From assembly GCF_006345805.1 (NCBI RefSeq), contig NC_042999.1, positions 112,716,001-112,780,000 on the forward strand: a stretch of DNA of 64,000 nt, read 5' to 3'. The translations under genes were made by a program, and so were the position numbers. The notes beneath the pieces were generated by a model. The model did not search any database, was not told the origin of the DNA, and was given only the letters and a program-made list of their open reading frames with translations. The first letter of the stretch is position 1, and every line of letters starts with the position of its first letter. This document shows positions 1-64,000 of this stretch, piece after piece. This DNA comes from Octopus sinensis. Lineage: Eukaryota.

Positions 1-128
1 TTTTTAACCCAACACTCTACATGCTATTTATAGCTTTATCTATTTCAAGTTCTACAGTAAAAAATTATTTATTTCATATTTCTTTAAGTTTATAAAGTCA
101 TATAATATAAATATCCACATATTTATAT

Positions 129-498
129 ATAGGTGCAGGCATAGCTGTGTGGAATGAAGTTTGCCTCCCAACCATATGGTTCCACTACATGGCACCTTGG
201 GCAAGTGTCTTCTACAATAGCCTTGAGCTGACCAAAGCCTTGTGAGTGGATTTGGTAGACAGAAACTGAAAGAAGCCCATCGAATATATATTTGTGTGTG
301 TGTGTGTATGTATTTGTGTGTGAGTGTGTGTGTGTGTCCACCATCACTTGACAACCGATGTTGGTGTGTTTATGTCCCTGTAACTAAGCAGTTCAGCTAA
401 AGTGGTTGATAGAATAAGTTCTGGGGTCGATTTGCTTGACTAAAGGCAGTGCTCCAGTATGGTTGCAGTCAAATGACTGAAACAACTAAAAGAATACA
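129..498 (+). mobile_element. tRNA-derived CORE-like SINE (dominant family in the window)
   Basis: ATAGGTGCAGG head, GGCACCTTGGGCAAGTGTCTTCTAC core, internal (TG)n, tail GCAGTCAAATGACTGAAAC; homologous to other copies here. Confidence 0.75.
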
Positions 499-502
499 AA
501 AA

Positions 503-1075
503 TATATATATATATACATATCATTATAATGCCAGTGGCATGAAAAAAGCACCCAGTACACTCTGTAAAGTGGTTGGTATTACAACTATCCATAGAAACT
601 ATATTGAAGCAAACACTCAAGCATGATGCAGCCCTTGGATTCATCAAATCCTTATCAAACTCATGGAACATGGACATTAAATAATGATGATGATGATGAC
701 ACACACATATACATACACATCCTCATCCCAAGTTAACATTATCATCATATATGGGACTGATATGAGATCTATAAGAAATGTAGGCACAAGATAAAATGGA
801 TTTTGAAACCTAAGGTACTTGTAGACTATATCAATAATATATGTAGACCATCATCATCATCATTTAACATCTGTTTCATGTTGGCATGGATTGGATGGTT
901 TGACAGGAGCTGGTAAGCCAGAGGAATGCACCAAATTCCACTGTCTCTTTTGGTATGGTTTTTATGGCTGGATGCCCTTCCTAATGCCAACCACTTTACA
1001 GAGTGGACTGGACAATACACACACATATTCATATAAATACATATATGTGTGTGGGTATAATCTATGTCTGTAATA

Positions 1076-1118
<43 letters not shown>

Positions 1119-1672
1119 CATTATAATGCCAGTGGCATGAAAAAAGCACCCAGTACACTCTGTAAAGTGGTTGGTATTACAACCATCCATAGAAACTATA
1201 TTGAAGCAAACACTCAAGCATGATGCAGCCCTTGGATTCATCAAATCCTTATCAAACTCATGGAACATGGACATTAAATAATGATGATGATGATGACACA
1301 CACATATACATACACATCCTCATCCCAAGTTAACATTATCATCATATATGGGACTGATATGAGATCTATAAGAAATGTAGGCACAAGATAAAATGGATTT
1401 TGAAACCTAAGGTACTTGTAGACTATATCAATAATATATGTAGACCATCATCATCATCATTTAACATCTGTTTCATGTTGGCATGGATTGGATGGTTTGA
1501 CAGGAGCTGGTAAGCCAGAGGAATGCACCAAATTCCACTGTCTCTTTTGGTATGGTTTTTATGGCTGGATGCCCTTCCTAATGCCAACCACTTTACAGAG
1601 TGGACTGGACAATACACACACATATTCATATAAATACATATATGTGTGTGGGTATAATCTATGTCTGTAATA

Positions 1673-1712
<40 letters not shown>
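503..1712. repeat. Near-perfect 597-bp tandem duplication bounded by (TA)n tracts
   Basis: GCCAGTGGCA at 531 and 1128; ORF-track pairs offset by exactly 597 (891/1488, 704/1301). One visible substitution (ACTATCC vs ACCATCC). Confidence 0.95.
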
Positions 1713-1716
<4 letters not shown>

Positions 1717-1777
1717 CATGTACATAGATTATATCCATACACAAACATTTATAGAGAGATAGAGAGGGTGGAGAAAG

Positions 1778-1815
<38 letters not shown>

Positions 1816-4593
1816 ATGTAAAACATTTCCAATTGAATTTACAATCATTTTCTTTTGTAATTTATGCTTGAAACTATGAGTTGGTATCATTACAATTTAC
1901 AATTTCAAATTTTGTAGAAGTAGGAGAGCATTTGGTAAAATGCCAAACTAGGATAAAGTGGTTACCATTCTAATATTTGGCTTCAAATTGTGTACATCTC
2001 AGAAAAGCAAGAAGCAAAATCCAAAGCATAATTTGGAATTGGTATCCTTACAATATGATGCTTTAAATTCTTGTAGAATACAAACTGCAAACTGGAGTAT
2101 ACTGGAAGGACTATATACCTTGCATTGATTTTATTTGGACCACATAAGCACTAAATTCAAATCCTGCAGTACTGGAATTTGGCTTCCTTTCCCCTACTCT
2201 ATGGTGGCTAAAATATAATAGGTAGCAGTCATAGATTTAAATGAGACAATTCATCATAGGTAAATGCACCACAATCAAAATTATCAGGCATTCAATGAAT
2301 AACACCATAACCAGTTATGAGCAACCTGAATGATTTTAGTAGTGCAGCTCACCTGCTGATGAGCTATGTCTCATGTGGCCCACTCCTAAAAAAAAAAGGT
2401 TATCAATGCCTGACATATACTTAGTTTTATAAACTGTAGCAACATATATGGTCAGTTTTATTACTCAGCTCCACATTACTGAAGTTTTGAGGACACAGAA
2501 GAGTTTGCACATGCACTCTTACACAGAAAAAAAAAAGATTCGCTTAAGGGACTACTACTACTAATATGAATCAAAGTGTGTGGGGTGGGCAGCTTATAAA
2601 TATAAACTTGTGCCATGGCTGAAATACATGGTTATATACATATGCTAAAAAAAAGTTGCCTGTGAATTGTCCTGATCTCAGTAGCTCCAATGAACCACAA
2701 AAATAAATAATGCATAGACAGATGATAGTGGAAAGTCAACTGGTTATCAGAACAAAATAGGTTGAAAGATGCAAATTTCGAAAGATTTCCACATTTATTT
2801 AAACAGCTGGTGCAATATTATGGTTGTTATTTCCTGTAATCTTTTTTTTTTTTTTTTAGTCCCAAGTCAGTCCTGATCCAGTTGGCCTCTAATCAAATAA
2901 CTCATTTTTGTTTTTTCTTCTGGGGAGAAGGCCAGATATGGATCCTTTTTTTAACACGGTTTATTGTGACTGAGGTAGGGGAATTGGCTGCTATTCCTAG
3001 CAAAGTAAGCGAAAACGTCGAGACTCTTTTTATCATTGTTGCTGTTGAAGTTTTAATAGGTTTTTATATCAACAACTAAGTCGGTGAGAACCGGGAGTTT
3101 GTAATGTTCATATTTATCATTAAAGGCGTTAGCGACTTGCGGTTAGGGGAAATGTATTCAGTCACATATTTAAACCAGGTCGCAATCACTACTTGCCGGT
3201 AGGGTACTTGCTGGTTTTATTTTTAAACCGTTAAAAGAGAAAATATAGCATACAGATCTCTTAGGCAGTAACAAGTCGTTCTGTCTCGGAATCGAATTGC
3301 AGACTTCATTTGACAATAACTTAATTAACGCCGCACACGTCACAAGTTTTAAAAAAAAGTGTTTTTTTACAATTATTTACTTAAGTGCTAGCCATGCCTT
3401 TCTCAAAGATACTTGCAATAAAAGTGAAATGATTCAAAGTGAGACATGAAACCAGGTCACGAACACAGTTTGTTGAGAATGTAAACCCATACCATAATGA
3501 AGATAAATGATGGGAGGATGCACTATAGTTTCTAGTGACAAGAAGCCTGAATTTGAGCTGAGGTGAAAGGGTAAAAGAAAGTAGCCGGTTCTCCGCCATT
3601 TACCAGCTCAAATTCTACCGCCATAACTGTATTAACGAGAACAGTTAATGTTTCCACAAGCATCAAAATTATGAAGTGGTGGGTAATGAGATGCTGAGAC
3701 ATAAATGCCCTTTCCAAAAAGTTATCGCTTAGTCCAAGGTGAGACTTGATCGAACAGATTTATGATCAAAGATGTTGATTCCATGACTGTGCAGTCTTTT
3801 TTTTTTTTTTAGATAAACATAGTTCAATGAGCCCTTACTTTTTTGTAAAAAGAGGATCTGGGGAAGATTAGGAATGCTGTCACTAACAGGTCAAGTAACT
3901 ATGTAGAAGCTTTCTTTTTATATCGTTTCCTAAGAGTTGATGACGGGAAGGCGGTGTGAACTGAATATGAAAACTGTGTCGCAGATTTTGTTCGTCAAAT
4001 ACACATCCCTGCACTAATCACCCCCGCCACGATGACGATGGTCGAGGAGGTCACGATGATGAATGCTTATTCTTAAGTCCAATTTGAAGAAATTATATGA
4101 AGTTTGCATTTTTACAAGTGATAGGATATGGAAACTTGTGAGTTTTAACGCTGACCCTAAAACATTACAAAAAGAAATGAAGTTATAGCATCCCATTTCT
4201 TTCCCCCAATATAACTATCTTTCCATGTTGTCACTGCTGTAAAAATAATTGGACACAAGGGACAAGAGTTTAAATACGAGGGTTTCTTGCTCGTTAACTT
4301 GAGTTCATTTTCTGAGTGGTTTTCCTTTGCCTTTTCGTTGTTGTTGTTTTATTTATTTATTTTTTTTTTACAGATGCTGAATACCGGATCATCACTAAAA
4401 TAAATCAAGATATTTTATTTTCAGCTTACCCAATAGACTTTTTTTAATCTAGAAAATGTATCGATCAAAATTTTGGGTTTAAATATGGCACATCAGAAAA
4501 AATCAAGAACTTAGGTTTAAATTTCGTAGTGAATTTGCAAAATATATATATACTCATGTTTTGAGTTCAATTTTCCAGTTAGCATCACCAACT

Positions 4594-4698
<105 letters not shown>

Positions 4699-5853
4699 TG
4701 TGTGTGTATGTTGCTGTCCTGTGTTGAGTATAAATAAACCGAAGTTCGGGACAAGAGTTAACTAAACGGACAGACCGACTGTTGTCCTGTACTGACAACG
4801 GAGAAATTTAAGTTTGGATGTGAGTGTAGGTGTAGATCGGTAGTGTATCCAGTGCTGTTCAGTCTGAGAAAGACAGACAGTAGAAAGATATATAAATTAA
4901 GGCGCTTAAACCGGAAGAAATAAGATATGATAAAGTGGAATGGGTGATGAAGGCAGGCCCATTACCATTCCTCAACAGCACAAACTGGAGTAAAATATAT
5001 TTCGCCGTTACTTCTAGAGCCCCTTCCGTGCGAGATGAACTAGACAGAAACCTGTCTAGATATCAGAAACAATAACAAAACCACAAGTGTGGTGGCAGTT
5101 ACAAGTGTGTGTCTTTCATCAGATGTGTGTGCATGAGTTGTGTGAAGTGTGTGTATGTGCGCGTGTGATGAGATGCACACACCATTCACTCGTTCTAGCA
5201 CTCAGACCATGTTGTATATAAACTCGACTTTCCCTTCCCCTACTGTTGCCGCCCTTCTTTCACAGTTCTTATGGCAGCTTTCACATCGCAGTATGTGAAC
5301 TTAATATATTTTTTTCCTGGTCTTCATCACACTAGTGTGTGTATGCGTGTGTGACAGCAGTTTTTTTTCCCTGTCCTCTTTGTTGCTCGATCGCTACTAT
5401 AACTGTTCGAGTGGACTCCAGTTACATATTATACAGATATCTGTTTTGGTTTCGGTTCTGATATCAATGTCAACATTAGCAATAAAAGAGGTAAAAAAAA
5501 AATTATCAAAATAACGACAGTAGCATTAGTACTGTATGCTAATAATAATAATAATAATAATATATAATTATAATGATTATTATAATAATGCCTGGGAAAT
5601 CGTTTTAATAGAATGTAGAAAAAACAAAAATGATCGGCTTTATTTGCCCAACAATCGGTAAACAATCTAATGCATGCTTTTTGTTTTTGATTTTTACAAA
5701 AGGTAACGAGAAATTCAGGTGGAAACAGTTATACGAAACGTCCCAAGGGAGCAGAATAAGCCACCCCTTTTCCCCATCCATGAATATACACGTTTTTATA
5801 CGATATATATATATACACTGCAACCTGTATGTTTACACACACACACACACATA

Positions 5854-5898
<45 letters not shown>

Positions 5899-8449
5899 CA
5901 CGCGTCTAGCAAACAGTACGAAATAAACAAAACAACATGAAAGGGGTGTAAAATGGTCAGGGAGTTAGTTACCTTAATCGAGATAATTACTTTCCGAACA
6001 ATGAACAAAAATAAACAAAGTAAACGGCTCGCGATTCAATGTCAACGTCTCGTCGATAATTTTGAATCCATTCTAGCAAAATGTTGAAAAGAGGGGAAAG
6101 AACAAGAAGAAGAATAAAGAGGAGGATGAGGAGAGGAATATAAATAAAATAAAAAAAAAAGGCATTCTACAGTAACTTCCGGTCTACCGGACTTTTCGGA
6201 ATGTAACAGCTGCCATTGGTTAAAAAAAACGTCTTTTTTCTTAATCTATTTTTTTATCATTCTTTCCACCCCTTCCTGCAGCTCGTCCGCTCCGATGACA
6301 CAATATCAAGCTGGCAGTTAAAAAATATCTTCAGCTTCACTCTTTCTCCCACTATAATACTGTCTTTGCCTACCCCAACAGTAGCGCTTTGCAAATTATG
6401 TCAACACCATCGTCGCAGCATAGTTCTCGCCCTTAAATTGATGCTCGTTGATTTATCATTAGGTGTTTGGGGGGATATTTTTGTTATTTTTTTATGAGGT
6501 TAACACATTTATACAACGGTACTTTTTTTCTGTTGTATAAATGTGGAAGAAAATTATGAATTATTACTTTCTTTTGATGTTTTTTTTTTCGTTGTTTGAG
6601 GTTATGTTTACAATAAATTTTAACTTTCTTCTTCAGCACAGTTGAAAATGATATGAACATCACATCACATCCCTCACTCGCTTTTGTGGTGATTTTTTTT
6701 ATAAAAGAAATCAATACATTTTAGTTAAAAACCTTTAAATTCATGTTTATATTGTTACATCTGAACTCATATATTTTTCTGTGTGCGAGTATACATATAT
6801 ATCTAGTTCTCGTCATTAATTTTTTCTCTTTCAGTCAGATTTTTATAGATATCTTGAAAATTACATGAACATCAAAACATCCCGTATTCATTTGCTTATA
6901 AATCTCGGGCCCTTTCCATTTGCTGATAAAAAAAAAATGTTGGTCCTTAATCCACACAATTTTTTATGGAGGTCTTTAAATGCATATATATACATCTGGT
7001 CTATCTGTCTCTTACGTTTTCCAGTGGAGGACCAAGGAAGGAAGAAAATAGCGGGTTTATGTTTGTTTTCAGCGTTTAATCTACACACACACACACTTTC
7101 TCAATGAGGTGTTCTACAAATATAGACAACTAAATTAAATCATTTCCACGGATTTCCTCACGCGTGCACAATCATTGTAGAAATTAAGATTTGCAGTTTA
7201 TTCAAAATCCATAAGGCGGTAAAACTCACAATCGTTTAACTTTAATTGTTCCTATTATAGTATGTGTATATAGTAAAGAATGTGTGTGAATTTAGTTGTT
7301 TATTTTTGTAGACAAAACTTAACAAACCAATGAATGAACGTAATGATTCGTCAGACAAGGAACAACAGCCAGTCTCCCTCAAATTAATCCCTCCCATCTT
7401 TCAAAAGCGAATGTTGAAAATGTAGTCATACAATATGTATGAATGAATGGCATGGTCACGGTTGGAATGCTTTGATCTGATCAGCGATTAATCAACAGCA
7501 ACCCCATAATGTAAACAACATACTGATTGTTTTGGGAATAATCGATTGTCAAAATTTTTTGTCTCTTCCTAGAATTGATACTTTTTTCTTGTGACTTTTT
7601 TGTTTCTACATAATTTTCTTTTTCGCCATTCCCATATTTGGGAAGTAAATCTGATATTTTTTTTAGTCTCGTTTTTTGGCATTATTTTCCAATGCCATTG
7701 AATGGATGTCATTTTATGTGCTTTCGCTTGATGTTTTCTTTTCTTTTTTTTTTTTAACCTGTCAGTTACAATTGATCGTTAATTGGACTTCTATTTTTAC
7801 AGTTTTTGTTTTAGATTTCCATTGCATATAACATATATATATTTGGGGAGAAAGATATAGAAATGAGTGTTTATATATGTATGTGTGTGTACATATATAT
7901 TAATATTTAGTAGAAGTAACAGTGACTCAAGGACCGGGAGTTTCGTGCGTTGGCACTTAAATGAATGGAGAGATTGCTAGATATATTAATACTAAAAGAT
8001 ATACAATATATATATATACACACACACACATCAATAGATATATTTATTTATACATATATTTATATATGTATATATACATATATATTTATATGTGTATATT
8101 TACACAAACTTTTATAAATTATATGAACAACCAAACACATACACATATATATGCCACAGGTATTGCTGTTCGGTTAAGACGTTCATTTCTCCACCATTTA
8201 CTACACCCACCCCTCAACACTTATTTTTCATTCATTATATTCTCCCCCTTAGCCATTCCCCATCTCTCATTCTCTCTTGCATTCTTGCAACGTCTAACCA
8301 CACACATGCCCTATTCTTCTAGTCCCGCTCATTTCTACTCATATCTTGAGGGTCCTCACAGATACCTCATTATTACCCGTCTTAGCTTCCCATCTCCCGC
8401 CTTCTTTTCTAGAAACCTGTTCTGCTTCCATACTTTAACCCTCATGTAG

Positions 8450-9115
8450 CATAAAGCCACCTCTTTTTTTTAGTTGATAGTCTTGCAAGTTGCCTTGTGG
8501 TATCACTCATGTTGGTGATCTTTTAAAAAATAACACCTAGTATACTGTTGTCCGCTGTGGTCACCCCACATGATACACAATATTATGAAAATTGAAGCTC
8601 CCCAGAGATCAATCACAAAAAAAAAAAATAGAGGACATGACAAGTCTTGACTATTGGGATCAACTCAAAAAGCTCAGGCTTTACTCCCTCCAACGCCACC
8701 ATGAGTGCTGTATCATCTGTATGATGTGGAAAATATTCCATCAACATTGCCCAAATGATATAGGTATCAACTTTAAAATTCATCCAAGGCTTGACCCCCG
8801 TGCCATGCATCCACTACAGAAATCATGTTCATGTCGTATTACAACACTACAACTATTTCACCTCAACTGGCCCTGCTCTCTTCAACATTGTGCCAGCAAC
8901 ATAAAGGAGGAAAGTGATTTCACAGCATTTAAACAGTCCCTAGATGATTACCTCCAACAAATACCAGACAAACCACCCACACCTGGAAATAATAACTCTC
9001 TGCTCGAATGGGCTATGGTGCCCAAGAGCTGACTGTGTATCTCTTCCTGGTGGTGCTATTAAATTAGACATGGCCTGGGCCAACTTCAGCCGAAACTTAT
9101 CTAAATAATCTAAGT
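8450..9115 (+). mobile_element. CR1/Jockey-group LINE 3' fragment
   Basis: DYWDQLKKLRLYSLQR motif; 3' UTR GGTGGTGCTATT...ATCTAAGT shared with the copy at 17895-19990. Confidence 0.75.
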
Positions 9116-10283
9116 ATGCACTATAAAGAGGATGGCATTAAGAAGGGCATCCAGCCAAAGAAACAATGCTGGAGTAAACAGTTGAGTGCAATGTAGTACT
9201 TGGACTTGTCAAATCTTATCAAACTATCTGACACATGGAATTGGAATAATGATGATGATACATGTGTGTGTGTAAATGGATGCCTGAGTAGCAGAGGAAT
9301 GCCTATCATCATGTACTCTCCAGAATCATTAGAGCATTGGGTATATAAATATATATATACACATATAGCTTTGCAGTAATTGTTCAGCTCTCTAAATGGA
9401 CTTCTGCCTACCACTGAAATCACTTACAAGACAGTTGGTGACCTGAAGTTTTAGTAGAAAATACTTGCACATAGTGCTGTTCAGTAGGACTGAAACTAAA
9501 ACCATGAATTTCTTTAGTATATACTCATACAGGCATCTTCCTCTCACCCATTGATTCTGGTTTTCTGCTGCTCCCCTCCTTAATCACATTTCCTGAATGT
9601 AAGTGCACACCTTGATTTCCGGTACTCCCATCTCATATGCTGGCACCACAATAGAAAGCTCTCCACCCAAATGTCCCCTAGAAGGATTGGGCCGTTAAGG
9701 TGACATAAAGTAATGTTGAAATGTCCCTGAGTCTGTCTTTTGGAGGACTTGACAATTTGCTAGATGCTGGTTCCACAAAAAATACATACAGTACCCCTGT
9801 AAATTGGATGAAAATGATGAACGACACTTTTCAGTGATGAATAACCATGAGATTCAAACTCACTACCTCATGACTGAGCTCTAACCACTGAACCATGCAC
9901 TTTCACCATATATATATAGATATAAATATATACATATGTACATCTTGCTGTATGCCAGATCACTTGCGAAAGTTGACTCCAAATCAAAAGCATAGTATGT
10001 TTTTCATTGGAGTTTTCATGATTAGAACCTCAGACCAGCTGCTCAGTTTGCCAGCCCACATGGAGGATGTTTTTACAAGGCACAACTTGTATGGATGGCT
10101 GTGGCTCAGAATAATCACATCCAATCTTTGGCAGGTCTTCCTTTTAGTCCTGCAAAGAGTCGACAACACCAGTTTAGTCATCAGCCACCCAACTATATAA
10201 AACCCATAGTAACTGGGTTATACAGTACCAGTAGCAGGATTTTCCTAACCAGACCATGACATACATATACATATTCTTTTGTT

Positions 10284-10744
10284 CTTTTACTTGTTTCAGT
10301 CATTTGACTGCGGCCATGCTGGAGCACTGCCTTTAGTCAAACAAATCAACTAGACTTTGTTGAATAAGATTAGTACTTATTCTATTGGTCATTTTGCTGA
10401 ACCACTAAGTTACGGGGATGTGAACACACTAACATCAGTTGTCCGGCGATGGTGGGAGGACAAATACAGACACACAAACGCAGACATATATACATTATAT
10501 ATATATAATAATAATATTTGAGTTGCCTAATAGTGGTTTTATCTCTAATTTAATTTATATATATATATGTGTGTGTGTGTCTGTGGTTTCTTTCTGTTTC
10601 CGTCTACCAAATCTACTCACAAGGCTTTGGTCGGCCCAAGGCTGTAGTAAAAGACACTTGGTCAAGGTGCCATGCAGTGGCACTGAACCCAGAACAATGT
10701 GGTTGGGAAGCAAGTCTGTTACCGCACAGCCCCTCATACACCTA
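10284..10744 (-). mobile_element. tRNA-derived CORE-like SINE
   Basis: Reverse complement of the 129-498 and 37113-37514 family, with an internal microsatellite. Confidence 0.8.
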
Positions 10745-10792
10745 TGTACATACATATATGTATGTGTGTGTGTATATATATATATATGTATG

Positions 10793-10825
<33 letters not shown>

Positions 10826-12552
10826 TCATGTGTAGATATATATATATACATACATTATGTATGTGTGTATTTATATGCATACATATGCCTACATATATGT
10901 ATGTATAAAGCATTATCAATCTGCTAACCAAACAAGTGTGTGTTGTTGCACCTAATTTAATGGACTGTGAATGACAACAAAGATGAGGTGACCTGGATCT
11001 TAATTTCTCACATGGAATTGCTGCTGGTGTGCTTACTATGATTGTATCATTCTTATTATTATCACCATCATCATCATCACTATCATCGTTCTGTTGTCAT
11101 ATGATCATTGTCATTCTTATTATTTTTATTTTGAAGAATTAAACTGTTGCTCAGCTTTTGATATATTCATTCTTCTGTAAAGGGGATTCACAATTTTCTA
11201 GGGCAAACTACTGCTGCCATTTTATGAGGCCTTGGTAGGATTGTTGTGTGTGTGTGTGTGTGTGCGCACATGTTAGGGATGGAAATGAAAGTGTGTTAGG
11301 ATGTTTATTTCAGCCTTGCTTTGGTTAAAGCTATGGACTGAATTTCAGCTACAAGGGAAGATATTTATAAATATAGATTTGCCTAAAATATGTTTAATGA
11401 GGCATACCAAATGGTAAGAAAGTGCAGTGAATTGTTAAAAAAAATACAAATGAAATGACAATTTTAATCTATTGTTTACCTTTATAAAATAATTAGTTTT
11501 GAAATCATAAATAAAAATTTTTTAAATCAAAATCAGTACTTTGTATTTTCTGCATTGTCGTTGTTTTTTATTATTTGTTATTTAGATTGTTAATCTTTCT
11601 ATGTTTAATTCTTTAGCTGTGAAATTTCATGGTTATTCCAGTAATGATGTTAAATATATACCAAAAAATAGAATTGGTATTTTTCTATGTCACATTGCCT
11701 CTATAAACTTGACATGTCTCAACAAAATATTATTTTTAAATACAACATTCCTGAACAAATAACAGATTGCTATTTAAAACTGCTTTCTTCAGTTAAGAGT
11801 AATAAAACTTTGAGCGGATATATCTGATTTCTGCAGTAAAAGGATTGAATAAAATGAAAGTAGAAAGAATTGTTGTTTTATAATACAACTTCCAATTTAT
11901 CCATTAAAATGAAAGCAGATAGATCCTTTCTAATCTCCCTTTCATTCTTAACTTGACCCTAAATATAAAAAAAGTAATGAAATCGCACCCCCACCCGGCA
12001 AGAAGCCCCTACTTAGTTACTTTAACTTGTTAGATGTCGCAGCCAAATCTCTCTCAAATCACACTCTCTTGTCTTAAAAAGGAAATGCACATTGGAAAAT
12101 GTATGTCTGGATATAGACCTATGGATAAAAACTAAAAAGATGCTATGGTTATGACTGGAATGCTTTTGATGACAAGACTACATTTTTTTGTCTGCTCAAC
12201 CAGGCCAACGTGAAGTTAAATAAAAATAACAGTAAAGATTGTACTGTTTACTTAAGATACTTTAACCCTTTCAACTTCACTTCAAACTAATTGTAACTTT
12301 ACTACTGACTGACATGCTGTTACTCATAGACTTATTCTATTTCTGTATATCTCATTTGACATTTCTCTTCTATAATCCTACTATGAGCAGTATAGTGTCA
12401 TAAAAATACTTGTATTTATTTTGGAAGATAGTATTCAATTTTACAAGATTACACAGTTCAAGTTGGCTGACCATAATGTATTGCTCACTCTGATCCAGTA
12501 CCTATAATACATCTCTTAAATTCTTACATACATTTATATATATACATTTATA

Positions 12553-14478
12553 TCATCATCATCATCATCATCATTTAGCGTCCGCTTTCCATGCTAGCAT
12601 GGGTTGGACGGGTCAACTGGGGTCTGTGAAGCTGGAAGGCTTCGTCAGGCCCAGTCAGATCTGGCAGTGTTTCTACGGCTGGATGCCCTTCCTAACGCCA
12701 ACCACTCCGCGAGTGTAGTGGGTGTTTTTTACGTGCCACCTGCACAGGTGCCAGACAGAGCTGGCGAACGGCCACGAACGGATGGTGCTTTTACGTGTCA
12801 CCGGCACGGGGCCAGGCGATGCTGGCAACGGACACGAACGGATGGTGCTTTTACGTGCCACCGACACAGGGCCAGACAGAGCTGGCAAACGGCCACGAAC
12901 GGACGGTGCTTTTACGTGTCACCGGCACGGGGGCCAGCCGAGGCTGGCAACGGACGCAAACGGATGGTGCTTTTACGTGCCACCGACACGGTTGCCAGAC
13001 AGAGCTGGCAAACGGCCACGAACGGACGGTGCTTTTATGTGTCACCGGCACGGGGGCCAGCCAAGGCTGGCAACGGACACGAACGGATGGTGCTTTTACG
13101 TGCCACCGACACAGGGCCAGACAGAGCTGGCAAACGGCCACGAACGGACGGTGCTTTTACGTGTCACCGACACGGGGCCAGGCGAGGCTGACAACGAACA
13201 CGAACACGAACGGATGGTGCTTTTACGTGCCACCGACACGGGGGCCAGGCAGAGCTGGCAAACGGCCACGAGCGAATGGTGCTTTTACGTATCACCGGCA
13301 CGGGTGCCAGACGAGGCTGACAGCGGACACGAACGGATGGGTCACTTAACCCCTGCTTTCTGATATATGATTTGATTTTGATTGTTCTCACTGGTCTTGC
13401 CGGGTCTTCTCACGCACAGCATACTTCCATAGGTCTCGGTCTCTGGTCATTTCCTTGGTGAGACCTAGAGTTCGAAGGTCGTGCTTCACCACCTCGACCC
13501 AGGTTTTCCTGGGTCTACCTCTTCCACAGGTCCCCTCAACTGCCAGGGTGTGGCACTTTTTCACACACCTATCTTCATCCATTCTCACCACATGACCATA
13601 CCAGCGCAATCGTCTCTCTTGCACACAACATCTGATGCCTCTTAGGTCCAACTTTTCTCTCAAGGTACTTACACTCTGTCGACTATGAACACTGACATTA
13701 CACATCCAACGGAGCATACTAGCTTCATTTCTCGCGAGCTTACGCATGTCCTCAGCAGTCACGGCCCATGTTTCACTGCCATGTAGCATGGCTGTTCGTA
13801 CACATGCATCATACAGTCTGCCTTTTACTCTGAGCGAGAGGCCTTTAGTCACCAACAGAGGTAAGAGCTCCCTAAACTTTGCCTAGGCTATTCTTACTCT
13901 AGCCATTACACTTTCAGCACACCCACCCCCACTACTGACTGGGTCACCAAGATAACGGAAGCTATCAACTACTTCTAGTTTTTCCCCCTGGAAAGTGACG
14001 GAAGTTGTTTTCTGCAGATTTTCAGAGGTTAATGCTCCCGAGCATCTGCCACATACAAAAACCATCTTCCTAGTTAGCCTTCCTATGACATTGCTGCACC
14101 TCTTATGTGTCCATAGCTTACACTTGGTGCATCTTATAGAGTTTCTACCTACACCTTTTCTACAGATTGAGCAGGGCCATCTACCTGAAGGCGTTTGTGA
14201 TTTGTCTACCTTCCTACTTATTAGGACTTTGGTTTTAGCTAGGTTGACTCTAAGGCCCTTCGATTCTAAACCATGCTTCCACACCTGAAACTTCTTCTCC
14301 AGTTCTGATAATGACTCAGCAATTAGAGCAAGGTCATCAGCATAGAGGAGCTCCCAGGGGCATCCTGTCTTGAATTCCTCCATTATTGCCTGGAGGACTA
14401 TGATAAATAGGAGGGGGCTGAGGACTGAGCCTTGGTGGACCCCTACCTCTACCCGGAATTCTTCACTGTACTCATTGC
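12553..14478 (-). mobile_element. Young 5'-truncated RTE-clade LINE (RT C-terminal half, 3' UTR with tandem array, (GAT)n tail)
   Basis: GVHQGSVLSPLLF, LLYADDL, DSFRYLG and RGRPRKTW motifs. One continuous frame from 14478 to 13388, broken only by a TGG>TAG stop at 13883-85. Ends in (ATG)n. Confidence 0.92.
12741..13340 (+). repeat. GC-rich tandem array of ten ~60-bp units alternating between two variants (A/B dimer)
   Basis: GGTGCTTTTACGTG(C/T)CACC recurs about every 60 bp, alternating GCCAGACAGAGCTGGCAAACGGCCACG and GCCAG(C/G)CGAGGCTGGCAACGGACACG units. Confidence 0.95.
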
Positions 14479-15315
14479 CAAAATATATATATATATATGA
14501 ATGTATATATATGTGCGTGTGTACATATATGTATACATGTATATATGTGTATGTGTGTATATATGTATGTATATAGCGATAATATGTGTATATAGATATG
14601 CACATATAGTCTCTATGTGGTAAGAAGTTTGCATCCTAATCATATGGTTTCAGATTCAGTCCCACTGTGTGGTACCTTGGGTAAGCATCTTCTGCTATAG
14701 CAGCCCCAAGCTAACCAAAACCTTCTTGATAGAAACAAGCTAATCTAGTGAATATGTATATCTAGCATTTAAGAGGCTATGCACTTCTCACCAGCATGTC
14801 TGCAGAGTCATCAACATTTCACAGAGGCATGAAACCAATGGTAGCATTCTGACCAGTTATATGTCATTACCTATAATATATATATATTAATCAATCATCA
14901 TAGAGTAGATAGAGTAATAAATGTGTTGAATCCAGACCTGAAGATTGGGAATATGTCGATCTAATTGAGTATTGAAACTAGAGACCTTATATCACAAAAA
15001 TACCGACTTACTGTCATGAAACATGTGTTGTCTTTAAAATGGAAAGTATGAGATTCTGAATAGATATAGTAAGTATCATATTTAATATTTTATGGCTTGG
15101 TCGGGTATAATATCTTTAAATATTGATTGAGTTGAGGATGGTTCTGTCTCTAAAACTAATTTTATATATATATATTATGTAGAAGGGTTAAAATCCAAGC
15201 TGTGTACTCTTGAAGTTCATGTGCTTGTTCTAATATTTCAAATGTTATATTTGTGTGAGGTATGTATAAGAGTTGAAAATTCTGGAAAATATTTTTGGCA
15301 GAGTAATTATATCTC

Positions 15316-15604
15316 AAAGCAGGAGATGAGAAAAAATTTTTGGTATTATTTATTCAACATTACACATGTTTCATTTGCTAATAAGAGTTACAAAATTGTA
15401 CATGTCAGAGAAAAGTGTAAGATATCTCCTTCCAGAAATTCTTCAGACAGAAAATCAAATAATACCCTGGCATTATTTGAGTCTGCATTTGAAGAATTTC
15501 TAATACACTTTTCTCCGACATGTGCAATTTTATAACTGTTAGTAAATGTAACTTATGCAATGGTGAATAAATAATGCCAAAATCTTTTTCCAATCTTCTG
15601 TTTT
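15316..15604. mobile_element. Foldback/MITE-like imperfect palindrome (~290 bp)
   Basis: Arms pair along their length, e.g. TGGTATTATTTATTCA with TGAATAAATAATGCCA, ACATGTCAGAGAAAAGTGTA with TACACTTTTCTCCGACATGT, AGAAATTCTTCA with TGAAGAATTTCT; centre near 15467. Confidence 0.75.
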
Positions 15605-16026
15605 GATTTATGTATATATATATATATATATATACACAATACAAATAAGAACATGGAGAAACAATTTAGTTGGTTTATCAGCTTTAGGATATTAGAATGT
15701 TGACTTATTTATTTAACAAAACGAGAACCATAATAACATATATATATAATTTGTAACAATCAAGTCTGAGTCAAAAATTCTGACACTGGGTATTGCTTCT
15801 AAGCAAAACATTATATACACACACGCACACACACACACACACACACATCTAACATAATTATTTTGGGTTCCATATGCAAAATCTTCTTTGAAGGATTTGA
15901 TCAACCAAAGGATATTGCAGAAGATACTTGTTAGAGGTGCCATGTCACAGGACTGAATATGATACCTCATATATATGAAGCAAACTTCATATATACATAC
16001 ATATATATATATATATATATATCATC

Positions 16027-16205
16027 ATCATCATCATCATCGTTTAACGTCTGTTTTCCGCGCTAGCACGGGTTGGACGGTTCGACCGGGGTCTTGGAAG
16101 CCAGGGGCTGCTCCAGGCTCCAGTCTGTTCTGGCAGAGTTTCTACGGCTGGATGCCCTTCCTAACGCCAACCACTCTGCGAGTGTAGTGGGTGCTTTTTA
16201 CGTGC

Positions 16206-16208
<3 letters not shown>
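16027..16208 (-). mobile_element. RTE-tail fragment (extremely truncated RTE or tail-sharing SINE)
   Basis: Same GGCGTTAGGAAGGGCATCCAGC...(GAT)n tail as the 12553 element. Confidence 0.75.
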
Positions 16209-16279
<71 letters not shown>

Positions 16280-16744
16280 TGCATATGTACACACATACAT
16301 ATATGCATGAATACATTCATACATAGATATATACATAAATGAAGATGATTAGATACTGATAGTTTAATATATGCTACAAATGTTTCAATAGCATGCCAAT
16401 TTATTTGCACTTAAGGAGTTACATCATTATTATTATATATGCTAAAATTACCATCAAATTTTCTCCATGTGAGGTCTTAAAGAGACATTCTTTTAGTCAT
16501 TCAGATTCAACTCCAATGTCATTTCCACCACAATATTTCATCCACCAGCACCAAAGTCTTTAGGCAATAGCTCATCAACCAGAAATAGCAGTGAACTCTC
16601 ACTTGAACCACACCATACTACCTTTGAAAGAGAGGTTCATTAGATATTGTAGCTCTAGAGAAATAATGTTCGTGAGAAGGATAAGATGGTCATGGGTGGA
16701 ATGCATTCAATGAGACTAAACAACTACAGCATCAGAAGTATTAT

Positions 16745-16806
<62 letters not shown>

Positions 16807-17373
16807 TCTCTATCTTTATCACTCAATCTATCTATCTATCTCTTATGGAATCCTTTTGCTTACAATTTATTTATATTCTCCAAGTAACTTCAAACTATCC
16901 TTTACCAAACTTTATCTCAAGCAACATTTTCTTCTGAAAAATTTTCTTGGGAGGACATTTCTTAAAAAAACTATAAAATTAAAAATTAGTCTGTGCGGAT
17001 GTTGTGAAGATATTAGTCATTTTTAATATTATTGTTGTTTTGTGTGTTCCTGATCAGTTCTGTTCAAGCAAAAATCTATAGTATGGTGGTAGGTGGTTTC
17101 ATAAATCATCCCAACCAACCCTATGTTTATTCATAACCATTTATTTATTTATACATTGTATGTAGGACTTAAAGACACATTCTCATTCAAAAGAGAGTAT
17201 TGATAAAATCATTTGAGCACTGGACAAAATGTTTGTGGCATCCAGTCACAAGCCCTTACATTCTAAGTTCAAATTACACCAGGGTCTGCTTTGCTTTTTA
17301 TCCTTTGGTGCAGATAGGGGTGATAAAATTAAGTAATAGTGAAGTACTAGTATTGGTTTAATTTTCTCTAAAA

Positions 17374-17505
17374 CAGCCATGGGCAAACTACAGCTCATGG
17401 GTTAGCTGCAGACTTTCTGAATGGCATACCTTTTAGTTGTGCAGCCCACATGATGATGAGCTATATTTCCTGCAGCACACAACTCAAAAAAGGTTGCCCA
17501 ACCTG
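17374..17505. mobile_element. Small hAT-like MITE
   Basis: Termini CAGCCATGGGCAAAC / AGGTTGCCCAACCTG; degenerate 8-bp TSD CTCTAAAA/TTCTAAAG. Confidence 0.45.
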
Positions 17506-17894
17506 TTCTAAAGCTTTCTAGATGTGAATGGAGTTGTAACAGAAAAGAAGAGAGTTCAGTGGTGGTATTATTGCATAGATTGGAAGATGCATTTGGATTT
17601 GTAGCCATCTATGTTACAAAATATGTGTCTGATTCTTTCTAATGTCAATTTTTTAGTTTTTCTCAAAAGTAAGTTTGTAATCCATTGGTAAAATCCCTCT
17701 TCACATCTTAGCATTTAGGTCAGTTCTTCCTTTCATTTACATTTTCTTTACTTTCTTTAATCCTTATAGATCAAATGTTCTTTTAACTCATTTCTTACCA
17801 ATTAAAGACTCTGATATCATTAGATACCAGGAAAAAATTCACCAGTTGTTTCTATAAGATGGCTGGCTCATGACCAACTATAGCAGTTGTTGGT

Positions 17895-19990
17895 AACTTA
17901 ACTTAGATAACTTAGATTGGTTTTGGCTATTATCAGCCCAGGACATGACTAATGCAATAGCACCACCTGGAAAAGTCTTTTAATTAATTATTTTGGGACA
18001 CCATGGACCACTCAAGCAGAGAGTTGTTGTTGGCTGAGACATATCCAGGTTTAAGTGGCTTATCCTATATTTCCTGGAGGAATTTTACCAGGTACCACTT
18101 GAAAGTTGTTGGGTCTTTTTCTACTTTAATTTCTTTCAGGATAACATTGAAAAGAGCAGGACCATTTGCACTGAAGAAATTGTGTCACAATGTTCTTATG
18201 TGATGTGATCTCAACATTTGTAGGAGGCACATTGCACAGGGTCCTAGTCTTGGGTGAATTCTAAACATAATACTGATATCATTTGGATAATATTGGTGGA
18301 ATATTTTCCACATAGTGCAAATAATGTATCACTCACAATGGTATTGTAAAGAATAGAGCTTCAGCTGTTTAAGTCAAGCCCAATAATCAAGTCCTATCAT
18401 GCCATTTATTTTTTTAGTGATTGATCTTTGTGGCACTTTGGTCCTCATTATGTCTTGTTTTTTGTAGGGAGACCACAATGGGCAGCAGTATTTGAGGTGG
18501 GACCTAGCAAATGTGGTGAAGAGAAGGATGATGGTTTTATGATACCTAAATTGAAAAGTTCTGAAGATCTATGAGCACATTCTGTGGGCAACATCAACAT
18601 TTTTGTTGATGTGCACACTGCAGCTAAGGTAGCTGCTGACAATTACACCTAAGTCTCTGATATTATCCAACAGTTCAAGTAGGTCTCCTGACAGTAGTGT
18701 ATATGGTTGTTTGAGTGTGCCCTCTTTTCCAAAGTGGATGAGCTCAAATTTTTCTTTGTTCAACTGCATACTGTTTTTTTTTTGTACCCACTAGGTTACT
18801 GCACAAAGATCTGATTGAAGCATTGTTCAATCATATGCTCCCTTAATGACTTTCTGAAGTTTAGAGTCATCTGCAAATATTTTAATGGTGCTATGTTCAA
18901 TGGAATCTGCAATATCATTGACATAGACAATAAAAAGAAGTGGACCCAGCACAGTACCCTGTGGGATTCCATTGATGACTTTTGCTGGTCTTGAGTGGAT
19001 GCCATCAACCACAACATGCTGGGTCCTGTTTGTTAGGAAATACTTAATCCATTGAAGTAACTTTCCACCAACTCCAGCATTGGATAGTTTCCTTAACAGT
19101 GTATTGAGGTCGACTCTGTCAAAGACCATGCTGAAATTAAGGTATATGACATCAGCATTGGTGAAGGAGCTGTGTTAGACAGTCCCTCCCACCACGCCAT
19201 GCTGGTTGCAATTGAGATGATTTTGCTTTTGCTCTAGGAAAGCTGTTATTCTTGATCTCAACACTCTCTCAAATATTTTGATATGTGAGGTGAGTGAGAT
19301 TGGATGATAGTTTACTGGGGGCAATTTATTCCTTTTTTTTAAAGATAGTAACGACTAACTGGGAGAGAAGGTTTTTTATTCTCTTGATGAGTGCTTTTCA
19401 TTGTTTTGGAATCCTGCATTTATTGTTATTTATGAGGCGTGAGGGCGTATGTTTTGAGCACATGTGGGTGACTGTCTTCAAATAGGTGCCATGCATTTGA
19501 GTTTGTTATGGTATTAGAGGAAGCCAGAGTGAAGGACCAGCCCACTTGCAATAAGTCTTCAGTGATCGCACTCCAGTTTGACTTGTATAAATTCATATTA
19601 TCAAATGGATGCACTGGAGTTAGTGATTTATGCCAAATTTTTGGATGCTGAAGATTGATTGAGGTTACAGAGTACTATGTCATGATCAGACAGGAGGGTT
19701 CTTTCCACTGTGATGTTATGGATACTGTTAGCATGATTGCTTAACGCTAGATCCAAGACACTTTGGTTGTTTCTGGTTGGTTCATGGATAAGTTGTGACA
19801 GGAAAAAATTATCCATAAATTTGAAAAGTAACTCCACTACTGCTTTGTCTGAGCTTGAGGTGAAGGTTCTTGGTCTAACAATATTAGTGGACCAATCTAC
19901 AGAGGGTAGGTTAAAGTCGCCCATTATCAGAATATTTCCTGGATTACATTGCAGGAGGAAAGATTTGATCTTCTCAAGGCACTCTTGAAA
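17895..19990 (-). mobile_element. Degraded CR1/Jockey-group LINE (endonuclease remnant, RT, 3' UTR)
   Basis: MGDFNLPSVDW, GIPQGTVLGPLLFIVYVND, IFADDSKL and NIRDLGVIV motifs in frameshifted pieces; (ATCTAAGTT)n-like tail near 17900. Confidence 0.9.
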
Positions 19991-21136
19991 ATAGTGTAAG
20001 AGTGCTTACTATATAGAGAAGAATTTTAATCTGATTAGAATTAACTTGTACCAGTTATACACTGAGTACATATAATGAATTAATCAAGAAGTATAAAAGT
20101 TGTCCTCATTTCTATGTGGGTCATCATAGGAGGGTTTGGATGTTGTTCATGGCAACAGGTAGTAGAATCTTTCCACAACCACCACCAAACATTACTCTCT
20201 ATCCCTGCTGCTACTACAACTACTACTAAAATCATTATACTACACCCCCAGCACTCTATTTCTCTTGCTTCTAAACCCCTCTCTTCTGCTACTGCTGCTA
20301 CATCAACACCAACTATTCCCACCACCAGCATTATAGAATCCCACCCCACTACTACTACTATTACTACCACTGCCTCAACTACTGCTGCTGTTGTTGCTAG
20401 TTTATTAGGGTTCACCTCTTCTGATGGTTTGTAATAATAGAAGCCTCAAAGCTTGCATTGACAAATGAATTTATCATTCTAGTATAATCTGTAAAATTCA
20501 AGAAAGGCAAATAGTAGTGTGTGTTAGTGAGAGTTGTTCCCAAGAGGAGGTTCCTTCTTTGTTTTTTTTTACATAGTAAGAAAGAGAGGGGAGTGCTCCT
20601 TCATAGTCACTTGACCTGCTCAATATTCACCTCCTTTGACAAACTCCATATCTCTTTTAAATGGGAATGAGTTTAAGTCCTATGTACACCATATAAATAA
20701 ACAAATGACCATAGCTACATCTGATGTTGATTTTTGAGTGTCTGACAAAATGCCTTATGTTATTTTTTCCAGTTATTTTACATTCCAAGTTCAAATTTCA
20801 CTGAGATCAACTTTGCCTTTAAGCCTTTCAGAACAGATAAAATAAAGTACCAGTTAAATAATGGTGCCTAATCAATCAACTAAGCCCTCCCACTAAATTA
20901 TAAAGAATAACAATAATATCAATACAAATCGTCATTATTATTATTGTAGTATTTACATTCTGAGTTCAAATTCACCAAGGTGAACTTTGCATTTCATCAT
21001 TCCAGGGTCAATAAAACATAATGAAATAATTACTAGGGTTGATTTAATCAACTATCCCCCTCCCTACAAATTTCTGGCATTGTGCCTATATTAGGAAGGA
21101 CTATGGTGGTGGTGGTGGTGGTGGTGGTGGTAGTAA

Positions 21137-21180
<44 letters not shown>

Positions 21181-22303
21181 AACATGGATTATTATAGTTT
21201 CTATCAATAATACCATAATCTTGATATTCTTACATAAAAATATCCTACAACCAACTTTAAAATCAGGGTCATTTGTTTTAAAGCCCCTAAATCTTTGGAT
21301 GCATACCCCGCCCCCCACCTTCAGTAAAGATACAATGACCAGAGTCTAGTCACTAGTCAAACACTCAAGTTCCATCTGAAATTATATGCTAACTTGCCCT
21401 CAGTCATCATATCAGTGCAACAACTTTGGCCACCTTTTTTAATTCAATATCAGTACCACTCATTAGCATTCTTATTAAATCAAAAATTAGTGTAGCACCC
21501 ATGACTTCTGGAAACAGTTTTACATGCTCAGAATTGTTGAAGCATAGAATAAATGACCTGTGTCAGTTATTAGCTGTCAAGGCACTGCATTCTTAAAAAA
21601 TTCCATGCTTCCTGAAATTTGCCAACAGTACTGGTGACGTATTTATACACTCTTTCCTTTTTATGGTTCTTTTCCATCTTGTGTTTTATCTTTTGGCTAT
21701 CATAGCTGACTTTCTTCACTTCACTTATTGCTGCTTTCTATCCCTTCTTTTAACTTTTTCTGATGGGCTATAGTACACCTGAACACTGAAAGATAATAAA
21801 CAGGCAGAATTGTTAGTATGTCAGACACAATGTTTTGCGGTATTTCTTCTGACTCTTTACATTTTGAGTTCAAATCCACCAAGGTCAACTTTGTATTTTA
21901 CATAGAGCATTGAACATTGGCTTCAGGGTTTTCAACACTGCTAACTTTACTTTCCTTATTTAAAAGACCCAGTATTAATATTAATGTGTTTAAACTAGGA
22001 TTCAATTTCTGACTGATTTAAAAAAAAAAAGATCGCTAGAAACCCTTGTCATTTCATTTGCCTCAACTAATTTGTACTTTTGCCACCCTCTTTTGAACAA
22101 GCTCTTCACACAAAGTAATGAACAATACCAGTTTTAAATATCTGAATTCATGAAATCCCTCAAATCCCCAAAATATGCTAAATGACAATTGTGGCTTTGC
22201 CTAAGCTGATAAAAAATTCTAGTCATAGCAGTGGTCACTGTCTAGTCATAGCAATCAATACTATCCATCTTTAATGTCTTCAACAAAAAGTGGATGAAGT
22301 TTT

Positions 22304-22538
22304 AACCTAGCTCTAGGAAAACAACATGTCACTGTGGCGTTTTTTGTGAGAGACAAACATATGTGTGGCTGTGACAGTTATTTGATAACCATGATTGTAG
22401 TGACACATATGTCAGCTACTGAACAGCAGTCACAACAACACTTGAGTCGTGACTGCTGTTCAGTAGCTGATATATGTGTCACAACAACCGTTACTTGACA
22501 GATAACATATGTGTGGCTATAGCTGCTAAAGAGTTAAG
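22304..22538. repeat. Hairpin-containing element with a 34-bp inverted repeat
   Basis: 22400-22433 pairs with 22449-22482 (1 mismatch, 15-nt loop); direct repeat ACATATGTGTGGCT; right end CTAAAGAGTTAA resembles the TTAA-MITE termini. Confidence 0.65.
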
Positions 22539-23879
22539 AATCAGAGGAAGAGAATGTTGTCCCAATAAGATACCCTAATGCTGCAAAGCTATTTTCTTTG
22601 AAAAACGGTACAATGGTTGAAGTATTAGAGAAAAATCACACATTTGTGCAGATAAAAGAATCAACATATCTAGTGACTCCACAGCAAACTGCAATACCTT
22701 TGACTCTCAGTTTATATTCACAAACACACGCAGGCAGGTGTGTGCATGCACACACACACAAATAAGTGTTTTCTCAATGCTTACTCTAGTTAGAATTTTT
22801 CAAAACTTAGCAAACACATCAAAACCGCCACTTCTTCAGACCAAAACAAAAGATCTGCATCAATGGACACCAACCATTTTTTACATCATGGACCAGTTTC
22901 ATGCAAGACAATATTCCCACACACTGGAGGAATTAAATGCTTTTATTATTGTTACAGTTAGCTAGTGGGCTTAAGATATTGGTGCATACAGAAACCTGTG
23001 ACAGGAAAGAGGCTCAGACAAAAGTGGTAGGTTTTTGAAAATAAAACATCCTACAGACTGTGATGATCAACAAAACAGAAATAAAATTTAGAACTTATTC
23101 CTTCTGTGTGGCCCAGTATCATACGGTCCATGGCCCAGTAGCGGTCTGCAGCCTGGTGGTTGGAGACCCCACTGGTCCAGGTGACATTCCATCCATCACC
23201 TCACCCCCAAAACCAAACTGTTAAACTCTTTTCCAACTTCTCCCAAGCTGTGTCATCTTTATCCCCCCCCCCCAAAAAAAAGCTTCAGTTCTGGAACATT
23301 GAAAACACAGAACATATCTGTATACTTTGTTCACAAAACAAATAACTGTTCTGACTGATTGAGCTTTCAATTCAACAATATCTAAGATGCCGTAGATGAT
23401 AATATACCTTTTCAACACCTTAAACCACCATCATATTTTTATGTGATTTTTAAAAAGTCAATCATTGTACTCCAGTTGCCCTTTGCTACTCTAGATAGTT
23501 TTCATTCAAATCTGGATAAAACCCTGAACAAATTCACAGTTTTTAAAACTAGTTCTTGAATAAATATCATCATAACTGTTACCTGTATGTCAGTGTCATT
23601 AAAAGGAGCTCTTCATCTACTATTTTATTGCTCAGGTATTTGTCAAGAATCTGTAATTTCTGTGAATTGCTCTCTTATGTCAATGGCCTTCTTACAGACA
23701 CTTTCAGCCAAATACTTCCCTAATTTCCACCTTCCCATTCCATTAATATTGTTTCAACTCATCAAATACAGAATCCAAAGACTCTGTTGTTGGTTGTGTC
23801 AGCAAAAGTAATCTAATGGAATAAAAGTATATTAAAAATAAAAGTAAAGTCAGAATCTTAAGGTGTGTAGACAAAAAAA

Positions 23880-25260
23880 AAAAGAAAAGGGAAATTATCA
23901 ATGTTTCAAGCATAAACCTTTTTCTAAGATTGAAAGGAAAGAAATTAAGAAAAAGAGAAAAGGAGAAATGTATGTGTAGGGTTTCAGTGAGTCATGATGG
24001 TAATAGATGATAGAAGTGGATTGTTGGGGGTGTGGATTTTGAGTAAAGGAGAGTGGTGAGTAGAGATGATTGTTGAGAAAATGTCAGTAATGCACAAAAA
24101 GAAAATGGGAGGAGAGTAAACAGTTTCAGATAAGTGTTGATAAATATGCTAACGTGTGTGTGTGTATGTGAGCACGTGCGAGTGCATGCACATGAACAAG
24201 TGAGTGGAAGACTCAAACAACTTGAGTATATGTAGAGAAGGAAACAGAGAAAAAGTAATCAATTGTTAGCTCCAGCTGGAAGAAACACCTCCAAAATAAA
24301 ATGGAATTGTTGTTCAGGAAGGAATCAAAGGATGGGTGTACCTCCAGAGTTAGAATGGACCAAACATTGAAAATGGGTATGGTAGGAATGGCCCATAGAA
24401 TTGAAATGTTTTTAACAGGCTTAAGACATTTGGGTTTGTTACATTACACATCAAGCAATTATTATTTGAATTGAAATGCCAGCACACAGCCCCTTTCACC
24501 TACCTATATACAATGTATCCCCAAAGTTGGCATTTTATGCAATAAGTAATATTACTGGAGCTATAGATGAAATGGTCCACAAGTTGGAAAATAAACCTAA
24601 GACTATGCACAGTAGTGACACTAGGAATAAAAAGTGAAGTGTTACTACAGGTGGATATTGTAACAAGAACAAATGGCTGTTCCAGGCTGGATATAGCTGG
24701 GGCTGAAACAACTACTAACCAAAGGAGGATTAGTTTGTGATCACACCAAAAGGAGAGGAGAAATTAATGTGCAAGTGGCTGAGCAGTCCACAGACACATG
24801 TACCCTTAACATAGTTCTCATGGAGATCCAGCATGACACAGAATGTGACAAGGCTGGCCCTTTGAAAGACAGGTATTATTCACTTTTGCCAAGTGAGTGA
24901 ACTGGAGCAATGTGAAATAAAGTGTCTTACTCAAGGACACAACACTTTGCCAGGAATCGAACTCACAACCTTACAAGCTGAATACCCTAACCAGAGTAGG
25001 AATGACCCCATGCAAAAATGGAGTGAAGTATTTGGTTGGACTTTGCCTCAGAATTAGTCTAAGCTGAAGATGCACCAGAGATGGAGGAATTGTGATAATA
25101 AGATAAATGATTTGGTGTAGATAGGGTGTGAGGAGGAGAAATTTTAAGATGAGTTGGAATTAGTAGATTTGTAAAAGATGAATGTGGAGAGATGAAGGTG
25201 ATCAGTGGAAATAGAGGTATCTGAGAAATTGATTAAGGTATCAGAGATGGTAACTGACTG
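23880..25260 (-). mobile_element. Degraded Penelope-like element (RT C-terminus plus GIY-YIG), interrupted by a SINE at ~24765-24992
   Basis: Minus-strand translation INFSDTSIS...FYKSTNS...SSSHP...SQFLHLWCIFS (Penelope RT thumb); SSNITYCIKC...LYIG (GIY-YIG). Confidence 0.7.
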
Positions 25261-28200
25261 GTTATTGTTGGACAAAGAGTATAATCTACTGAACAGTCTC
25301 TGTTATATTACTAATATTTATTTTGTCGACACTAGTAACCTGGAGTGTAAAATAGCTTCCAACAGAATTTCAACATAAAACATAGAAGGAAGAAGCTAAA
25401 TATTGTAATAGATTTACTATTGGTTCTCAACTGTCTTAATTAGCTACATCACCCATCATGAAATTTATTACTGTATTTTCTAGCATTCAAGTTAGACTCT
25501 TCAGACAAAATAGGTAGATTAACTTATACATGAAGATGACTTTGGAAGACCAAAACCTCCATGTGAAATGCAGCAGGATTTGGCAAGATATTAACAATGT
25601 CTGAATTGCATTTCGTGTTTACACTATATACTGCATCAACTTGAATGCCAGAAAATATGGTACTACACACAGCAAAAAAAATCATAATTGATCAAAACAA
25701 ATTATTCAAATGACAATTTAAGTGGGTGAGATTCTTTTTGTTAACATTTTTTCTATTTTAATATTTTCTAATGGTTATTTCATTCTGAGTACAAATTCTG
25801 CTGAGGTCAACTTTGCTTTTCATCTTTTCGGGGTCAATAAATTAAGTACCAGTTGTGTACTGGGGTAAATTTAATCAACTGGCCCCCTCGCCAAAAATTT
25901 TGAGCCTTGTGCCTAGAGTAGAAAAGAATATTTTCTAATTGTTTTTTGTCTTTTCTGGAGAAAACCTGTTGTTTGTGAGTAATGTTATAAGATGTTGAAT
26001 GACCTTTTATCTATAGTTTGGATAAATTGTGAAAAAAATAAACTAAAGGTATCATAAAGAGAGAAAGCAATAAAGTTTCTATACTAATTACGAAGCTGGT
26101 GTCAAAATGTTTAAAGTAATAAAGTCATTTCTACAATATCCTGTAGATTTTGCAAGTAATTCATTATGACATGACCAAATAAAAACAAATCTACTTTGCA
26201 TAAAGAAACAAAAATATCAGAGACACTCAGAAAATATTTCACAACTTAAATATGTTTAGTGTTCAGAAGTTGGAAAACGATAATAAATCAAAGAATAACT
26301 TGTTCTTAACTTAAAAATTTTAAGTGAAATGAACAGTTTTCTCAATGGAAATGCAACAGTATTGATTTTTGTGTTTTTTAAGCAGAAAACTTATTTGCCA
26401 GTGACCAAGTATTTCCTTTTAGTTGTTTTGGTCATTGAACTGCAGCCATGCTGGAGCACTGTTTCGTAGGATTAGGTAAATCATCTTCAGTGCTAACTTT
26501 TAATATGCTAAGTCACACATACATGTAAATACACACACACATACACTCACACACACACCTACATGATGGGCTTCCTCTCAGTTTCTGTCTACCAAATTCA
26601 CTCACAAGTTATTGATCAGCCTAAGACACTTGGCCAAGGTGCTACAGGTATAACTGAACTCGAAACCATGTAGTTGATAAGCAAACTTCTTGACCACACA
26701 GCTATGCAGTTATTTCATCAGCCCTAGAGCAATGGGTTTTAATCTCAGAATTGTAAAAGTGTGGTGGATTTCTCATTTTTTGATAATCTTCAGTATCCAT
26801 AAGATATCCTGTAACTTATAGAATCAAAAGAGTACTTCTGGAAACATGATCTTCATGCAATGTGCCAAGAACAAGTAAACCTGTGGTAATTAGCCCATCC
26901 TTTTCCTAGTTATTTACTGCAGCTAAGTTCACAAGCATACTGTGTATGATTTTTGGTTAGCTATTAGACTTAGCAGCCAATTCTCCCTCAAATCACATCC
27001 TCCTGTTATTCATATTGGATAAAATATTCCAGGATTCACTATACCTGAAAAAAGAAGGGATTGTCATGGTTGGAATGTTTTTGATCATAGTCTGCTTGAT
27101 CAGGGCCACCTTGAGGCAAGACAACAATAACAACAGTCCTGGGCAAATTGTAGCCTGTTTGGCATTCTGAATGTCACATCTAATTTCATGAAGGAAATGA
27201 TGTTTATTAAAAATGTGCTTCTTTCATTTTGTTTTCACTTGTTCACTCATTCTCTCATTCAAAGCAGTTTGGAGAAGTTTGAGTTGAAAAGGAATAACCA
27301 TTAAATATCTGGCTAACTTAACTTACATGTTAATGCTCGTTGCATTGTGGGTACACCAGTCAGAAAAATAAAAATGTCCATTATCACCAGTCATCCATTT
27401 AATTTTCAACATGTCTCAGAGTCAATTTGCAACCTTCCAATTTCCAAGCACTTTAAATTGGCATCTCTACTCAGAGAAGTACATCAATGAATAAAATCTA
27501 TTGATATAACATTCAATTTCTGCTTTCACACTTCCAATAATTCAGCAACTCTAACAAGACGTGTTGTCAGGTAGAATTAACAAAACCTTACTGGAGAGGA
27601 AACATTTTTTGATGCTGGAGAGGAAACATTTTTTTTTTTTTCATTTTTTTGTATAGCTAAATGAGTAAATTAGAAACAAGTCTTACTACATTTTATGTAC
27701 ATTTTTATATCAACATTATCTTTCAATTTAACAGTGATCAATGAAATGATCTGATTGATAAATTTGCACCTATGAAAAAATATAGTCATAGTAAAATCTT
27801 GATGCATGGATTATGAAAATATTCAATATTTTCCTTCAATATATGGATCAGACAGAAATTCATATTTAAAACATTGATTTTTCAAATGTTCATATTTTTC
27901 TTTTATTTATTCCATAATGTATCATAGCAGCAGCATATGTTAATCACACTGTCACTGGTGATAACATATCAAGGCTTTAATGTTTTTAAATATAGAAAAA
28001 TATCTTTTTGGCAAAAAGAAAAATAAATCAACTTTTCCCCATTTCTAAGCCATATGCATATGGTCTTCTGTAGCAAAAATGGCTGAAGTACCTTCAACAA
28101 AAATATTACCTTGAATTTTTTAGTAGTGTAGCCTACCTTATGATGCACCGAATCTCATGCAGTCCTCTACTCAAAATAGGATGCTCATGCCCGATCCATT

Positions 28201-28669
28201 GGAAGCTGTCCTGAAACTTGCAGCCAGACAAATATCCTCCTTCAGCCATTACCATATCTTGAAAGCCCTGCTTTTTTGGACATTGACATAATAAAGTTTC
28301 CTCATCAAGCAGCTGATTTAGTAGAAGGCCACAAGATTAGCCACCATCCTTCCAACAACTTTGGCTGCCTTTTTGAATTCAGTACCTCTACCATTTGCGG
28401 ACATGCTTATAAAATAAAATAATAATGAAAAAACTTCCATGGTTGAAGTATGGAAGGACATTGCATCTTCCAAAATTTTCATGCTTTCTGAAATTTGCCA
28501 ACTTTTCTCCTGATGCATCTATGCACCCTTGTCTCTTTATAGCTCTTTTACTGTTCCCTTTTCTGTCTTTTTTGTGTTTATTTTGTGTATTGTGCTAGTA
28601 CTTTTGGCTGTCATTACTGACCATCTTCATTTGTATGACTTATTCCTACTTTCTGTCCCTTCTTTTACC

Positions 28670-29378
28670 ATTCTCCACCATGTTGTAGTGCACCTGAGCA
28701 CTCTAGTGAGACGTGGGCCCTGAATGCAGAAGACATGCATAGGTTAGAGAGGAATGAAGCTAGTCTGCTCCATTGGATGTGCAGGATCAGTGTGCATGTA
28801 CAACTAAGTGCAAATGTGCTGAGAGAAAAGTTGGGCATAAGAGGAATCAAATGTAACATGGAAGCGAGAAGACTACATTGGTTTGGACATGTGATGCATA
28901 TGAATGAAGATAGCTGTATAAAGAAGTGCTAATCACTTAAAGTGGATGGCACTCATGGAAGGGGGAGACCCATGAGGAAATGGGATGAAGTAGTGAGGAT
29001 TGATCTCAGGATGTTGGGCCTCATGGAGGAGATGACAATGGACTGAGATGTCTGGCAATATGAAGTTCTTGAGAAAATCTGCTTACTTCAGTGAAACTGA
29101 GTTCTGGAAGTGCTGTGTGTTCTACACACATGTAACAATAAAAAAAAATTTCACATATCCTACCCTAATAAACCAAACTACATTTCCTCTTCTCTTCCTC
29201 ACATTTCCTCTTTTTCATGCACTATGCTTATGTTTATCTCTCACTCTCCAATCCTGTCCTCACTACCCTGCCCACTGTATCATTGCTTTCCTGTGGTCTT
29301 CTACCTCTTCTATATACCCACTCTTTTCCATTCTTTCCTCTCTTGCATTCTCACTTTCACTCTCTCTCTCTCTTTTTC

Positions 29379-29423
<45 letters not shown>

Positions 29424-29800
29424 ATATCTATCTATCTCATTCTTGACCACGTCTTTTCCTTGCTCTCTCTCCCTTTAGGTAACCATGTATCTCAGCCACA
29501 GCATGACTCCTGTTTTTGTCCCTCTGTCACACTTTAACCTCTCGTCACCTGGCACAAGGCCACCTCCTTCAATACCCCAACTCTCAAAGAATCTTTGTTT
29601 TGTGAATTACTTGGTGACCCCACCAGTGCTGGTGCTACATAAAAAGTACCTAGGTCACTCTGTAAAGTGGCTGGTATAAGGAAAGGTATCCAGCCATAAA
29701 ATCTGTGCCAAAACATACAATGAAGCCTAGTGCAGTCTTCTGGCTAGCCAGCTCCTGTCAAACCATCTGACTCATGCCAGCATGGAAAACAGATGTTTAA
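28670..29800 (+). mobile_element. Degraded RTE 3' end (RT C-terminus, pyrimidine-rich UTR, tail)
   Basis: RLERNEASLLHWMC...RRLHWFGHVMHM, homologous to 13388-13855. Confidence 0.8.
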
Positions 29801-30279
29801 TTGTTGTTGTTGTTGTTGTTGACTGAATGTTATCTTTCTTGCTTTCTTCTTCTTCCTTTTCTTCTTTTTCTTTGTTACCAGTTATGAAAAAGCAAAAACT
29901 GATGATGTCACTTTGTCTAAAAAGGAATGCAAGATATCCCTGTTCATATTTTGAATTTCTACATTTCTGTGTATTTTCAGTTTTCGTTTTGAACCCAAGG
30001 AAGACACATATTGCTGAAATATTGTTCAGTTCAATAAACAGATTCAATCACCATTTATTACAAATCATATCACACTCTTCTTATTACTTATTATAATTGC
30101 CATTATTATTATTGAAGATGTCACATATATCTAGTATTGTGATGTTGTTGATTGAAGATATTGTGTGTACTAAAGATTTCTACTTTCTGTCAAGTCACAA
30201 CAAGGACCTCAGACAGACAGTACTTTACTCAGTATGCATGCAGTTCCAAGTAAAGCCGATTTTCACAATACACCAAGGT

Positions 30280-30510
30280 TGTAGAGTATTTCTAAAGTGT
30301 CAAGATGTTTCTTCGGGTTGGTAGGGTATTGAACCCAATGCTCTGATAACAACAGGAACAATCTTTGTTTGACTCTCACAGCTGCCACATTTTGGCAATC
30401 CCAGTTTTCAGGTCTCTATATTTGTTGACCTCTTCTCTTTCATGATAATATGTTGATCTCTTGGCACTACCATGTCAATTATTAGGCACTTTTGCTTGTC
30501 CCTCCTAAAG
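30280..30510 (-). mobile_element. R4/Dong-like LINE restriction-like endonuclease fragment
   Basis: Nucleotide homology to 31740-31950. Confidence 0.6.
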
Positions 30511-30731
30511 GCATGGCACGTCGGACAAAATGCTTAGCGGTATTTCACCTGTCGCTATGTTCTGGGTTCAAATTCCGCCAAGGTCGACATTACCTTTCAT
30601 CCTTTTGGGGTCACTAAAATAAGTACCAGTTGAACACTGAGATCAATGTAATCGACTAATCCCCTCCCCCAAAATTGCTGCCCTTGTAGCAAAATTTAAA
30701 AACCATTATTATTATTATTATTATTATTATT

Positions 30732-31289
30732 GAGTGAGAGAGCAGTTCATGCCATCAAAGTGACACTGGGGTGCAATATACGAAGCCCAATATACCCATC
30801 ATGACTACCCGTCTGATAAGGGTACACCAGGCACATGCATCACAACCATATGTGCGTGACATGGTGATGTCATATCAAGATAGACAGCGCATGACCTTGC
30901 AGGCGGGGCCCAGTTAGAATTTTCTTCAGGTTGAGTAGCCCATCCCGCTCAAACGGTCCCTGAATAAGGGTCGTTTAAAGATGTTGAAAGAACCACCCAT
31001 GTTTCCAGAGGTTAATTATTCAAACCCCAAAGAATCCCTCTCAACACATGGCTATGATGCTCCCCCACTACTTCTGCTCATGATCAGAGATGCACATATC
31101 GTCAGCCACTAAGGGACATGCTCAACTGGTTAAGGTCAAACAACTGACAAGCAAATCTGTGGTATTGAGCAGAATATTTGCTGTAGCCCATCTTTTATAC
31201 CAAGGCAAAACAATGTACATGATAACACTTCCAATCGGTTAAGATCAGAAGCCATGAGAGCCACTGCCTGGTACTGCATCAGGGCATTT
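30732..31289. mobile_element. ~560-bp non-coding interspersed element sitting within an (ATT/TAA)n microsatellite
   Basis: Well-preserved complex sequence with (ATT)n runs abutting both ends; no ORF. Confidence 0.6.
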
Positions 31290-31299
31290 ATTATTATTA

Positions 31300-31336
<37 letters not shown>

Positions 31337-31689
31337 CGTGTTGTTGCTTTGTTTTATATGAACCATTCCAAGGTTCACCCAAAGACTTCAAGTAAGAGCC
31401 AGTGGGATGGTTTACTATGGGTGTTAGCTATGATTGACAGTGATATATTATTGGAACTACATGTTAAGAACTAAGATTCTGTTAAATTTATAATATTTTG
31501 ACTTTGAAAGAATTTTAAGAGAATCAGGTATTTTCAGGTTGACAGTTATTTTCTTAGAATGTGAACAATACTCATGAGAACAATTTTTTGTGGTTCTGAG
31601 GGTTGATAAAATAAGAATCACTCAGACACTGGAGTCAATGTAATAGAATATCCCCTACTCCTAAATTTCAGGCTTTGTGCCTATAGTAG

Positions 31690-32460
31690 AAAAAGCCAGT
31701 TTTTGCAATACACCTAGATTGTAGGATACTTCTAAAGTTTCCAGATATTTCTTCAGGTTGGGTAGTATTGAAACCAATGCTTCAATGACAACAGGGACAA
31801 CCTTTGTGTTTGACTCTTGCAGAAGCCACATCTTGGTTATCTTAATTTTCAGGTTTCCATATTTATCAATCTTTTCTCTTTCTTTCATGATAGTATGTTG
31901 ATCTCTTGGTACTGCCATGTCAATTATTAGGCATTCTTGTTTGTCCCTCCGAAAGGTTACTATATCCAGCTCTAACACCTTGTCTGTTTGGAAGTCAAAG
32001 TCTCAGTGGAATTTTGCCTTTCTCTTTCTGACCATTACCTTTTCTGGTGTATGTTGGTACCAAACACCCATTACCTCATGTTGCATAGTAGCCAGTGAAG
32101 GTTTTGGGCAACCTTGTCATGTCTTCACTTGTACTCTTTCTATGCAATACTTTCACAAGCACTAACAATGTGAGTCACGCTTTCGACCCTCTTCCCACAC
32201 ATTCTGCAGTTATATCTTCCATTGTTATATATACGCTGGTCCTGTTGTGGAGACTCCAGGCAATGGAATTTCAATCTCACAGAATGAGTTCATTCAGCAT
32301 CATGGTTGTGGGAAACATCTTGCTCCAGATGGTATTCCAAAATTGGCAGGTTTCTTCTGCTTCAGGAGGAATGTTATCCTTTGTATCTCTGCCTAAGCTC
32401 TTAAAAAACTGCCTCTCATTATTTGAAAATAACCTGTTTTGCTGGAACTGTCATATGTGA
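31690..32460 (-). mobile_element. Degraded R4/Dong-clade (RLE) non-LTR retrotransposon
   Basis: CCHC knuckle CRMCGKRVESVTHIVSAC at 32208-32155; RHDKVAQNLHW; LDIV...CLIIDMAVP...EREKIDKY...VVPVVI endonuclease motifs. Confidence 0.8.
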
Positions 32461-34731
32461 TCAGTGTAGCATAGCATAATGTTTTTGCCCGCACACATTG
32501 TTTTAAGGTTTCGATAACAGATTTGAACCCTTTCTTTTTTATTTGGTATTTTGCATCAAGATATGCCCTGTTGAATCAAGATATGTCTAGCAAGGTTTGT
32601 TCATGGCACTTTATTGCCTTTTTGTTCAAATCAACAGACCACTTGCATTTGCAAGCACGTTCCATATTTTGATCAGAACGTTGGAGAGGAATGGGTTTCT
32701 GTCCTCATTCCTTTCAGTCTTGTTCACCAGACAACCTCTTTCACCACAGCCACCAGGTAAATGAAAACTGCCTTGCCTGCCTGATTTTTTTCAAGTTTCA
32801 CTAACTTTTTCAAGTTTCACTTGAAAAGGAAAGTGAGGAAGGAGAGGGAGATGCTGTCCTTGAGTGAATTTACGAAAAGGTGGGTGAAAGTTGTGAAAAT
32901 AGCAAGAGTGGATGGTATCACTCTCAGTGTAGACCTGTGAGTTGGAAGAAAGGAGTTGGAGAGGGCTCTCGTCATTGGTATTCAGGGTGATCTTGGATGG
33001 TGGGGGTTCCTTGATTATCCCTAGAGGTCCTCCTGTATCAAGGGAACCCCATTTCTATTATTTTTTCTTCCTTCTTTTTCTAGAGTTGTATACTATGTAT
33101 ACTTCCCTTCTTCTAATGTATAGAATGTATGCTTTTTATTTTATCATTCCATTATATGTAAACCACCAGACTTTATGTCTGTGTTTGTATTGTCCCCTCA
33201 ATTTTTGCCCTGATGGCAAATAAAAGAAATTATTATTATTATTATTTCAGTTCTACAAACTCCACTGAGTTTGACTTTGCCTTTCATCCTTTCAGGGTCG
33301 ATAAAATAAGTACTAGTTAAGCACTGGAGTCATAATCGACTGTACCCCTCCCCACAAGTTCCAAGCTGTGTGCCTATAGTAGAAAGGATTATTATTACTA
33401 TTATTATTCTTTCTTTTTTTTCTTTTTTTTTTAATTTGCACCATACTACAATATCTGAAGGAAAAATGGAAAACGATGGATGGTTATGTCTGAAATGTAT
33501 TTGATCATAAATCCTCTTGATCAGAACTGGTCTGGAACTAAAAAAACAGAAGGATGTCTGAAAAGAAGATTTAAAAACTATAGGTCCTGCCCACTCTTGT
33601 GACTAAAATATAATTAAAAAAACGTTTATTTATTTTATTATTTACTATCACTAACATAAGGTGTCCGAAGTGTCATGTTTTGAGGCATAGCGTAATGCTT
33701 CTACACCACTGGAATTGGACCAGAAATTTGATATATTTTCCTTCAGATTTTTCGTCTGTATAAATTCATATGATTTAAACCAGTAATTCCTTAGTTTATC
33801 TGTGGCAGAACTCTTATGCAATTTTTCAACAAACTGTGGGCCCTTCACTTCTCGTCACCCTAATTTTGATAATGCTTTAAATGAAGCGAAGAAAATTAAG
33901 TCGCGTAAAAAAAAAAGAAGCATATAATAAGTTATTATTATGAAAATGATATAATTTCTACAAAATAAATTTCTATTAGATTTTATTAAAAGTGATTATC
34001 TCGCTTTTAATAAACACGTATTAAAAAATAGCGAAGACAAATTTAAATTCAAGGGGGAATAACTAAAGTATTTACAAAATAGAGTTGTTTTTCATTGTCA
34101 CAAATCTTGAGATCCCCATTGGTAGAAAGAAGAACCTTTTAAAATTTCATTTATGTTTTATTGACTATCGCAGTCCGTAGGATATTTCTTCATTATAATA
34201 ATTTTAAATTATATATTACGCATTTTATTGTGGTTTGTTATGCGAGTGATCCGCCGATCTGGGCAAAAAAAGGTTGATGAACAGCTGATATACAGTGCTC
34301 AGGTGCACTACAATTCATTGGTAAAAGGTAAATGTGGGACAGGGAGCAGTAGCAAGTCAAGTAAAGAAAATAACGAAAGCCAAAAGCCAGAAAAAAAAAA
34401 ACACTCACACACACACACACACACTCAAAACGACAGAAAAGAGAACAGTAAGTAAAAGTGAAAAAAATAAAAGAACCATAACGAAGAAAGAGTGCACAGG
34501 CATATCAGGAATAGTGTTGGAGAATATCGAGAAGCATGGATTGGTGGTGTTGTTTCGACATTCAATAAACTCCAAACATAACAATGACAGTGTAGTTTCC
34601 TGTAAACCAAGGCTTCGATTTGTAGTTAGACCGTTCATAAACTCTATCTTGTAAAATCTCTGTTCTATACAGTCGTAATGGAATTATTTTCTCTTCATTG
34701 TTCAGTGTATAAATACTTACAGCGCTTAAAT

Positions 34732-35044
34732 CAGTTGTTCTCAATCAGGGTCCACGCACTAACGTATCTAGAGTGTGTGCTGTCCGGGGTAGCCCTTCCA
34801 TTTGCCGCCCCGGACCCCACAAAAAAAAATAAATAAAAAACATATTGCCTACAGCAGACCCAAAAGTACCGCCCCTTTGAATGTGCAGCCCGGAGCTGAC
34901 CACTACTACCGCCCCGCCCACCAGCTATGCTAGTGGGTCCACGCAACAAAATAGTAAATTGGAGATCCACAATAGTATTTTAAGGGTCCATAGATAAAAG
35001 GGGACCATAAGAGGTCCATAGATAAAAATGATTGAGAAACCCTG
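34732..35044. mobile_element. hAT-family non-autonomous element (313 bp)
   Basis: TIRs CAGTTGTTCTCAATCA / TGATTGAGAAACCCTG; 8-bp TSD GCTTAAAT (34724-31) and GCTTAAAC (35045-52). Confidence 0.8.
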
Positions 35045-35093
35045 GCTTAAACAGATTGGGCACAATATAACGATTGCATCTACTCACCAAGTA

Positions 35094-35280
35094 ACCTACC
35101 TACCTACCTACCTACCTACCTACCTACATACATACATACATACATACATACATACATACATACATACATACATACATACATACATACATACATACATACA
35201 TACATACATACATACATACATACATACATACATACATACATACATACATACATACATACATACATACATACATACATACA

Positions 35281-35310
<30 letters not shown>
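35094..35310. repeat. Compound (CCTA)n(CATA)n microsatellite
   Basis: Directly visible, ~215 bp. Confidence 0.98.
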
Positions 35311-35311
<1 letters not shown>

Positions 35312-36239
35312 TTAAACATCTAACTTTTTAAATTTAGCACGCTTTGTTTGGGTCGAAAATAATTTGAAACGGAAAAATGGTACTCTCAATGGCTGCTTGT
35401 CGCTTGGGTAGTGGAGAAATGAAGATATATTTTGATGGTTGCGTGGATAATAACTAAAGTAAACTTGTGAACATTCAGGTGAAATATTTATTGTTGAACA
35501 TAAAGATATTTGGTGTTGGCTATTTACAAAGAACAATATTAATAATTGCCGGATGGAAGAGAAACAGACTGTCCTGAAATTATAGAAAGCTATCTGTGTG
35601 AGCAACATGAAGTTGGTCCAAAACATACTAAGTCAAGTGTGCAAATATCCATGGCGAAAGAGGTCCGTTGGCAGTTTTGCTTTAAGCTACACGCCAAACG
35701 GTTTTTATAGGGGACCAGAAGCCAAAGTCTAGAACGTTCGAGAAAACCATATCACGCCACAGCCTCACGCTGATTGGTCAATTAATAGACCATTCACGTG
35801 AACCTATGGTCGATGGTTCACCTGTGGAGTCAGACCGAGTATCTCGCGATTAAGTTTTGAATCACCGCTACAGTATCCATCCTTCCTTTTTTGAATTATT
35901 AAAATCTACCGAAAAATTTAGCACAAATCTTGGAAAGATTAATATTTCAGAACAATGGTGAAAACTAACTTGAATTCCATTTATAAAATCCATATAAGCG
36001 AAACTCTAAATACATAGAAGCCTCTTATTTATATCAATATGCTTAATATACAGGACAAGAAAACTCAGGTTCGACTACACTTTGGGATCATTTTCGTCAT
36101 ATATGAGCTTAAATTTTATATCTTTAATTGCACGGAAGAACAGGCAGTAGTTATGGCCACTGCAAATTCCCTGAAACCGTTGAAATTGACACTGTTGATT
36201 CTCAATTACAGTGAGGCCTAGTTGTAGCAATTTTGAAGA

Positions 36240-36790
36240 TTCTAGTTCATGTTTTAGGGGAATTGGAGTATAATATTGTTTGATTGGTATATGAGTGAAT
36301 GTGCCTGTGCTGTTGAAGGAGACAAGATTGCATAACTGGAGAATGTTTTCGAGGTTTCTGTTCATAGAGGATGTGCAAATTTGGTGTTGGGAGTCTAGAT
36401 TGCATGTAGATGGGGAAAATTAGAATGAAGGTGTCATCTGCTAGGACTAGGCGTTGTTGGAGGTGACATCGTTGATGTTTCGGAGGAAAAGTGTAGGATA
36501 ATACAGTATGAGTCAAAGAGAGCTCCATCACCACACGCAGGGATGATGCTGACAGGAAACCTCCAATCCGAAAAGCAAAAGACACATGGAGCCTATAGAC
36601 AGATAGTCCACCCCAGAAGATCCACATACTAGACACATTCCGGCATGCAAGAACCAAGAAGTGATATGACCGTTGCAGTCACTGAAGACATTAATTACGG
36701 AGAGCGACGAAGTCAGATACATGTTTTCTTTATAGGACATGTTCCTGCCATCATTGGTAGTTGGAGGGATTTGAGGAGTGACAGAAGTAA
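36240..36790 (-). mobile_element. Highly degraded non-LTR RT fragment (CR1/Jockey-like)
   Basis: Remnants resembling WI.SFLS.RS.RVV, PTLFLRNINDV and LADDT across frames. Confidence 0.55.
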
Positions 36791-37112
36791 CTGTTCTATT
36801 TAGAGGAATGGAAAAGGGAAACTTTGAACCAGAGAAATGAAAAAGATTGAAAATTGGCAGCCAAACAGAAAAGATCCATGGCTGTATTATATCATATTAA
36901 TACTAATATTATTTTTTAACCTAAACACAAAGTTGATAATCCCCAAAACACTAAGATATCAAACTAAGTTCACATAAAGCAGCCAAGCTTAAATAATTAA
37001 TTTTTCTAATAAAAAAGAGCAAAAATTAATATCACGTGAACGAAGGAGTTTCTACACTGTCGCTCAGCCTGCTAGAAATAGCAGCCAATTCTTCCTCAAA
37101 TTATACCCTACT

Positions 37113-37514
37113 ATAGGCGCAGGAGTGAGTGTGTACTGAGTAGCTTGCTTACCAACCACATGGTTCTGGGTTCAGTCTCATAGCGTGGCACCTTGGACTA
37201 GTGTCTTCTACCATAGCCTTGGGCCGACCAAAGCCTTGTGAGTGGATTTGGTAGACAGAAACTGAAAGAAGCCCGTCGTATATATATATATATATATATA
37301 TATATAATGTGTTTGTGTGTCTGTGTTTGTCCCCCCAAACATCGCTTGACAACCGATGCTGGTGTGTTTACGTCCCCGTAACTTAGCGGTTCGACAAATA
37401 GACCGATAGAATAAGTACTAGGCTTACAAAGAATAAGTTCTGTGGTCGATTTTCTCGACTAAAGGGGGTGCTCCAGCATGGCCACAGTCAAATGACAGAA
37501 ACAAGTGAAAGAGT
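37113..37514 (+). mobile_element. Young tRNA-derived CORE-like SINE
   Basis: ATAGGCGCAGGAGTG head, B-box-like GGGTTCAGTC, CpG-retaining body, GAAAGAGTA tail. Confidence 0.85.
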
Positions 37515-38011
37515 ACTAAAAAAAAGGCAATGTTTCGTTTGTCGTAGCACACGTTTCCGTCAATTTCCGTAAAAAATGTAAACACTGAATCGGCCATACA
37601 TACATACATACATACATACACACACATACACACACACATACATAGATACATACACACACACACATACATGCAGACATACATATACACATACACCGAGTAA
37701 AAAATTACACTGAATCGGCCATACACACACACATACTTACACACACACACATACATAGATACATACACACACACACATACATATACACATACACCGAGTA
37801 AAAAATTTCAGTTATCTCTCTCTTTCACACATTACTCTCTTTGTCTCTTCGCACACACTAACAGAAGCACTTCACTTACACAACATACTGTTTGTCTCCC
37901 ACACCCCATCAAACACACACACGGGGACTTCAAAAAGAAATTCCCTCGTCATAAAATCGCTTCCTCTTAGTCTCTTTCGCTCTCATTACTTCAAATATTC
38001 CCGCAAAGCCA

Positions 38012-38375
38012 TACTCTTTACTCTTTTACTTGTTTCAGTCATTTGACTGCGGCCATGCTGGAGCACCGCCTTTAGTCGAGCAAATCGACCCCGGGACTTA
38101 TTCTTTGTAAGCCCAGTACTTATTCTATCGGTCTCTTTTGCCGAACCGCTAAGTGACGGGGACGTAAACACACCAGCATCGGTTGTCAAGCAATGCTAGG
38201 GGGACAAACACAGACACACAAACATATACACACATATATATATATACATATATACGACAGTTTCCGTCTACCAAATCCACTCACAAGGCATTGGTCGGCC
38301 CGAGGCTATAGCAGAAGACACTTGCCCAAGATGCCACGCAGTGGGACTGAACCCGGAACGATGTGGTTGGTTAGC
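38012..38375 (-). mobile_element. Young tRNA-derived CORE-like SINE, inverted relative to 37113-37514
   Basis: Reverse complement roughly 90% identical by eye to the upstream copy. Confidence 0.85.
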
Positions 38376-38454
38376 ATATGTAAAAAAATAAAAGTTTTTT
38401 ACGGAAATCGACGGAAACGTGTGCTAAAAAACGAAAAAGATGGGGTGCATGTCC

Positions 38455-38850
38455 GACATCTCCCCCTTTCGCGAGCGCGCATTTTTTTCATGATAGTCGT
38501 TTAGAGCAAGTTGTTTTACACCTATTACGCTGTTTTTGTTTTTGTTTTTGTGCCCGGTTCAGACGCTTTCGGAAATTCCCGATATAAATATTCCGAGGCC
38601 TCTCCCCCACCCCTCTTTCGCGAGAGCGCATTTTTTTTTGTCATATTCGTTTAGAGCAAGTTGTTTTACACATATTACACTATTTTTTTTTTGTTTTGGT
38701 GCCCGGGTCAGCTCCTCAGACGCTTTCGGAACTTCCCGATGTGAATTTTCCGAGGCCTCTCCCCCACCCCCCTTTCGCGTGCGCGAATTTTTTTTTTCAT
38801 ATTCGTTCATAGGAAGTTGTTTTACACCTATTACACACATTTTTTTTTTG
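38455..38850. repeat. CpG-rich tandem repeat, about 2.5 units of 150-170 bp
   Basis: CCCC(C/T)CTTTCGCG, GAGCAAGTTGTTTTACAC and CAGACGCTTTCGGAA motifs recur in register. Confidence 0.85.
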
Positions 38851-39057
38851 ATTTTCTGATATTTGTTACGCCCTATATTAACCGAAATTTCATTTCCACT
38901 GTGTTATATTTTAGTTTCAACACACGATCTCAAATCAAATCCCTCATCAAACATACATAACTTCGAAATATACAAAAGAAAAATAAACTTGAGCCAGCAA
39001 CTGTCACTATAAAATACAGGATAAACAAATTTATCTCCCTTCATGTGTTGGAACTCT

Positions 39058-39144
39058 CCAATAAGCGATTGAGGCGCTTCATTTAAATTCAAAACTGAGC
39101 AACAAGAAAAGTGTTTGAGACGGTTTGAGTGAAAGGAGGTGAGT
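39058..39144 (+). promoter_or_regulatory. Candidate Spindly core promoter (CCAAT, CDE/CHR) and non-coding first exon ending at 39138
   Basis: CCAAT at 39058-62; GGCGC (39073-77), 4-nt spacer, TTTAAA (39082-87); TTCAAA at 39088-93; strong donor GAG|GTGAGT at 39139. The link to the exon at 49663 is inferred. Confidence 0.45.
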
Positions 39145-39920
39145 TGTATATATTTGCTATTGTTGAAAATTAATTTTTTTTACTTGTAAAGTCTAATACA
39201 TAAAACACCGGAGTTATTAACTGTGTTCGTGTTTATTAAATCAAGATATGTTATGGTTGTCTTGATAATTTATAGCGAAAACAAAAATTGTTTTACTTTG
39301 TTTTTGTGTCTGGTTTGCATGATTCTTTATGTGTCTTAATTAAAATTTTTCTTGCTCTTAGCACAAGGCCTTGAAATTTTGCGGGGGGGGGGGAGGCTTT
39401 TCAATTACATTGACTCCAGTGCGTAACTGGTACTTATTTCATCGACCTCGAAAGGATGAAAGGCAAAGTCGACCTCGGCAGTACGTCAATAATACTCTCC
39501 CTAGACGCAACAGAAATTGTTTTCTGGTGTTGTTTAATCCCCAATTCAGACTGAATTTTGTATATTCAGGACAACGCATCATTTAAAATGTTAAACGGCA
39601 TTATTAGAACTTTGTTGGTACCCTTTTAATATTAATAACAATATATAAGGTTTGACAGAATAAGTTGGCCAACGGTTAAAAATGCCAGCAGGCATTCAGC
39701 TACGCTTTAACTTCTAATTTCAAATCTCACCAAGGTTAGCTTAGCTTCTCAATCAACTGCAGTCAATAAAAATGAAAAATGAAGTGCCAATGATGTACTG
39801 TGCCAGTGTAATCGCTTGTACTCATCGCCTCTTATTTACATAGAATGAAACAAAAGCCTTACTGTGTTGTATAATTTCAAATACAGTCCTTGCTACAATA
39901 TTATTAATAAAAAAAAAATA

Positions 39921-40409
39921 CTGGCGGAGTTTCGGATCAGGACGCCCACGTAAGCTAGATTGTCTCCGTTTTGACTTTTTCAATTTTTATTCCCTTCGCT
40001 CCTGAAAATGATATGGCGGAGGCAGCTTTTTATGAAATACATTTTTGAAAATTTATTTTATTTCACCTCTGGACCGATTTTGGCCAATTTTTTTTTTTTT
40101 TTGTACAATGCATTTAAAAACTATGGGAGAAAGCCTTTTCAGTAAAAAAAAAAAAAATTTGAAAATATTTTCAGACGTAAAGGTGAGTTATTTAAGGGAA
40201 ATTTAGCTGTTGTTTCTAGCCCATCCCACGACCACCTTCCTCGTTTCTTTGTCACTAACATGTATTACTCTTTTATTTGCTGGAGCACTGCCTTTAGTCG
40301 AGCAAATCGACTCCAAGACTTATTCTATCGGTCTTTTACCGCTAAGTTACGAGGACGTAAACACACCAGCATCGGTCGTCAAGCGATGTTGGGGGGGGGA
40401 CAAACACAG

Positions 40410-40455
<46 letters not shown>

Positions 40456-41245
40456 TATATATACAGGGCCTTAGTCGGCCCCAGGCTATAGTGGAAGACA
40501 CTTCAGTGTGACTGAACCCGGAACCATGTAGTTGGTAAGCAAGCTACTTACCACACAGCCACTCCTACGCCTTGATATTTTTCTCTCCATAAACACTTTT
40601 TATGCAATGATGAGGTGGAAGTAACATGCAGGTGGTTCATTACTGGGATGTAAACAACAAAAATACCTTCCCTTACCCGCACCAAGTGAGGCCATGTATG
40701 TGTGTGTGAGTGTATGTAAAAAAAACATTACTAACAAAAAAGTATGCTATTAAAATAAATTATCTTTTACATACCTTTTTAAAGTCGGTAGATAAATTCC
40801 AGCAATGACCTCAGGCTCTCAGATATGTTTAAATTATTAACAGAAATAAGTGGGGAATGGAGGAGTTGAAAAAGAATTATAAATTTTTTTCTTTTAATAG
40901 CATTAATCTGTTCATGGGGAGAAAAATATAGAAAAACATCAATACATGTCAGTGATTCTTTGAATCACACACCTTTTCGTTCGAAAATATTTTCAAAGCT
41001 TTCTTTTTTTTTACCATAATGACTTCTCTCTTGGTGTTCAAGTACATAGTACAAAAGAAAAATTAGACAAAATCGATCTAGAGGGATATGGTGAGGCTCA
41101 GTGGGAAAAAAATCATAAATTTCTAAAAGCTTTTTTCATACAAAGCTGCCCCACATCATTTCCAAGGGTTTAGTGAAAAAAAAAATCCCTGTCAAACTGC
41201 AGAAAATCCAACTTAAGTGGGTGTCCTGATCCGAAACTCCACCAA
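39921..41245. mobile_element. Non-autonomous DNA transposon with ~38-bp TIRs and a nested SINE (~40270-40572, minus)
   Basis: GGCGGAGTTTCGGATCAGGACGCCCACGTAAGCTAGATT at 39923 vs AATCCAACTTAAGTGGGTGTCCTGATCCGAAACTCCACC ending at 41243. Confidence 0.7.
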
Positions 41246-42601
41246 AACAGAATTTCTTTTGTTACTTTAGTGATATTTCTAATGGACATTTTTATTCTGT
41301 AGCTTAAAACTAAAATAAACTTTTAAATAGTTGCCCATTTAAAATGCAACTTTTTAAAATATTCTGTTTAAATACTGTATTTTGAAAGCTAATAAATTTA
41401 CCAATATTTTCATTTCCAGACAAATAGATGGTAGATGCTTTTTAACTGGATAAGTTATTGAAATTTAGGTTGTGGTTCTCAGATAAGGTCTAATAAATGG
41501 AGGCGGGGTAAATTTGTAACGGGCAAAATGAATAATTTCTGATTTCTTGTTATTTTCTTCCTACTTGTTTTAAACCAATACATTGTAAATATTGCACCAT
41601 CTTTCGAAAGTTAAAATTGATCGGCATAGTTGTTTTTGAAGTCAAAAGTTTGAAACATAGGTAGGTGACAGGTGCATTCTTTTCAAGAAATTTTTCAACT
41701 TTGACTCGATTGTAGTTGAGGTTGCAAATAAAATATATGGATAATTTTTAATGTTTAACAATCAATTTTTTTTTTAATTGTAGGATTCCAAGTCAATTTT
41801 TTTCTACAATGTCTAATTTGATCATTTTCAGTTTAAAAATAAATGTCTGAACTGGGGCAAAATGAGTAATGACTAATTTCAATTTTTTCTCTTTAACTAC
41901 ATGATTAATATATTGTGAAGAAGCTATGGAGAATATTTTCTGTTGAATTCTTTTAGATTTAGATGAGTTTTGTTAATTTCATATCGTGTACCATTTTTCC
42001 AAGATCCTCTTTCATTTGACTTAGATATTATAAATTTTTGTTGCATTTCTGATTTCTAAGAATGGATATTGATGTGTATGTCTTTTCTCAAATGTAATTC
42101 TGGAGAATTGACAGGGCAAATTTACCTTATCTTATTCAGGTAAATTTGGCTAAATTTGTCTTTTATATTCTCAAAGAGAATGGAGATAATTTTCTGAAAT
42201 AGCATTCAGGTTATGCTATAATGCTTTTAATACATTTACAGAAGGTCATTTGCTTAGCTGATTTAGTTTTCGTAAGGTACTGAGCATTTGTACCAAAAGA
42301 ATTTTTTTTTTCAAAGTCAAACAGTAAATCTTATTGTGTCCCACTCCATCCCTAATCTTTTGATATTGTTTTACTAAAAGCATTTATTTTTAAAATATTC
42401 TTTTTTCATATTCTGTAAACTTTGTATATACATTGTACAATATTTACACTTATTTAGATGACTTCCCCATAAATTATATTCCTAATCAAGGTTCTGTTTT
42501 TGATTCATTTTGACTCGAAATTTGTCAACAAACTACTCGGTAATTTTTGTGGCTGTATCAAAGTGGAAAGAGAAAGCTAATGGGCTGTACATGTGTGCTT
42601 G

Positions 42602-42637
<36 letters not shown>

Positions 42638-42984
42638 TGTCTTGTGTGTGTGTGTGCACATGCTTGTTCATGTGTGTGTGGAGGGGGTGCTTGTTCCTCT
42701 CTTCTCTCACCAGAAATCCCCTCCCTCACTGGTGGTATCCTCTATCATATCTGCAATTTTATCTCCCTCTCGCTCTCCCAGGACAAATGCAACTAGTTTA
42801 GCTGCCCACCTACTTAATCTAACATTGGCATTTTGATATTCATATTCTCCTTTATCTATCTTTACTGATTTACTTACTTATATCTGCAACACCAGTAATG
42901 CTTAAATTTACAATTTTACAATGTCCATAATGTTTATACTTACAAAACCACTAACACCTACTCCTACCCCCAGTAGGGGCAACA

Positions 42985-44732
42985 ATCATAACATGCTTGA
43001 ATGTTTGAATGATGACAGGACGAAAGTGAGAACAGGTGTTGTATGTCTATCAAGCGAACATGAAAACCTTCTTCTTTTCAGGCACTAAATAACATCTCCA
43101 CTCCCCATGCCTCTTCCCACATTCCTTTCCCAGATTTTAGAGTTGGCACTGTCAATGTAGGCACACTGAAAGGTAGGTCTAGTGAGATTGTAGAGATGCT
43201 TGAACAGAGACGTGTTGATGTATGCTGCATGCAAGAGGTAAGGTGGAGAGGAGTTTCAGCCAGGGTCCTCGCAGGCAAGGCACATAAGTATAAAATCTTC
43301 TGGAAATGTAACAGTGATGGAGTAAAGGGTATAGGCATACACCTCATAGAGAAACAGGTGGATAAGGTCATAGAGGTGGTCAGGGTATGCGATAGAGTAC
43401 TTAAGCTTAGGCTAGTCCTGCAGAATAGTATAGCTACAATTATCTCTGCCTACACCCCACAAGCAGGCCTACTAAATGATCAGAAGGACCACCTTTATGA
43501 TACCCTTCTACAAGCTACCTCAAAGACGAGTAGTAATGATCTCATCTTTGTGGCTGGAGATTTTTATGGTCATGTTGGACAGCAATCCAGTATCTTCCAT
43601 GGTGTTCATGGGGCCCATGAAATTGGTTCCCGAAAGGAAGAGGGAACTAGGCTACTGGAGTTCTGTGATGCATGCAACCTAATAATCTGCAACACTAACT
43701 TCAAGAAGCCAGACAGCCACCTGATAACCTATCAATCAGGCGACTCTGCTAGCCAGATTGATTTCATCCTCACCAGACATACAATGTTACAAGGTTGCTC
43801 TTTAATACAAAGACCCTCCCTGGTGAAGAATGTACCCCTCAGCGTAGATTAATAGTGACTTTAGACTTGAGGCCAGAAGGATGTCAAGTAGCAGACATTT
43901 CCAGAAAAAAAGTATTTGGAAGCTAAAGAACCCTTCTCATGGTCACAGATTTAGGGACATCCTCATTGAGAAATTTGATGAGAGGGAGGAGCTACAGACT
44001 CCGGACATAGAGGGTAACTGGAAATTCCCGTGGGACAGCTTACTGAGCACCACAGACCAAATCTGTAGCTGGTGCAAAGTCCCTGCCAGACCTAGAGTAA
44101 CGTGGTAGTGGAATAATATGGTAGACAAGGCCATTAGAGCAAAGAAACAAGCCTGGAAAGTCTGGAAGAGTTGGAGTAGCAGGGAACTGTACCAGATAAC
44201 CAGAAGGGAGGCTGGGCAACAGGTATACATAGCCAAGGACGAAGCAGAAAAGAAGTTTGCCAATGTCCAGTGACGTGAGGACCAAAGAACTGAAGTATTT
44301 CAGATTGCAAGACAGTATGTGAGAGAAAATTGTGATGTCACAGGAGAGAAATGTGTCCGCATGGATGATGGTGTACTTGCTTTTAATGATTCTGAAAAGA
44401 AATAAGGTTGGAGAAGCCATATAGAAGGCTGCTAAATGTGGAGAATGAATGGGAGGAAGAGAGCCTGCCAAATGTTGACCCAGTAGAGGGACCAGCTACC
44501 CAAATAGATAGCACCCTGGTAGATAAAGCAATTAAAGATATGAAGTCAGGAAAAGCCCCCAGCCCATCAGGAATCACTGCTGAGATGCTTAAAATATCTG
44601 GTGGTGTGGGTCATGGCCCTGTCACCCATATTGTAAACCAGGTAGTTCACGAAGGAGTCATACCCAATGGCTGGCGTAGCAGCATCATAGTCAACTGCTA
44701 CAAAGGTAAAGGTGATGCTTTAGATAGAACAT
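42985..44732 (+). mobile_element. RTE LINE 5' portion (AP endonuclease plus linker), 3'-truncated
   Basis: VGTVNVGTLKGRS, CCMQEVRW, ISAYTPQ, VAGDFYGHVG, SQIDFIL and GKAPSPSGITAEMLK motifs; several stops and frameshifts. Confidence 0.9.
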
Positions 44733-45067
44733 AACTTTTCACCTTGTTGTTTTTCTCAATCATCACATAAGCATATGTAGATGTGTTTTAATCCAAATGA
44801 AAATAAAAATTATAACACATACTCTCACATAGTTACATCCGTATAGTAAGAGAGACACATACAGACATACATTCACACATGTCAGTCATCACATATATAT
44901 ATATATATGTGTGTGTAGTTGATAATGTATGTAATGTGGAAACATGCACACAGACACATACACACTCATATACAAAATGTGACGTCATCATGGTATGAAA
45001 TGTCCTGTACTATAGTTGACTATAGAAAGATTATCTGTATAAAATGTTATATTGTTTTAATTGATAT

Positions 45068-47779
45068 TGTAACGAACTTAATGTGAGTGAATATCTTCGT
45101 GCACTTTTGGGGTGCACAAAGCAATCACTCACTAGCCGTTGCTTTAATAATCCAGAATCTCTACTAGTCAGAAACAACAAGACGCAGACGTAAAATATAC
45201 ATATAACTACTTTATTCTCTTTCTTGGTAAACAATAACAATACTGGTGTTATCTGATGTCCTTGATTCTGGGCGCGCAAGGCTGAAAGTTAATAGATTGT
45301 AATATTTACAATCTTCAGCCCAAAAACAGAAAAGGATTCAAGATGGCGTCGAACAATGGAGACGATGTTGGTCTGCAACAATTTGGTAAGGACTGCTAGA
45401 AGCTAGTTCCAACGGAGAGAAAATATATCGCGTGACGTCGCCTTCAATCGCTGGGTCCCAAGTCCTCGATGACTGCTGCTAGTGGTCAAACGTTCTACGA
45501 CCCCCTTGCCTCGCTAACTACCACGATAGGCAAGCGGGTCGTGCTTCCGGTGGTTCGCGCATGCGCGAGAGGGCCCTTCCTTTCTCTGCCTTGGTAAAGG
45601 CACCAACACGTGCGAAATACAAATGGACGGCGCGCGCACCGTTATAATATCACTACAAGGCTCCCCTCCAGTGCGTACGCACGAAAGGAAACTTATTGTA
45701 GTGACTGCAAAACTCAAGGTGGACACCAGATAACCAAATAGCACACAATAATATAATGGCAAAATTTATAACATACACAAGAAATTTACTAAAGGAAAAA
45801 GAGAAAAAATACTCAATGAGCAAAATCAAGAGTGCATGCATGAAAGTGTATACGTCACAAAGTATAGAGCCTTCCGCTGTAGGAAGCGGAGGGAATGCAA
45901 AACTCACAGTTAATGAACCTAGGCGAAATTAAAATCCAACTTCTCTAAAGGTGGTTGATCCTGCGAAATAGCAGTTAAATCAATTGCTGCAGGAGAGGAA
46001 ATGGAATTGGCAGAAGCTCGCTAGTAACACAAAAGGCAAAGGTGCAAACATGCTGGTGTGATGCGCGACACAGATAATTTTCTGTTAATTACGTGACCAA
46101 CAGTGGTCTAACAGGGAAAAATAATTACGCCCATACATAGGCGCAGCGCATGTGAACATCTGACATTCTATGAGTTGGGAAAAGAATTAGGCTAACGCAC
46201 GTGTTGCAAAAACAAGGCAAGTACATGTGCGAAGCAAAAAACACATGAAATGCAATGGTGCTTGCCAGACCGAAAAAACAGCAAATGAATATGCCAGTGG
46301 TTAAGCGATTATATGCTTCGTTCGTATAGGAACAAAAGTATGACATGCTGGCGCGTTATAATGGACAAACAACCCTCTCTATGTATACGTGACCGACCTA
46401 GGGTCTATAGAAATGAGGGGTGTCCACAAAAGGCAAATTTAGCATGGAACAAACAAGCGAGAAAAGCATGTGTGACGTATGTATGTGAGAGAGAGCATTT
46501 ATGTGTGTGTACGTGTGTGCGACAGAAATACATACAAGGTGAATGCGAGCAAAATATAAAAACAGCGCATAGAAAAAATGTCTCTCATGTGCTATTCCAG
46601 ACAAGAGTTAATTTACCAGTCTGTAATAGCCTGATGTACAATAGCAGTTCGTTCCGTAACAGAAATGTTGAAATCACAAAATGCAGATGCCAGTTGAACA
46701 CATATCGTGTAGCGGTTGTGGCTTCAATGCTGTGACAGGTTAACTGGAACAGAAGAATCTCGTAGATAGACGGTGCTGTTTATCCTTGGTGTGCATATGC
46801 ACAAACGGCAAGTGGACCAAACTTCCGCGAGTTGCTATGTACATCTTGGTGGAGGTCGACGGTGTTGAAAGGCGACGGTGGTGGAAGGCGACTGTAGTGG
46901 ACTTGGGACAACATCGTTCTTAGTGATGATGGCGACGACGTGAAGTAGACAGACGACGATGATGATGGCGAAGGCAGAGAAATAGCATCGATGATGTGAT
47001 GGCGTCCGTCATCATGTTGAAGAATAAAAGGGCTCCTTCTATAACGGTCCGAGAGGACGGAAACAAATCGTCGAAAGTTGATGCGTAGAGTTAAATCGTG
47101 TTCCGACTTCGCAGAAAAACTGGATTTTTTTTTGTTGTTAAGTGATCTCTGGTTTTAGACCAGAATCACGTCGGGAGGTCACCACTGTAACGAACTTAAT
47201 GTGAGTGAATATCTTCGTGCACTTTTGGGGTGCACAAAGCAATCACTCACTAGCCGTTGCTTTAATAATCCAGAATCTCTACTAGTCAGAAACAACAAGA
47301 CGCAGACGTAAAATATACATATAACTACTTTATTCTCTTTCTTGGTAAACAATAACAATACTGGTGTTATCTGATGTCCTTGATTCTGGGCGCGCAAGGC
47401 TGAAAGTTAATAGATTGTAATATTTACAATCTTCAGCCCAAAAACAGAAAAGGATTCAAGATGGCGTCGAACAATGGAGACGATGTTGGTCTGCAACAAT
47501 TTGGTAAGGACTGCTAGAAGCTAGTTCCAACGGAGAGAAAATATATCACGTGACGTCGCCTTCAATCGCTGGGTCCCAAGTCCTCGATGACTGCTGCTAG
47601 TGGTCAAACGTTCTACGACCCCCTTGCCTCGCTAACTACCATGATAGGCAAGCGGGTCGTGCTTCCGGTGGTTCGCGCATGTGCGAGAGGGCCCTTCCTT
47701 TCTCTGCCTTGGTAAAGGCACCAACATGCGCGAAATACAAATGGACGGCGCGCGCGCGCACCGTTATAATATCACTACA
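45068..47779 (-). mobile_element. Complete non-autonomous LTR retrotransposon (TRIM/LARD-like, 2712 bp), tRNA-Trp primed
   Basis: LTRs 45068-45657 (590 bp) and 47186-47779 (594 bp), both TG...CA, about 99% identical. ATAT target-site duplication at 45064-67 and 47780-83. Minus-strand PBS TGGTGACCTCCCGACGTGATT next to 47185; PPT GGAGGGGAGCCT at 45658-69. No gag/pol ORF in the 1.5-kb interior. Confidence 0.93.
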
Positions 47780-49667
47780 ATATAAAAAAAAATTACATGT
47801 TGACATTTGCGGGTGATGTAATACTATTGTAAAAGACAGAGACAAGGAATTTTAGACACACATAGACATACATTTATGCATGTCAGTTGTCTCATATGTA
47901 TATGTATGTGTAGATGTGTGTGTGTGTGTGTTTAATGTATCTAATGCAAAAACACACTCAGACATACACTTACACACATACACTCATATACAAAATGTGA
48001 TGTTGTCATCGTCATCCTCATGGTTGAGCAGTTTGCAAATGCATAGGGAACAGACAGAATGCATGTCAGTCATCACATATATGTGTGTTTAATAATGTAT
48101 CTTACGTGGAAACAGACACACTCACAGACACATACACACTCATATACAAAATGTAACATTGTCATCGTCGATGTGATATAAAATGTCCTGTAATATAGCT
48201 GACTATAGAAAGATTATCTCTAAAATGTTATATTGTTTCAATCAAAGTGAAAAAAAGAATTACATGTTGATACTCATGGGATGTAATGATTTGATTTGGT
48301 CGAGCCATTTGAGAAGGCATAGGGAATTGACAGACAGGCAGACAAAGGTTTTATATATATATATATATAGGTAAGGAATGTTTTCGGGATTTTTTTCTTT
48401 TAATTTCATAGTTGTATACCAATATTATTGGCAGAGGTGTTAAACATGCACCACATCCCTTTACCCTTTACATAAAAAAAAAAACAAACAGAAGGTGGCA
48501 TGCATGTTTAACATCTCTACTGAATCATCCAAGGAGAAATAACATATTTACTTTATGAACAGCACCATAGACAGTTTTACTGATTATTTTACTCAAAAGT
48601 AAGTAAATTCAAGTGATAGAAGGAACTACATTCAATAAATTGAAATTAACTGTTTTACTAACTGAAGGTTTTAATAACTCTGTTGCTATTTTTTTATTAC
48701 CATTTCTGTTTTATTTTAGTCTCTCCATCTTAGTCTTTTATTTGCTGTTACTTTTTATCACTCAGTCCAGCTATTTCCAGTAGGTTAAGCGGTCACTTAC
48801 AATTTCCTTAAGAGAGCCAGATAGGGCATTCAATGTATTAGACAGACAATATGTTGTCTGTTTTTCTAGATGCTCATCTGTTTTAAATGTACCAATTATG
48901 ACCATCACATCCATTGGGGGGGGGGGCTAAATACAGTGTTCTCCACCCAACCTCACCTTGTAACTGTTTTTAATGATGCATAATTTTGCATGTGCAAAAG
49001 GTTCAAGAAATCTATTTTCTGCTTGGAAAATTTTTCAGTTTTAGATCTTAAACTGGGATATCCAAGCATCCTTGATAGAGCATTTGAGAGAAGTATGAAT
49101 GCCACAGCTGCATTTCCCCATCACTATAATATCCTTTCCCTTGTAACCTCCAGAGAAATTGTAAGATACCAACTTCTGTTTTGATTCAAGAATATATATT
49201 TTATTGTTGCTTATGGTATTTAGGTCAAATAGGTCAAACCCTGATCAAGCAGAAAATTTATCGCAGGCATTCTAGTCAACCATCTTGTCTTTCCCTTTTA
49301 TTTTTAGTTGTAGTCATCTGAGATTGCATTATCCAATATTAAATAATGACGTATTCTCATTTCATATAAAGGATCATTTGGTATAATCATACAGCCAAAT
49401 ATTCTTGGCTTTGAATAAAGTTTGCTGATCTGTCCATCTTAGGCTGGCATTAATAGAATGGTTTGTTCACTTAAGCATTGCTTAATTGTTTGAATAAATA
49501 TCAATGTTAAGGTTTGCTAGATTCAAATTGAGTATATGAAAAATATACAGGAATCTTTATCTATAATTGATTTTGATTTAACTTTTTTTTTCAGCTTAAT
49601 GAAACATTGTTATATAGCAAGAACATAATGCTAATATATTTTCTTATTGTATATCTTTTCAGTCAAA

Positions 49668-50966
49668 ATGAGTTTAATGGATGAATTAGTATCAGCAGGG
49701 GTTGACTCAAATGAGTTTTTGGGCAATCCTCTGAAGTATGACGATTTTGTTGCAACAAATAATTTGGATGATTCCTCTTTGTCACATTCAGTTTGTGAGG
49801 ACTTTACAGTGGACTTCACTGACATGAAAGATATTTACCCTGGCAGTAGATGTAAAAATTTATATGGTAATGTTGATACAACTAACAATAATAATTCTTT
49901 GTTTGAAAACTGTACCATGAATTTGGAGCAAGAACTTGAGCAAGCAGTGACTTTAACTGGTTCCTCAATGGCAACTACTTCAAACTTGGTTACTAGTATT
50001 AAAGACCATGATGGAGATAATATTGGTAATGATGTTACCAATAATAGTAATGACCATGGAGATAATGAAATTGACAACAATCATAACAGTGATTATGGGG
50101 ATGATGGCTCCAAATTCTTATGTGGAAATTTAGTTGATGAATATGATGTTACTGCAGAGACAGACAAAGATATCTCGAGTGTTGTAAATAACTTCAGTCT
50201 TGAAAGAAACATGGAAAAAGAATGTACTTTGATAAAGGATGAAATTAATGATGGAAACAGTTTGGGAAGTCATCTTATTGATACAGAAAAGACAAGACTT
50301 TCTACTGAAATTGCTGTTGATGTTGATATGACAGAGAGCCCCACTAAAATTACCAATGATGTGGATATGATAAAGACTAGGTCCCCTACCAAAATTGACC
50401 TTGATGTGGATAGGATAAAGACTGAATCCTCTACAGAAATTGACATTGATGTGGATATGATAAAGACCAGGTCCCCTACTGAAATTGACCTTGATATGGA
50501 TAGAATAAAGACTGAATCCTCTACAGAAATTGACATTGATGTCGATATGATAGAGACTGAATCCCCTGTCAAAAATTCTAACACTATAAATAGTTTTGCT
50601 GCTGAAGAAACTCTCAATGCTAGTATAAAGACAGAGCCAGCTTACAAAGTTACCGTTGACTGTAACAATGCAAACAGTGTGACAATGTCATCTATAAAGA
50701 GCGAGACTGACCATACAAATAAAAGTGTAGTTGTACAATCAGCACAGGATTCACAGTTAGAGGCCTGTGAATCATTTGAAGATTTATATCTGCAAGAAAA
50801 GTTTTTAAAGAAAGAAAGAGAAGTGGATTCTTTAAGAAAGCAGTTAGATGATAAACAAAAAGGGATTCATCATGCTGTGAATTTTGGTAAGCAACTTCTT
50901 GAAGAAAATGAGGAACTCAAAGAAAAAGTGCACAAACTTGAGCAGAAAATGATTACAATTGATGAG
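49668..50966 (+). CDS. SPDL1: Spindly coding exon 1 (433 codons): acidic low-complexity N-terminal extension plus start of coiled coil with CC1 box
   Basis: Acceptor ttttcAG at 49661-62, ATG at 49668, donor GAG|GTAATG at 50967. The C-terminal part EVDSLRKQLDDKQKGIHHAVNFGKQLLEENEEL aligns from memory with human Spindly ITNLRCRLKEAEEERLKAAQYGLQLVESQNEL. Confidence 0.85.
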
Positions 50967-51726
50967 GTAATGTATTCTTTAGATAATCATGAATAAAGGC
51001 ATGAGTTTGCAGTACTGAAAGTATATAGATGCTAGTAAATATACTCATTTTCTACATGCATACAAGTGCATGTATATATTAGTATGTAAATATTAGCATG
51101 TAGTTGCATGCTGAGTTATATATGTTATAATTTTAGCATCAGGTGGTATATAACAGATTTAAATATAATACTGTGATTTAATCATTCACTAAATACTATT
51201 ATCCATTCACTCAATTACTTTCTACCATTTTCAAATATAGTAAAAAAAATCAGGTCAAATCTTAGCAAAGCATATTCTATACTGTTGGTAAAACTATTGC
51301 ATGTGTGTACATATATATATATGTATATATAGTGTGTAGCTTTCACCTGTTGACTTAAAGACTAGATGTACTTTTACATTGAATTCTTTACAGTTTTTTT
51401 CAATTTCAGTTACTTGATTTTTAGACTTGTTTCTATTACTTTATTTTTTTTAACACTCTCAGAAGGAATTTTTGTCAATAATTTCAATTTATCAAAATTT
51501 TCTCTGTGCACTATACTACATTTGTGAGTCTATCATATTTGTATTTAGTAAGTAGAATGCTCTTCTGAACCATATTATTGATATTCATTACATTCTCTGT
51601 GTATGTATTTGTATGTGAATATAAATATACATAAAATATAGGGTAGTGAGTTTTTTTAATAGAAATTTCACTACCATTGGCCTAGCATGTATAAAAAGTT
51701 AATAGACAGCATATTCTCAATATGAA

Positions 51727-51951
51727 ATAGTGTACATTTAAACACAAGAGAAACTGCCTTCAACAAGCAGTTTTACACACTAGAAGTAGTCAAAACGACC
51801 AAAGCCACATTTAAGAGCAATCTTCAAAAGGTAAAAGTTTTTATTTTTCATTCCTTTTGAAGATTACTCTTAAATGTGGTTTTGGTCATTTTGACTACTT
51901 CTAGTGTGTAAAACTGCTTGTTGAAGGCAGTTTCTCTTGTGTTTAAATGTA

Positions 51952-51957
<6 letters not shown>
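51727..51957. repeat. 105-bp inverted repeat with a 21-nt loop (foldback element) in a Spindly intron
   Basis: 51727-51831 vs 51853-51957, only 3 non-Watson-Crick positions. Confidence 0.95.
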
Positions 51958-51997
<40 letters not shown>

Positions 51998-51998
<1 letters not shown>

Positions 51999-52252
51999 TA
52001 CAAAAATGGGACAAGAACGCAAAACATCCAGACAGATGATACAAAGAAAACAAAGACGGATCATTCGAAGTTTTCTATCCTCAGTCGAGTTCCAGATTAT
52101 CTTTGCAATAACCAGAGAAATGTTATACAATTGCAATTAACAAGACATACCACCAGGTGTCTTTTGACTAAGGACAAATTAAATTAAGCTGGCATGTGTG
52201 GAAATATCACCTAACTGTCTGGATGTTTTGCGTTCTTGTCCCATTTTTGTAT
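51998..52252. mobile_element. Small element with perfect 38-bp terminal inverted repeats
   Basis: ATACAAAAATGGGACAAGAACGCAAAACATCCAGACAG (51998-52035) and its reverse complement (52215-52252). Confidence 0.8.
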
Positions 52253-52301
52253 TTTTTTTATATATATAAAATATAGCGGTGTACATACGCTTCAGACTCT
52301 T

Positions 52302-52341
<40 letters not shown>

Positions 52342-52962
52342 GGGGGTGCTGAAAAGTTCCTGGCTTTGGGTAAAAGAAAATACAGGAGGATCAGTATTCA
52401 ACATATTCCCCTCTCAGATTCACACACTTATTACAGCTGTCCTTCAGTTTTTCTATGCCCTGTAAAAGAACTGGTTGGGCCTCCAACCAGGCTCTTTGCA
52501 ATACCTTTAAAGCTAGGAACTTTTCACCACCCCCTCATATATATGAATTAATCTTAGTGTTACCTGCTAAGTAGAATATGCTTTTCTAAAAAGGTATAAC
52601 AAAACTAAAACCGGTCTTTTGTGTTCATAAGTTGTTTTGGAAACCCTGTCCACTCTCATATTGAATTTCCATTATTCCAAAACATTTATTGTAGACTTTT
52701 TCTCTTAGATTTTAAACATCGTTAGAGGTGTAGGCATGGCTGTATGATTAGAAAGTTTACTTCCTAACCAGATGGTTTGGTGTTCAGCCTCATCACTTAG
52801 CCAAGTGTCTTCTACCCTGACTCCAAGCTGACCAAGCCTTGTAAATGGATTCAGTAGACTGAAACTGAAAGGAGTGCATCATATACTTACATATATTATA
52901 TAGAAACCATGATTCAAATAAACAGATAAAACCTTGGGTCTCAATATACAAAATATGTATAC

Positions 52963-53023
<61 letters not shown>

Positions 53024-53946
53024 AAAAGGACGGCAGATTTAAAATTTTCAGATGATTAACAATCCAGTATAAATATAAACATATTTTTCAATAGACCAAG
53101 CTTACTCAGATTACATAAACTCAAAGAATTAGAGGGACAAAAGTGTTACAAGTCCGACAGCTGTTTCTGAGGGCTCAGAGTTACTTCATAATGTTGGCAG
53201 ATGTAGGTCATCAGAAATTTGCAGCCAGTAATGGAAACAAATAAACATTGGTAAAATCCAGAGCCTCCTTCATCAGGGTGGATAGATAAGAATATACATT
53301 ATATATGTATGTGAGTGTGTGTTTACGGTTTGAATTCTATGAAAGTTGCTCAATTCAAGTAGCTTTGTTGTTACTTCTATCTACAAATTGCCTGCTCCTT
53401 CGCATTGAAGGCATGTAAATTAGATATCCCTTACTTGATAAACAAGTAAGGATTAGCAATGGGGGCATCTTGCTGAAAAACAATAGCTTAATGATATAAC
53501 CATCTAACCCATGCTAGCATATGAAAATGAACTGAGAGAAAGTTTATATCTATTTTATTGATAATCTCAGTTAATCTATTTTTCAGCTCACTATATTACA
53601 TATGTGAGATCTACTTTACTTAGTAGTCTTTGTGTGTGCCTATTCTAGTTTGCTAAATCTGATTATATTCTCAGTTTTATTGAAATCTTTGATAGTAAAA
53701 CACAGCTACCTACTAGCCACACTGCATGAAATCTTTCTTCAGAACATTCAGCTCATTTGTATACATGGAACTTAGAATGGTTTTGTTTCCAGTATCTTCC
53801 TTTCTCTTCCTTTATAGGCTGTGTGTAAGAACTAAAGTGGTTGATTAGTATTATCACCACAAGATATTCTTGATCTATTTGTTGATTTAATCCTCAGATA
53901 TATTGAAATCTTTTAATTACTACATTCCGTTCTGTTTGTCTTGCAG

Positions 53947-54108
53947 GAACTGAAAAATGAGATACATTCTACAAAATTGAAGTTAGAATCCAAAGAGTAC
54001 ATGGAAAAGCAATACAATGAAGAAATTTCTCTGCTCCAAAATGAAATAACTCAATTTAAAACAGAGGTGGATTCATACCAGAAACAAGAAGCTACTTTGA
54101 AAAGAGAA
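53947..54108 (+). CDS. SPDL1: Spindly coding exon 2 (54 codons, ELKNEIHSTK...EATLKRE), coiled coil
   Basis: ttgcAG acceptor, GTAAGT donor at 54109, 162 nt open in phase 0, heptad-like composition. Confidence 0.85.
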
Positions 54109-56651
54109 GTAAGTTAAATAGTTTTGTATGTGAATATATATACTCCCTGAATTTTGTAAACTCATCAGCTTCATGATTAATGATATACAGCTTTGTTTTG
54201 TGGGAGGAGAAGATATACTTATGCAATCATATATGTGCAGAATCTGTAATGACCGGAACCAAAGTTTCACAATTATGAAAATTCAAGGAAGGTCAAAATC
54301 ATGTGATCTGGTGGTCTCAGCATTAGACATGGTAGGGATTTATCCTCCTGCTAGCGATATAAACAAGAATGCATTTTGCACTAAAAGCCAATATGAGAGG
54401 TTATCTCCTGCAGTATAATTTGTTCTAACAGAACATCCATGTTTAAGTGGGCATAAATATTACCTTTCAGTATTGATGTTGCCTCTGTTAATATTATGAA
54501 CATTATGCCCATAGTAGAACTGGATTTTGAAGTGGAGTGCCAAAGTGGTGTACAGAATAGACAAAGAACTTAGATTCTTGAGGCCCCATTAACAGTTCTG
54601 CTATACTAGAACATGGGTGACTAGGTGATCTATATGTTGTGGTTGTAGAAGTATTCAAGTTAAAGTTAGGCAAATTACTCAGGAAGAGCTTATCCATACC
54701 ACCTGTAATTCTGAAACCAAAGGAATAAGTTACATCTTCATACACTTCCTCTTCATCAAAAACCAGTCATTGTAATTTATACCTTTTCCAAGCTGGCATG
54801 AGAGAGGTGAGTCTGCAGTACACCATATTGTCGTTCCTGTCAATTTTATGGTATTTTGGTTGTGAGGCCTAACATACTGAGGTCCAATCCCACCATTTCT
54901 TCCCTTGACTTCCTTTATCTTTAGCATTTATCAAGTCACCATTACATATTCATACTAACAGTCCCCTATCCTGCAATGCTTTTAATGCCCAGCTGTTCCT
55001 TCAACCAACTTGTTCCCTGCTTGTCAAGAAAAATGTTTCATACTCAAATCAATTCTCTGGCCATTGCAGATTTTCTGAATTGAATGCACCATCATATTTC
55101 TTACATATAAAAAAGGTAGTTTATATAAAACCACCTTTTTGTCTATATAAAACATATGTACCATGTTACCAACAAAAATAACTCCAAATGAACCTCTTTC
55201 ACTTCAGTCCTACTCCAGCACAAAGTAAGTTACATATGTAACAAACCATCAGTTATATCTCAGTGAGCCATGTGGGTACTATATGTACAACATTTCACTG
55301 GTACTCCAACTGCTATCTTGCACAGCTGAAGTCTTGTTCTCTTGTTTATTTACCAGAAATCATTATACTTTTTTGAATATCCATTGCATGCATTGAGTAC
55401 ACATAAAGTTGCTCTCTACTCTCTTCTAATATATTGAGCAAGGCCATTTTTCAACTGGTACTAGGATTTTGTTCTCCTTATTTATGATTAGTACTCTGCT
55501 TTATCCCATGTTTGCCTAACAATGAACTACATTTGTGCTATGGTGAAACCATAGCTGGAACACTGAAACCTATACAAAATACAAGAAAGAATATATACCT
55601 ACTTATTTAATGTGATCAAAAGTCTCTCCAAACTCAAGAAATTTTTGCTGTAAGTACATGGGCTCTGTCATGTCAATCAACCTCTCGTAAAAATTGCTGT
55701 GCTTTGTACCTAAATAAGAAATCCTTGTTTAGTCTAAAGAGATACAATAAAAATCCTCAACCTTTTGAGGACTTCATTAATTGGGATATAGTAACAGTTG
55801 GGGCATGGCTATTCATGTTTAGTTTGTACTTCAGGAGGTATTTGATGGTAAAAACACAAAGATAGTGGGGGAAATTCCAGAAGGGTACTATTTCAAAGAA
55901 GAAAAATCTAACAACATGCCTAATTCTGGGTCTGGTGAGATGTAGCTGGGGTAACTGGAGGAAGAGAGATTGTCAAGATTAATTTAGATAAGTTCAGAGG
56001 ATTGCCTACTATAGTAGCTGCCAACTTTTTCAGAATATTTTAGACAGCAGTTATGATAAATCTGATTGAACACTTCTTTTTTTTACACATCATAACACTG
56101 AAGAAAAAAATTGCATATTAGTCATCAGATATTTTTGTCGGATTTTACATCTCATAATTAGTGATATGCATTAGACATGAATAAATATAATATTTATATA
56201 GGTGCTGATGTAGCTGTGTGGTTAAGAAATTTGTTTCATAGCCAGATGGTTCTGTGTTCAATTTCACTACATGGCACCTATGGCAAGTGTTTTCTGTATC
56301 AAAGCCTCAAGTTTTACTCATTCTTTGTGAGTAAAATTTAGTAAGCAGAAACTACAGAAGCCTTTCATGTGCATGTATGTTTGTAAATTTTTTGTGGAAT
56401 TTACTTACACCTGAAAAAGAGATTGAGTTTACTTTGAATCAATAAAATGAGTACCAGACTAATACTGAAGTCAGTATAATAGATGGAAACCCTTGAAGAT
56501 AGTACCCGAGTATAGCCACAGTTCAGTTACTCAAATCAGTGAAAAAGTATGTATTGATTATTATTGTAGATATATATATTGTTTGTTATTGCTGTAACAT
56601 GGAATGCAATCTTTCTTTATATTTGCATACAATTTGAATTAAATGATGCAG

Positions 56652-56846
56652 TTGAGAAACAAAGATGACTTACTTGAACAGTCAAATTTAAAGGAAGAAC
56701 AATTAACTGCAGCAATTAAAAATTTAGAAAAACTACTACTTGAGAAAGCTGAAGAAGTTTCACATTATCCATCTCAAAGTTTATGTGATGATAATCAACA
56801 GCAAGTTGTACTGGAGAAAGAGGTGTTAGAACTTCAAACTGAATGT
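56652..56846 (+). CDS. SPDL1: Spindly coding exon 3 (65 codons, LRNKDDLLEQ...LELQTEC)
   Basis: AG at 56650-51 (weak pyrimidine tract but preceded by ~80 nt with no AG), GTAAGT donor at 56847, 195 nt in phase 0, coiled-coil composition. Confidence 0.8.
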
Positions 56847-56954
56847 GTAAGTATCCCTTTTTTTTTTATTTGAAAAATTGGCAACTAAAGAACCATTGAA
56901 CATAATGTCATTCTTATGTAAAATATTACAATTGAATAATCAAACAAAAAGATT

Positions 56955-57180
56955 CATGCGAGGTCGTTGCCAGTACCGCCTGACTGGCCCCTTGCTGGTG
57001 GCACATAAAAGCACCCATTACACTCTCGGAGTGGTTGGCGTTAGGAAGGGCATCCAGCTGTAGAAACTCTGCCAGATCAAGATTGGAGCCTGGTGCAGCC
57101 ATCTGGTTCGCCAGCCCTCAGCCAAATCGTTCAACCCATGCTAGCATGGAAAGTGGTCTTTAAACAATGATGATGATGAT
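56955..57180 (+). mobile_element. RTE-tail-type SINE/fragment carrying a single copy of the module amplified at 12741-13340
   Basis: GCCAG...CTGGC...GTGGCACATAAAAGCACC followed by the GGAAGGGCATCCAGC tail and (GAT)n. Confidence 0.8.
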
Positions 57181-57535
57181 GAATAAAATCCAATAAGCCA
57201 TTTTGGATTTGTTTATTTAGAAGCATTCAGAAGTTATTTAATCTTTTCATCATTGTAATACATCATGCTAATGAAAAGTCATTGATTATGGGACCAAGAT
57301 TAAAAATAATTTATTAGTATCTTAAAATGAAACAGTAGAGAAGGTCAAGGCAATACAGTGTCAGATTAAATCTTAATGTGGTTATCACTTCTAAACCCAT
57401 TATATCTTTCCTTTAAATATTTGTCTGCTACTACTGTTGAAAAAAAAAACATTCCAGGTATGAAAAAAAAAGCAAATAAATGTTAAAATAAGATCTGCTC
57501 GGAAGTGATGTTTAAATATAATGACTTATAACATA

Positions 57536-57567
<32 letters not shown>

Positions 57568-57584
57568 TCAATATTGCTTTACAG

Positions 57585-57734
57585 ACAAATTTGAAAATTA
57601 AAATTACCAGCAGTCATGCTAACACAAATCGAGTGGAGGAGGAGTTGTTGAGGGTTAAAAGAAGACTTGATGAAAAACAGCTAGAATATGAAGAAGTAAG
57701 AAGTGAAATGAACTCCTATCAAAAAACTCTTGAG
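57585..57734 (+). CDS. SPDL1: Spindly coding exon 4 (50 codons, TNLKIK...YQKTLE)
   Basis: ctttacAG acceptor after a (CT)n tract, GTATGC donor at 57735, 150 nt in phase 0. Confidence 0.85.
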
Positions 57735-57875
57735 GTATGCTTTGTAAAGCCATTTACTTGATGTAAAGAATTAATTAAATTAGCTTCGTGAGTTTCATCA
57801 TAAAATATCAACTTTATTTGAGTGAATAGTTTGGTGAATTGCACCCTTGAAATTGAAGAAGTCATTTATTTTTAA

Positions 57876-58077
57876 CCCTGTAGCATTTAAACCAGCCTCA
57901 TCTGGCCCAAATATTCTGTTTTATGTTCGAACTGGCCAAATCTGGCCTACCATGTCATTCTGAAAAATAAACAATCTCATCAACGACTTGTCAAAGATCC
58001 AAGATAATGCATGATTAATTCAAAACTGTGAATAAAATATGAATAACATTTGACAGAGTAATGTGAATGCTAAAGGG
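57876..58077. mobile_element. piggyBac-type MITE (TTAA TSD) in a Spindly intron
   Basis: TTAA|CCCTGTAGCATT ... AATGCTAAAGGG|TTAA. Confidence 0.8.
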
Positions 58078-58227
58078 TTAAAGTTTAATGACTGATGATT
58101 TAATAAATCCAAATTACTCTTATAATATCTCATATGTTTTAGCGTTATATCATTATTGTAATATAATATTGCTATTTTCCATGAAATTAGCTATATAATA
58201 TCTAATTTTATATTTCTCTTGATGTAG

Positions 58228-58326
58228 GTATCTCAAAGAGAAATCCTTGACTTAAAGGCTCAGTTGTATGCTGCTCAGGTTGAGAACATGAATCGGCAAG
58301 ACAGAGGCAATTCTCTTTTCTCTGAG
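58228..58326 (+). CDS. SPDL1: Spindly coding exon 5 (33 codons) ending in the Spindly motif GNSLFSE
   Basis: Translation VSQREILDLKAQLYAAQVENMNRQDRGNSLFSE; canonical AG/GT sites. Matches the human Spindly box GNSLFAEV. Confidence 0.92.
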
Positions 58327-59679
58327 GTAACTACATTACAGCCTTATTAATTTATCTTAAAAATTGAGTGCAAACGATTAGCTTGTAAGAAGTGTTCAAG
58401 CACTGTATAAGGAAAAGCTGTTGCAAAAAATGTAAAGTCGTGTATGAATGAAATGTGAGTAATAGATGAACAGGGTATTCTAATGTGATCCACTGAATGT
58501 ACTACAAGTTTCAACATTGGTGAATTAAGAGAGAATGATGATTATTGGTATTGCATATTAAAGGTTCAATATTAAATTGCACAGGTTAGTGGTTGAAAGT
58601 GCATTAAAGTGGAGATGAGTTGATGCAAGATTGAGACTTGTGTGAGAAAAAAAAAAACTTTTTCAGACTCTTTCAACCAGTTCAGCATAATAAAATGGTT
58701 ATGATAATGATGTTAATGTTTGATATTGAGGAATTATATTTAAAACAGTCAAACTTTGTTGTATCAAATTTGTAATAAACTGGCTATTAATAGAATATTA
58801 TAGGCTATACTTAAATGTCACCATCATATATGCTTTTGCAGCACGTTGATGACACCACGACAAAAGTCTTCCTGATTAACCATGAATTCTCCAATCAGAT
58901 AAAATCATAGTGTTACTTCATTCTGGCTTTCATAGTATTTTCTTGGCAGAGATATTGGGATGGTTTGCCATTGCCTTCCACAGCTGGCTGGCTGTTAGCC
59001 CACAAGGAGCCCATCCACCCTTCAACAGGTCTTGTTTCTAGTCTTATCAGGTGTCCAGACATCCTCATCACAAGAGTTGTAAGCTACTCGAATTGGGGAT
59101 CCAGTTCAGTTGCCGACCACTTGACCATAGAAGAGGTAATACTGGTTTACATGGTATCTCTGACATGACTCGTATAAATGGCTGTTATAAAAATTAATGT
59201 AATCTTTTTATATGGTGTATTAGATCCATAATCCCTTAAAGACTTAGTTATTATACTGTGTATTTAGGATGTCATCCAATACAACTCTGTTATAACCTTG
59301 GGAAGTGTTGAATTAAGTATTTACAAACTAACCAACAAGAGTGTCTCTACATACTGTGAAACAGTGAAATTTTTCTTAAACCACAATTTAAATTTTCAAA
59401 GTTACATAAGAAAAGGGAAGGACACATTAACTAAGGTATTCATGGATACATTGTCTGAAAATCAGATCGTGTAGTTATAGCTGAAACTCTTTGATTGTAG
59501 GTATTGTTGTTCAGAACTGACTTGGGGATAAACAGTACTCAAAGTATTTATAGTAGTGTGAATGTTGTATAATCAATGAGTACTTGTAATATTCACAACT
59601 AGGTCATTGAAATCTCTGCCATTAACATGTCACAAGTGGTCACAGGTTATGAATTATTAATTGGTAGTCCAACTGACCA

Positions 59680-61800
59680 TCATCATTTAACATCCGTTTT
59701 CTATGCTGCCATGGTTTGGACGGTTTGACAGCTGCCAGCAAATCCATGCCATGTTCTACTGTCTGCTTTAGCATGGTTTCTATAGCTGAATGCCTTCCTA
59801 ATGCCAACCACTCTACAGAGAATACTGGGTGCTTGCTACATGGCATCAGCAGCAGTAAAGTTGCCAAATAGCTTCAAACTGAGTAGGAAGTAGTGTTGAG
59901 GTGAGTGGCTTTGTACCAAGTGATGAAAGGTTAGGATATAAATAGAGTGACTGAACTAGCTATCTTGCAGTAAAGGAGACACATGGTTACGCCTTGGTAG
60001 GAAACAGACTGGAGATGATGATGATGATGTGATGGTTGGGTACACTCAAGTTACAGAGTGGTGTATATAAGTGAAGAGGACCTAAGAATTGGGTAAGGTG
60101 GGTGGGTGGGTGAGTAAGTTCGTGAGATTGCAAAAGGAGAGTAGGTGTTGGAGGGGGGAGAATATTGTGAGTGAACACAGAGGGAGGGGGTATTAGGTAG
60201 ATATCTCATGGGAAAGAGATTGAACAGGGACACACTGTGGTGCAGGTAGGTTCGTGGGGGTACAAAAGGAGAATGGGAGATTGAGGGAATACAGTGAATG
60301 GTGAACTTAGGTGAGGAGATGTAGGAAGTGTTGGGAAGATGGGTTGTGTGGGAAAGATTTGTCAGGGACAGACTGTGCAGAATGACATACCTTTATGACC
60401 TTCATTTTACTTATCTGGACTGGTCTTCTCAAGCACAGGAAATCACCAATCATCTCCATCCTTTGTCATCTCTTCTGTAAGGCTCAACATATGAAGATCA
60501 TTTTTCACCACTTCATCCCACATCTTTGTGGATCTTACTCTTCCACAGATTTCCTCCACATTTAGAGATCAGCGTTTCTTAATGCAGTTGTCTTCATTTG
60601 CATCACATGACCATACCAGTGCTGTCTTCTCTCTCAACACATTGGTCTTTGTTAAATTAACTCTGAGGTACTTTGATTCCAGGCCTTGTTTTCTTCTTTA
60701 CTTCTATAGATTCATCTATAAGAACAAGATTCATCAGCATAGAGAAGCTCCCATGGGCAACCAGCTTTAAAATTATTTTATGGCCTGGAGGACTATAATA
60801 AGCAAAAACCTAAGAACTGAGCCTTGGTGATCTACCTGCTCATTAAACTTGTTAACACACTCATTACTGACTTTCACTTTAATAATAGCATCCCTGTACA
60901 TGGCTTGGACTGCTTTCAGCATATCAACAAATACCAATTACAGCAGTTTATTTTTGGCTAAATGCTTCTGTTGTAGTTACCTTACTTGGAAGATAGCATC
61001 AGTAGTGTTTATCCTGGCACAAAACCAAACTGCATCTCATCTAGGTTGATTCTCTTCCTAATTAGTTGAGCTATGACCCTTTTTATAACTTTCCTAAACT
61101 GGTCCAGAAATTTGATACCTCTATAATTACTTCTTTACCTTTGAGCAGTTGACTATGATGCTGCTACTCCTTTCTGGATGAAATGATTAACTATACAGGT
61201 GACTAGGATGTATCCCACTCTGCCAGGTATTTAAAGCATCTGTGGTGATTCCTGATGGATCAGGAACTTCCCCTTCATATCATTAATTATCTATCATACA
61301 GTTGTCACCTTGGATAGCTGATCCCTCTGTTGGGTACATATTGGGAAGGCCTTCCTTTTCCCATGCATTCCCCACAGTGAACTGTCTTTCATAAGGACAC
61401 TGCCTAGCCACTTTCTTTTCAGAGTCACTAAGTGCAAGTGTACCAACATTCATTCAAACACATCTCTCCAGCATCACAATTTTTTCTGACACACTGTTTT
61501 GCAATCCGAAACACCTCAATCCTCTAGTCCTTATACCACTGACAAACTTTTTCCTTTCTGCTTCTCCCCTAGCTAAATTTACCTGTCATGAAGCTTCTCT
61601 TCTAGCTACCTGGTATAGTTCTTTGCTCCCCCAGCTCTTCCAGTCCTTCCACACTTGTTTCCTTGCTCTTTGGCACTATCTATTTCACTGTTCTACCACC
61701 ATGTTACACTAGATCTGGCTGGAACTTTACTCAAATCCCTCCAGGTGCTAAATGCCTTAAGCCTCTGAAGAAAGACTCCTGTTATATACCTTCATCAAAT
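59680..61800 (-). mobile_element. Old degraded RTE LINE with 3' UTR and tail
   Basis: Remnants of the HQGSVL, YADE and GIKVPQ..N regions; same 3' architecture as 28670-29800. Confidence 0.7.
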
Positions 61801-62319
61801 CAACATAATAGTTCGACTTTTTCCAGACCTTATTCAGAAAGGAGTTGAACTTAGTACTACCAGCTAATTACTTTTTTAACTTTTAGCATTACTACTCATT
61901 TTGGAGACTGTTCCTTCTAAGTTGTAAAACTAGGTTGATTGGGTCATTTGCAAGTTAAGTGTCTTGTTCATACACAGAGGATGTGCATTGATAACATTTG
62001 CGGCTTTTGTACAATATCCTATCCGCTAAGTTGCCTATTCGCTCAGATTATTTAATCTTATTAGATTAAATGAAAAGTCTTATTCTAATATGTCAAGTTG
62101 TAGTTATCTCCCTTGGAATAACAAATTGCAGCGAAAGTTTGACGTAGTTATTGATTCAGCAGGGGAAATATTTATTGCCCACATCATGTCAAAATTGATG
62201 AGGTCTCTAATCATTTACTACCTCTGATTATATTTATCTGGAACAAGCAAGAGTTTGAATTTTGTTTTTGTATGATTTTATAGATACAGTTTTGGGGTTA
62301 TATATTTTACCTTTTATTC

Positions 62320-62662
62320 GTTCAGTCATTAGGCTGCAGCCATGCCAGGGCACCACCTAGAAATTTTAGTCGAAGGAATCAACTTCTTTTTTAAGTCTGG
62401 TACTTATTTTATCAGTCTCTTTTGCCAAACCGCTAAGTTATGGGGGAGCCCCAAAAAGACCAACACCAGTTGTCAAGCAGTCATGGGGGCTTAAACACAG
62501 ACTCATATACTTATGAATGTGACAGGCTTCTTTCAGTTTGTCTACCAAATCCATTCACAAGGCTTTGGCTAGCCAAAAGTTGTAAGTGGAACGATGCCAC
62601 ACAGTGGGACTGAACCCAGAACCATGTGATTGGGAAGCAAATTTTACCACACGGCCATGCCT
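62320..62662 (-). mobile_element. tRNA-derived CORE-like SINE
   Basis: Reverse complement of the dominant SINE family. Confidence 0.7.
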
Positions 62663-63821
62663 AATATATATTTATTAGTTATGGGGTTTTGAAAGGACAG
62701 TGAAATGGAGTTGGAGTATTGAATGAAGGTATAAATCGTTATAATGTAATGACTATTGTGGTTAGGGCTTAATAAAAACTCAGCCAGTTTAGAATTTCTA
62801 ACTTAGAGGTTTCACTTGTTCAATCATCTGAACTGCCTGCTCAATGATTTTATGTACAAATAGCTGACTATTCCACAGACATAATCCTCAATTGGATTCA
62901 ATGTGACACAGCTGGACTGAATTACAGGTAAAATACATCCAAAGACAGCCATACAGTTTCCGTCTACCCAATATCATTCACTAAGTTTGGGTTGAACAGT
63001 AGATATGGTAAGACACTTGCCTAAAATTTGCTGTAGTGATCTTGAAACTGGGACTTCATGATTGCAAAACAAAGTTGTTAACCATTTGGCCATGATGCCT
63101 GTATATTAGGAACTTTAATGATGATTTAAGGTTGCATTGAACAGATCCATGACTATTAATAGTTGGGATCAACTTTTTTTTTTTTTTGCTTATGAAATCT
63201 TTTTAGTCTGAGTTGGGAAAGCAATTCTTATAATTTTTACAGGTCCTTCTAGATTGAAAGATAAACACGGCTGGAGTTCTTAACCCTTTAGTATCAGAAT
63301 TATAGGTGATTTTCTTTTTCTCTCTTTTTTTTTTAAATACCCACTGTTCTAACAATAGTGTTGGTAAAATCTACTCAGCAATACAAGCAGTTGTTTAGCT
63401 TGCAAAATGGATATCTTGAAATAAGGTAATAGTGACAGTCCCATATTGTTGCCCAAGATAAATTGTCATAAACATTTATTGACTTCGTGAACGAGATTTT
63501 TTTTTTTCTAAATTAAAGTACTAAATCTTGTAAAATGGTTCAACAAGCTAAATGTGAGATTCTTAAAACTTATGTCCATAACATAATGTGAGATTCTTAA
63601 GACTTGAGTCCATAACAGTTAATCTAAGAGCTATTACAAATGTATCCTAGACTACACTTAGGCAAAAATTGTCCACCCTTGTGATTTTATCTTTAAAATG
63701 TGACATTGTTGCAGATTTTACTGTCACTACCAAAGAATTTTTTTTTATTTTTGCTTATAAGCTTCTGTTTTATTTTTTTTATTTCAAAGTGAATAAAGAA
63801 TGCAATTTATTTTCTTACTAG

Positions 63822-63932
63822 GTGGAAGATCGCCGAATTTCTGTTGAAAAAACATTAATGGCTCTACAAGAAAATTACCAAGTCTTGAAAGAGAAACATA
63901 ATTTGGAAAAGCAACAAAATTATAAACTCAAA
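63822..63932 (+). CDS. SPDL1: Spindly coding exon 6 (37 codons, VEDRRISVEKTLMALQENYQVLKEKHNLEKQQNYKLK); gene continues beyond the window
   Basis: Completes GNSLFSE|VEDRR; resembles human VEDRRAAMERQLISMKVKYQSLKKQ. AG at 63820-21, GTATGG donor at 63933. Confidence 0.92.
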
Positions 63933-64000
63933 GTATGGAATAATATTTTCATATTTTATGTTTAAGCAGAGCAGAATGTTTACCTGTTCTTTAACAACAG

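Follow-up and report, generated by a model that had tools for sequence, protein, structure and literature searches.

Activating adaptors such as Spindly contact the dynein light intermediate chain via the CC1 box, which is normally located at the extreme N-terminus. In Octopus sinensis, the Spindly gene carries a tandem array of short coding units ahead of this box. The array lies within the stretch of 64,000 nucleotides analysed here and termed the window (contig NC_042999.1, positions 112,716,001 to 112,780,000, forward strand; coordinates below count from its first base). 

Gene identity and exon structure

The gene had been named as Spindly in a sequence-only reading of this DNA, and the assignment is borne out by the CC1 box, the Spindly motif GNSLFSEVEDRR, a terminal CAQQ and a collinear alignment with the homologous abalone Spindly. 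Residues 386–832 of the O. sinensis protein (P0003) are collinear with residues 6–455 of Haliotis Spindly (33% identity, E 2e-51). The CC1 box AVNFGKQLLEEN (50874–50909) aligns with AVEIGKALLEEN of Haliotis and AAEIGKALLEEN of Sinanodonta; it opens the first coiled coil and has the pattern A-[AV]-x-x-G followed by a LLEEN-type helix. The Spindly motif follows about 230 residues later and is split over two exons, with GNSLFSE at the end of one and VEDRR at the start of the next; the same string is found in P0002, Haliotis and shark. The C-terminus of P0003, which lies beyond the window, is the CAAX-type box CAQQ, as it is in Argonauta and shark.

The large first coding exon (49663–50966, + strand; 100% identical to XP_029633598.1) encodes residues 1–433, with the acceptor ttttcag/TCAAA, an ATG at 49668 and the donor GAG/gtaatg. 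Its last part (50769–50966), as defined by alignment and AlphaFold2 (AF2), is where the canonical Spindly coiled coil begins, and it includes the CC1 box. Further coding exons on the + strand are located at 53947–54108 (phase 0, AG/GT, matching P0003), 56652–56846, 57585–57734, 58228–58326 (ending with the first half of the Spindly motif) and 63822–63932 (starting with the second half), and the gene runs on past the end of the window. Upstream, a small 5′ exon (47461–47503, +; MASNNGDDVGLQQF, donor G/gtaagg) supplies an in-frame ATG in good context, with A at −3 and G at +4. In the O. vulgaris model CAI9719836 (P0013), the sequence ...QQFVK/MSLMDE represents this exon joined in frame to 49663. 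An identical copy of the exon is located at 45343–45385, within a direct duplication of about 595 bp (45068–45658 and 47186–47780). The surroundings of the small exon are CpG-island-like.

Homologues were collected by an exhaustive HMMER search and with a profile of the C-terminal half, whose matches were Spindly proteins only. P0005–P0007 from the HMMER search were rejected as low-complexity matches to unrelated repeat proteins, and P0015 is a C-terminal transcript fragment only. The gene product has a precomputed match to Pfam PF28219 (‘Spindly’). A Pfam scan of the exon and the coiled-coil part, with a library that does not contain PF28219, returned sub-threshold coiled-coil noise only, and phmmer found no match for the coiled-coil part in the PDB; the human structure 8ARF was reached via the shark orthologue.

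The N-terminal extension

Residues 1–367 (49668–50768, +) form an acidic, octopod-specific extension that contains 20.7% aspartate plus glutamate and has a net charge of −0.13 per residue. AF2, run with an alignment of two sequences only, gives pLDDT values below 50 for residues 1–368 and above 90 for the helix 370–432. The extension is missing from Spindly of Haliotis, Sinanodonta and shark, the gastropod, bivalve and vertebrate sampled. Four octopods were compared, namely O. sinensis, O. vulgaris, a close octopod relative (Logan SRR11869385; hereafter the close relative) and Argonauta hians, in which the extension reaches 816 residues as against approximately 367 in O. sinensis.

Both the RefSeq and the ENA gene models include the extension. 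Translation could nevertheless start at an internal methionine (e.g. MSSIKSE, residue 340), which would leave the extension and the array outside the functional protein, in a 5′ leader. All non-cephalopod Spindly proteins examined do begin about 20–30 residues before the CC1 box, and one methionine lies about 28 residues ahead of the homologous start. Against this, the stop-free stretch through the array spans 453 codons, by far the longest one outside transposons, in DNA of about 31% GC, and from base composition such a frame would arise by chance with a probability of about 1e-16. The frame is also intact in three other octopods, in spite of numerous indels, and dN/dS is 0.28–0.5; the first 108 residues are 51% identical to Argonauta; and the ATG of the upstream exon splices in frame. 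We therefore regard an internal start as extremely unlikely.

The comparison with the close relative (dS ~0.23) gives dN/dS of 0.41 for the extension, 0.50 for the array and 0.84 for the stretch just after it. Identity over the extension is 90.7, 90.2 and 85.6% at the three codon positions, and 84–88% in the flanking introns. All seven indels in the extension are whole codons, while some 250 nucleotides of intron contain 37 gap columns. A block of 132 residues has been deleted from the extension in the O. sinensis/vulgaris lineage, which indicates that much of it is dispensable.

The tandem array

The array (50283–50573, +) consists of about 6.5 units of 45 bp, each encoding 15 residues, and lies inside the annotated coding sequence of Spindly, as had been proposed. 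The central four units form two 90-bp dimers (50373–50462 and 50463–50552) that are 93% identical. The first dimer encodes KTRSPTKIDLDVDRI (50373–50417) and KTESSTEIDIDVDMI (50418–50462), and the second KTRSPTEIDLDMDRI (50463–50507) and again KTESSTEIDIDVDMI (50508–50552); a partial unit, ETESPVK (50553–50573), follows in frame. Two degenerate units, TEKTRLSTEIAVDVD and MTESPTKITNDVDMI, precede the dimers (50283–50372). The peptides and the dimer arrangement are exactly those described earlier from the sequence, apart from a trivial offset in that the codons start at 50373 rather than 50371. Tandem Repeats Finder (TRF) reports period 45 with 4.7 copies over 50357–50567 (80% matches) and, as an equivalent solution, period 90 with 2.2 copies (92% matches, score 355). 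The unit has no further copy anywhere in the 64-kb window and is therefore not a dispersed repeat; an origin of the array from such a repeat or a transposon was ruled out on these grounds. Two antisense open reading frames overlie the array, one of 115 residues at 50270–50617 and one of 185 stop-free codons at 50133–50687. As genes they were set aside, being by-products of periodic sequence.

The array in other octopods

The exon design recurs in Argonauta hians, with a 45-bp array of 22.6 copies (91% matches). Its unit KTYSPNKTAIDMDLT corresponds to KTRSPTKIDLDVDRI of O. sinensis, and at the DNA level an O. sinensis unit and the Argonauta unit KLCSPNKTAIDMDLT are identical at 29 of 45 nucleotides. 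The close relative has about three units together with a 24-bp sub-repeat of its own (2.9 copies). Copy number across the octopods thus ranges from about 3 to 23. Conserved between Octopus and Argonauta are the period of 45 bp, the location immediately before the CC1 helix and, within the unit, a K-x-x-S-P-x-K core. An array with this period has stood at this position since at least the common ancestor of Octopus and Argonauta, and it grows and shrinks by whole units, or in O. sinensis by the two-unit dimer. RefSeq isoforms X2–X4 differ from X1 by one or two units only, and for two of the three gaps no equivalent placement yields a canonical splice pair. Rather than splice forms, these isoforms probably represent variants in repeat number or artefacts of alignment.

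Such turnover would also be expected of a neutral coding minisatellite without a sequence-specific role, in a disordered spacer under selection for no more than its length, its charge and an open frame; the array would persist because slippage and unequal exchange keep regenerating it. The spread in copy number and the whole-unit differences among isoforms agree with this explanation. Within the Argonauta array, 42 changes are nonsynonymous and 5 synonymous, and they fall evenly on the codon positions (23:26:17), so that neither the substitution types nor the codon positions there give any purifying signal. The dN/dS values in and just after the array and the tolerated loss of 132 residues nearby point the same way, and unit duplication accounts for the motif enrichments described below. 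On the other side, the period, the position and the K-x-x-S-P-x-K half-unit are common to Octopus and Argonauta while the flanking old copies have decayed. Furthermore, four of the six differences among the 90 bases of the O. sinensis dimers are synonymous (P ~0.04 if a quarter of changes are synonymous by chance). Where mitotic proteins are disordered, accessible S-P-x-K sites are often phosphorylated by CDK. We consider the neutral explanation possible, and less than evenly probable. The sequence of the array is only weakly constrained. That the array is a coding minisatellite in a lineage-specific, acidic extension with no confidently predicted structure is, as a description, very probable.

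SUMO-related motifs

The sequence-only reading had interpreted the units as a polySUMO/SIM scaffold at the kinetochore corona, with IKTE as SUMO acceptor and IDIDV and IDLDV as SUMO-interacting motifs (SIMs), tuned by S-P-x-K sites. IKTE does fit the ψ-K-x-E consensus with acidic residues downstream. Within the array it occurs at unit junctions, at K251 (50415–50426) and K281 (50505–50516), and ψ-K-x-E is also found outside the array core as IKDE (50232–50243), IKTE (50625–50636) and IKSE (50694–50705). The last two correspond to SIKTEP (residues 319–324) and SIKSET (residues 342–347), present downstream of the array as claimed. The five matches in the O. sinensis extension compare with 0.43 expected from 2000 composition-preserving shuffles of the 367 residues, the procedure also used for the [ST]-P-x-[KR] and hydrophobic/acidic counts below, and the enrichment is shared by O. 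vulgaris. These counts are inflated by the common descent of the units.

The acceptor sites of the array are lost in the relatives, and the acceptor reading thereby fails a refutation criterion that the sequence-only reading had set for itself, conservation of the motifs in orthologues. The array of the close relative reads IKTR, IKDR or IKID at this place and has no ψ-K-x-E. In Argonauta, none of the 23 units contains one, and the whole 816-residue extension has a single match where 1.06 are expected. LIKDE and SIKTEP are retained in the close relative, and both lie outside the array core.

For SIMs, the classical consensus is V/I-x-V/I-V/I or V/I-V/I-x-V/I/L (PMC2808386), and neither IDIDV nor IDLDV meets it. 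The extension has one classical match (VVV, residue 354), outside the array, against 7.3 expected. Two SIM patterns of the Eukaryotic Linear Motif (ELM) resource, parallel and antiparallel, have no match in the extension, with 3.7 and 2.4 expected. The only ELM-type string in the other octopods, ILSLEE[ED]LS, lies within the block that is deleted in O. sinensis. The alternating spacing does resemble that of the SUMO-2 SIM of CoREST1, an unusual core with hydrophobic residues at positions 1, 3 and 5 (PMC2808386). Alternation of hydrophobic and acidic residues gives seven overlapping matches in the O. sinensis extension, compared to 0.17 expected; it is not conserved, with no match in the array of the close relative and matches in 4 of the 23 Argonauta units.

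We found no report of Spindly SUMOylation in the literature. Short motifs of the SUMO and SIM type readily arise by chance, and in the octopus array such strings have been multiplied by unit duplication. Since the motifs are not retained in relatives, a SUMO network would at most be a trait of O. sinensis and O. vulgaris. The self-associating network is without evolutionary support, and we consider a SUMO scaffold very unlikely.

Proline-directed sites

As had been noted from the sequence, SPTK and SPVK match the full CDK consensus. In O. sinensis they are located at 50337–50348 (SPTK), 50382–50393 (SPTK, S239) and 50562–50573 (SPVK), with an SPTE at 50472–50483; the four cluster in residues 224–302, where pLDDT is below 50 throughout. 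[ST]-P-x-[KR] is found three times in the extension, compared to 0.11 expected. Across O. sinensis, O. vulgaris, the close relative and Argonauta, the S-P-x-K counts are 3, 2, 1 and 20, with 0.1–0.7 expected. In Argonauta the site is present in 20 of the 22.6 units; as these units have recently been copied from one or two founders, they represent one or two independent observations and not 20. The site is also not invariant. The proline is lost (SSTE) in half of the O. sinensis core units, and the lysine at +3 varies both between species (SPTK at S239 in O. sinensis, SPTE in O. vulgaris) and between the two dimers.

S-P is the sole feature common to the array units of all four octopods. The relatives keep only this core in each unit and not the proposed SUMO motifs, and for this reason the array looks like a fast-evolving disordered spacer with phosphorylation sites rather than a SUMO scaffold. 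Other short patterns were sought by eye in the array units, and none matched the PP2A-B56 (LxxIxE), Polo-box (S-[ST]-P) or 14-3-3 patterns. A DxDxDG calcium loop was rejected by inspection, as the window has no glycine there and position 4 departs from the EF-hand pattern. The close relative has DIDVDG twice.

Proposed role of the array

With K-x-x-S-P-x-K as the only unit feature common to the lineages, the most likely role of the array is that of a phosphosite spacer. The minisatellite, with its unit of 45 bp or 15 residues, shares its exon with the CC1-box helix and lies immediately upstream of it in the acidic extension. It would serve as a flexible, acidic spacer with a variable group of clustered proline-directed sites of the CDK1 type; their phosphorylation in mitosis would adjust the charge of the adjoining CC1 region and possibly also how accessible it is. 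Counting against this, human RZZ-Spindly did not gain dynein–dynactin binding in vitro with CDK1, MPS1 and Aurora B (PMC9481740). We infer both the phosphorylation of the S-P sites and its regulatory effect from the sequence. A phospho-regulatory function is accordingly put forward as a tentative proposal, possible and still rather doubtful, and the explanation as a whole, with its descriptive and functional parts blended, has in our estimate an even chance of being correct.

A stronger version, in which the array is an acidic gate dosed by CDK1, with 3 to more than 20 phosphosites that would regulate access to the CC1 box or release Spindly from autoinhibition, is unlikely. If it were true, octopod lineages would differ in their thresholds for kinetochore dynein activation, and the array would be convergent with the C-terminal TPxK repeats of the fly. 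In a narrower variant of this unlikely reading, IKTE and ID(I/L)DV would add, in Octopus sensu stricto, a species-specific interaction with SUMO2, for example toward partners at the corona. Spindly autoinhibition involves contacts of the CC1/N-terminal region (PMC9481740).

At present the findings amount to a modest evolutionary note and not to a new mechanism. The 370–820 acidic residues that octopods place before the CC1 box, with no predicted fold and with the variable array of putative phosphosites among them, are a natural experiment on the N-terminal freedom of an adaptor.

Comparison with known systems

From residue ~368 on, the octopus protein is a canonical Spindly (SPDL1, also CCDC99; PF28219; human 8ARF): it has the CC1 box and, at its normal distance, the Spindly motif, and its C-terminal region is basic, with a tail of the CAAX type. 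The difference lies in the extra residues, about 367 in O. sinensis and 816 in Argonauta, before the CC1 helix, whereas human (605 residues, PMC9481740), abalone, bivalve and shark Spindly have the CC1 box within the first ~35 residues.

With known SUMO sites and SIMs, the octopus array shares the ψ-K-x-E form of IKTE with acidic residues downstream, and its IDIDV resembles the CoREST1-type spacing (PMC2808386); it differs in having no classical SIM core, and neither string is kept in the orthologous arrays.

In Drosophila Spindly, four TPXKPQXKGTPVK repeats at the C-terminus contain seven CDK1 consensus sites and were proposed to act as a mitotic CDK1 charge switch (Griffis et al. 2007, PMC2064361). 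Both are lineage-specific tandem repeats on Spindly with [ST]-P-x-K in the unit. The fly repeats, of 13 residues, are basic and located at the C-terminus; the octopod ones, of 15 residues, are acidic and located at the N-terminus. Their sequences show no relationship, so that this would be convergence at most. The octopods are the second case, after Drosophila, of a Spindly that has gained [ST]-P-x-K repeats.

The arrays of MELT units in KNL1 turn over rapidly and recurrently (Tromer et al. 2015, PMC4558858). KNL1 is likewise a kinetochore protein with disordered phospho-motif units that change quickly in number and sequence by repeated unit amplification, but the octopus array units do not contain M-[DE]-[ILVM]-[ST]. 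A MELT-like reading of the array in the window was rejected, as one loose VDMT occurs, in a degenerate unit only; in Argonauta, MELT-like strings are present in four to five of the 23 units, the oldest ones. Alongside KNL1, octopod Spindly is another example of rapid repeat turnover in kinetochore proteins.

Gene identity and exon structure

A run of 453 codons free of stops (49635-50993, + strand) contains the array; no other non-transposon open frame in the window is as long, and the local GC content is ~31%. The first large Spindly exon has its acceptor (ttttcag|TCAAA) at 49662/49663, an ATG at 49668 and its donor (GAG|gtaatg) after 50966. It is followed on the + strand by phase-0 exons with AG/GT borders at 53947-54108, 56652-56846, 57585-57734, 58228-58326 and 63822-63932. 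Jointly, the exons encode a coiled-coil protein whose diagnostic features are the CC1 box (AVNFGKQLLEEN, 50874-50909) and, ~230 residues beyond it, the Spindly motif GNSLFSE|VEDRR, which starts in the exon at 58228-58326 and is completed in that at 63822-63932. An exhaustive HMMER search with the 367-residue N-terminal extension retrieved a 100% identical protein of 952 amino acids, P0003 (XP_029633598.1, "protein Spindly isoform X1 [Octopus sinensis]"). The tail of P0003, CAQQ, is of the CAAX type, like vertebrate Spindly, and residues 386-832 are collinear with residues 6-455 of abalone Spindly (33% identity, E 2e-51). The shark orthologue from the same profile search matches the human Spindly crystal structure 8ARF. 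The sequence-only reading had called the gene Spindly; these features, the identity with P0003, the abalone alignment and the shark match establish that the call was correct.

Elsewhere in the window, open frames resembling retrotransposon endonuclease/reverse transcriptase (43064-44731 (+), 13391-14635 (-), 18572-20005 (-) and 12598-13360 (+)) and an internally repetitive GC-rich (48%) block at about 12.5-13.4 kb are ordinary repeat content of the octopus genome.

The N-terminal extension

The CC1 box is located within the first ~35 residues in Spindly of abalone (582 and 578 amino acids), freshwater mussels (574 and 575), sharks (about 620) and the invertebrate protein P0002 (529); human Spindly has 605 residues (PMC9481740). 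In O. sinensis, the homologous part starts only at about residue 368. AlphaFold2, run on a two-sequence alignment, gave pLDDT below 50 for residues 1-368 and a confident helix (pLDDT above 90) for 370-432. The extension is rich in D+E (20.7%), S+T (21%) and N (10%), with a net charge of -0.13 per residue. Among 1.84 billion representative proteins it matches octopod Spindly only; three other matches were set aside as low-complexity matches to unrelated repeat proteins. As far as sampled, the extension thus appears octopod-specific, octopods having supplied the cephalopod N-termini that were covered.

The best-conserved segment is the first ~108 residues (49668-49991), with 51% identity to Argonauta hians and a dN/dS of 0.28 against the octopod contig L001 (Logan run SRR11869385). 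It includes the acidic-aromatic stretches EDFT(V/I)DFTDM and FEN(C/S)TMNLE(Q/K)EL, and no homologues of it were found beyond octopod Spindly. These residues may form the extension's functional end, for which the array would be a tether. A 132-residue block, present in L001 (454-860) and partly conserved in the Argonauta protein P0004 (residues ~105-240), is missing from O. sinensis and O. vulgaris through a clean in-frame deletion; the junction in the window is at 49984-49994 (residues ~107-110). The blocks of L001 and Argonauta share the string ILSLEE[ED]LS, the sole ELM-type SIM pattern match in either extension.

Structure of the array

The repeat sequence reported at 50290-50572 is present as described. 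Tandem Repeats Finder detects a single array at 50357-50567, with two alternative readings: 45-bp units repeated 4.7 times (80% matches), or 90-bp units repeated 2.2 times (92% matches, score 355). In the sole long open frame (+), the units are KTRSPTKIDLDVDRI (50373-50417), KTESSTEIDIDVDMI (50418-50462), KTRSPTEIDLDMDRI (50463-50507), a second copy of KTESSTEIDIDVDMI (50508-50552) and the truncated ETESPVK (50553-50573); two degenerate units precede this core at 50283-50372. The 90-bp dimers differ at 6/90 positions, of which 4 are synonymous; the replacements are K242E, by which SPTK loses its +3 lysine, and V to M. SIKTEP and SIKSET are found downstream as claimed, and no further copies of the unit occur elsewhere within the 64-kb window. 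The antisense strand is also stop-free across the array for 185 codons (50133-50687 (-)), including a 115-amino-acid ORF at 50270-50617, which was discounted as a gene and regarded as a by-product of periodic sequence.

Coding status of the array

Several lines of evidence argue that the array is coding rather than 5' leader. The alignment with L001 (protein P0001) spans the whole exon and reaches into both flanking introns, and the L001 frame stays open despite seven indels, all whole codons (1, 132, 4, 7, 7, 2 and 3 residues); the flanking intron has 37 gap columns in ~250 nt. Identity by codon position is 90.7/90.2/85.6%, as compared to 84-88% in introns. The Nei-Gojobori dN/dS of the extension against L001 is 0.41 (dS about 0.23). 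Residues 1-105 give 0.28 and residues 105-205 give 0.29, the array 0.50 and the stretch directly after it 0.84; the CC1 coil, beyond the extension, gives 0.44. In O. vulgaris, the model CAI9719836 starts in a small upstream exon, MASNNGDDVGLQQF, which the window contains at 47461-47503 and again at 45343-45385, and whose donor splices in frame to 49663.

The two copies of this exon belong to a direct duplication of ~595 bp (45068-45658 / 47186-47780; 98.5% identity, spacing 2118 bp), identical over its first 300 nt, and each carries an in-frame ATG (MASNNGDDVGLQQF + G|gtaagg). It may be genuine or may have arisen in assembly. The region at 45.0-48.0 kb resembles a promoter CpG island, because CpG observed/expected is about 1.0 throughout, against 0.07-0.25 in the flanks.

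The array in other octopods

The Argonauta hians Spindly-like protein GAB1600604.1 (1408 amino acids, locus L005) has the same exon design: a single exon of 884 codons, entered at the acceptor ttttcag|TTAAAATG and ending NIDE|gtaatt. At the same position it carries a 45-bp array of 22.6 copies (91% matches), with older units KTYSPNKTAIDMDLT and the amplified unit KLCSPNKTATIEDMT. The Argonauta unit KLCSPNKTAIDMDLT shares 29/45 nt with its O. sinensis counterpart, and both peptides keep the same register, K-(T/L)-x-S-P-x-K followed by a hydrophobic/acidic stretch. Given the shared position, period and register, the array predates the Octopus-Argonauta split.

Copy number varies. O. vulgaris has the O. 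sinensis unit count with three substitutions, one SPTK to SPTE, while in L001 only some three units can still be recognised, along with a 24-bp x 2.9 sub-repeat private to it (ETDIDVDG). This sub-repeat is nested in the L001 array at 1244-1313 and yields two DxDxDG-like DIDVDG strings, absent in O. sinensis. The other O. sinensis RefSeq isoforms differ from X1 solely in lost array units (50357-50552): one in X2 (-15 residues) and two in X3 and X4 (-30). When every equivalent placement was enumerated, the 90-nt gap of X3 could be drawn as GT..AG (50381-50470); no canonical splice pair was found for X2 or X4 at any placement. X2-X4 are likely to be repeat-number variants (VNTR alleles) or reverse-transcription/alignment artefacts, not splice forms. 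Whichever their origin, the array behaves as an unstable minisatellite.

SUMO, SIM and CDK motifs

The array had been proposed to be a CDK-tunable polySUMO/SIM scaffold. Motif counts were set against 2000 composition-preserving shuffles per extension. Strict psi-K-x-E occurs five times in the O. sinensis extension (0.43 expected; 0/2000 shuffles as high). This enrichment is partly due to descent, since one array site is a copy of the other and SIKTEP...VTVD resembles an old, degenerate unit. L001 has two sites (0.57 expected), neither in the array, where IKTR, IKDR and IKID are found; Argonauta has one (1.06 expected) and none in its 23 units. Judged by retention in orthologues, the criterion set in the sequence-only reading, the acceptor motif therefore fails.

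Classical SIM cores are V/I-x-V/I-V/I and V/I-V/I-x-V/I/L (PMC2808386). The O. sinensis extension has one (VVV, outside the array) against 7.3 expected, L001 two against 7.45 and Argonauta one against 6.83; the two ELM SIM patterns have no match in O. sinensis (3.7 and 2.4 expected). Alternating hydrophobic/acidic pentamers are abundant in O. sinensis (7 against 0.17 expected), and the CoREST1 SUMO-2 SIM, with hydrophobic residues at 1, 3 and 5 (PMC2808386), is a precedent for IDIDV, IDLDV, IDVDM and similar. Such pentamers number four in Argonauta, all in the oldest units, and zero in L001, so the SIM claim falls on retention as well as on the classical core. We found no literature on Spindly SUMOylation. 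With neither conservation nor the classical SIM definition behind it, the scaffold reading is very improbable.

The CDK motif is retained: S-P occurs in array units of all four octopod species, including 22/23 Argonauta units. [ST]-P-x-[KR] is found three times in O. sinensis (0.11 expected), twice in O. vulgaris, once in L001 and 20 times in Argonauta (0.74 expected).

Function of the array

A phospho-function is less well supported than the raw SPxK counts imply. The TCC CCC AAC AAA core of the Argonauta units is identical, synonymous positions included, and the units are recent copies, so that the 20 sites amount to one or two independent observations. Variation among them is 42 nonsynonymous to 5 synonymous and evenly spread over codon positions (23:26:17); purifying selection is therefore not evident inside the array. 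Half of the O. sinensis core units lack the proline (SSTE), the +3 lysine is labile in Octopus units and the O. sinensis/vulgaris lineage has lost 132 residues of the extension, all of which count against a phospho-function. The main rival, that the array is a functionally inert minisatellite, is a plausible minority reading. For a phospho-function speak the period, position and half-unit retained since the Octopus-Argonauta ancestor, the 4/6 synonymous dimer differences, the array dN/dS of 0.5 and the fact that CDK1 typically phosphorylates SPxK sites where these are accessible in disordered regions of mitotic proteins.

We are highly confident in the description of the array: a genuine coding repeat of 15 residues, variable in copy number, that lies directly before the CC1 box in an acidic octopod Spindly extension with no confidently predicted structure. 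It is most likely a weakly constrained spacer bearing a cluster of putative proline-directed phosphosites; a regulatory role of their phosphorylation is possible, though less likely than not. At its C-terminus, Drosophila Spindly has four TPXKPQXKGTPVK repeats that together hold seven CDK1 consensus sites, for which its discoverers proposed a mitotic charge switch (PMC2064361). The closest known parallels to the octopod array are these independently acquired TPxK repeats and KNL1, whose repeats turn over rapidly (PMC4558858).

Follow-up and report, generated by a model that had tools for sequence, protein, structure and literature searches.

Spindly links the dynein motor to chromosomes when cells divide, binding RZZ at kinetochores and activating dynein-dynactin. 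The 64-kb stretch of Octopus sinensis DNA analysed here (hereafter, the window; 36% G+C) contains on its forward strand the 5′ part of a gene that we identify as Octopus sinensis Spindly (SPDL1). Rfam and tRNA scans of the 64-kb window found nothing. The features discussed below are as follows, with amino acids counted from the ATG at 49668.

45343..45385, + strand: candidate first coding exon, copy 1 (ATG, then MASNNGDDVGLQQF, then G, followed by a GTAAGG donor)
47461..47503, + strand: candidate first coding exon, copy 2 (sequence as in copy 1)
49663..50966, + strand: exon carrying the tail and the CC1 box, with its ATG at 49668; same architecture in Argonauta and in a second octopod
49668..49988, + strand: conserved N-terminal module, aa 1-107 (SLMDELVSA helix, EDFTVDF, NLEQELEQA; dN/dS 0.26)
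49989..50318, + strand: variable acidic N/D/S-rich linker, aa 108-217 (pLDDT ~27-37)
50319..50582, + strand: six 15-aa tandem units, D[VM]D[MR]I[KE]T[RE]S[PS][TV][KE].., aa 218-305
50583..50774, + strand: pre-coil segment, aa 306-369, containing the internal ATG at 50685 (Met340); dN/dS 0.72 for aa 301-375
50775..50966, + strand: start of the Spindly CC1 coiled coil, aa 370-433 (AF2 helix, pLDDT 70-87; dN/dS 0.39)
53947..54108, + strand: Spindly exon, aa 434-487 (AG/GT, phase 0; RefSeq protein identical)
56652..56846, + strand: Spindly exon, aa 488-552, with the coiled-coil break YPSQSLCDDN (AF2 break at aa 525-534)
57585..57734, + strand: Spindly exon, aa 553-602 (AG/GT, phase 0)
58228..58326, + strand: Spindly exon, aa 603-635, with the motif half GNSLFSE at 58306-58326 (F633)
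63822..63932, + strand: Spindly exon, aa 636-672, with the motif half VEDRR at 63822-63836; the gene runs past the window

The first of the Spindly exons in the O. sinensis model, 49663-50966, lies within a forward-strand open reading frame of 449 codons (49647..50996) that takes in the ATG at 49668 in frame. The exon is bordered by an AG acceptor (49661-49662) and a GT donor (50967-50968), the ATG being found five bases 3′ of a polypyrimidine tract and AG acceptor, and when counted from this ATG the single exon runs for 433 codons with no stop. The last 64 of these codons encode a heptad-rich helix that includes the CC1 box, A403-V-N-F-G407 (nt 50874-50888), with the sequence KQLLEENEEL directly after it. 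Five downstream exons, all with AG/GT borders and in phase 0, bring the joined model to 672 amino acids inside the window. The Spindly motif, GNSLFSEVEDRR, carries F633 and is split (GNSLFSE|VEDRR) between exons 58228-58326 and 63822-63932. A first-pass annotation of this DNA had described one exon open from ATG 49668 into the Spindly coiled coil, a CC1 box at aa 403-407 and a conserved spacing of 230 residues from A403 to F633, and all three descriptions hold: the corresponding spacing is 235 residues in fish Spindly and 232 in both Pinctada and Argonauta. It had also placed the human CC1 box about 23 residues from the N-terminus, in agreement with the published positions, Ala23 and Gly27 (PMC9481740).

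Searches with the core of the protein (aa 371-672) matched fish Spindly (E 4.2e-7, 95% query coverage) and a Mytilus Spindly-like protein (E 7.7e-8), and a profile search matched the Pinctada and Crassostrea Spindly proteins at E ~1e-57. An exhaustive search with aa 1-375 identified XP_029633598.1 (952 aa, protein Spindly isoform X1, Octopus sinensis), to which the model is 100% identical. The locus of this entry (CM016861.1) is the same as the window over 17,333 nt, with the annotated CDS starting at 49668, and the extension is therefore already in the public gene models. XP_029633598.1 has a precomputed match to the Pfam Spindly family (PF28219) and terminates, 3′ of the window, in the CaaX box CAQQ, a predicted farnesylation site; the CaaX sequences of its relatives are CAQQ in Argonauta and CKQQ in cuttlefish. 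When the exon and core were compared with a Pfam model set lacking PF28219, only sub-threshold matches to DUF5644, DUF745 and HAP1_N were seen, the HAP1_N match of the core scoring 15.4 bits against a cut-off of 33.9 (E 0.011), and a sequence search of the PDB returned no match. Word-indexed homologue searches missed both XP_029633598.1 and the Argonauta protein, each of which was found by the exhaustive search of representative proteins and by a later profile search.

The predicted core adaptor is canonical, possessing a CC1 box, a 230-aa CC1 spacing, the Spindly motif and a C-terminal CaaX. Vertebrate Spindly (SPDL1, CCDC99) likewise has a CC1 box, a CC1 of ~230-235 aa, a Spindly motif of the form GNSLF[AS]EVEDRR, CC2/CC3 and a CaaX, and in both the octopus and vertebrate proteins CC1 is broken ~130 aa past the CC1 box. 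In the AF2 model the octopus coil breaks at aa 525-534 and again at aa 624-632, the latter break preceding the Spindly motif, and the first of these roughly matches the register break at about residue 155 of human CC1 (d'Amico et al.). The octopus CC1 box is a valine variant of AAxxG, at which binding of the dynein light-intermediate chain is a prediction: the second alanine is replaced by valine in octopods (AVNFG, AVKFG, AVNLG), whereas cuttlefish has AAELG and Pinctada SAEIG. The short N-terminus that is typical of the family, without being a defining feature of it, is not found in the octopus protein, the CC1 box being located at aa 403 rather than at aa 23-28 as in human, fish and Pinctada. 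Vertebrate Spindly begins ~22-24 residues ahead of the CC1 box (which is at aa 25 in fish Spindly), whereas in octopus there are ~400 residues in this position. About 370 of these constitute an extension that, in the gene model, is joined directly to the CC1-box coiled coil in one exon.

Several observations indicate that the extension is coding. The stretch that holds it is the longest stop-free segment of the window in all six frames, at 453 codons (the median is 10); the second-longest, at 262 codons, coincides with a reverse-transcriptase fragment. Given the frequency of stop trinucleotides in the window (5.8%), the chance of 385 open codons is P ~1e-10, and when the exon was shuffled 2000 times the open run never exceeded 126 codons. 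For comparison we used sequence from a second octopod (Logan contigs L001/L002, from SRR11869385/SRR11869394). These contigs have intron flanks on both sides of the exon, and so are not spliced cDNA but derive from genomic or unspliced sequence. In them, the exon is open for 543 codons. Alignment of the second octopod and O. sinensis proteins shows seven indels (1, 135, 4, 7, 7, 2 and 3 aa), all of them in frame, whereas in ~310 nt of flanking intron 12 of the 13 indels are not multiples of three. For aa 1-375, dN/dS between the two octopods is 0.42 (Nei-Gojobori; bootstrap 0.28-0.62) with dS of 0.23. By part, the values are 0.26 for aa 1-110, 0.39 for the CC1 part, 0.52 for the repeats and 0.72 for aa 301-375. 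Frameshifts in close relatives, which the first-pass annotation had named as evidence that would count against an extension, were looked for and none was seen.

These results bear on whether the reading frame might be transcribed without being translated as part of Spindly, forming instead a 5′ leader to a start at an internal ATG such as Met340 (50685). Met340 is also found in the second octopod, and a start there would give an N-terminus ~63 aa ahead of the CC1 box, nearer to the canonical layout. A leader, however, would not remain stop-free for 366-815 codons in four genomes, nor would it confine its indels to multiples of three when the flanking introns do not; neither dN/dS values of 0.26-0.42 nor conservation of the first 107 codons between Octopus and Argonauta would be expected of it. 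We consider a leader very improbable. The extra residues, put at about 380 in the first-pass annotation and here at ~370-380, are instead a genuine addition, encoded in the same exon as the CC1 box and both open and under purifying selection in relatives.

The tail is kept in all seven of the public Octopus isoforms (four O. sinensis RefSeq forms, X1-X4, and three from O. vulgaris). The O. vulgaris annotation gained its alternative forms through PASA from Iso-Seq and RNA-seq data (PMC10700109), and the O. vulgaris isoforms thus provide indirect transcript support for the extension. A search of Logan recovered genomic contigs alone, with no transcript contig encoding the full protein. Among publications that mention both Spindly and Octopus, none is, to go by title and abstract, about octopus Spindly. 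The extension, being present in RefSeq X1-X4 and the three O. vulgaris isoforms, is undescribed rather than unseen.

In composition the tail differs from the core: D, E, N, S and T make up 51.9% of aa 1-366 compared to 35.2% of the core, and the same residues have a net charge of −49 and a pI of 4.08. In the other three species the net charge of the extension is −66, −57 and −55, with lengths across the four ranging from 366 to 815 aa. AF2 gives pLDDT values below 50 across aa 18-368, with confident helix beginning at aa 370, and places helices at aa 2-9 (SLMDELVSAG) and aa 87-93 (NLEQELEQA). As the alignment behind the AF2 model was shallow (8 sequences), the low pLDDT points to disorder without proving it. 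The earlier description of the tail as D/E/N/S/T-rich and likely disordered is nonetheless borne out. A loose likeness of the N-terminal helix to the light-intermediate-chain helix was dropped, as it is not kept in cuttlefish. Full S-P-x-K sites number 3, 1, 20 and 1 across the four species (the 20 being in Argonauta), a count that is not conserved, and the idea that the tail contains CDK sites is consequently a weak one, raised here as a mere possibility. Amino acids 1-366 also include the predicted tryptic peptide DEINDGNSLGSHLIDTEK.

The 5′ edge of the linker is the site of the 135-codon in-frame deletion in O. sinensis relative to other octopods, identified in the alignment with the second octopod. 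In the adjacent tandem-repeat region, TRF reports a period of 45/90 nt at 50357-50567, and it is solely by gaps of 15 or 30 aa in this region that RefSeq isoforms X2-X4 deviate.

How widely is the extension distributed? In the 1408-aa protein of Argonauta hians (GAB1600604.1) the CC1 box lies at aa 854, and in the Argonauta genome the corresponding sequence is a single exon of 884 codons, with an acceptor (cag|TTAAAATG) and donor (ATTGATGAG|gt) as in Octopus. The first 195 aa of the Argonauta protein are ~50% identical to the second octopod (E 4e-45), and this includes the 135-aa piece. The presence of this piece in both the second octopod and Argonauta indicates that it is ancestral and that it was lost by in-frame deletion in O. 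sinensis/O. vulgaris. Compared directly, the N-terminal modules of Argonauta and O. sinensis are 42% identical. Further along, the Argonauta tail has ~22 units (..DMTKLCSPNKTAT..) that are homologous to the 15-aa repeats of O. sinensis.

The cuttlefish Acanthosepion pharaonis (CAHIKZ030005169.1) has a public model of 670 aa in which a 1671-nt intron is annotated before the CC1 exon. This intron has no stop and is in frame. Read unspliced, the exon has an ATG directly after its acceptor and stays open for 654 codons as far as the usual donor, and AAELG lies at aa 624. The A. pharaonis extension would then be ~600 aa long, 557 aa of which the public model probably omits. An apparent gap of only ~55 aa between LMDEL/EDFT and CC1 in the cuttlefish, which would have made the linker octopod-specific, was discounted once the annotated intron proved to be open and in frame.

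The N-terminal motifs of the cuttlefish protein match those of Octopus in kind and in order; in consensus form the three read SLMDELxSAG, EDFTxxF and NLEQELxQA. A blastp comparison of cuttlefish residues 9-143 with Octopus 1-106 gave E 0.003 and hhalign gave E 7e-5 over 22 columns for the NLEQEL segment; in cuttlefish, NLEQELQQA lies inside a 44-aa unit of which there are six copies (TRF period 132 nt). When the octopod N-terminal module was made into an HMM and run against the spliced cuttlefish model together with 2000 shuffles, no match was significant, and a Smith-Waterman shuffle test gave p ~0.012-0.017, the clearer matches coming from the unspliced exon alone. On these alignments, homology of the N-terminal module between Octopus and cuttlefish has moderate support.

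As the tail is present in Octopus, the second octopod, Argonauta and cuttlefish, it is at least coleoid-wide. Its length varies from ~370 aa in Octopus through ~600 aa in cuttlefish to ~820 aa in Argonauta. The Argonauta and Acanthosepion proteins resemble that of Octopus in having a single-exon tail with N-terminal motifs, acidic predicted disorder and a charge of about −55, but differ in having longer tails and other repeat families, with the presence of the 135-aa segment depending on lineage. Bivalve Spindly proteins (Pinctada imbricata FSP39_008350, and those of Crassostrea and Mytilus) are of the same family and also have an ATG a few bases past an acceptor. The Pinctada protein is without the extension: its ATG, right after the acceptor and with in-frame stops just upstream, is 27 residues ahead of the CC1 box at aa 28. 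At sequence level the extension is thus present in octopodiforms and decapodiforms, and the bivalve and vertebrate sequences compared here lack it. The first-pass annotation had proposed a lineage-specific module; the lineage concerned is wider than could be seen at the time. We conclude that the open reading frame very probably encodes a real, translated, coleoid-wide and disordered N-terminal extension of Spindly.

The cuttlefish gene model raises the question of whether the tail is optional, with a full-length protein accompanied by a shorter isoform made through an in-frame exitron or an internal start, and the tail being regulated in this way. The 1671 nt removed in frame from the public model, joining LMDEL/EDFT to the CC1 region, are bounded by GT..AG, and a splice at such a canonical pair means that a shorter isoform may exist in some species. 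It may also be no more than the choice of a gene predictor. The O. sinensis RefSeq isoforms do have gaps of 45 and 90 nt in the repeat, but these are very short for introns and coincide with repeat units, which suggests copy-number variation or alignment artefacts, and in none of the seven Octopus isoforms is the tail removed. A mixture of long and short forms is, on balance, unlikely.

Even less probable than a leader is an origin of the extension as a foreign piece, brought in by gene fusion or exonisation of a transposable element rather than by growth within the exon. The window is rich in LINE fragments, which would suit such an origin. The extension, however, has no Pfam match, and a search of 1.84 billion representative proteins returned Spindly proteins only, apart from three unrelated proteins that matched via their own tandem repeats. 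Furthermore, the coleoid exon frame, with its ATG after the acceptor and IDE|gt at its end, is also seen in the short bivalve exon. Growth from within is therefore the reading that we follow here: the tail very probably grew inside an ancestral first coding exon consisting of ATG and CC1 box, and is common to coleoid cephalopods. The repeat array expanded separately in each lineage, giving the 15-aa unit (six copies in O. sinensis, ~22 in Argonauta) and the 44-aa NLEQEL unit (six copies in cuttlefish), whilst the fast-evolving acidic spacer appears to tolerate large in-frame deletions.

The start of the protein may itself need revision. A six-frame search with the 16 extra residues of the 968-aa O. 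vulgaris isoform located a candidate first coding exon upstream, in phase with the acceptor at 49662/49663 (G|TC AAA ATG, encoding V K M). Two copies of this candidate exon exist, both of them in a duplicated 595-bp segment (45068-45658 and 47186-47780; 98.5% identity). The upstream exon could add 16 N-terminal residues to the protein, making the extension 386 aa long from the upstream ATG, and the Octopus Spindly start codon may accordingly sit 16 codons further upstream.

Sequence ahead of a CC1 box is known in other adaptors. TRAK1/2, HAP1 and BICDL1 each have a disordered stretch in this position that is compatible with activation of dynein-dynactin, although these stretches are shorter (from tens to ~200 aa) and unrelated in sequence to the octopus tail. 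In Spindly, the N-terminal end is both the dynein light-intermediate-chain site and the landing place of the autoinhibitory fold-back, and it is almost bare in the animals studied so far. The human protein is a parallel dimer in which the CC1 box (Ala23, Gly27) faces CC2 in the closed form; a 22-605 fragment remains closed, whereas a 33-605 fragment opens (PMC9481740). The closed state of human 22-605 implies that closure does not depend on the residues that precede the CC1 box. Since the two chains of the Spindly dimer run in parallel, both octopus tails are expected to emerge at the N-terminal end of the coil, where they would adjoin the docking site of the dynein light-intermediate-chain helix; engagement of dynein-dynactin by the coil would be unchanged by them.

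Is a tail of this kind likely to do anything? It might be translated but inert, a tolerated product of replication slippage and repeat expansion whose frame is held only for the sake of the downstream coil. The longest tail is more than twice the length of the shortest, the O. sinensis/vulgaris lineage has lost a piece of 135 aa, the repeats differ by lineage, and dN/dS comes near to neutral in parts (0.52 in the repeats, 0.72 across aa 301-375). In addition, N-terminally mCherry-tagged human Spindly has been used in in-vitro binding assays, with the implication that a large N-terminal addition is compatible with those assays (PMC9481740). The first 107 aa, however, have a dN/dS of 0.26 and contain motifs that can be recognised from octopods to cuttlefish, the confidence interval on the overall dN/dS excludes 1, and the net charge has been held at −49 to −66 over very different lengths. 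A dispensable tail could, moreover, have been replaced by a downstream start during the evolution of the group. An inert tail is to our minds doubtful, if somewhat less so than an optional one.

The combination of strongest constraint at the far N-terminus with a spacer that tolerates changes in length suggests that the tail is a tether on which short linear motifs are displayed. On this reading, the tails would most likely be length-tolerant acidic tethers offering their N-terminal motifs either to a partner or to the protein's own coil. Such a tether could adjust both the accessibility of the CC1 box and the balance between closed and open forms, and might be modulated by its charge and possibly by Ser-Pro phosphorylation. 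A specific role for the tail in CC1-box access or autoinhibition can be advanced only tentatively, and the effect on autoinhibition or corona polymerisation that the first-pass annotation put forward is likewise a possibility. More speculative still, and rather improbable as it stands, is the idea of a cephalopod-specific regulatory arm, in which the N-terminal helices (SLMDELxSAG, NLEQELxQA), carried on a tether with a charge of about −50, would dock in cis on the CC1 box/CC2 or compete with the light-intermediate-chain helix, the docking being dependent on phosphorylation through the Ser-Pro-rich repeats. If this were true, dynein recruitment and corona assembly would be gated in cephalopods in a way that the Spindly of other animals lacks.

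Our understanding of the core mechanism of Spindly is unchanged by these findings. In practical terms, the public cuttlefish model, the Octopus start codon and the repeat 'isoforms' all bear on the annotation of cephalopod genomes, and the exon itself is a clean example of one grown several-fold through internal repeat expansion. For the biology of the Spindly family, an acidic tail of 370-820 residues under purifying selection in a whole clade amounts to a natural experiment in how large an addition the N-terminal end of a CC1-box adaptor will bear, and in whether autoinhibition may be modulated from the N-terminus.

The RefSeq Spindly isoforms X2–X4 of O. sinensis differ from X1 (XP_029633598.1) solely by gaps of 15 or 30 amino acids, which fall on whole units of the tandem repeat (period 45 nt, window 50357–50567) in the acidic, predicted disordered extension ahead of the CC1 box. 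An intron of only 45 or 90 nt would be exceptional in its shortness and, since the gaps also match the repeat units, the 'isoforms' seem to reflect polymorphism in repeat number or artefacts of read alignment.

Upstream of exon 2, a 595-bp segment is present in two copies (window 45068–45658 and 47186–47780; 98.5% identity, spacing 2118 bp), both containing a candidate first exon of Spindly whose ATG is in a good context for initiation (AAGATGG). The reading frame of this candidate continues into exon 2, and its use would add MASNNGDDVGLQQFVK, also found in a 968-amino acid isoform of O. vulgaris. The duplication could be a genuine duplication of promoter and exon 1, or else an assembly artefact.

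The part of the window upstream of Spindly shows no sign of another host gene, and (TA)n/(CA)n-type microsatellites are plentiful across the whole window. Four non-LTR retrotransposon fragments (Pfam Exo_endo_phos_2/RVT_1 set) are present, one additionally containing a PHD-like finger:

13883–14605, minus strand, non-LTR retrotransposon fragment
18827–19129, minus strand, non-LTR retrotransposon fragment
19628–19924, minus strand, non-LTR retrotransposon fragment
43196–43852, plus strand, non-LTR retrotransposon fragment

Long overlapping ORFs at 12604–13363 (plus strand), with no Pfam match, lie in an internally repetitive stretch richer in G+C and with repeated units (...GHERMVLLRATDTGP...); the stretch probably represents satellite DNA or a repeat internal to a transposable element.

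In the cuttlefish Acanthosepion pharaonis, the annotated Spindly intron at 30497–32167 of CAHIKZ030005169.1 (locus L004) is 1671 nt long, in frame and without stops, and encodes six NLEQELQQA repeats of 44 amino acids each; the public 670-amino acid protein is probably missing 557 residues. The model's first exon (MLTFLLE...), placed 20 kb upstream, looks doubtful.

A 135-codon segment of the tail is absent from O. sinensis and O. vulgaris (window ~49986–49997) and present in Argonauta and another octopod: the gap is an in-frame 405-nt deletion. Across four species' Spindly proteins (window residues 1–366, the second octopod P0001, Argonauta P0005 and cuttlefish L004), tail length ranges from 366 to 815 amino acids and net charge from −49 to −66. 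That charge stays within these bounds despite such variation in length could be a hint that selection acts on the total charge and not on the sequence.
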